Positions 1-32,000 of a DNA stretch of 32,000 nt are shown one piece after another (the first letter of the stretch is position 1; the number at the start of each line of letters is the position of its first letter). Source of the stretch: Candidatus Methanoperedens sp. (lineage in GTDB: Archaea > Halobacteriota > Methanosarcinia > Methanosarcinales > Methanoperedenaceae); NCBI GenBank assembly GCA_041494705.1, contig JBGQBI010000003.1, positions 90,001 to 122,000 on the forward strand, in the 5' to 3' direction. Under the pieces are notes generated by a model that was not told where the DNA came from, did not search any database, and saw only the letters and a list, made by a program, of their open reading frames with translations. The position numbers and the translations under genes were made by a program.

Positions 1-690
1 AGGCGCTACCTGCCACATCCCGGCTTTCCTGATATCCATGAAATCAATATCCAGGTCATCAGGGAAATCCATTCCTGCAAAGTCTGTACTTGCGATGACA
101 TGGGAATATCCGCGGGCTACATCCACTGCTTCCCTGGCGTCTGAAACGAGCTGTACTGCCACAGGGAATTTTTTGGCTGCCTCGAATTCCCCGGCATTTG
201 TCGCGATTATCACCCTGTCCCTGATTGCAGGGATGTTGAAATTCGTCTTTATGGGCCTTATTTTTGATAAAAGAGCCGAGAGTTCATTTTCATCAAGCTT
301 TCCTGCCTTCCCGATAATGGCGCCAATTTCTTTTTGCGTTTTTTCAATTTTATCTTTTTTATGCGAAGGTAAGGGGAAATATAAGTTCAGTTTGCTCTTT
401 GCATGCCCGGTGTGGGCAGCTCCTTTAATAAGCTCAAGGATGCGTTCGTATATCTCATACGCCTCGTTCGTCCTGAGGAAATCCCGAATGCCTGCGCCTT
501 CATCCAGCGCGATTGCTTCCAGAACGAGGGCTATGGCGGATTTTTCCGTCATCCCTTCAAGCTCGCAGAGAGCCGCTATGTCATGGTTTATTATGGCATC
601 AAGCGCCTGCTTTTCCCCGCCGAAATGCTCGATGAGGCGGTGGGCGGTCTTTTCGCCTATGCGGGGGATGGATTTCAGGGTTGTTATCAT
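1..690 (-). CDS. N-terminal 230 aa of a helix-hairpin-helix domain protein that continues past the window start; possibly the N-terminus of an archaeal MutS-related or other DNA-binding ATPase
   Basis: Manual minus-strand translation from ATG (complement of 688-690) gives MITTLKSIPRIGEKTAHRLIEHFGGEKQALDAIINHDIAALCELEGMTEKSAIALVLEA... and stays open to position 1. It carries an HhH-like IPxIGxKTAxxLxxxFG motif. The listed plus-strand ORFs 38-703 and 403-741 are low-complexity antisense shadows of this gene. Confidence 0.6.
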   Translation of the reverse strand, partial: MITTLKSIPRIGEKTAHRLIEHFGGEKQALDAIINHDIAALCELEGMTEKSAIALVLEAIALDEGAGIRDFLRTNEAYEIYERILELIKGAAHTGHAKSKLNLYFPLPSHKKDKIEKTQKEIGAIIGKAGKLDENELSALLSKIRPIKTNFNIPAIRDRVIIATNAGEFEAAKKFPVAVQLVSDAREAVDVARGYSHVIASTDFAGMDFPDDLDIDFMDIRKAGMWQVAP

Positions 691-756
691 ATTATTGGTT
701 TAGGTACACATTTCGTACTCAAAGAAGTTATGGTTTTTTAAAATATGGTGTGAGAA

Positions 757-1191
757 TTATAATCCTCGTTTCCCCAAATCCAATACTTCCATTAATTCGT
801 CTGTCTTCCACACCCTGGCAACCTTCTGTTGCTCAAAATGCGTATCTGCTGTCCAGATACCATCATTTGGAACACATAAAGAAAGTGCCAGAAAAACAGC
901 ATCGTCAGGGTCGATATTCTCCATTATTTCTTTTGCGCGTTTATAATATGGCTTGATTTCCTCGGATGGAACAATAGTTATGCTCTCGAATATGGATTCA
1001 AATAAAATATCAAATTCATTTTCAGTTAACTTACTTTTCTTAACAAGCTCTATTTTATGATTTTTAACTTCATGCAATATGAAATCTGGAGCAATGAATT
1101 CAATATTAGGATTCAATATTATTTTTCTTGCGACAGAATCCCTTATAAGAGCAGCAAATAATCTGTTTGAGTCTAGCACAAGTCTCATCAA
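757..1191 (-). CDS. PIN-domain ribonuclease toxin (VapC-like) of a type II toxin-antitoxin pair
   Basis: 144 aa. It has an N-terminal LVLDSN acidic motif plus later HEV and DPDD acidic positions typical of PIN folds. The ORF overlaps the stop of the upstream small gene by 4 nt (1188-1191). Confidence 0.75.
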   Translation of the reverse strand: MMRLVLDSNRLFAALIRDSVARKIILNPNIEFIAPDFILHEVKNHKIELVKKSKLTENEFDILFESIFESITIVPSEEIKPYYKRAKEIMENIDPDDAVFLALSLCVPNDGIWTADTHFEQQKVARVWKTDELMEVLDLGKRGL

Positions 1192-1418
1192 GAAACCCCA
1201 GATTCATAGTGTTCTCTCAACGACCTCTTTATGATTTTATCCATTTCCATAGCGTCTTTTTCTGTGAATTCACTTTTTTCGAGGATTTTATCCAGTAAAT
1301 TGAGCTTAATGGCATATTCCCACATTGCCCTGCGGGCGATTTCACTCCATTTTATCTCTTTATGTGATTTTATTATGTCGTAGAGGTCGTTTGGCACCGA
1401 TAAGGTCATGGTAGGCAT
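1188..1418 (-). CDS. Ribbon-helix-helix-type antitoxin partner of the PIN toxin
   Basis: The ORF spans 1188-1451. I prefer the internal ATG at 1418 (MPTMTLSVPNDLYDIIKSHKEIKWSEIARRAMWEYA...), which gives 76 aa. A short beta strand followed by helices matches RHH/VapB-like antitoxins. The 4-nt overlap with the toxin gene supports the pairing. Confidence 0.6.
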   Translation of the reverse strand: MPTMTLSVPNDLYDIIKSHKEIKWSEIARRAMWEYAIKLNLLDKILEKSEFTEKDAMEMDKIIKRSLREHYESGVS

Positions 1419-1703
1419 TTTATCACCATAACAAATTATGTGTGTACACATATTTATGTTTAAGCGTTAATTCAGCGAGATAGATGTATAGTTTCGTCGC
1501 AAGAAAGATGAAAAATGCTAAGCCTGAGTTGCGCCTCTGTGGTAAGTTCTTCATCTCGCACAACATCTCCGATAGAAATTTATATTAAGTTAACAGCTCC
1601 CTAACCCATGCGAAAGTATTATCCAATAAACTGTCCTATAAAAACCACCGTTTCATCATTTGCATAAATCCCGTTTTAAATACGGGTCTCCCGGAGAAAA
1701 AAG

Positions 1704-2825
1704 ATGCCTGTAAAAAAAGAAAAAGAACCTCTTATAATGCACCCGCGCCCAAGCTCCATAGTTGCTGCGCTGTACACTTTACGTGACCTAGATACCGATG
1801 TCGTGATACTGCACGGTCCTCCCGGATGCAGTTTCAAGCATGCCCGGCTTCTGGAAGAGGACGGCATGAGAGTTGTCACAACATCGCTTGACGAATCGGG
1901 ATTCGTATTCGGGGGGCACGACGCCCTTGTCGAAGTGCTTAAAAAGGTTATCGAGCGATTCAATCCCAAACGAATAGGAATTGTAGGGACGTGCGCAAGC
2001 ATGATTATCGGCGAAGAACTGCATGAGGCCGTTACTGAAGTCCAGCCTGACGTGCCTGTTATCGAGGTCGAAGTGCATGCGGGCTACAGGGATAATACAA
2101 AAGGGGTTATTATGGCGCTTGAGTCGGCTCTTGCCTGCGGGATTATCAGCGAGGCTGAATTTGAGAGGCAAAAGATGCTCCTGAAAGAAGCCACCCTGGT
2201 TGAAAAACGCCACGGGGCTGCGAGCAAGGAATATCTTGCACCAAGCAGGGGGGATTTGAAATATAAGGTGGCTGAAAGGCTGCTTGAGCTGATGAAACAG
2301 GGCAAAAAAGGATTAAATATACTCAACGCAAAGAAAGAAACAGCGTTCATGTTCGCTGATATCAACCTCGCGGTTGCACAGACGGCTGAAAAGCTAGGCT
2401 TTAGCTCAAACATCGTGAACATGGCGAATCTTGATGAAAACCTGGGTCTTCCCAAGAACAGGAGAAATGCCCGCGAAATTCAGAATGATCTTAAGCAGAA
2501 AGGGATGAAGCTGCATCATATCATCGGAGGGCTTGATGAATACCCGGTAGCGGGGAATAAGGCTAGTGAAATAATCGGCGAGAATTATTCGGATTATGAC
2601 TTTGCGGTAATAACAGGAGTGCCCCATGCGCTTCCCATGGATAACATAAAGAATATGGAATTATTCTCAATCACGAACGGGCCGCGCCAGGTAGTGCCGC
2701 TAAAAGAAATGGGACACAAGCACGTTGTAGTTGAAATCGACCTGCATCCCAAGACGCTCGGTGTAAACCACATTGTAGAGTCGGAATTCGGGGCGACGCT
2801 CCGGGAGATGAGCAAAGATGCCTAA
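1704..2825 (+). CDS. cfbD: Ni-sirohydrochlorin a,c-diamide reductive cyclase, NifD/NifE-like component CfbD (coenzyme F430 biosynthesis)
   Basis: 373 aa. [42 protein letters not shown] and [16 protein letters not shown] are nitrogenase component-1-like motifs of the CfbD family. The gene overlaps the NifH-like gene by 8 nt. A GGAG tract lies 9 nt upstream of the ATG. Confidence 0.85.
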
Positions 2826-3609
2826 ACAAATTGCAATCTACGGAAAAGGCGGCATCGGGAAATCAAGCACAGCCTCAAATGTCGCAGCGGCGTGTGCAGA
2901 CGACGGCTACCGAGTCACAATAATAGGATGCGACCCCAAGAGCGACTCATCCATCACGTTACTTCGCGGGAGGCGTATTCCTACGATTATGGACCTGATG
3001 CGCGAGGGCATGGACATAAAAGAAGAGGACATTGTATTCAACGGCTATAAGGGTGTCAAATGCGTTGAAATCGGGGGTCCGGAGCCCGGAATCGGATGCG
3101 CCGGAAGGGGCATTATCGTGGCAATAAGCCTGCTTAAGAAAATATCAAAAGCGATTGAAGATACCGACCTTGTGATATACGATGTACCAGGCGATATCGT
3201 GTGCGGCGGTTTTGTTGCGCCTGTAAAGAAAGGGCTTGTGAACGAAGCTTATGTGCTTACATCAGGCGAATATATGCCGCTTTATGCAGCCAACAATATC
3301 TGCAAAGGACTTTCGCGCCTTGAGATGACGTTAAACGGCGTTATCTGCAACTCCCGCGGTGCTCACAACGAGGAAAACATAGTCAGCGAGTTCGCAAAGG
3401 AAATCGGAAGCCAGTTGCTTGCATTCATCCCGAAGGACGTTCTGGTGCAGACATGCGAAAGAGAAGGTTTTTCAGTAATTGAAAAAGCCCCGGATTCCAG
3501 TATTGCCGGGGTTTACCGCAAACTTGCACACACTATTATGACGAGAAACGAAGGTAAAATACCTGTGCCGCTTGATGACATCAGATTGAGAGAATTGACG
3601 AAAATTTAA
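2818..3609 (+). CDS. cfbC: Ni-sirohydrochlorin a,c-diamide reductive cyclase, NifH-like ATPase component CfbC
   Basis: 263 aa. It has the NifH/BchL-type P-loop [17 protein letters not shown], cluster-ligand contexts CAGRG and DIVCGGF, and is translationally coupled to cfbD. Confidence 0.88.
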
Positions 3610-3611
3610 AT

Positions 3612-3681
3612 CACCGCAAAGACGCCAAGGACGCAAAGCACGGAAAAATTTAATCTTTGCGGTCTTTGCGACTCTGCGGTG
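3612..3681. repeat. Imperfect long inverted repeat (27-position arms, 16-nt loop) in the cfbC-cfbB spacer
   Basis: Pairing 3612-3638 against 3655-3681 gives 22 Watson-Crick pairs, 1 G-T pair and 4 mismatches. Each arm contains CGCAAAG/CTTTGCG words twice. The repeat starts 3 nt after the cfbC stop codon. Confidence 0.7.
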
Positions 3682-3707
3682 CACATCCAACACAAAAACC
3701 AATCAAT

Positions 3708-5147
3708 ATGACAGAAAATATAGATATCCCCCGCATCCTCATTGCTGGAGACCGCTCCTCAGCCGGAAAAACCACAATCTCAATCGGCATCATGTCGGTG
3801 CTTCGGGATATGGGTTATAAGGTGCAGCCTTTCAAGGTGGGGCTTGATTTTATCGACCCGAGTTACCACACTGAGGTAACGGGCAGGCATTCCCGCAACC
3901 TTGACGGTTATCTGATGTCCGAGCCAGCTATCAGGGAAGTATATTCACATGCTAATGAGGGGGCTGACATTGCAGTTATCGAGGGAGTGCGCGGGCTTTT
4001 CGAGGGGCTTGAGGCTACAAGCGATATCGGTAGCACTGCCCAGATAGCCAAGATACTAAAATGCCCCGTCATCCTTGTAATCAACGCAAGAAGCATAACA
4101 CGCAGCACCGCAGCTCTTGTTTCGGGATATAAGAATTTTGATCTTGAGGTGAACGTTGCCGGGGTAATATTGAATAATATTGGAAGTACTCGCCATGGTG
4201 AAAAGGCGAGGATTGCCATTGAAACATATACCCGTACGCCTGTTATCGGAGAAATCCCCCGCAACGATTCCATGAAAATCTCGATGCGGCATCTCGGATT
4301 GATTCCTGCAATGGAAGGGAGGCGAAAGCTTGCTGATTTTGATGAAAACCTGGGCAGGATAAAGATGATTATCAAAGAGGGGATTGATATCAATAAATTC
4401 ATATCAGTTGCCGAATCGGCAGAACCCCTTCCAAAACCCAAAGAAAATATTTTCAAGGCGCAGTCCCATAAAAAGAAAGTAAGAATCGGGGTGGCGCTGG
4501 ATGAGGCATTTAATTTCTATTACCGGGATAACCTTGAACTGCTTGAGCTTGCAGGGGCTGAACTTGTTTATTTCAGCCCGGTAAACGACACAGTCCTGCC
4601 TGAGGTGGATGGGCTGTATATCGGCGGCGGATATCCTGAGTTGTTTGCGCATGAACTTGAAGATAATATCTCCATGCGGGAATCCATCAAACAGGCATCA
4701 TCCAAAGGGCTGCCCATTTATGCAGAATGCGGCGGACTTATGTACCTGACGCAGGAAATCACGACAGGTGTCTCAGGAAGCGGGAACTACCACATGGCTG
4801 ACATGCAGAGCGGCACTTTTGCGATGGTCGGGGCTATCCCGGGGAAGACATTGATGGGGCACAAAAGGGTTGTGAGTTACAACGTGGGCAGCTTTGTAAA
4901 AGATAACGTGATTGGCAAAGCCGGCGCCTCGTTCATAGGGCATGAATTCCACCATTCTGAAATTGTTGATATTCCCGAAGATACAACATTCGCTATCAGG
5001 CTTGAGCGCGGAACGGGAATAAAGGGCGAGCTTGACGGCATACTTGTAAAGAACACGCTTGCCGCTTATGCGCACCTTCATGCTGCATCTTATACCGATT
5101 TTGCGAAGTCGTTTGTGGATTTTTGCAGTAAAAAGCGGAAAATCTGA
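3708..5147 (+). CDS. cfbB: Ni-sirohydrochlorin a,c-diamide synthase (CobB/CbiA-family amidotransferase) CfbB
   Basis: The ORF opens at 3657, but the conserved N-terminus starts at ATG 3708 (MTENIDIPRILIAGDRSSAGKTTISIGIM). It has a CbiA/CobQ-type ATP-binding N-domain and a C-terminal glutamine amidotransferase domain with YAECGGLMYL. It is adjacent to cfbDC. Confidence 0.85.
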   Translation: MTENIDIPRILIAGDRSSAGKTTISIGIMSVLRDMGYKVQPFKVGLDFIDPSYHTEVTGRHSRNLDGYLMSEPAIREVYSHANEGADIAVIEGVRGLFEGLEATSDIGSTAQIAKILKCPVILVINARSITRSTAALVSGYKNFDLEVNVAGVILNNIGSTRHGEKARIAIETYTRTPVIGEIPRNDSMKISMRHLGLIPAMEGRRKLADFDENLGRIKMIIKEGIDINKFISVAESAEPLPKPKENIFKAQSHKKKVRIGVALDEAFNFYYRDNLELLELAGAELVYFSPVNDTVLPEVDGLYIGGGYPELFAHELEDNISMRESIKQASSKGLPIYAECGGLMYLTQEITTGVSGSGNYHMADMQSGTFAMVGAIPGKTLMGHKRVVSYNVGSFVKDNVIGKAGASFIGHEFHHSEIVDIPEDTTFAIRLERGTGIKGELDGILVKNTLAAYAHLHAASYTDFAKSFVDFCSKKRKI

Positions 5148-5184
5148 AAAAGAATTATATACATTCTACGACTTCATTTAGCCG

Positions 5185-6810
5185 ATGAAGAAAGGACATT
5201 TTATCCTGTTAATCATATTATTTTTAATTTCTGTTACATCAGCATTCTATTTTTTTGATATTATCGACTTTCCAGGCCTTAAATTACTCCCATATTATGC
5301 CGGGTCTTCGTTGCTGAGAATGGGTTTTGCTTATTTCTTTGCCCTCTGTTTTGCCCTCTCGTACGGTTATATTGCAGCAACAAATACGAATGCAAAAAAA
5401 ATAATGATGCCTGTTCTTGACATTCTCCAGTCTGTCCCGATACTCGGGTTCTTCCCGGCTGCTGTTCTTTTTTTTATCAGTCTTATCCCGGGAAGGACAG
5501 GGGTAGAATTCGCCGCTGTTTTTCTCATCTTTACAAGCATGGCGTGGAACATGGCTTTCGGGGTTTACGAATCCCTGACAACCATCCCAAAAGAACTCAT
5601 TGAAGCTGCAGATAGTTTCGGGCTTCGCGGCTGGCAGCGTCTTGAAAGCCTGACACTTCCTGCCTGCGTCCCGAAACTGGTTTACAACAGCATCGTATCA
5701 TGGTCTGTAGGATGGTTCTTTTTAGTAGCGTCGGAGATTATTTCGGCAGGGTCGGAAACGTACAAACTTCCGGGGATTGGAAGCTTCCTGATAGATACGA
5801 CATATTCGGGGAAAATCGCCCTGATGCTTGTCGGATTATCCGTCCTGGTAATTATCATACTTTTACTTGAATTATTTTTCTGGAAACCCATGCAGTCATG
5901 GGCTGATAAATATAATTATGAATATGCGGGTGAAAAAAAACCGGGCGAGTTCATATTCAATACGCGGATAATCAAATATTTATTCCGTTCTATTTTCGAG
6001 CTCTTCTCAAAAATAATGGTTTCATTGTATATACTATTCCATAAGCATAAATTGATTAAGAGAACTTTAAAATTCCTGGGGTATCTTATTCTAATTTCAG
6101 TCCTTGCGTACATTGCATATATTTTTATTGTTTCGATTTCCAAAATTCTCCTGAACCTGCCAGGTGATGCTTATTCCATTCCGCTTGCAATTGTGTATTC
6201 ATTCCTCCGGTTAAGCGTAGCGTATGTGATTTGTATCTTATGGACTATTCCGGCTGCCGTTTATATTGCGCGAAACAAAAAAGCGTCATCGTATCTCATG
6301 CCGGTTATGGAGGTTGCCGCATCTATCCCTGCTATCGCACTTTTTCCCGCTATGGTGGTTATTTTCATAAGATACGGCAGCCTTGATACTGCGGCAATTA
6401 TCCTCATACTTCTGGGTATGCAGTGGTACCTGCTTTTTAATCTGATAGCAGGAGTGAAATCGATACCCAAAGATGTAGAGACTGTCGCCGCATCATTTGG
6501 GATAAAAGGGAAGCTCTACTGGAAAAAAGTTCTCCTGCCTGCGATGTTCCCGTCATTTGTTACAGGAAGCATTACGGCATGGGGCGGAGGGTGGAATACG
6601 TTGATCGTGGCTGAGTATATTGTCTTTAAAGGGCAGGAATTTCACCTGTTCGGCATTGGATACCTGCTCGACAGGGCAACGTTCCAGTCGCCGGATTCAA
6701 GCATGGTCATGTTATCGGTACTGGGTATGGCTGTAACTATTATATTCCTTAACAGGCTTATATGGCAGCCAATGTACAGGAAAGCGCTGGCTAAATATAA
6801 ATTCGATTAG
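5185..6810 (+). CDS. ABC transporter permease with two fused permease domains (NitT/TauT-like, duplicated permease type)
   Basis: 541 aa and highly hydrophobic. Two EAA-type loops, one per half, are visible: ELIEAADSFGLRGWQRLESLTLP and DVETVAASFGIKGKLYWKKVLLP. Confidence 0.8.
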   Translation: MKKGHFILLIILFLISVTSAFYFFDIIDFPGLKLLPYYAGSSLLRMGFAYFFALCFALSYGYIAATNTNAKKIMMPVLDILQSVPILGFFPAAVLFFISLIPGRTGVEFAAVFLIFTSMAWNMAFGVYESLTTIPKELIEAADSFGLRGWQRLESLTLPACVPKLVYNSIVSWSVGWFFLVASEIISAGSETYKLPGIGSFLIDTTYSGKIALMLVGLSVLVIIILLLELFFWKPMQSWADKYNYEYAGEKKPGEFIFNTRIIKYLFRSIFELFSKIMVSLYILFHKHKLIKRTLKFLGYLILISVLAYIAYIFIVSISKILLNLPGDAYSIPLAIVYSFLRLSVAYVICILWTIPAAVYIARNKKASSYLMPVMEVAASIPAIALFPAMVVIFIRYGSLDTAAIILILLGMQWYLLFNLIAGVKSIPKDVETVAASFGIKGKLYWKKVLLPAMFPSFVTGSITAWGGGWNTLIVAEYIVFKGQEFHLFGIGYLLDRATFQSPDSSMVMLSVLGMAVTIIFLNRLIWQPMYRKALAKYKFD

Positions 6811-6818
6811 AGGCACCG

Positions 6819-7562
6819 ATGCTTGCTGAAATAAAAAATGTATCAAAGACTTATGAATCGGACGGTAATAGGATACAAGTTCTCGATAATATTAATTTCA
6901 CAGTGGAAGACAATGATTTTATATGCATTGTAGGCCCGTCGGGATGCGGGAAAAGCACTCTTTTGAGAATAATCGTGGGACTTGAAAAACCCACATCCGG
7001 CGAAGTTCTTTTTAAAGGCGAAGTGATTGCGCCCGATAACCCGAAGGTGTCCATGGTTTTCCAGAATTTCGCCCTTTTTCCCTGGCTCACTGTCAAAGAA
7101 AATATAGAGCTTGTGCTTGAATCAAAAAAACACGGGGAAGAAGCTGAAAAGGTCGCCTGTAAATATATCAAAGCGGTGGGTCTTGATAATTTTGAAAGGG
7201 TTTATCCGCGGGAACTCTCAGGCGGCATGAAGCAGAGGGTCGGGTTCGCGCGGGCACTGGCAGTGGAACCGGTACTGTTATGCATGGACGAACCGTTTTC
7301 ATCTCTTGATGCGCTCACATCCCAGAACTTAAAAGACGAACTCCTGATGCTCTGGGCTGAGGCCAGCATGCCTCCCGATGCGGTAATCATGGTAACCCAT
7401 AATGTGGAGGAAGCGGTGTATATGGCTAACCGCATAATCATTCTTTCACCGCGCCCCGGAAAAATCGTTGCGGATTTAAAGATCGAATTAGAAAGACCGC
7501 GCAACAGGAAAGACCCTGAATTCTATCGATGGGTTGATAAAGTATATTCACTAATAGTGTAG
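6819..7562 (+). CDS. ABC transporter ATP-binding protein (nitrate/sulfonate/bicarbonate NitT/TauT-like family)
   Basis: 247 aa. All expected motifs are present: Walker A GPSGCGKST, Q-loop MVFQNFALFPW, signature LSGGMKQRVGFARAL, Walker B LLCMDEPFSSLD and H-loop VTHNVEEA. Confidence 0.9.
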   Translation: MLAEIKNVSKTYESDGNRIQVLDNINFTVEDNDFICIVGPSGCGKSTLLRIIVGLEKPTSGEVLFKGEVIAPDNPKVSMVFQNFALFPWLTVKENIELVLESKKHGEEAEKVACKYIKAVGLDNFERVYPRELSGGMKQRVGFARALAVEPVLLCMDEPFSSLDALTSQNLKDELLMLWAEASMPPDAVIMVTHNVEEAVYMANRIIILSPRPGKIVADLKIELERPRNRKDPEFYRWVDKVYSLIV

Positions 7563-7569
7563 GTAAAAC

Positions 7570-8040
7570 ATGATTTTCCCGAAAGTAACAATAAGCGAAA
7601 TAATAGGACTTCTTGAAGTGGTCAACGATTCCGGCGGCATAGAGGACGCTGCCCGCCTCGCTGCTGATTTTGACCTTGAACTCGATGAGATACTCCCGTC
7701 AATCGATGGAGCTGAACTGCTGGGGTTTGTCAGGGTGACTGACGGCAATATTGAATTGACCGCAGACGCCCGGAACCTCCTTGAAATGGGAATCAGGGAC
7801 AGGAAAAAAATCATCAGGGATAAAGTTGCAGGTGTTGAGATAATAAAAGAGCTCACAAGTAAACTCATGGAATCTGATGAACACAAAATCAGTAAAAAAG
7901 AGACCTTGAAATTCCTCCAGGATAAAATTAACACTGCTGATATCGAGAGTTATTTCAGGATAATAATCAACTGGACAAGACATGCAGGGTTAATTGGCTA
8001 TAACAGCGATTCAGAAGAGATTTGTCTTATGTCAAAATAA
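7570..8040 (+). CDS. Stand-alone AAA-associated C-terminal domain protein (a domain otherwise found fused to NitT/TauT-type ABC ATPases); function unknown
   Basis: 156 aa, starting 7 nt after the ATPase gene. ISEIIGLLEVVNDSGGIEDAARLAADFDLELDEILPSIDGAELLGFV resembles my recollection of the Pfam AAA_assoc_C family. This was not verified by search. Confidence 0.5.
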   Translation: MIFPKVTISEIIGLLEVVNDSGGIEDAARLAADFDLELDEILPSIDGAELLGFVRVTDGNIELTADARNLLEMGIRDRKKIIRDKVAGVEIIKELTSKLMESDEHKISKKETLKFLQDKINTADIESYFRIIINWTRHAGLIGYNSDSEEICLMSK

Positions 8041-8099
8041 GATAAATCCGGATTTTGCGTGCAAAGATTTAAGTAAGGAAATAAATCAATATAAGATAT

Positions 8100-8408
8100 A
8101 TGATAGGAACTTCAGAATTGTTATTGATTTTGATAGTAGCTTTATTTTTATTCGGACCGACAAAACTCCCTGAATTAGCCCGCTCCCTGGGTAAAGCCAC
8201 AGGGGAATTCAAGAAAGCCCAGATGGAAACCGAATATGAGCTAAAACGATTGGATAAGCCAATAAATGAGAGAGACACAAAAATCCATAATTTAGCAATA
8301 GAACTTGGGTTGAATGCAGAGAATAAGACAACGGAACAACTTATTGAAGAAATCCGGTCAATAATTAAATCAGGGAAAACTTCACCGGAAAAAAAGGCGA
8401 GCGTCTGA
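8100..8408 (+). CDS. tatA: Twin-arginine translocase subunit TatA/E, copy 1
   Basis: 102 aa. An N-terminal TM helix, the hinge FG-P and an amphipathic helix are present: LLLILIVALFLFGPTKLPELARSLGKATGEFKKA. Confidence 0.9.
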   Translation: MIGTSELLLILIVALFLFGPTKLPELARSLGKATGEFKKAQMETEYELKRLDKPINERDTKIHNLAIELGLNAENKTTEQLIEEIRSIIKSGKTSPEKKASV

Positions 8409-8409
8409 T

Positions 8410-8721
8410 ATGGCAATTGGAACACAAGAAATTTTACTTATACTTGTTATAATCATTATCTTTTTCGGTGCAAGCAAGATTCCCGAACTTGCGCGGTCGC
8501 TCGGGAAAGCAAGCGGTGAGTTTAAAAAAGCAAAGCAGGAAACCGAACTTGAATTGAAGGATTTTGAGAAATCAATCAAGGAAAACAAATCGCCTTCGGA
8601 TAAGTCTTCCAAGATTAGAACGATGGCAAAAGACCTCGGGATATCAATTGAAGGCAAGAGCGACGAGCAATTGCTGGATGAAATACAGAAAAAAATGCCA
8701 ACTGTAAAATACGAAAAATAG
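8410..8721 (+). CDS. tatA: Twin-arginine translocase subunit TatA/E, copy 2 (tandem paralog)
   Basis: 103 aa, starting 1 nt after copy 1 ends. ILLILVIIIIFFGASKIPELARSLGKASGEFKKA is closely similar to copy 1. Confidence 0.9.
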   Translation: MAIGTQEILLILVIIIIFFGASKIPELARSLGKASGEFKKAKQETELELKDFEKSIKENKSPSDKSSKIRTMAKDLGISIEGKSDEQLLDEIQKKMPTVKYEK

Positions 8722-8739
8722 AAGGAAAAATAAAAAAAA

Positions 8740-9150
8740 TTATTTCTTCTTTGGCTTCTCTTTCAGTAAGAATTTTAATAAATCCTTGCTAAGGCGCGTT
8801 TCCCGTCCCAATCTATTCAGTATATCAGTTTCTGATAAGCCCTGCGATTTCAGTTCTTCCATCCTGTCGAATACGGCAGGTTTTATCTCTGAATATTCAT
8901 TGATGTCTTTCCTGTGACCCCACACATCCCCTTCCAGAAGGGCAATTCCCTGCATGTCCAGGAACATCCGGGTTGAATTCGATATTGTCTTGATATAGGA
9001 ACTCGGGACATGTATGGCTTTCACATTGGGGCATGCCTGCACCAATGCGAAAATATCTTTGTTTGAAGGCCTGAAGGCAAGATGAATTATCTTTTCGCCT
9101 GTTCCAAGGGAGTTGATTTCCTCTTTTGAGCTTACTACTCGAATTCTCAT
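8740..9150 (-). CDS. Conserved archaeal protein of unknown function (resembles the DUF1699-type family known from Methanosarcinales; unverified)
   Basis: 136 aa with good coding character and a lysine-rich C-terminus. It has no recognisable catalytic motif. Confidence 0.5.
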   Translation of the reverse strand: MRIRVVSSKEEINSLGTGEKIIHLAFRPSNKDIFALVQACPNVKAIHVPSSYIKTISNSTRMFLDMQGIALLEGDVWGHRKDINEYSEIKPAVFDRMEELKSQGLSETDILNRLGRETRLSKDLLKFLLKEKPKKK

Positions 9151-9319
9151 ATTGTTTTACCTCTTTATTTTATATTATGTATTCTGCAACTTTTTTACTT
9201 AATATAAAAAATTAATCGAAATTTACAAGAATCATATTTACTTTTCACCATATAAATAATCTTCGTTTATTTAATGATATTTGGAATAAGTTATACTGTT
9301 AATATAAAATACAGATTTC

Positions 9320-10105
9320 CTATCCTTGTCCGTTTTTCTCTCTATTTTTTGAAGCCAGGCTGGCTATCCTTGCGGCAAATGCTCCCGCCACGAAACCCGC
9401 ATCGATATTCACGACCGCGAGCACGGAACAGGATTGGAGCATGGACAGGAGCGCAGCTTCTCCCTTCCCGCCGGCGCCGTAGCCGGTTGATACCGGAACC
9501 CCGATGACCGGGACGCCGACCAATCCTGATACTATTGCCGGGAGCGTCCCTTCACGTCCGGCTGCAACCACAATGGCGTCGACACCTGCTTCAACAAGTT
9601 TGGTTAATTCCGGGAATAACCTGTGGATTCCCGCCACGCCCACATCGTATATTGGAATAACAGAACACCCCATCTCCTCTGCTATCACCTTTGCTTCTTC
9701 TGCTACTGGAATATCTGCAGTTCCCGCTGAAATAACGCCTACTTTCCCGCCGTTTTTCCCTGCAGGCTCACCTAAGATAATAATTCTTGCCCGCTTTTCA
9801 AGCCTGATTTTTGCCCCGCATTCATGTGCTAACAATTTCAATGCCTTGTAATTTTCATCTTTAACCCGGGTTACAATAGCACGGCCTTCATTTTTGAAAA
9901 GGACTCGCGCAATGGATACCACCTCTTCACAGGTCTTGCAATCGGCGATAACAGCTTCGGGGATGCCAACCCTCTTAGTCCTGTGCACATCTACTCTGGC
10001 AATATCGGATAATAATTCAAAATTTGTTATCCGAAGCTGCAGTTCAGCTTCCTCAAGACTTATCTCTGAATTTTTTAATTTTCTGAGTACATCGGATAAT
10101 TCCAT
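9320..10105 (-). CDS. larB: LarB-like pyridinium-3,5-biscarboxylic acid mononucleotide synthase (PurE-like; nickel-pincer nucleotide cofactor biosynthesis)
   Basis: Family-typical motifs are GVISAGTADIPVAEEA, DVGVAGIHRL, VVAAGREGTLPAIVSGL and VIGVPVSTGYG. The ORF opens at 10210, but that N-terminal extension is hydrophobic junk. I prefer ATG 10105 (MELSDVLRKLKNSEISLEEAE). Confidence 0.8.
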   Translation of the reverse strand: MELSDVLRKLKNSEISLEEAELQLRITNFELLSDIARVDVHRTKRVGIPEAVIADCKTCEEVVSIARVLFKNEGRAIVTRVKDENYKALKLLAHECGAKIRLEKRARIIILGEPAGKNGGKVGVISAGTADIPVAEEAKVIAEEMGCSVIPIYDVGVAGIHRLFPELTKLVEAGVDAIVVAAGREGTLPAIVSGLVGVPVIGVPVSTGYGAGGKGEAALLSMLQSCSVLAVVNIDAGFVAGAFAARIASLASKNREKNGQG

Positions 10106-10317
10106 GCTCTTCAATACGATGACATATAGATTATTCTTATGCATCAATCCATGTGTGTGGTTCTTATTAGAAAATACTATAAAATAAAAATATAATGATA
10201 TTAAAACCAAAAGTTATTTATACAAAACAAAAGTTTAGATAAACAATAAAAACGGATAGGTATAGACAACGAAAATAGACAAAAACGTATTTGTCTAAAA
10301 CGGAAGGTTTGAGTAAG

Positions 10318-11274
10318 ATGAGTGTGAAATCATTTAATAAAACCATTATATCATTCATAATTTTAGCAGGATTCTTTTTTTTAGTCCCTGGTGTAAATGC
10401 TTCTGAAAATTCATGTATTGATTGCCATAAAACATTGACGCCATTTATTGAAGAGCAGCAGAAGTTCAACCAGATAAGAATAAGACATCTTGAAATAAAT
10501 GTTGGTTGCTCCCTTGAATGCCATGAAGAAAGGGTGAGGCAGCTTGCCACTGCGAACTACCAGCAGTGGTCTGAATCTGTCCATGCACTCAAAGGAGTGA
10601 CATGCGATGCCTGTCACGGGGGAGACCCAAAACAACCAACTAAAGAGAAAGCGCATGTAAACTTTAAGAATACCACTGACCCTGAAAGCCCTGTCTATTA
10701 TACCAATGTTCCAAAAACATGCGGAAAATGTCATTCTAATGAGCTTGCTAATTTTGAAACCAGCAAACATTACCAGAAACTTGAATCCCTGCAACTTGCG
10801 CCGACGTGCACAACGTGCCACGCCCCTCATACATTTACAGTCATGAATCCTGAAAATTTCAGGACTTCCTGCGGGAACTGCCATTCGGTGTATAAGAAAA
10901 TAGCGCCTTATGATATCCCGCTTAAGGCTGAAGACTTGCTGGGGAGAGTAAATAAATTGAAATTCAATATTGATATGACAAGGCAGGATATTTTCTGGGC
11001 CAAAAAGAACGGAACCGATGTAACACAGGCGGAGCAATTTGCAAATAATTCGCTGACAGAGCTTCAGAATCTTGCGCCCATGTGGCATGAATTCAATCTA
11101 ACGCATTTTGAAGATCAATTGGATGCAGCCAACAAAGATATAAGGAAAGCTGAAACGCTTGTTAAGCCCACCGGAACTCCAACAAGCACGCCAGTTCCAA
11201 GGACGCCTGGCTTTATAGGATTGACAGGGATAATCACACTGTTGGCTATGTGGTACCTGATAAGAAGAAAATAG
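10318..11274 (+). CDS. Secreted multiheme c-type cytochrome (5 CxxCH plus 1 CxxxCH) with a PGF-CTERM archaeosortase sorting signal
   Basis: Heme motifs are CIDCH, CSLECH (CX3CH), CDACH, CGKCH, CTTCH and CGNCH. A signal peptide is present (KTIISFIILAGFFFLVPGVNASE). The C-terminus has a Pro/Thr linker, then PGFIGLTGIITLLAMWYLIRRK. The ORF-track start at 10291 is TTG; ATG 10318 follows a GGAAGG tract and is preferred. Confidence 0.9.
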   Translation: MSVKSFNKTIISFIILAGFFFLVPGVNASENSCIDCHKTLTPFIEEQQKFNQIRIRHLEINVGCSLECHEERVRQLATANYQQWSESVHALKGVTCDACHGGDPKQPTKEKAHVNFKNTTDPESPVYYTNVPKTCGKCHSNELANFETSKHYQKLESLQLAPTCTTCHAPHTFTVMNPENFRTSCGNCHSVYKKIAPYDIPLKAEDLLGRVNKLKFNIDMTRQDIFWAKKNGTDVTQAEQFANNSLTELQNLAPMWHEFNLTHFEDQLDAANKDIRKAETLVKPTGTPTSTPVPRTPGFIGLTGIITLLAMWYLIRRK

Positions 11275-11338
11275 TGATAAAGGGATGGCAAAAACGATTT
11301 ATGAATCCGGAAGAACCCCTTTTGTTGGTGAGTAACTG

Positions 11339-11788
11339 ATGCAGCCGCATTTGAAGAAAGCATTTACTTTACTGGCGCTTGCGATAATTGCATTTATCTT
11401 CGTAAGGTCACTTGTTGTGCCTTCGTCGTTTGGACAATACGGATGGTACAGGGGCGACTCTCTCGGAGATATCAAAGGTTTTCCGGTGGAATATGCAGGT
11501 TCCGCAAGCTGCGGTGAAGAGAATTGCCATAAGCTCATTTATTCGGTATGGGTTACTGACAGGCATAAAACCGTAAACTGTGAAACATGCCATGGTCCTT
11601 CTGGAAAACACGTTAACAATATAAGGGAAATGCCAGTGCCTGCAAATGATTCAAGGGACTATTGCGGGATATGTCATTATAAACGTGCAGCAAGACCAAC
11701 CACTTTCCCGCAGATAGACCCGGCTGTTCATGGGGAGGACCTGAAATGCACTTATTGTCACAATCCTCACAAGCCGTGGTTCATATGA
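11339..11788 (+). CDS. Small membrane-anchored tetraheme c-type cytochrome (3 CxxCH plus 1 CX4CH)
   Basis: 149 aa with an N-terminal TM helix (AFTLLALAIIAFIFV). Heme motifs are CGEENCH, CETCH, CGICH and CTYCH. Confidence 0.85.
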   Translation: MQPHLKKAFTLLALAIIAFIFVRSLVVPSSFGQYGWYRGDSLGDIKGFPVEYAGSASCGEENCHKLIYSVWVTDRHKTVNCETCHGPSGKHVNNIREMPVPANDSRDYCGICHYKRAARPTTFPQIDPAVHGEDLKCTYCHNPHKPWFI

Positions 11789-11795
11789 ACGGAGA

Positions 11796-12572
11796 ATGAA
11801 AATGGAAGTTACAAGACGCGAATTCACAAGAATCGGGTGCAAAGTAATAATAGGGGCTGCCGCAGGCTCTGCCGTTATCGAATCCGTAGTAATGAAAGGC
11901 ATGGCGGCAGAAAATATCCCGGCAGGTGAATATGATTGGAATGAGCATTTCTGGGGTTATGTTGTCGATACGCGTATATGCATAGGCTGCGGAAGATGCG
12001 CAAACGCCTGCAAACTTGAAAACCATGTTCCTTTCGATGAACCTGTTTACAGGACATGGGTTGAAAGGTACCGGACAAAACAGGATGGGGAAGTAGTTAT
12101 AGATTCACCCAATGGAAGTATCGACGGCTTCACTGATGATATCCCGCCTGAAGAAATTAAAAAGGCTTTCTATGTTCCTAAAATTTGCAATCATTGTGAT
12201 AATCCACCCTGCGTCCAGGTTTGTCCGGTAGGGGCAACGTTTGCGACAAAGGACGGTGTTGTACTCGTGGATTACCAATACTGCATTGGATGCCGGTATT
12301 GTATCCAGGGCTGCCCGTATGGTGCCAGGTATTTTAACACTGAAAAGGGGACTGCGGATAAATGTACATGGTGCTATCACAGGATTACAAAGGGTCTTTT
12401 GCCCGCCTGTGTACAGGCATGTCCCACAGGGGCCCGGAAATTCGGAGACCTCAAGGATCCTGACAGCATCGTCAATAAAATCCTGGATGAAGAAAGAATC
12501 AATGTCCTTAAACCGGACCTTGGCACAAAACCCAAAGTCTACTATGTAGGAATGGACAGGGAAGTGCGATGA
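11796..12572 (+). CDS. Tat-exported 4Fe-4S cluster subunit, NrfC/PsrB/DmsB type
   Basis: A twin-arginine signal is present (MKMEVTRREFTRIGCKVIIGAAAGSAV). Four Cys clusters are visible: CIGCGRCANAC, CNHCDNPPCVQVCP, CIGCRYCIQGCP and CTWC...PACVQACP. Confidence 0.9.
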   Translation: MKMEVTRREFTRIGCKVIIGAAAGSAVIESVVMKGMAAENIPAGEYDWNEHFWGYVVDTRICIGCGRCANACKLENHVPFDEPVYRTWVERYRTKQDGEVVIDSPNGSIDGFTDDIPPEEIKKAFYVPKICNHCDNPPCVQVCPVGATFATKDGVVLVDYQYCIGCRYCIQGCPYGARYFNTEKGTADKCTWCYHRITKGLLPACVQACPTGARKFGDLKDPDSIVNKILDEERINVLKPDLGTKPKVYYVGMDREVR

Positions 12573-13741
12573 TGGAAAACCTAATCTGGGGATTCGTGTA
12601 TCCCAACGAAGTTGAAATACAATGGAGCATACTGATTGTATTATATCCTTATATCACGGGGCTTGTGGCAGGAGCGTTCATAGCATCGTCGCTGTATCAC
12701 GTTTTCGGTAAACAGGAAGTAAAGCCTGTAGCAAGATTCGCTCTTCTTACCGCATTATCCTTCCTTCTTGTCGCGACCATGCCTCTTCTTACACATCTCG
12801 GACATCCCGAACGGGGCATTGAAATCATGTTTACGCCCCATGTAACCTCTGCAATGTCGGGATTCGGGTATATTTATTCATTTTATCTCATAGTCGTTGT
12901 GCTTGAGATATGGCTTTCTTTCAGGGAGGATATTGTCAAAAAAGCGCACAACTCCAAAGGATGGAAAGAGCTTTTATATTCGGCTCTGGCTCTTTTCTCG
13001 TACGATATATCTGAAAAAGCTTTGCATGAAGACGAGAAACTTGCAAAGAAACTTGCAATAATAGGCATCCCGTCGGCTGCGTTCCTTCACGGGTATGTTG
13101 GTTTCATATTCGGCGGTATAAAGGCAAATCCCTGGTGGTCAACTCCCCTCATGCCACTCATATTCCTGATGTCTGCCATTGTGTCCGGAATAGCGCTTTT
13201 GATTTTACTGTATATCGCTTCCATGAAGATCCGGAAACATGCTATTGACCACAAGTGCCTTCATTCACTGGCGCATTACCTGTGGGTTTTCCTTATATTT
13301 GATGTCACTCTGGAATTGCTTGAGATTATCAGTATGAAATATGCTTCCCGGGAAGAAGTCGATATTATCAACAGGCTTCTGTCAGATAAAATCGCATTTA
13401 CTTTTTATGGGGTGCAATTGACAATGGGCATCTTCATCCCGTTCGTGCTGCTGCTTCTGGTAGGTATTATAAAGAACCGTGAAACACTCAAGATGATCAT
13501 GATATCAATCTCATCTATTTTTGTTATAATCGGAGTTTTCGCAATGAGATGGAACGTGGTCATTGGCGGGCAGGAAATATCAAAAAGCCTTAGCGGAACA
13601 CTTACATACGTCCCGGTTTTCTTTAGCCAGGAGGGCGTACTGCCAGCGATAATAATATTGATAATTCCATTTGTAATCCTGAGAGTAATAACCTATATAC
13701 TTCCTCCATGGGCAGACATGGAAGAAGAAGCAGCCAAATGA
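12569..13741 (+). CDS. NrfD/PsrC-type integral membrane quinone-interacting subunit
   Basis: 390 aa and polytopic. The N-terminus WSILIVLYPYITGLVAGAFIASSLYHVFG is typical of the NrfD family. A 4-nt overlap (ATGA) with the FeS subunit gene indicates coupling. Confidence 0.85.
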   Translation: MMENLIWGFVYPNEVEIQWSILIVLYPYITGLVAGAFIASSLYHVFGKQEVKPVARFALLTALSFLLVATMPLLTHLGHPERGIEIMFTPHVTSAMSGFGYIYSFYLIVVVLEIWLSFREDIVKKAHNSKGWKELLYSALALFSYDISEKALHEDEKLAKKLAIIGIPSAAFLHGYVGFIFGGIKANPWWSTPLMPLIFLMSAIVSGIALLILLYIASMKIRKHAIDHKCLHSLAHYLWVFLIFDVTLELLEIISMKYASREEVDIINRLLSDKIAFTFYGVQLTMGIFIPFVLLLLVGIIKNRETLKMIMISISSIFVIIGVFAMRWNVVIGGQEISKSLSGTLTYVPVFFSQEGVLPAIIILIIPFVILRVITYILPPWADMEEEAAK

Positions 13742-13748
13742 AAAATCA

Positions 13749-15584
13749 CTATGTTTCGTGGTTAAGCCGGAAAGTCACAATGGAAGGATTTTCCATGATT
13801 CGGTAAGCGGCGTCAATATCTTTTCCTATTTTCACATCACCTTTCCGTCCTACTGTCGCTGTTAAAAGATAATCTTCGCCCGTATAAACATCCACGATTT
13901 CCCCGGATAATCCTTTGACTGTCAATACGACATACTTCTTTGCACGCTCAACCACAGGCATGAAACTTGAAATCTCATGTTTTCCTGTTCTTTTCTTTTT
14001 TTCCTTTTCTCTGATATCCAGGTGAATCCCGAGTTTTCTTTCTATCTGGTCGATATTCTTCCCGCCTTTCCCTATAACACCCGCTATATCTTCCTCATCA
14101 ACATAAACTGTGGCGCTGGAATCGGAAACGACATCAACATTCACTTCACCGCGAGTGTATCTTTGTATTTCTTTCTGTATCTCCCCGACCGCCAGGGCCC
14201 AGGTGCCGGGACGTTCCTTCTCAATCCCGGAGACAGGCATCACTACAACCTGCTCCCCGTAAGTGTATATCTCATACTCAATATTGCCAGTCTCAAAATC
14301 AGCTACGGTTATCACAGGCCGCGCTAAATCCTGCTCGACCATCCCGTGCGGGACTTTCACCGTGAATTTAATATCATATACCTTGGAAATTTCGCCTTTA
14401 TCTATGAAAACCACTGTATCCACGACCTGTGGTATTATCCCGAGTTCAACACGTCCGATAAGTCTCTGTATTGCATCTACCGCCCGTGTGGCATGAACAA
14501 CTCCAATCATCCCCACGCCCGCCATCCTCATGTCCGCGAATACCTGGAAATCCCTGGTTTTCCTGACCTCGTCATAAACCGTATAATCCGGCCTGACCAG
14601 CAGCAGGATATCTGCAGTTTTTTCCATATCGCCTCTTATCGGCGCATACTGCGTTATTGCATCGGTTACCTGTAAATCGCGCGGCGATTCCATTGTTTTT
14701 ACGATAAAACCCTGTTCGTACAATACCTCTGCCACACTTGCAGCAAATGTGGATTTCCCTGCGCCGGGCGGACCGGCGACAAGCACTCCCCGCTGCCTTT
14801 CGATAATCCGTGCTTTAAGCTCCCTGCTCAGCCTGTAATCATCGAGCCTGACGTTAGCGATGGGTCTTACCGCTGTTATTTCCGTGCCGTCTGAAAACGG
14901 GGGCTGGGCAACGGCTATACGCATCGAGCCTATCTGGAATACCATGACGCCTTCGTATTCTATTTCAAGATGCGATTCCGGGTCACGCTTTGCCCTTTCG
15001 ATAAATTCCTTTATGATTGCATGAAGCTCGGATTCCGAACATTCACTGTCCCTTATCTTTACAAGTTTTTGTTTACCTACGCTGCCCCTTTTCGCCATTG
15101 GAATAACATTTGCCTTAAGGTGCACTGAAAGAGTATCATCCGTGAAAAAGTCTTCAATCGTGAGGGATTTCAACTCTTCCATAAGCGGCATAAGATATTC
15201 CACGTTCAACCCTTTGGCCCGGGCGACTTCAGCCTGCACCCTGTCGCTTGTAATAAAAATAGCACTATTCTCAACAGCCACGGCGCGTATCATTGAATCT
15301 ATCTCGCCGGCGGATGCAAGCTTTATCTGTTCGAGGGAGGGTCTTTTTCCTGTGAACTCAAGCCGTATTTCCCCATTTTTTGCCATGTCGCTTAGTTCTT
15401 TTAATTCCTCAAGCCCTTTGAACCCTGTTTCTTTTCCCCGGTTTGCCTGCGCTTCCAGTTCGGAAACCAGCGCCTCGGGAACAATGACCCTGGCATTCTT
15501 GAATTCACCGGCCTTCAATTTTGCAGTAATACGCCCGTCAATGATAACACTTGTATCGGGAACTATGGAAAACTCATCATTCAT
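13749..15584 (-). CDS. PIN domain / P-loop ATPase / KH domain protein (archaeal PilT-family ATPase with PIN and KH domains)
   Basis: The N-terminus has a PIN-like IVPDTSVIIDGR motif. Walker A is GPPGAGKSTFA, and a C-terminal KH motif IAGVIGKGGKNIDQIERKLG is present. The ORF opens at 15737; I prefer ATG 15584 (MNDEFSIVPDTS). Confidence 0.8.
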   Translation of the reverse strand: MNDEFSIVPDTSVIIDGRITAKLKAGEFKNARVIVPEALVSELEAQANRGKETGFKGLEELKELSDMAKNGEIRLEFTGKRPSLEQIKLASAGEIDSMIRAVAVENSAIFITSDRVQAEVARAKGLNVEYLMPLMEELKSLTIEDFFTDDTLSVHLKANVIPMAKRGSVGKQKLVKIRDSECSESELHAIIKEFIERAKRDPESHLEIEYEGVMVFQIGSMRIAVAQPPFSDGTEITAVRPIANVRLDDYRLSRELKARIIERQRGVLVAGPPGAGKSTFAASVAEVLYEQGFIVKTMESPRDLQVTDAITQYAPIRGDMEKTADILLLVRPDYTVYDEVRKTRDFQVFADMRMAGVGMIGVVHATRAVDAIQRLIGRVELGIIPQVVDTVVFIDKGEISKVYDIKFTVKVPHGMVEQDLARPVITVADFETGNIEYEIYTYGEQVVVMPVSGIEKERPGTWALAVGEIQKEIQRYTRGEVNVDVVSDSSATVYVDEEDIAGVIGKGGKNIDQIERKLGIHLDIREKEKKKRTGKHEISSFMPVVERAKKYVVLTVKGLSGEIVDVYTGEDYLLTATVGRKGDVKIGKDIDAAYRIMENPSIVTFRLNHET

Positions 15585-15857
15585 AATAATACAGATAATT
15601 CTTTTGATGCTAAATATATTCTCGGATTCAACGGATAACCGGGATATTTTTTTAATACGCACCATCCATCCATACCATCCAAATTTATAGGAAACTATAT
15701 ATGTAGGTAAACGGTAGCTTGTAGTCGGTCTTGACATATCCTTTGAGGCAACCTCTCAATTTGGGAAAATAGATTGTAACAGTTGATTCAAAGTTTAGCG
15801 AATCTACATTTGTCAAAAAAGGATATGTTGGGACCACAAACTTCAAAGGAGAAAAAA

Positions 15858-15986
15858 ATGATAGCACCTGAAACATTTCCAGAATCCAAAGATAATAGCA
15901 TAGAATGGATAATTACACAGGCGAGAGATGCAAATCGAAAAGCTGTGATAACACAGAATGATTTATTAACACATATAGTAATTTAG
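15858..15986 (+). CDS. Candidate small ORF (42 aa) upstream of glnA; hypothetical
   Basis: ATG 15858 is preceded by AAGGAG with 6-nt spacing. The product would be MIAPETFPESKDNSIEWIITQARDANRKAVITQNDLLTHIVI. The ORF track extends the frame to TTG 15783. There is no recognisable family and no independent support. Confidence 0.25.
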   Translation: MIAPETFPESKDNSIEWIITQARDANRKAVITQNDLLTHIVI

Positions 15987-16009
15987 GTTTAAAACTAAGG
16001 GTGATGATT

Positions 16010-17335
16010 ATGATTAAAACAAACGAAGATGTATTAAGCTCGATAGAAGAAAACCAGGTACGATTTTTAAGACTCCAGTTTGTAGACATCGGGGGGAATG
16101 TCAAGAACGTGGGTATCCCCGTATCACAGGCTGAAAAAGCATTGAAATCGGGTATAGCTTTTGATGGTTCTTCAATCGAGGGATTTGTCAGGATAGAAGA
16201 ATCCGATATGGTGCTGAAACCGGATATCAATACTTACAGGATTCTTCCATGGGACGTAAGCGGCGGCAAGGTCGCAAGAATGATTTGTGATGTCTATAAG
16301 CCCAACGGCAAGCCTTTTGAGGGCGACCCGCGCTTTGTTTTGAAGAGGGCGATACAGGAAGCTGCAAAACGCGGATATGTTATGAATAATGGCCCTGAGC
16401 TTGAATTCTTTTTCTTTAAACGAAAAGACGACCAGGCAACCAACATACCGCATGACTTCGGGGGCTATTTTGATTTCCCTCCCATTGACCAGGCAGAAGA
16501 AATCCGCCAGAACATCGTTGTAGCGCTTGAAAACATGGGCTTTAACATAGAAGCTTCCCACCACGAAGTCTCTATGGGACAGCATGAGATAGATTTCAAG
16601 TATGCAGATGCATTAACCACTGCTGATAATGTCATTACGTTCAAGTTTGTCACGAAAACCATTGCGCGCATGAGCAACCTGCATGCCTCCTTCATGCCAA
16701 AACCTGTTTTTGGAATAAACGGTTCAGGTATGCACACAAACATATCCCTTTTCAAGGGGAACAAGAATGCTTTCTATGATGAGACAATGGATATGGAAGT
16801 AAGCGACACGCTGCGATATTTCGTAGGCGGATTGAAGAAACATGTAAAATCCTTCACAGCGGTCACAAACCCGATCGTGAACTCATATAAGAGGATAGTA
16901 CCGGGTTATGAAGCGCCTGTGTATATCGCCTGGTCGGGCGCCAACCGCTCATCCATGATACGCATACCTGCAGCCAGGGGCATGAGCACGCGCGTCGAAC
17001 TCAGGAGCCCTGACCCGTCATGCAACCCGTACCTGTCCTTCGCTGTTATCTTAATGGCAGGACTTGACGGTGTTGAGAACCAGATTGACCCTGGCGAGCC
17101 GACCACGCTTAACCTCTTCCACCTGAACGATGAAGAGCGAAAGAGCCATGGAATAGAATCACTCCCAGGCAGCCTGAAAGAGGCGCTGGACTACCTGGAA
17201 ACCGATAGCATAATACGGGATGCCCTTGGAGAACATGTATATACCGATTTCATGAGGCTTGGAAGGGCTGAATGGGATGCATACAGGACAAGCGTACATG
17301 ACTGGGAACTTAACCGCTATCTGAATATCGTGTAG
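16010..17335 (+). CDS. glnA: Glutamine synthetase, type I
   Basis: GS motifs are VRFLRLQFVDIGG, NGPELEFFFF, HHEVSMGQHEIDF, NGSGMHTNISL and RIPAARGMSTRVELRSPDPSCNPYL. GTG 16001, ATG 16004 and ATG 16010 are all possible starts. GGGTGAT lies just upstream of 16010. Confidence 0.93.
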   Translation: MIKTNEDVLSSIEENQVRFLRLQFVDIGGNVKNVGIPVSQAEKALKSGIAFDGSSIEGFVRIEESDMVLKPDINTYRILPWDVSGGKVARMICDVYKPNGKPFEGDPRFVLKRAIQEAAKRGYVMNNGPELEFFFFKRKDDQATNIPHDFGGYFDFPPIDQAEEIRQNIVVALENMGFNIEASHHEVSMGQHEIDFKYADALTTADNVITFKFVTKTIARMSNLHASFMPKPVFGINGSGMHTNISLFKGNKNAFYDETMDMEVSDTLRYFVGGLKKHVKSFTAVTNPIVNSYKRIVPGYEAPVYIAWSGANRSSMIRIPAARGMSTRVELRSPDPSCNPYLSFAVILMAGLDGVENQIDPGEPTTLNLFHLNDEERKSHGIESLPGSLKEALDYLETDSIIRDALGEHVYTDFMRLGRAEWDAYRTSVHDWELNRYLNIV

Positions 17336-17343
17336 AAATGTGA

Positions 17344-18333
17344 ATGAACACAACCACTATCGACTCAATGGTGCAGAGGAAACTCATCGAAATACTGAGG
17401 ATACTCTTTGAGAACAAAGAACCGATAGGGGCGCGGCTGATAGCCGACAGGATGAATGAACGCGGATACCCCATTGGCGAGCGGGGCGTCCGTTATCACC
17501 TCCGCATCCTTGATGAGCGCGGCCTCACCCTGCGCCACGGTTATGATGGCAGGGTTATTACCGAAAGCGGGATACATGAACTTAATAACGCGCTCGTTGG
17601 GGACAGGCTTGGTTTCATAATCACAAGGATAGAGAAACTCATTTATGATACCACTTTTGACCTCAAAACAGGGGACGGAAGTGTGATTATTAATACTTCG
17701 ATAATCGACAGGAATGATGTTGACAAAACGTTAGAGATAATGCGGCATGTGATTTATGAAGGTTATTGTTTCAGCCCGTATATAAAATTAATAGAGGAAG
17801 AGGAAGTGGCTCTGGATATTGATATCCCTGAAGGCAAAATAGGCATAGCTACCATGTGCAGTATAACGATGGACGGGATTTTGCTTAAAAGCGGGATTCC
17901 TGTAACGCCTAAATATGGCGGCTTACTGGAAGTAAAAAACAGGAAAGCTGTAGGGTTTGAAGATATTATTGTTTATAACGGGACTTCGATTGACCCGATG
18001 CGTATTTTTATTTCAAAAAAGATGACAAGGGTTCTTGATGCTGTGGATACGGGTTCCGGCAGGCTTCTTGCAAATTTGCGGGAGATTCCGGCGTCGGCTG
18101 TTCCCGAAGCTGAAAAAATCATGGAATCCGCAAGAGGTATTGGTATTTCTAACGTTGTGCAAATCGGGAAACCCGGAAAATCGGTTCTGGACGCGCCTGT
18201 TGATACAGGGAAAGTTGGCGTGGCGGTTTATGCGGGAACGAATATAATGGCTGCGGTTGAAGAGAGCGGGATTAATGTCACAACTTATCCGATTTCTACT
18301 GTTATGGATTTTAAGGAATTGAAAAAGCTGTAA
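17344..18333 (+). CDS. nrpR: NrpR-type nitrogen regulatory repressor (winged HTH plus one NrpR domain)
   Basis: 329 aa. The N-terminal wHTH is KLIEILRILFENKEPIGARLIADRMNERGYPIGERGVRYHLRILDERGL. It is followed by the NrpR (DUF128) regulatory domain with LVGDRLGFIITRIEKLIYDTTFD. The gene starts 8 nt after glnA ends. Confidence 0.8.
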   Translation: MNTTTIDSMVQRKLIEILRILFENKEPIGARLIADRMNERGYPIGERGVRYHLRILDERGLTLRHGYDGRVITESGIHELNNALVGDRLGFIITRIEKLIYDTTFDLKTGDGSVIINTSIIDRNDVDKTLEIMRHVIYEGYCFSPYIKLIEEEEVALDIDIPEGKIGIATMCSITMDGILLKSGIPVTPKYGGLLEVKNRKAVGFEDIIVYNGTSIDPMRIFISKKMTRVLDAVDTGSGRLLANLREIPASAVPEAEKIMESARGIGISNVVQIGKPGKSVLDAPVDTGKVGVAVYAGTNIMAAVEESGINVTTYPISTVMDFKELKKL

Positions 18334-18334
18334 G

Positions 18335-18341
18335 TTTTTTT
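18335..18341 (+). terminator. Oligo-T tract, candidate archaeal intrinsic terminator after nrpR
   Basis: Seven consecutive T residues begin 2 nt after the nrpR stop codon (TAAGTTTTTTT). Confidence 0.4.
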
Positions 18342-18519
18342 GAGATGGGATGACATAGCAGGGAATAATCCTGTATGTTCCGGTAGATGCAGGATTTGTA
18401 ACATCGTACGGGGTATACCGTAACTGACCACGTCGTGGCTACTGAAAAAGTATATACTTCTTAAGCTATGTAATACAACATAAGACAAACAACACTGATT
18501 TATATTACAGAGGTTTCAA

Positions 18520-18741
18520 ATGCCTACACTAACAGCATATATCGAAAAAGATCCGGAAACTGGCTTATATGTGGCGATAGTTCCGGGAATTCCTGGCGCC
18601 CATACTCAGGCAGAGACTCTCGATGAGCTTCAAGAGAACCTGAAAGAGGTACTGGAACTGTGCCTGGAAGAAATGGAACCTGAAAACAAGCAATATTTAC
18701 CTCAATTTGTCGGAATTCAGCAAGTTGAGGTGAGTGTTTGA
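18520..18741 (+). CDS. hicB: HicB-family antitoxin
   Basis: 73 aa. TAYIEKDPETGLYVAIVPGIPGAHTQAETLDELQENLKEVLELCLEE shows the HicB/UPF0150 fold pattern. It lies immediately upstream of the hicA-like gene. Confidence 0.8.
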   Translation: MPTLTAYIEKDPETGLYVAIVPGIPGAHTQAETLDELQENLKEVLELCLEEMEPENKQYLPQFVGIQQVEVSV

Positions 18742-18971
18742 GCAGGCTTCGGATAATCGATGCCAGAAAAATGGAAAAGTTGTTGTTCAATCTCGGCTTT
18801 GAGAGCGTTCGTCAAAAAGGGAGCCATGTGTTCTACAGGCATCCTGATGGAAGAACCACAAGTGTTCCGCATCATCGAGGAAGAGATTTAGCGCGTCCAT
18901 TAATAAAAGAAATTTTAAGGGAGATAGAACTCAGTTCAGATGAATATGAGGAGTATTTGAGGAAGTTGTAA
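18738..18971 (+). CDS. hicA: HicA-family mRNA interferase toxin
   Basis: 77 aa. The motif LLFNLGFESVRQKGSHVFYRHPDGRTTSVPHHRGRDLARPLIKEILREI is present. The TTG start overlaps the hicB stop (TTGA). Confidence 0.8.
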   Translation: MSRLRIIDARKMEKLLFNLGFESVRQKGSHVFYRHPDGRTTSVPHHRGRDLARPLIKEILREIELSSDEYEEYLRKL

Positions 18972-19200
18972 ACTCTCATTATATCTTACTATTTCGTGTC
19001 CCTCCATTGACAAAAGCCAAAACAACGAATAAACGATAAATAACCTCATGCACCCGCGCCGAGATGCCCCGCAAATTTCATTGCGGAGTCCGTAACTGCA
19101 ACACGATTTTTCATGCTCGGACATACTGATAGAAACCACAGGCATCACATCTCAAAAACCAGTTGAGAATATTAAGCAAGAATATCTGATTGAAACTAAC

Positions 19201-20400
19201 TCAATCACCACCTCTCGGATTATTTGAAGAATGGCATCGGCTTCCGGTGCATGAAGTCTCCATAAATCGAACAGGATGACAGGTTACGCATGAGAGCGGT
19301 CTTTCCACACGCCCGCCAATATGTTCACCAACCCTGTTATGCACAAAGTTAGCTGGCGTAAAACCATCCGGGGAATGGCATTGAGAGCAGTCAGTAACCA
19401 TACCAGCGTGAGTAGAAGGCGGCTCATGGCAATTTACACATCCTGCAGCAGTCCCGGTATAGGTTCCATGGTGACACTTATCACATGTAAGAGACTGATG
19501 TTTTCCTGTCAACAGGAATTTTGAATGGTCAAACGTTGCAGGTTTCCAGCCAGCCGTAGAGTGGCATTTATCGCAGTTACTCACAATCCCCGCAATGTGA
19601 TTTGCGGGCACTTTGTGGCAACCTGCACACATCGCTGCAGTCCCATTATAGATTCCATGGTGACATTGATCGCATGTGAGAGACTGATGTTTTCCTGTCA
19701 ATGGGAATTTTGAATGGTCAAACGTTGCAGGTTTCCAGCCTGCCGTAGAGTGGCATTTATCGCAGTTGCTTACAATCCCTGCGATATGATTTGCAGGCAC
19801 TTTGTGGCAGGATTCACAACTGGGGTTTGTACCATTGTATTTGTCGCCCGGGTGACATTTTTCACAGCTCAATGTTGCATGCACGCCGACAAGTTTGAAA
19901 TTGGTATGAGCCTTGTGGCATAAGTCACATTGAGCCAGTGTAATAACACGCGGCTGGCCTGACTGGTTATGGACGAGCCGGCTGTGGCAATCTGCGCATA
20001 ATACAGATTTGTCCATGTGCAAGGAATGCTTTGCCTCGATGGTCTTATCAGTAAGATTGCGGGTTTCAGGGTGGCATGCAATGCATTGGTCGTTTTTTAC
20101 CCTTCTTACGATTTTGATAGGCACCGTGAAATTTCCTGAAAAATGGGCAACGACTTGCTCTACTCCCCGCACTTTCTCCCCAATAAAGCCTTGCAGACCA
20201 GGTTCTGAATGACAATCAAGACACACTGCCTTCGGGCCATGCGTTGAGTTTTTCCAGGAGTTGTAGTAAAAATTCATTTCATGGCAGGACTTACAAAACG
20301 CAGGCTGGGTGGTCACCAGCTGAACCCCAACACCCCCGACAATTATTATAATTGCCAAAATTGCCAGTGAAGTTATCGAAATTACTTTTCCAACCACCAT
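19201..20400 (-). CDS. Membrane-anchored 16-heme c-type cytochrome: an N-terminal NapC/NirT-type tetraheme quinol dehydrogenase module fused to four triheme modules
   Basis: 399 aa with an N-terminal TM helix. The NapC/NirT signature is FCKSCHEMNFYYNSWKNSTHGPKAVCLDCH...CIACH...CADCH. I count 15 CxxCH in total plus a C-terminal CTGSRCH (CX4CH). Confidence 0.9.
   Translation of the reverse strand: MVVGKVISITSLAILAIIIIVGGVGVQLVTTQPAFCKSCHEMNFYYNSWKNSTHGPKAVCLDCHSEPGLQGFIGEKVRGVEQVVAHFSGNFTVPIKIVRRVKNDQCIACHPETRNLTDKTIEAKHSLHMDKSVLCADCHSRLVHNQSGQPRVITLAQCDLCHKAHTNFKLVGVHATLSCEKCHPGDKYNGTNPSCESCHKVPANHIAGIVSNCDKCHSTAGWKPATFDHSKFPLTGKHQSLTCDQCHHGIYNGTAAMCAGCHKVPANHIAGIVSNCDKCHSTAGWKPATFDHSKFLLTGKHQSLTCDKCHHGTYTGTAAGCVNCHEPPSTHAGMVTDCSQCHSPDGFTPANFVHNRVGEHIGGRVERPLSCVTCHPVRFMETSCTGSRCHSSNNPRGGD
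19441..19818. repeat. Tandem duplication, 2 x 189 bp (63 codons), inside the 16-heme cytochrome gene
   Basis: The word TTGAATGGTC occurs at 19521 and 19710, giving a period of 189. A hand alignment of 19451-19620 against 19640-19809 gave 16 mismatches in 170 nt (about 90 percent identity). Each unit encodes CHKVPANHIAGIVSNCDKCHSTAGWKPATFDHSKF(P/L)LTGKHQSLTCD(Q/K)CHHG. Confidence 0.9.
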
Positions 20401-20485
20401 GATTATTAAAAGGAATGTATGTTGCCAATATCTAATTAATCTTTGGTTGGATGAGTTTTATGATGGAAGCAGTTATCAAAAATAA

Positions 20486-20953
20486 TCATAAACTGTTTTT
20501 CTTGCCCACGTTTTTCAAAAAACCAATCCATCTGCGGGCGTCGTCAACTTTCTGTTTTATTTCATCTTTTGACTCTTTTAATCTGACCCTGCCGGCTTCG
20601 CAGTCCCTTAAATCCATGATAGCGCGGATGAAACTTGCAATCTCGTTGTATAATCGTTTTGCCTCCTCGCGTGTGAGAAGGGTTTTTGAAAGGACTTCCT
20701 CATCCTCTTTTGCCTTTGTTTCAAGTAAATTCACAAGTTCCAAAAGGCGAGCTTTTTCCTCCTCTGAAATGTCTTTATTATGAATGCATCGCCAGATGAG
20801 TTCATGAAGTTTTATGTTTTTCCCATTCACCATAACTTCCTCGGGAACTTTCTCGCCTACCCAGATAAGATATCTATGCAGCCCGTTAAGTAAATGTTCC
20901 CGTTCTTCAAGGGATATATAATCGTCAAGCTTAACCGATTCTTGTTTATTCAT
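20486..20953 (-). CDS. Hypothetical protein, helical and charged, no recognised family
   Basis: 155 aa ORF with clean coding character. It starts 10 nt downstream of trxB on the same strand and lies 85 nt upstream of the 16-heme cytochrome gene. Confidence 0.55.
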   Translation of the reverse strand: MNKQESVKLDDYISLEEREHLLNGLHRYLIWVGEKVPEEVMVNGKNIKLHELIWRCIHNKDISEEEKARLLELVNLLETKAKEDEEVLSKTLLTREEAKRLYNEIASFIRAIMDLRDCEAGRVRLKESKDEIKQKVDDARRWIGFLKNVGKKNSL

Positions 20954-20963
20954 TATGCCTGGT

Positions 20964-21872
20964 CTATAATCCCTCTATATACCTTTCAGCAGAAACAGCG
21001 GCGATTGCCCCGTCGCCAACTGCAGTAGCTATCTGGCGCAAAGGAGTGACCCTGCAATCTCCGGCCGCGAAAACACCCTTTGCCGAGGTTTCCATTTTAT
21101 CATTTACTACAATAAAACCACGCTCATCCTTTTTTACATTTGCAAATGCGGTGTTGGGAATAAGTCCAACATATATGAAAACCCCATCTGTTTTTATTTC
21201 GGATAGCGCGTTTGTCTTTACGTTCCTGATAATCACTTTCCCGACTATCTTATCGCCTGCTATTTCTTCCACCACGGAATCCCAGACAAAGCTTATCTTG
21301 GGGTTTGCAAAAGCATGTTCCTGGTTAATCTTCTCGGCACGAAGTTTGTCCCGCCGGTGCACGATAATCACATTCTTTGCCATTTTGGTGAGAAAAATGG
21401 CTTCGGTGATAGCGGAATCCCCTCCCCCCACCACAACAACCACCTTATCCCTGAAAAAAAAGCCGTCGCAGGTGGCGCAATAGGAGACTCCTTTCCCAAT
21501 TAAATTAAGCTCTCCTTTAGCACCCAATTTTTTAGGCGTGGTGCCCGTGGCTATTATGACGGTTTTTGTCTCAAAATCCCCTTCATGGGTTTTCACTATT
21601 TTTGTTGCCCCTCTGTCTTCAATCCCGCTGACTTCGACCAGACCTTTCATTTCAAGCCCGAATTTCAGGGCATGCTCCTCAAATTTCTTCGCGAGGTCTC
21701 CCCCGGATATTTCAAGGAAACCCGGGAAGTTCTCCACAAGGTCTGTAACGATTATCTGTCCGCCGACTCCTATTTTTTCAAGCAGCAATGCGTTTAACAC
21801 AGCGCGCTTTACGTATATCCCCGCTGTCAGGCCTGCGGGTCCGCCTCCGATAATAACGACATCATATACCAT
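20964..21872 (-). CDS. trxB: Thioredoxin-disulfide reductase
   Basis: 302 aa. FAD motif VVIIGGGPAGLTAG, redox-active CATC within GVSYCATCDGFFF, second dinucleotide motif VVVVGGGDSAITEA, HRRDKLRA, and GVFAAGD. Confidence 0.9.
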   Translation of the reverse strand: MVYDVVIIGGGPAGLTAGIYVKRAVLNALLLEKIGVGGQIIVTDLVENFPGFLEISGGDLAKKFEEHALKFGLEMKGLVEVSGIEDRGATKIVKTHEGDFETKTVIIATGTTPKKLGAKGELNLIGKGVSYCATCDGFFFRDKVVVVVGGGDSAITEAIFLTKMAKNVIIVHRRDKLRAEKINQEHAFANPKISFVWDSVVEEIAGDKIVGKVIIRNVKTNALSEIKTDGVFIYVGLIPNTAFANVKKDERGFIVVNDKMETSAKGVFAAGDCRVTPLRQIATAVGDGAIAAVSAERYIEGL

Positions 21873-22051
21873 AATTTTTCATTCCTTGTGCTGTCATGTA
21901 TGGATGTTGAATTAAATAATACCATCCTTTTACATTGTGTTGTTCAGGCTAAAGAAAATATGTCTTTTAATAAACGAAAGCTCCAGTGTATATATTACGA
22001 TGTCTTAGCTGTGCATTTAAAGTCGCACTTGCATCAAAAGTCTTTGAGATA

Positions 22052-23338
22052 TTATCTTTTTATTTTGTACTTCCATGCCCAATAGATTAGAACTAGAAAC
22101 GCAATTATCAACGCCGCAAATATTATGTTGTAAACCACTGGCTTTTTAGTTAATTCAGTTGTTTGAATAGGCACAGCAGTAACACTTTGCACCGGAGTTG
22201 GCTGTATAGAAGGACTGTATATTACCTGTATAAGCTCGGTCTTATTATTCCCTTTTTCATCCATTGCTGTTATGGAGATATTATTTATTCCTTCGGCGAG
22301 GGTGATGGCCTGGTTCCATGACTCTTTTCCTGCAAATCTTCCATTGACCAGAACTTCCTTTATTCCACTTTTATCAAAAGCCGTCCCCGATACGGTAATT
22401 GTTTTGTCTGTGGATATTTCGCCGGATTTGGGTTTTTCGATGGATATATCTGGCGGGAATGTGTCCGGTATGCTGAATATATGCCATGTTTTGCCAGACG
22501 CCGCGTAGATATAATCACCGGGCGGATGGATGGCTATGGCGGCTCTGTCTGCGGTTTCCGTGATGAAAAAACTATCAATAATCTTTGGTAAATAGGGATT
22601 GCTGGCATCCAGCAAATCAAATTCGGACGTGCCATTCGCAAGTGCAAGATAAACCCCATTTTCCGATATTTTGATATCATATACATTTTTCCCGACTGAA
22701 TGAAACACCTCTGTCGGATTTCCCGGATCAGATATATCGATTATATAAAACCCTTTTCTCTGTTCCCCGCTCAAAAATGCGTAATTTCCGGAAACTGCAA
22801 CTGCTATACCACCCCACCCCTGAAAGAAACCGCTGATGTTGGATTTCAAGACATAGAACTTGCCGACAAGTTCCGGGTTTCTTCTGTCACTTAAATCAAA
22901 GATGAGCATTCCGGTATTGGCATCGGCGACGTACATGTATTTACCGGATACAGCCACATCATTTGCCGAATCAGGATAATTTATCTGGTACATTCTTTTT
23001 GGGTTTTCCGGATCGCTTATATTGAGTACATATATCCATCCCGGGCCTGATGCGACGTACATCTGTTCTTCTGAAATTGATAGTCCAAGCACCCGGCCGG
23101 GTTCGTCAAAATCTGTAAATCTGGTGATGAGTTTTGGTAACACTGGGTTGCTTGTGTTATATACCAGAACTGAGTTCCAGTCCGCTATAAACAGGTAATC
23201 TTTGAAAAATTCTGCGCTATGGGGTTCTTGCGTTGTAAACGTGCCAACCCCGGTCAGGTTTTTTTGTGGATTTGCCTCTGCTAATCCCGCAGTGATAGAT
23301 GATAGTAACACCAGGAGAAAAAAACCCCAACTTTTCAT
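22052..23338 (-). CDS. Secreted LVIVD-repeat beta-propeller protein with an Ig-like domain and a C-terminal membrane anchor
   Basis: A signal peptide is present (FFLLVLLSSITAGLAEA). Repeated units match the LVIVD repeat type: YVASGPGWIYVLNISDPENP, YVADANTGMLIFDLSDRRNP and GFYIIDISDPGNP. The C-terminal TM is VVYNIIFAALIIAFLVLIYWAW, followed by KYKIKR. Confidence 0.75.
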   Translation of the reverse strand: MKSWGFFLLVLLSSITAGLAEANPQKNLTGVGTFTTQEPHSAEFFKDYLFIADWNSVLVYNTSNPVLPKLITRFTDFDEPGRVLGLSISEEQMYVASGPGWIYVLNISDPENPKRMYQINYPDSANDVAVSGKYMYVADANTGMLIFDLSDRRNPELVGKFYVLKSNISGFFQGWGGIAVAVSGNYAFLSGEQRKGFYIIDISDPGNPTEVFHSVGKNVYDIKISENGVYLALANGTSEFDLLDASNPYLPKIIDSFFITETADRAAIAIHPPGDYIYAASGKTWHIFSIPDTFPPDISIEKPKSGEISTDKTITVSGTAFDKSGIKEVLVNGRFAGKESWNQAITLAEGINNISITAMDEKGNNKTELIQVIYSPSIQPTPVQSVTAVPIQTTELTKKPVVYNIIFAALIIAFLVLIYWAWKYKIKR

Positions 23339-23521
23339 AATCAGATTTATGAGTATGAAGTTATTTAAGTTTATCTAGCCGGTTCTCAACGGTAGTATGC
23401 TGACAGGAAAACAAAACAACATAATGCACACTCACAGTAAAGAGCGCGAAGAACGCAAAGCGCAACATCAACTGATTATGGTGTCATTCTTTATTTTTCG
23501 CGCAAAACTATCCTCGTAAAT

Positions 23522-24790
23522 TTAATCGTGTCTCTTCCTGATTAGAACCAAAATCAACAATACAGCTACTGGAAATTCAAAACCCGGGGTTTTCTTTGTT
23601 GCTGTTGGCGTGACTGTCGGACTCAACGTTGGTGCCGGCGTAGCTGTTGTTTCCTTTGCCGTTGTTGCAGGGGTGGCCTGTGTCGCCTGGACACCTACTC
23701 CTGAATAGGCATAGACTACTCCGCTGTGAGTTACGGCATACAGCATATTCCCGGATATGGCCGGTGATGTTATGTAATCATTGTCGTTCTGCCCTGTTGA
23801 GTTCCTCCAGAGAAGTTTTCCCGTATTCGCATCAAGACCATAAATGAAATTATTCCTTGAACCGAAATAAACAACATCATTTGAAATAGCAGGCGAGGAA
23901 TCCACAAAACCTGATGTTTGAGTCTTCCATTTCAGGTTTCCTGTGCTTGCATCTATCGCATACAGGTTAGAATCCCTTGAACCCACAAAAATCGTCCCAT
24001 CCTTATAAGATGGTGATGACTGGACATTGCTGCCGGTTGAATATTTCCATTTCAAAGCGCCATTTGTTGTATTCAGGGCATAAATATTCCCGTCATTTGA
24101 GCCCACAAATACGCTCCCGTCCGCAATAAGCGGTGAGGATAGGATATCGCTTACGCCAGTATCATACCGCCATTTTTCTTTTCGGGTTGCAGCATCTATC
24201 GCGATTATTAATCCGCCATCTGTTCCGAAGACGATTACCCCATCTCCCATAGCTGGTGATGATTCGATCACTTTTCCGGTAAGTATCTGCCACGATGGTT
24301 CACCACTCTGGACATCGAATGCATAAAATGAGCCGTCTTTTGAACCCGTATAAGCCAGGTTGTTTATCACCACTGGAGAGGATGTATATCCGGCAGTCGC
24401 GTTTTTATATATCCACTTCATTGCGCCATCTTTTATATCCATGGAATAGAATCGGCTGTCGTCCGCACCGACATACAATACCCCATCTGCAACCGCAGGA
24501 GCGGATTTTACAAAACCGTTTGTATGGGTTCTCCAGAGTTCTCTTCCTGTACTGGCATCCAAGGCATGAATTCCGAAATTTGAGCCCACATACAGGACAT
24601 CATTGACTATGATAGGGGAAGAATCCGAATCAAACCCGAGATTGAAAGACCATATAACTGATAGCGGCGGATTCACCGCGTCTGTCGTAAAGCCCGAATG
24701 CGACACGTCTTTCTTAAACATGCCCCAGTCGGACGCAAGTGCAGGCGTGACCAGCAACAATGCCATCAATAAAAATATAAACTTTTTCAT
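23522..24790 (-). CDS. Secreted PQQ-like (BamB-type) beta-propeller repeat protein with a PGF-CTERM sorting signal
   Basis: A signal peptide is present (MKKFIFLLMALLLVTPALA). Repeats of the form DG.VYVGS.DG.LYA.DA.TG...W occur about 8 times. A Thr/Pro linker precedes PGFEFPVAVLLILVLIRKRHD. ATG 24790 has a strong AGGAGGA upstream. The ORF track start 24829 is an alternative. Confidence 0.8.
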   Translation of the reverse strand: MKKFIFLLMALLLVTPALASDWGMFKKDVSHSGFTTDAVNPPLSVIWSFNLGFDSDSSPIIVNDVLYVGSNFGIHALDASTGRELWRTHTNGFVKSAPAVADGVLYVGADDSRFYSMDIKDGAMKWIYKNATAGYTSSPVVINNLAYTGSKDGSFYAFDVQSGEPSWQILTGKVIESSPAMGDGVIVFGTDGGLIIAIDAATRKEKWRYDTGVSDILSSPLIADGSVFVGSNDGNIYALNTTNGALKWKYSTGSNVQSSPSYKDGTIFVGSRDSNLYAIDASTGNLKWKTQTSGFVDSSPAISNDVVYFGSRNNFIYGLDANTGKLLWRNSTGQNDNDYITSPAISGNMLYAVTHSGVVYAYSGVGVQATQATPATTAKETTATPAPTLSPTVTPTATKKTPGFEFPVAVLLILVLIRKRHD

Positions 24791-24841
24791 ATATACTATC
24801 CTCCTACGTTCTAACTGCTCCTCTTTCATTTTAATTCTTGA

Positions 24842-25858
24842 TTATAATTGTTTCAGTTTATGGCGCGCCAGTGTATGTGAAGGGTCCAATTCAAGGACTT
24901 TCCTGAAGCATGCTGTCGCTTCACCCTCATTTCCAAGTTCCTTGAGTGTCAATCCCTTTTCGTACCAGGCTTTGGTGTTATTTGGATTAATCTCGATTGA
25001 TTTATCTAAAGCTCTTATCCCTTCATTTTTCCTGTCAAGTTCTTTTAGGATAATACCCTTTTCAAGCCACAAAATTGAATTCCCAGGACTCACACCTATT
25101 GCTTTTTCATACGCTGTAAGTGCATTTTCATATGCTTTTATGGCATCATAACGCCTGTCAATCGCGGCCAGATCAGTACCTTTAAGCCCCCAGACCTTTC
25201 CTTTTCCAAACCATGCATTCCAGTTTGAGGGGTCAATCTTCAGCGCCCTTTCAAGCAGAACAAAACTTTCAGCATATTGCCTTCTCGTTCCAATAATCAA
25301 TCCTTTGCGGGCAAGCGCTCCGGCATGGTTCGGGTCAAGCTCCAATACTTTTTCATACGTTGCGAGAGCATCAGCATCCTTTCCAGACCCGGAAAGGATT
25401 AATCCCCTCTCAAACCACATTTGGGAGTTCTTCGGATCCAATTCAAGTAGCTTTTCATATATTTTCAATGTTTCCGAATCCCTTTTCAATTCCCTGAGAA
25501 TCATTGCTTTTTCATTTAGCAGTTTTGTATTTGTCGGTTCGGATTCCAGCACTTTATCATAAGCTTCAAGCGCTTTATCCAGATTACCAAGATTTACGAG
25601 AATAAAACCCATTTCATGCCATGCTTTTTTATTATTGGGGTCAAGTTCTAAAATCGTCTTGTATGCATCATATGCAGGATTATATTGCTCAAGTGTCAGG
25701 TGTATCGACGCTTTATCATACCAGGCTTTTAGATTTTTCGGATCGGCCTTCAGGATATTCCCATAAGCTTCCAGGGCGCGATCATACTTTCCGGAACTTT
25801 TGAATTCTTCCGCCTCTTGCATTAAATCCTTTTTCTTGAAAAAACCGCTCAGTTTCAT
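24842..25858 (-). CDS. Tetratricopeptide (TPR) repeat protein
   Basis: 338 aa made of consecutive 34-residue units (A..YEKALELDP.N..AW..KG). No signal peptide is evident. Confidence 0.85.
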   Translation of the reverse strand: MKLSGFFKKKDLMQEAEEFKSSGKYDRALEAYGNILKADPKNLKAWYDKASIHLTLEQYNPAYDAYKTILELDPNNKKAWHEMGFILVNLGNLDKALEAYDKVLESEPTNTKLLNEKAMILRELKRDSETLKIYEKLLELDPKNSQMWFERGLILSGSGKDADALATYEKVLELDPNHAGALARKGLIIGTRRQYAESFVLLERALKIDPSNWNAWFGKGKVWGLKGTDLAAIDRRYDAIKAYENALTAYEKAIGVSPGNSILWLEKGIILKELDRKNEGIRALDKSIEINPNNTKAWYEKGLTLKELGNEGEATACFRKVLELDPSHTLARHKLKQL

Positions 25859-26083
25859 GTATGTTACCTCAATCTCGAACCAATAAATCTATTTGATTTT
25901 TTCTTTTTTAAAAGTGTTTTTTACAGGATAAATCTTTCTATAGCTGCATTGTGAAAATGAAAAAAAATAAGGTGGTTTTATAAATCTGAAACGGTTCAAC
26001 CAACAAGAATATATAGACGTTCAAACATTACGAAATCTACATTCCAATAATCATTAATTGTTGCATGTTTTGGAGAATCTTCA

Positions 26084-27802
26084 ATGCTGAAAGTTAATAA
26101 CCTGGTTAAAGACTATATAATCGACTCTGATACGATAAGAGTTCTGGATGGGCTAAGTTTCAATATCAAAGAGGGTGAAATCCTCGGGATCATCGGGAGA
26201 AGCGGGGGAGGTAAATCGACTATATTAAAAGTTTTACGCGGGATGGAGCCGTTCGTTGACGGTAGTTTTGAGCTCGACGGATTTACAGTCAAACCCGGCG
26301 CAACGCCAGCGGATATCAAGAAACTTCAGAAAATGACAGCCATTCACCTTCAGAGAAATTTCGGGCTGTGGTCTGGGGCTACATATGAAAACGTATTGCG
26401 GCGCCTTTATTCAGAAAGATTCGGATCTGAAGTGTTGCCTGAAAAAGATTCCCCTTATTATGACGAATTGTACCAGGAAAGCCTTGAGTACCTGAAACTT
26501 GTAAATCTTGAAGGGAAAGCAGAGCATTTCTCATCGGTGCTGAGCGGTGGAGAAAAACAGAGATTGCTGATAGCAAGGCAGCTTGCAGCAAAACCGCATC
26601 TTCTTCTTCTTGACGAACCCGCTACTATGACCTGCCCTGCAACAAAACAGGGTGTTCTCGACACCATAAAGAATGTGAATGAGAAATTAAAACTCAAGAC
26701 CCTTGTAGTCTCCCATCTGCCTGAAGTGCACTCATATCTTGCCCACCGCGTGCTGTGGCTTGAGAACGGGAAAATAATAGAGGAAGGAGCGCCGGAGGAT
26801 GTATTAAAGAAATTCCTTAAGAAAATGAAACCTGCCGTCCCGATGCCGGAGCGGAAATCCGATAAGACCGTGATAAAGGTCAGCAACCTTTCAAAGAGAT
26901 ACTGGCTTATCAGGCAGGGCGAAGTGCTTGACCTTGAGAATATTAGTATTGATTTCAAACAGGGTGAGATAGTTGCGCTCATAGGCCCGAGCGGAGCCGG
27001 AAAAACCACACTTCTTCATGCCATGGACGGGCTTACATACCCGGATGAAGGCGAGATAGAATTCCTTGTTGATAACGACTGGGTTGAAATATCCACATAC
27101 ACTCCAAAGAGAATGGAGGTTAGAAGGATGACAAGTATTATGTATCAGGAGTTCGCCCTTTCGCCACATTCCACAATAAAACAGCAGCTTGCTTATAAAC
27201 TGGGTGTAAAGGGACAGAATGTTATTGAAGCATCAAGAAAACGAGCCAAAGAACTCGGTATATCCGATAAGGACCTTGATGAACTCTATAAGATGACCGA
27301 TACGCCTGAGGAGAACTCAAGGGAAACCCTGGCAAAAATGGGTTATACGCCTGCTATCCTCGGGGTACTCTTCCCCAGCTATCCACTCACAGAGGTGTTG
27401 AATTACGCAAAACCTGTCTTTGAGGCTGTGGATTTGCCATTGGGCGTTCTTGATGTCAAGCCATACCAGATAAGCGGCGGCGAGAATGTAAGAGCTGCCC
27501 TTGCGCTGGCGTTGGCTTCAAAACCGTCAATACTGCTGCTGGATGAACCATTCGGCGACCTTGACCCCATAACATTGAGGGACGTTGCAAATTCGCTTAA
27601 GAATATCAACAGGACTTTCAATACCACCATTATATTCATCAGCCATCATGTGGATTTCATAAGGGAAGTCGCACAGAGGGCGATTTTGATTGATAAAGGG
27701 CATATCGTTGATGATGGAGAACCGGTTAAAGTCTGCGATGGATTCATCAAAGCGAGTAATGCAAAATATCTTAATAAATGTCTTGAGGATTATTCAAAAT
27801 AG
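26084..27802 (+). CDS. atwA: Double ABC-ATPase without a membrane domain, resembling methyl-coenzyme M reductase system component A2 (AtwA)
   Basis: 572 aa with two nucleotide-binding domains: GIIGRSGGGKSTILKVLRGM, LSGGEKQRLLIARQL and LLLLDEP in the first; LIGPSGAGKTTLL, ISGGENVRAALALAL and ILLLDEPFGDLD in the second. The GRSGxGKS..L..LRGM N-terminus resembles my recollection of the A2 family. This was not verified by search. Confidence 0.5.
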   Translation: MLKVNNLVKDYIIDSDTIRVLDGLSFNIKEGEILGIIGRSGGGKSTILKVLRGMEPFVDGSFELDGFTVKPGATPADIKKLQKMTAIHLQRNFGLWSGATYENVLRRLYSERFGSEVLPEKDSPYYDELYQESLEYLKLVNLEGKAEHFSSVLSGGEKQRLLIARQLAAKPHLLLLDEPATMTCPATKQGVLDTIKNVNEKLKLKTLVVSHLPEVHSYLAHRVLWLENGKIIEEGAPEDVLKKFLKKMKPAVPMPERKSDKTVIKVSNLSKRYWLIRQGEVLDLENISIDFKQGEIVALIGPSGAGKTTLLHAMDGLTYPDEGEIEFLVDNDWVEISTYTPKRMEVRRMTSIMYQEFALSPHSTIKQQLAYKLGVKGQNVIEASRKRAKELGISDKDLDELYKMTDTPEENSRETLAKMGYTPAILGVLFPSYPLTEVLNYAKPVFEAVDLPLGVLDVKPYQISGGENVRAALALALASKPSILLLDEPFGDLDPITLRDVANSLKNINRTFNTTIIFISHHVDFIREVAQRAILIDKGHIVDDGEPVKVCDGFIKASNAKYLNKCLEDYSK

Positions 27803-27838
27803 GATTAACTATTTGATGTTTTAAAGATATCTTCTAAA

Positions 27839-28744
27839 ATGATGGTTTCATCAAGAAAGATAATAATCTATTTTGCAACATTTTTTATTTTGCTGTTCAT
27901 AATAGCCGGAAGCTTTTTTTTGATTCTGGGCGGTAAGGATTTCGGGATATCAAAAAACAGGGTCGAAGTCATTTATGTCCAGGGTGAGATGCTCACAGGC
28001 AGCGTCCCAACGGGATTTGGAGTCGCGACTTCAGAAGAGATTGCAAAAAGCCTGAAGGATGCCTCAAATGATGACGGGGTAAAAGCCATCGTGATGCGGA
28101 TAAACAGCCCGGGCGGGTCTCCCGCTGCGGCTGAAGAGATTGTGGCTGCGATGAAAAAAACCAAAAAACCCATTGTTGTTTCTATGGGTGATGTGGCAGC
28201 CAGCGCAGCATATTATATCAGCGCGCCAGCTACTAAGATAATAGCAAACCCCGATACCATGACTGGCAGTATAGGAGTAATCTGGGAATTCCAGAACAGG
28301 TCAAAATTCTATGAAAAAGACGGGACTGAGTTCTATATTGCAAAATCGGGGGAGTTGAAGGATATGGGTGGGGACTGGCGGGGATTGTCTGATGAAGAAA
28401 AGCAGTATGTTGACCAGGTAATAACTGAATCTTACGGGCGTTTCATACATGAAGTGGCAACAGACCGGAACCTCAGTTTGAGTAAAGTCAAAGACCTTGC
28501 AGACGGCAGGATATATACAGGAGCAAAAGCCAAAGAACTGGGGCTTGTGGATGATTTCGGAAATCTTGATGACGCAATTGACATTGCTGCGAAGCTTGGA
28601 GGAATTGAAGGGACACCTGAAGTTACCTATGCCAACAAGCCATCGCTTTCACGATTGCTATTCGGCGCTGAAAAAACGGACATCACCCAATTTACAGGTT
28701 ATTTTTTTGAGAGTCCTTACGGAAAGCTGCTCTCGATGTCTTAA
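27839..28744 (+). CDS. sppA: Signal peptide peptidase SppA (S49 family, 36K type)
   Basis: N-terminal TM helix, then VKAIVMRINSPGGSPAAAEEI and MGDVAASAAYYISAPATKIIANPDTMTGSIGV, and later GRIYTGAKAKELGLVD. Confidence 0.88.
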   Translation: MMVSSRKIIIYFATFFILLFIIAGSFFLILGGKDFGISKNRVEVIYVQGEMLTGSVPTGFGVATSEEIAKSLKDASNDDGVKAIVMRINSPGGSPAAAEEIVAAMKKTKKPIVVSMGDVAASAAYYISAPATKIIANPDTMTGSIGVIWEFQNRSKFYEKDGTEFYIAKSGELKDMGGDWRGLSDEEKQYVDQVITESYGRFIHEVATDRNLSLSKVKDLADGRIYTGAKAKELGLVDDFGNLDDAIDIAAKLGGIEGTPEVTYANKPSLSRLLFGAEKTDITQFTGYFFESPYGKLLSMS

Positions 28745-28745
28745 T

Positions 28746-29654
28746 TCAATTTCGTGATTTCTTCTCAGGATGTTGTTTCCTAATAACTTCTACTTTCTTT
28801 TTCAGTTCTTCAGGCAGCCTGTCAATTAATTTTCCTGAATAAAAATCGTAGCGCGAAGCCAAGGAAATTTTTGAGGCGAGCGCCCGTGCAATCTTCCCAC
28901 GCTGCCATCTCGGCGCTGTGTTTACAAGCGGATGCCTGAAAATCAACCCGTGCTTTGGAGAAGGGGCTTTGCCTTTCAGGTGTTTAAAAAGCGCATTGCT
29001 TGCCCCGATTACCTGCACCCTGCTTGAGGGCATCGAAGCCAATCTTCCAAGACTTCCCGCAATGCTCAAAAGCCGCGCCCCGAGGATGTGCCCTGCAATA
29101 TTTGTAAGGTTCGGGGCAATTACCGGCATGTTTTCCCTGATATATTCTTCAATGGACTTGCGGGTATCATACAATCCAAGAAGCGAGGAAGCAAAATCCT
29201 GCATGATTTTTAAATCAGCATTAAATGAATTTCCTGTATATTTTATTCCGATTATATGCTTTGCGAGTTCTTCACTTTTTAAGGGAGTTTCTTCAAAATT
29301 AAATATATACCATTCCTTGAGTCTTTCTGCAAGGATATTCATAGTTTCATCAAGGTCGTCTATAGCCTCGACTGCCGCTATTATCCGCCTGTCCGGTGTC
29401 GCTGCCTTTGTTATTTGTCTTTTTGCAAGCGCAATATTGAACTCATGAAGCAAGCGGTCGTACTCGTCGTATGCCTCCACGAAGCCGTATTTTACAGCAA
29501 GGTCGCGAAGGTCCATGCCTGCAACTTTGCCCCTTAGCAACGATGAGTCTTCATACAGTTTTATTAGAAAATCCATGTCTTTTTGGAATAATTCGGCATC
29601 TGTTATTTTGCCTTCATCGAGTGTGAAGCTCCCGAACCATATTCTTACTTGCAT
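28746..29654 (-). CDS. nop5: C/D box sRNP core protein Nop5 (Nop56/58 homolog)
   Basis: 302 aa. The Nop domain is APNLTNIAGHILGARLLSIAGSLGRLASMPSSRVQVIGASNALFKHLKGKAPSPKHGLIFRHPLV...RGKIARALASKISLASRYD. Confidence 0.88.
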   Translation of the reverse strand: MQVRIWFGSFTLDEGKITDAELFQKDMDFLIKLYEDSSLLRGKVAGMDLRDLAVKYGFVEAYDEYDRLLHEFNIALAKRQITKAATPDRRIIAAVEAIDDLDETMNILAERLKEWYIFNFEETPLKSEELAKHIIGIKYTGNSFNADLKIMQDFASSLLGLYDTRKSIEEYIRENMPVIAPNLTNIAGHILGARLLSIAGSLGRLASMPSSRVQVIGASNALFKHLKGKAPSPKHGLIFRHPLVNTAPRWQRGKIARALASKISLASRYDFYSGKLIDRLPEELKKKVEVIRKQHPEKKSRN

Positions 29655-29715
29655 GGGCTAATCTTTTCCCTTATAGTACTAAACCTTTTATACCGTATCG
29701 CAAGCGACCTTCATA

Positions 29716-29790
29716 CATGGGAACTGCGCCGGGGCAAGCCCCGGACAACGGCGGAGGCGCCGCTCTCTGGCGGAGGTTGGCGACTCCTTG
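29716..29790. other. GC-rich structured intergenic element between rfbD and nop5 (candidate ncRNA, 3-prime UTR structure or terminator)
   Basis: A perfect hairpin CCGGGG-caag-CCCCGG lies at 29729-29744. The direct repeat GGCGGAGG occurs at 29750-29757 and 29769-29776. GCGCC (29726-29730) is complementary to GGCGC (29756-29760). GC content is clearly above the AT-rich flanks. Confidence 0.4.
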
Positions 29791-29805
29791 CTGAATTATC
29801 CGCAT

Positions 29806-30672
29806 TTATATTTTCAGGTGTCCCTTTTCCATCAAATAATTCTTCAAAGCCTCTTCCCAGTTTTCCATCTCAAGCCCGTAATTTTTAAGCTTGGTACTAA
29901 CGAGCGGCGAGAACATAGGTCTTCTGGCTTTTGATTGCAGGTTATTGGTCTTAGTCGGGGATACGTTTGTCTCTATGCCCAGCGTTTCAAAGATTGCTCT
30001 TGCAAACTCATACCATGTGCATATGCCGCTGTTGGCTACATGATATATCCCGAAGGGTAACATTCTCGAATGGACATTCTTTATCATACTGGCTGCATCT
30101 TTTGTATAGGTCGGGGACATTATCATATCATCCACAACTTTAATTTCTTCGTTGTTGTGCGCTTTTTTTATCATTGTCTCAACGAAATTTCCACCCTTGC
30201 CGCTTGCTCCAGCGGCCCCAAACAGACTGGAGGAACGTATGATATAGTGGTTTTCAAACGTATTTCTGACAAAATATTCACCTGCGAGTTTGCTGTTCCC
30301 ATACACATTTAATGGATTCGGGATATCGTTTTCAATATAAGGTTCTTTTTTCCTGCCATCAAAGACATAATCAGTACTTATATGCATCAAAATTGCATTC
30401 AAATCTTTAGAGATTAGCGCGATGTTTCTTGCACCCAGCGCATTTACTGCAAAAGCCCTGTCAGCAAAATCTTCTGCATCATCCACCCTCACATAAGCCG
30501 CGCAGTTGATTACAACATCAGGCTGTATTTTTTTTAAGATTTCCATCGACGTTTTAAAATCAGTAACATCGATATCTGCATGAGTCAGGGGGGTAATTTC
30601 GTCTTTGTTTTCAAATACCCTTACAAGGTCAAAACCCAGTTGCCCGTTCGCCCCGATTACAGCAATTTTTAT
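29806..30672 (-). CDS. rfbD: dTDP-4-dehydrorhamnose reductase; the frame lacks a canonical start codon for its Rossmann N-terminus (putative ATA start at 30670-30672)
   Basis: The ORF track starts at ATG 30546 (MEILKKIQPDVVINCAAYVRVDDAE). The same frame upstream encodes IKIAVIGANGQLGFDLVRVFENKDEITPLTHADIDVTDFKTS, which is the NAD(P)-binding GxxGxxG region of RmlD. See the finding for details. Confidence 0.75.
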   Translation of the reverse strand: MKIAVIGANGQLGFDLVRVFENKDEITPLTHADIDVTDFKTSMEILKKIQPDVVINCAAYVRVDDAEDFADRAFAVNALGARNIALISKDLNAILMHISTDYVFDGRKKEPYIENDIPNPLNVYGNSKLAGEYFVRNTFENHYIIRSSSLFGAAGASGKGGNFVETMIKKAHNNEEIKVVDDMIMSPTYTKDAASMIKNVHSRMLPFGIYHVANSGICTWYEFARAIFETLGIETNVSPTKTNNLQSKARRPMFSPLVSTKLKNYGLEMENWEEALKNYLMEKGHLKI

Positions 30673-30709
30673 GACCAGAACCCCCTGTTCTCTCTTGCAA
30701 GTCTCTCCT

Positions 30710-31195
30710 TCATGGCTCGTCCACCTTAAAAGGACTATTCTCCATGCCTTCGTATCTTATTTCGTCCACGGTTTCTTTCTTCCCCCAGCCTGCATAGAGT
30801 TTATTGGGGAGATTTATTATCAGACCCGGTTTGTCTCCAACATTTTTATAAGCGTGCACTATCCCCGGAGGAACTAATACGATTTTATGTCCATTTTGAC
30901 TAATGTCTAAAATCATTTTGTTTTTATATGTTGAAGAATTTTTTCTGTTATCCCATAGTATTAACTTAAAGTCCGAAGGACCTAAAAAACAAAAAAAATC
31001 CGTTTGTTCCAGATGCTCGTGAGGTCCTCTCGCAACCCCGGGGTAAGTCAGCGATATGTAGGACATCACAGGAAAAATATCTTCACCAATCATATCTTTC
31101 CTGAAAAGTTCTATAAGCCAGCCCCTGTCGTCTTCATATTTAATCAAATTTTTTATAATAATGTCGTTAATTTTCCCGTCTTTGAAACCGCTCAT
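30710..31195 (-). CDS. rfbC: dTDP-4-dehydrorhamnose 3,5-epimerase (cupin-type)
   Basis: 161 aa. YEDDRGWLIELFRKD, GVARGPHEH and VLVPPGIVHAYKNVG are RmlC-like cupin motifs. The gene lies between the rfbA-like and rfbD genes. Confidence 0.8.
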   Translation of the reverse strand: MSGFKDGKINDIIIKNLIKYEDDRGWLIELFRKDMIGEDIFPVMSYISLTYPGVARGPHEHLEQTDFFCFLGPSDFKLILWDNRKNSSTYKNKMILDISQNGHKIVLVPPGIVHAYKNVGDKPGLIINLPNKLYAGWGKKETVDEIRYEGMENSPFKVDEP

Positions 31196-31215
31196 AAAGG
31201 GTTACGCCCCTTTAT
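31194..31215 (-). promoter_or_regulatory. Stem-loop pairing the rfbC start codon region with its G-rich Shine-Dalgarno-like tract
   Basis: The minus-strand RNA reads AUAAAGGG-GCGUAA-CCCUUUAU-G. The 3-prime arm contains the A and U of the rfbC AUG. The 5-prime arm contains the only purine-rich SD-like tract (AAAGGGG). Confidence 0.35.
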
Positions 31216-31479
31216 AACGTCCCGAGTCACGTCTCGGGAGGACGTGTCCACGTATGCCGAAGGCATACGTGTTGTCTTTGCTAAAGGTTTCAAAAAAGCG
31301 ACACCTCGCTTTATGCGGTATCCACGTAAACCGATACCCCGGTTTACGTGGTGTTGGGGTATGCTTTGCATACCCCTCGTTTGATAAACCTTTCTTAAAG
31401 GTTTGCGTATGCCTGTGGGCATACGTGTCTGCGAAGTAAAGCGGCACAACGGTTTTTGATAAAACTTTCTTAAAGTTTT
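31194..31479. repeat. Array of nine short perfect stem-loops built from recurring words, filling the rfbA-rfbC spacer
   Basis: All hairpins were verified base by base:
- 31194-31215: 8 bp.
- 31217-31245: 6+4 bp with a 3-nt bulge.
- 31249-31271: 10 bp.
- 31295-31312: 7 bp.
- 31322-31351: 12 bp.
- 31356-31376: 9 bp.
- 31386-31404: 8 bp.
- 31406-31425: 8 bp.
- 31461-31479: 8 bp. Confidence 0.85.
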
Positions 31480-32000
31480 TCATACCTCTATCTCCGAATA
31501 GTCCCCTATCATCAGTTTCAATGCTTTATGACTGTTATTTTTTAAAACTTTTACATCTTTTCCGATCAGGCTGTCCTCCAATCTTTCTATTCCCCTTACC
31601 TGCGCGTTGTCGAGAATAACACAATGCTCGATGGATGAATCAACAATTTGGGTATTGTTCCCGATACTGGTATAAGGACCTATGAAAGAGTTCACGATAT
31701 GCGAGTTCTCACCTATTGCCACAGGACCTCTAATAATACTGTTTTCAACAACAGCGCCCCTGTCAATTTTTACTCGTCCTGTCACCCTTGTTTTATCATC
31801 AAGACTCCCGCATATTTCAGTTTTAACATATTCATCCAGAATTATGCTGTTTGCTGTGAGGATGTCGTCTTTTTTTCCAGTATCAAGCCACCAGGATTTG
31901 AGAATTTCACTTTTTACTTTGCAGCCCATGTTGATTAATTCCTGTATGGCATCCGTGATTTCAAGTTCGTTGCGCGAGGATGGTTTTATCCTATCAATAG
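31480..32000 (-). CDS. rfbA: Glucose-1-phosphate thymidylyltransferase, long form with a C-terminal left-handed beta-helix (C-terminal part; continues past the window end)
   Basis: The frame is open to position 32000, beyond the listed Met at 31929: ...IKPSSRNELEITDAIQELINMGCKVKSEILKSWWLDTGKKDDILTAN. Hexapeptide repeats follow (VVENSIIRGPVAIGENSHIVNSFIGPYTSIGNNTQIVDSSI). Confidence 0.75.
   Translation of the reverse strand, partial: IDRIKPSSRNELEITDAIQELINMGCKVKSEILKSWWLDTGKKDDILTANSIILDEYVKTEICGSLDDKTRVTGRVKIDRGAVVENSIIRGPVAIGENSHIVNSFIGPYTSIGNNTQIVDSSIEHCVILDNAQVRGIERLEDSLIGKDVKVLKNNSHKALKLMIGDYSEIEV

Follow-up and report, generated by a model that had tools for sequence, protein, structure and literature searches.

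Small palindromic repeats such as REP, BIME, MITE and RPE sequences are common, how they persist in dense, coupled operons has rarely been explained, and archaea are poorly covered. We compared the closest described systems with the rfbA-rfbC spacer of a contig from the methane oxidiser Candidatus Methanoperedens (ANME-2d), located in a 32-kb stretch of DNA referred to as the window, and with the related arrays found in other Methanoperedens genomes; their hairpin modules are designated by letters (T, P, G, K, E, S). REP elements and their BIME assemblies, known from enterobacteria and pseudomonads and linked to RAYT transposases, consist of short, GC-rich palindromic units in many copies that form mosaic arrays from few motifs, lie between operon genes, are co-transcribed and vary in array composition between strains. 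The Methanoperedens hairpins share these traits, including the size of the 20-40-nt extragenic, high-copy palindromes. However, REP orientation alternates within BIMEs, whereas the Methanoperedens arrays keep one orientation and a fixed T...S grammar, and REPs have a GTAG or CGTC head beside the stem; the feet here are CACGT/ACGTG, with a CGTC noted 5' of the E stem. Placement in a stop/start overlap, a relay ORF and a start-codon hairpin, all found in the Methanoperedens element, are not features of REP. Moreover, REP/BIME hosts are bacterial, while the present host is an archaeon and RAYT was absent from the searched loci.

Rickettsia palindromic elements (RPEs) are mobile palindromic repeats whose insertions stay in frame and translatable (PMC10969869). 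The Methanoperedens element resembles them in persisting within expressed regions by not breaking reading; RPEs, however, insert inside coding genes and join the host protein, whereas here a separate, ATGA-bounded ORF lies between genes and its modules are read in several frames. The BOX elements of Streptococcus pneumoniae (boxA-boxBn-boxC) and the Correia elements (CREE) of Neisseria are likewise modular or hairpin-forming intergenic repeats, co-transcribed with their neighbours and variable in module number, but Correia elements are bounded by terminal inverted repeats and target TA, and both families are restricted to bacteria and show neither ATGA targeting nor an open relay frame. The IS200/IS605-derived PATEs, linked to 'peel-and-paste' single-strand transposition and known in archaea, may come close in other respects, with hairpin ends lacking terminal inverted repeats, strand polarity and insertion beside a specific tetranucleotide; if such an element excised precisely, the site would be left empty and intact, which is the state found in relatives. 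IS608 has subterminal hairpins, separated from the cleavage sites by 10-19 nt; those of the Methanoperedens element abut the ATGA, and neither a tnpA nor a tnpB partner with matching ends was found in the retrieved loci. Finally, IStrons, which combine an IS with a group I intron, self-splice from the mRNA and render their insertion harmless (PMC4227781); they, too, carry a device sparing host gene expression, but leave the mRNA, whereas the Methanoperedens element appears to stay in it and to be translated through.

We consider it quite probable that the spacer represents a copy of a mobile element that is small, non-autonomous, modular and palindromic and confined to Candidatus Methanoperedens, and that has a relay ORF which would preserve coupling between the flanking genes. 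The family's answer to the persistence problem would have three parts: insertion exactly into ATGA overlaps, a relay ORF that selection keeps open whatever peptide results, and, at its exit, a hairpin holding the start codon. The family is apparently undescribed: a literature search found no published description of the element and an Rfam 15 covariance-model scan of window positions 30900-31800 on both strands (E up to 10) gave no match, in agreement with the preliminary description, which had recognized no known element. The same description had listed a MITE-like insertion, which holds in the broad sense, as in a classical MITE we find a small, non-autonomous, hairpin-rich element in many dispersed copies, but not in the strict one: terminal inverted repeats are absent, the Methanoperedens ends AAAACTTTaagAAAGTTTT (5') and CATAAAGCGAggtgTCGCTTTATG (3') each being self-palindromic rather than mutually inverted. 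A parent IS was not found in the retrieved loci. Integron attC sites or gene cassettes were rejected, as relatives keep rfbA and rfbC adjacent with only the array present or absent, and as attC is a single imperfect hairpin, whereas the Methanoperedens arrays comprise many perfect ones. A CRISPR reading was rejected on anatomy.

The 286-nt spacer holds 18 of the 33 perfect hairpin matches (at least 7 bp) of the whole window. Its mRNA (minus) strand folds with a minimum free energy of -117.5 kcal/mol, whereas dinucleotide shuffles average -71.4 ± 5.2 kcal/mol (z = -8.9); folding of the plus strand gave z = -8.2, and no shuffle matched the real spacer on either strand. Hairpin density is thus well above chance. 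All nine stem-loops reported earlier as perfect were present at their coordinates, although H2 is perfect only in its 7-bp core, with a bulged extension, and the estimate of about 200 of 286 nt in stems or loops agreed with the sum. The repeat TTTGATAAAnCTTTCTTAAAGkTTT was found at its 75-nt spacing together with the degenerate third copy, and the spacer is indeed built of degenerate tandem modules; CACGT/ACGTG occurs seven times, not six. Pairing holds for 97-98% of stem cells in the P and G families, and each family shows compensatory changes at 3 pairs; wobble-pair asymmetry (8 G.U vs 6 A.C mismatches) does not discriminate between RNA and DNA folding. The array is not an assembly artefact, since three contigs, one of them 2.07 Mb long, carry an identical 93-aa ORF spanning it.

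All features of the locus lie on the minus strand, and the earlier gene assignments stood. Upstream lies the 3' part of an rfbA-like glucose-1-phosphate thymidylyltransferase gene (31480-32000; Pfam NTP_transferase plus hexapeptide/LbH, that is, the long form), called as 356 aa on the source contig and ending with a TGA at 31482-31480. Downstream follow an rfbC-like dTDP-4-dehydrorhamnose 3,5-epimerase gene (30710-31195; Pfam PF00908), which has orthologs in Methanoperedens, and then RmlD. The whole element with both flanking ATGA spans 31192-31483 (5' ATGA 31483-31480; 3' ATGA 31195-31192, of which the rfbC ATG at 31195-31193 forms part) and measures 292 nt (mod 3 = 1); the insertion adds 288 nt, made up of 284 nt and a single ATGA (31479-31192, for example).

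Read on the mRNA strand, the array opens with a T hairpin (H9, AAAACUUUaagAAAGUUUU, 31461-31479) directly 3' of the TGA, followed by a degenerate S-like hairpin or linker (AAACCGUUGUGCCGCUUUAC, 31436-31455) holding the 22-mer of the genome scan, a P hairpin (H8, CGUAUGCCcacaGGCAUACG, 31406-31425) whose family shows stem covariation, a second T hairpin (H7, AAACCUUUaagAAAGGUUU, 31386-31404), a G hairpin (H6, GGGGUAUGCaaaGCAUACCCC, 31356-31376; covarying, -16.1 kcal/mol) and a K hairpin (H5, CCACGUAAACCGn6CGGUUUACGUGG, 31322-31351; -21.2 kcal/mol). The internal S hairpin that comes next (H4, AAAGCGAggugUCGCUUU, 31295-31312) is followed by UUUUG in place of AUGA and marks the point where two elements have fused; over its first 189 nt, the window element shares about 98% identity with a complete element at another locus (L150). 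Beyond this point lie a degenerate T module (AAACCUUUAGCAAAG, 31276-31290), with the same junction present in locus L129, and a P hairpin (H3, CACGUAUGCCuucGGCAUACGUG, 31249-31271) that is 1 nt longer than its L129 counterpart, so that the relay ORF runs one frame off. An E hairpin (H2, 31217-31246; core UCCCGAG n6 CUCGGGA with a bulged ACG/CGU extension; -11.8 kcal/mol) leads to the terminal S hairpin (H1, UUAUAAAGGGgcguaaCCCUUUAUGA, 31192-31217; -12.6 kcal/mol), whose stem-loop spans 31194-31215, with the rfbC AUG in its 3' arm and a TAA in its loop. The relay ORF itself comprises 93 codons (31202-31483); its ATG (31483-31481) overlaps the rfbA TGA, and its stop is the TAA in the S loop (31204-31202), 6 nt before the rfbC ATG, rather than the terminal ATGA.

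Comparison with relatives indicated that the spacer is an insertion, as had been suspected. At three loci (L161, L163 and L165), rfbA and rfbC overlap as GAGGT-ATGA-GCG and the spacer is absent precisely at the ATGA; empty junctions were found in relatives with 93%, 84% and 76% RfbC identity, and in a relative with 74% identity the same ATGA is filled by a different array. The window junction, ATGA-[284 nt]-ATGA, thus corresponds to an insertion placed exactly within the overlap of stop and start codons. The second of two fully clean empty/filled pairs came from the rpoA1/rpoA2 junction, which is empty at L169, L170 and L171 and reads ATGA-[80 nt]-ATGA at L152. Among arrays with both termini, ATGA was present at both ends in 13 of 21, a pattern that fits target-site duplication and site-specific insertion of an ATGA-ended element equally well; about half of the complete elements have no adjoining upstream gene stop. 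Mobility of the element is what we infer from these presence/absence patterns alone.

The family is dispersed, as the BLAST test proposed earlier had been meant to find out, and spread through Methanoperedens genomes. A scan of metagenomes for the H3/H8 palindromes yielded 110 loci, 53 of which gave 99 BLAST HSPs, all confined to window positions 31189-31495 and none on flanking genes; within arrays, HSPs lay on one strand, short palindromic matches excepted. In species-representative genomes, the spacer 22-mer matched at 47 loci, labelled Candidatus Methanoperedens (44), 'uncultured archaeon LFW-280' (2) or, for one MAG, 'bacterium' (1), covering at least 10 species-level Methanoperedens MAGs with up to 9 matches per MAG isolate. 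The collected set contains 188 repeat arrays in 157 loci, with complete elements of 84-403 nt and intergenic P, G, K, E, S and T hairpins of 19-30 nt each. Module frequencies in this set are biased because the loci were gathered via two sequence patterns, and element copies share modules and are not independent observations; for gene context, array borders were taken from all-against-all repeat coverage and genes from a longest-ORF heuristic. Modules with 95-99% identity recur across numerous Methanoperedens genomes, where they occupy many gene junctions unrelated to each other; this contradicts the earlier idea of a dedicated, locus-specific RNA element or independent ncRNA. Local duplication or chance was likewise rejected, given that about 16 junctions, unrelated and from different species, carry identical modules; the window itself and 8 kb more of the source contig contained no second copy, only chance 10-11-mers. 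No copies were found in viral contigs or in plasmid and phage collections, so there is no sign of sharing with the known mobile replicons in those sets. Related P/E arrays lacking T and S modules were also seen in AT-rich non-coding regions of other contigs.

Arrays are polar, with T first and S last on the mRNA strand. TGA precedes about 27 of 38 terminal T hairpins, ATGA follows 32 of 43 terminal S hairpins, and in 20 of 22 complete elements a long ORF begins at the 3' ATG. At co-directional gene junctions, 43 arrays are in sense and 15 in antisense orientation; the latter, about a quarter, have no relay frame. Between T and S lie the interchangeable, GC-rich P, G, K and E hairpins with covarying stems, gained and lost in blocks of multiples of 3 nt. 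Of 23 elements, 18 are divisible by 3 in length and run without a stop from their ATG as far as the terminal TGA; in three more, including the window copy, the frame closes at a TAA in the S loop. Across 22 distinct complete elements (3625 nt), frame 0, the one opened by the 5' ATG, contains no interior stop, compared to 28 and 47 in the other sense frames and 38-54 stop trinucleotides in the antisense frames. Similarly, a sense frame at least 90% open is present in 76% of T/S arrays, and such an antisense frame in 30%.

Could the ORF simply encode a functional, small and very basic protein, with the hairpins secondary and the whole a mobile mini-gene? Such a reading would account for the ORF being open in 22 of 23 elements, for recurring termini (N-terminal MKNFKKVLSK..., C-terminal ...IKRGVAL or ...IKGRNPL) and for the annotation of some copies by gene callers. 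The recurring terminal peptides, however, arise because the T and S modules at the ends are read in a fixed frame. Each module is read in 2-3 frames across copies, giving unrelated peptides (PLYFAD vs RRFTSQT; IKRG vs KARC), which argues that openness is selected rather than the peptide. Moreover, compensatory stem changes rewrite the amino acids, the ORF varies in length at orthologous sites (27 to about 130 codons) and relatives lack it entirely, all of which makes a mini-gene very unlikely. The 93-aa ORF and the other spacer ORFs had no match in Pfam, NCBIfam or PDB sequences, again counting against a mini-gene, and a search of 5.8 billion proteins returned only 21 homologs of the 93-aa ORF, all weak and all Methanoperedens hypotheticals, because gene callers rarely call such ORFs; this number is therefore no guide to family size. 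The preliminary description had allowed that a conserved 93-aa ORF would mean coding sequence; selection does keep the frame open, but the relatives without the ORF and the differing module frames speak against a protein product. The 93-codon ORF is probably a translated spacer rather than a protein gene, and its stop-free frame probably serves ribosome read-through, keeping the operon working.

The element is relevant to archaeal translation reinitiation, in which coupling is known to be lost once the gap exceeds about 20 nt: an untranslated spacer of roughly this length nearly abolishes reinitiation coupling in an archaeon (PMC10666635) as well as in E. coli (PMC6728339). In the mechanism we envisage, ribosomes ending rfbA would reinitiate where an AUG overlaps the stop and move along the 93-codon relay ORF, translating it and unfolding the hairpins on the way, before terminating 6 nt ahead of the rfbC AUG; this would free the start codon from the S hairpin and make reinitiation possible. 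Termination-reinitiation coupling between rfbA and rfbC could thereby survive the 284-nt insertion, and protection of the transcript from polarity may survive likewise. Both relay-ORF translation and its influence on coupling are what we infer from sequence. The uncoupling of rfbA from rfbCD suggested earlier does not fit a stop-free ORF that reaches from the rfbA stop ATGA to 6 nt before the rfbC AUG, which looks coupling-preserving instead. The S hairpin holding the AUG has a predicted stability of -12.6 to -13.4 kcal/mol; the loop of the common S1 variant carries an SD-like GAGGUG, and the terminal S2 of the window a weaker, G-rich AAGGGG. Extending this to the family, we lean towards a translationally transparent mobile element that would target the ATGA overlaps of coupled genes, restore the upstream stop, thread a stop-free relay ORF through its transposition hairpins and hand the ribosome on via a terminal SD and AUG hairpin. 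If true, this would constitute an unrecognised route for selfish DNA into essential operons such as rpoA1/rpoA2. For synthetic biology, it would provide a portable cassette of natural origin for translational coupling, in which subunit stoichiometry could be tuned through length and hairpin content.

The strength of the hairpins inside operons (-12 to -21 kcal/mol; z = -8.9) could also point to a host-exapted RNA element of the REP/BIME type, acting as exonuclease barrier, processing site, thermosensor or attenuator to set the rfbA:rfbC ratio, with the ORF incidental or secondary. REP elements stabilise upstream mRNA in bacteria, which sets a precedent; in the window, the hairpin at 31295-31312 together with UUUUUU could pause or terminate archaeal RNA polymerase, and the S hairpin masks the start codon. 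As a full account we regard this as unlikely: it leaves unexplained the absence of frame-0 stops, the multiple-of-3 module indels and the exact ATGA-to-ATGA geometry, and essential, stoichiometric operons such as rpoA1/rpoA2 are filled in some species but not in close relatives, as expected of a dispensable element. A role of this kind could coexist with the mobile, read-through element favoured here.

Under that favoured explanation, the hairpins would most likely be DNA-level signals for mobilisation by a putative enzyme and for module shuffling, making the element essentially selfish DNA rendered nearly harmless. A phmmer search with IS608 TnpA and E. coli RAYT (approximate queries) against 2994 open reading segments of at least 90 aa from about 0.85 Mb of retrieved loci detected no Y1/HUH transposase, and no autonomous element in the form of a T...S pair enclosing a gene was found in these loci, where the maximum span was 420 nt. 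The hairpin vocabulary offers a search handle for the responsible recombinase. Perfect palindromes sharing a CACGT/ACGTG foot, a T hairpin that may resemble an archaeal BRE/TATA motif (AAAAC-TTTAAGAA) on both strands and the occurrence of P/E arrays without T/S in AT-rich non-coding regions would also be compatible with an array acting purely at the DNA level, as sites for a palindrome-binding protein or as mobile promoter or terminator modules. We know of no such protein partner, which counts against this reading, and the sense-strand frame signal and the start/stop coincidence are properties of translation rather than of DNA binding, leaving it highly improbable.

In Methanoperedens gene calling, the arrays would yield dozens of spurious "hypothetical proteins" and assembly breaks per genome. 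Because arrays differ between close relatives, they could serve as strain-typing markers for ANME-2d populations. Not every copy follows the simple pattern: at the L7Ae-nusA junction, arrays do not sit at a simple ATGA and duplications of about 45 nt are present. The only copy inside a gene (L156) is in antisense orientation, and the gene around it is fragmented and probably dead; the interpretation of this copy as functional gene splitting was rejected on these grounds.

On the minus strand of the window, the genes run in the order rfbA-like, spacer, rfbC-like, rmlD and nop5, with a 286-nt spacer separating the TGA stop (31482-31480) of a long, rfbA-like glucose-1-phosphate thymidylyltransferase from the ATG (31195) of the rfbC-like epimerase. 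The preliminary description had reported nine perfect hairpins here. We recovered all nine in place, although in one of them (H2) only a 7-bp core is perfect and the extension is bulged, and 18 of the 33 perfect hairpin hits (≥7 bp) in the 32-kb window fell inside the spacer. Folding of the mRNA strand yielded -117.5 kcal/mol against -71.4 ± 5.2 kcal/mol for dinucleotide shuffles (z = -8.9), with z = -8.2 for the opposite strand, and the direct repeats 75 nt apart were confirmed. The spacer had no Rfam match.

The idea of a locus-specific element did not hold up, as the spacer is a dispersed repeat. Using the H3/H8 palindrome as metagenome scan query returned 110 loci, against which BLAST of window positions 31000-31700 gave 99 HSPs in 53 loci. 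All were confined to 31189-31495, with none in the flanking genes, and matched pieces of the spacer at 95-99% identity. Among species-representative genomes, a spacer 22-mer matched 47 loci: 44 labelled Candidatus Methanoperedens (from 10 isolates, among them M. nitroreducens Mnv1), two labelled "uncultured archaeon LFW-280" and one in the MAG 'bacterium KR13_S3.mb.119' (L128, JAHIOG010000031.1), a 7.9-kb contig that is probably archaeal and misbinned. Single Methanoperedens MAGs held up to nine matches. The L128 element has the same flanks as that of locus L094. All-against-all comparison delineated 188 repeat arrays (40-614 nt) spread over 157 loci, and exactly one in the window; the loci were gathered via two sequence patterns, and element counts run over copies that are not independent. 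Viral contigs, plasmids and phages yielded no copies, and a literature search found no published account of such Methanoperedens elements. The rfbC gene and array of the window sit on a 2.07-Mb JGI contig. Short-read (Logan) contigs with an identical rfbC break within the array (L002 from window position 31211, L003 from 31236), a pattern expected at repeats, and the elements are likely a general source of contig breaks in Methanoperedens assemblies.

The arrays are built from six hairpin classes, given here as read on the window's sense strand. They open with T (AAAACUUUaagAAAGUUUU, -4.3 kcal/mol) and close with S (CAUAAAGCGAggugUCGCUUUAUG, -13.4 kcal/mol, or its variant AUAAAGGGgcguaaCCCUUUAUG, -12.6 kcal/mol), which pairs the downstream AUG and in its common form has an SD-like GAGGUG in the loop; the terminal S of the window has a weaker, G-rich AAGGGG there. 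Between these ends lie P (CACGUAUGCCn3-4GGCAUACGUG, -17.1 kcal/mol), G (GGGGUAUGCaaaGCAUACCCC, -16.1 kcal/mol), K (CCACGUAAACCGn6CGGUUUACGUGG, -21.2 kcal/mol) and E (UCCCGAGn6CUCGGGA, -11.8 kcal/mol), and all modules within an array share one orientation. TPS is the most frequent form; TGS, TGES, TGKS and TPSGS also occur, and the smallest complete elements measure 84 nt (T-G-S) and 111 nt (T-P-S or T-G-E-S). The stems of P and G are maintained: 96.9% and 97.7% of cells, respectively, are paired, with compensatory changes at three pairs in each (for example, CG 9 / GC 6 in P), compared with 9-64% in slid controls. Mismatch types gave no sign of which strand folds.

The window array reads T-P, T-G-K-S, (t)-P-E-S. 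Over its first 189 nt it shares ~98% identity with L150, a complete element from a different species and locus; the rest corresponds to the 3' portion of L129, from which the window differs by an 81-nt T-G-K block. This block is bounded by the TACG(T)GG foot common to P and K hairpins, which points to module shuffling at hairpin feet, in our inference via short-homology recombination or slippage. Some other metagenome contigs (L022 49-290, L054 9440-9679, L062 1751-2118 and L049 963-1107) hold arrays whose P and E hairpins are related but which lack T and S ends; they lie in AT-rich, non-coding surroundings behind another conserved motif (GAAACCCTGCGGGTTCTCGAC) and probably form a sister subfamily that does not share the relay-ORF design described below. 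A short tandem motif, GCAGATAAACGCAGATGAACGCAGAT or ATCTGCGTTCATCTGCGTTTATCTGCGG, occurs near several arrays (L165 5339-5383, L048, L022, L026 and L049) as well as downstream of rmlD in M. nitroreducens, and looks like another dispersed repeat family.

The spacer had also been proposed to be an insertion, and comparison of the rfbA/rfbC junction on contigs of gathered RfbC orthologs bore this out, as relatives without it are otherwise collinear. In relatives with 93%, 84% and 76% RfbC identity, the genes overlap by 4 nt (...GAGATAGAGGT-ATGA-GCG...), whereas the window reads ...GAGATAGAGGT-ATGA-(AAAACTTT ... CCCTTT-ATGA)-GCGG..., an insert of 284 nt plus a second ATGA. At the identical ATGA site, L167/L168 (74% RfbC identity) carry a 216-nt array, T-T'-G-s-G-E-G-S. 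The other of the two clean empty/filled pairs is rpoA1/rpoA2, empty in L169, L170 and L171 (GAAAGA-ATGA-C/G...) and filled in L152 (GAAAGA-ATGA-[80-nt T-G-S]-ATGA-CCAG). Across the family, ATGA directly follows the terminal S hairpin in 32 of 43 cases, TGA directly precedes the terminal T hairpin in roughly 27 of 38, and ATGA stands on both sides in 13 of the 21 arrays that possess both termini. The double ATGA reflects either a 4-bp target duplication or insertion of an ATGA-ending element beside an ATGA. At orthologous sites, array size varies between species (L130 147, L158 222, L149 243 and L132 300 nt; L006 111 versus L129 210 nt) and the arrays of L009 and L116 differ, indicating that arrays turn over quickly.

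From the ATG of the 5' ATGA, a 93-codon relay ORF (31483-31202, minus strand) spans the entire window element and ends at a TAA in the terminal S loop, 6 nt ahead of the rfbC AUG. Length is divisible by 3 in 18 of 23 distinct complete elements, and these 18 read without interruption from the 5' ATG until the TGA within the 3' ATGA; three (window, L140 and L135; mod 3 = 1) end at the S-loop TAA, and one continues in frame into the gene that follows. The last is a composite T...S span of ~420 nt in L048 that includes non-element DNA and whose frame-0 ORF ends after four codons; because it exceeds a 410-nt limit, stops were counted in 22 elements. Their interiors (3625 nt) hold no stop trinucleotide in frame 0, compared with 28 and 47 in the two remaining sense frames and with 54, 46 and 38 in the antisense frames. 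Counted by distinct sequence context, the sense frames hold 0, 18 and 25, a frame-0 zero with a chance of ~(2/3)^43 if stops were even across frames. Across all T/S arrays ≥100 nt long, a sense frame is at least 90% open in 76%, an antisense frame in 30% (shuffle median 0.70). Each module type appears in two or three frames across elements, giving unrelated peptides, and compensatory stem changes also alter encoded residues, which argues that selection acts on the open frame, not on a protein. Pfam, NCBIfam and PDB held no relatives of the relay ORF.

A long ORF starts at the 3' ATG in 20 of 22 complete elements, which places the S hairpin at a genuine gene start. At the other end, about half have a 5' TGA that terminates a long ORF; the others lie ahead of a gene but do not adjoin the one before it. 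We propose that a ribosome ending at the rfbA TGA would reinitiate on the overlapping AUG and read the relay ORF, melting the hairpins; termination on or immediately upstream of the rfbC AUG would then unmask this codon, held in the S hairpin, for renewed reinitiation. Continuous translation might also shield the transcript from factor-dependent polarity. Relay translation would matter because ~20 nt of untranslated spacer nearly abolishes termination-reinitiation coupling in Haloferax and E. coli; the 4-nt overlap is the most frequent junction (PMC10666635; PMC6728339).

By a longest-ORF heuristic, flanking genes are co-directional around 43 sense and 15 antisense arrays, divergent around 12 and convergent around four. 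The antisense copies do not fit the simple picture of ATGA insertion and relay, nor do arrays between L7Ae and nusA (L169 11446-11640, L170 2944-3185, L125 1080-1265; empty in L171, L172 and L144). There, two or three copies of an extra module (TTGATGAACC...AAAAAGGAATGATAATCAATGGGTTCATCAA, 10-bp inverted ends around an SD and ATG) flank a T-G-S or T-P-S core, inverted in L125, and relay ORFs end 7 nt ahead of the real nusA ATG; this insertion is no simple ATGA event. In L156 (7001-7216), an element lies antisense within an aminotransferase-like coding sequence, with TCAT (ATGA on the element strand) on each side. The gene is continuous in L057 (about 1894) and, being broken into at least three ORFs in L156, is probably a pseudogene there.

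We file the element among small non-autonomous palindromic repeats, where it may be likened to a cross between BIME/BOX mosaics, Rickettsia RPEs and, conceptually, IStrons. It shares modular palindromes in operons with BIME and BOX mosaics, but lacks the alternating orientation of BIMEs. Like RPEs, palindromic repeats that stay translatable (PMC10969869), it remains open, yet it is not fused into host proteins; with IStrons it shares the notion of an insertion rendered harmless (PMC4227781). Unlike classical MITEs it has no terminal inverted repeats, and unlike attC sites no cassette moves along with it. The ATGA-overlap site, relay ORF and start-codon hairpin set it apart from known palindromic repeats. 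The element is reminiscent of single-strand transposition of the IS200/IS605 or RAYT type in its strand polarity, its constant tetranucleotide flank and its ends, which are hairpins and not terminal inverted repeats. Most plausibly, the hairpins would act as DNA-level mobilisation signals, a guess since no such mobilising enzyme was found in the retrieved loci.

Downstream, rfbB (dTDP-glucose 4,6-dehydratase) lies between rfbC and rmlD in L161, L163, L165 and L167 and is absent at the window locus (30669-30713, minus strand). The deletion is in frame and extends from one TGAA microhomology to another; the final 13 codons of rfbB survive in a 14-codon ORF (MKERLARENRGFWS*). The ATG of this ORF overlaps the stop of rfbC as ATGA, so that a second relay-like mini-ORF joins rfbC to rmlD. 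None of ATG, GTG and TTG occurs at the conserved RmlD N-terminus (IKIAVIGANGQLG; Pfam match from residue 2), and gene callers choose an ATG either inside the gene (246 aa) or upstream of it. The codon at the start position is ATA (30670-30672), overlapping the upstream TAA as ATAA and kept in three genomes (window; L161 about 4478; L163 about 4476), which suggests reinitiation at a near-cognate start. The repeat element in L009 likewise starts with ATAA.
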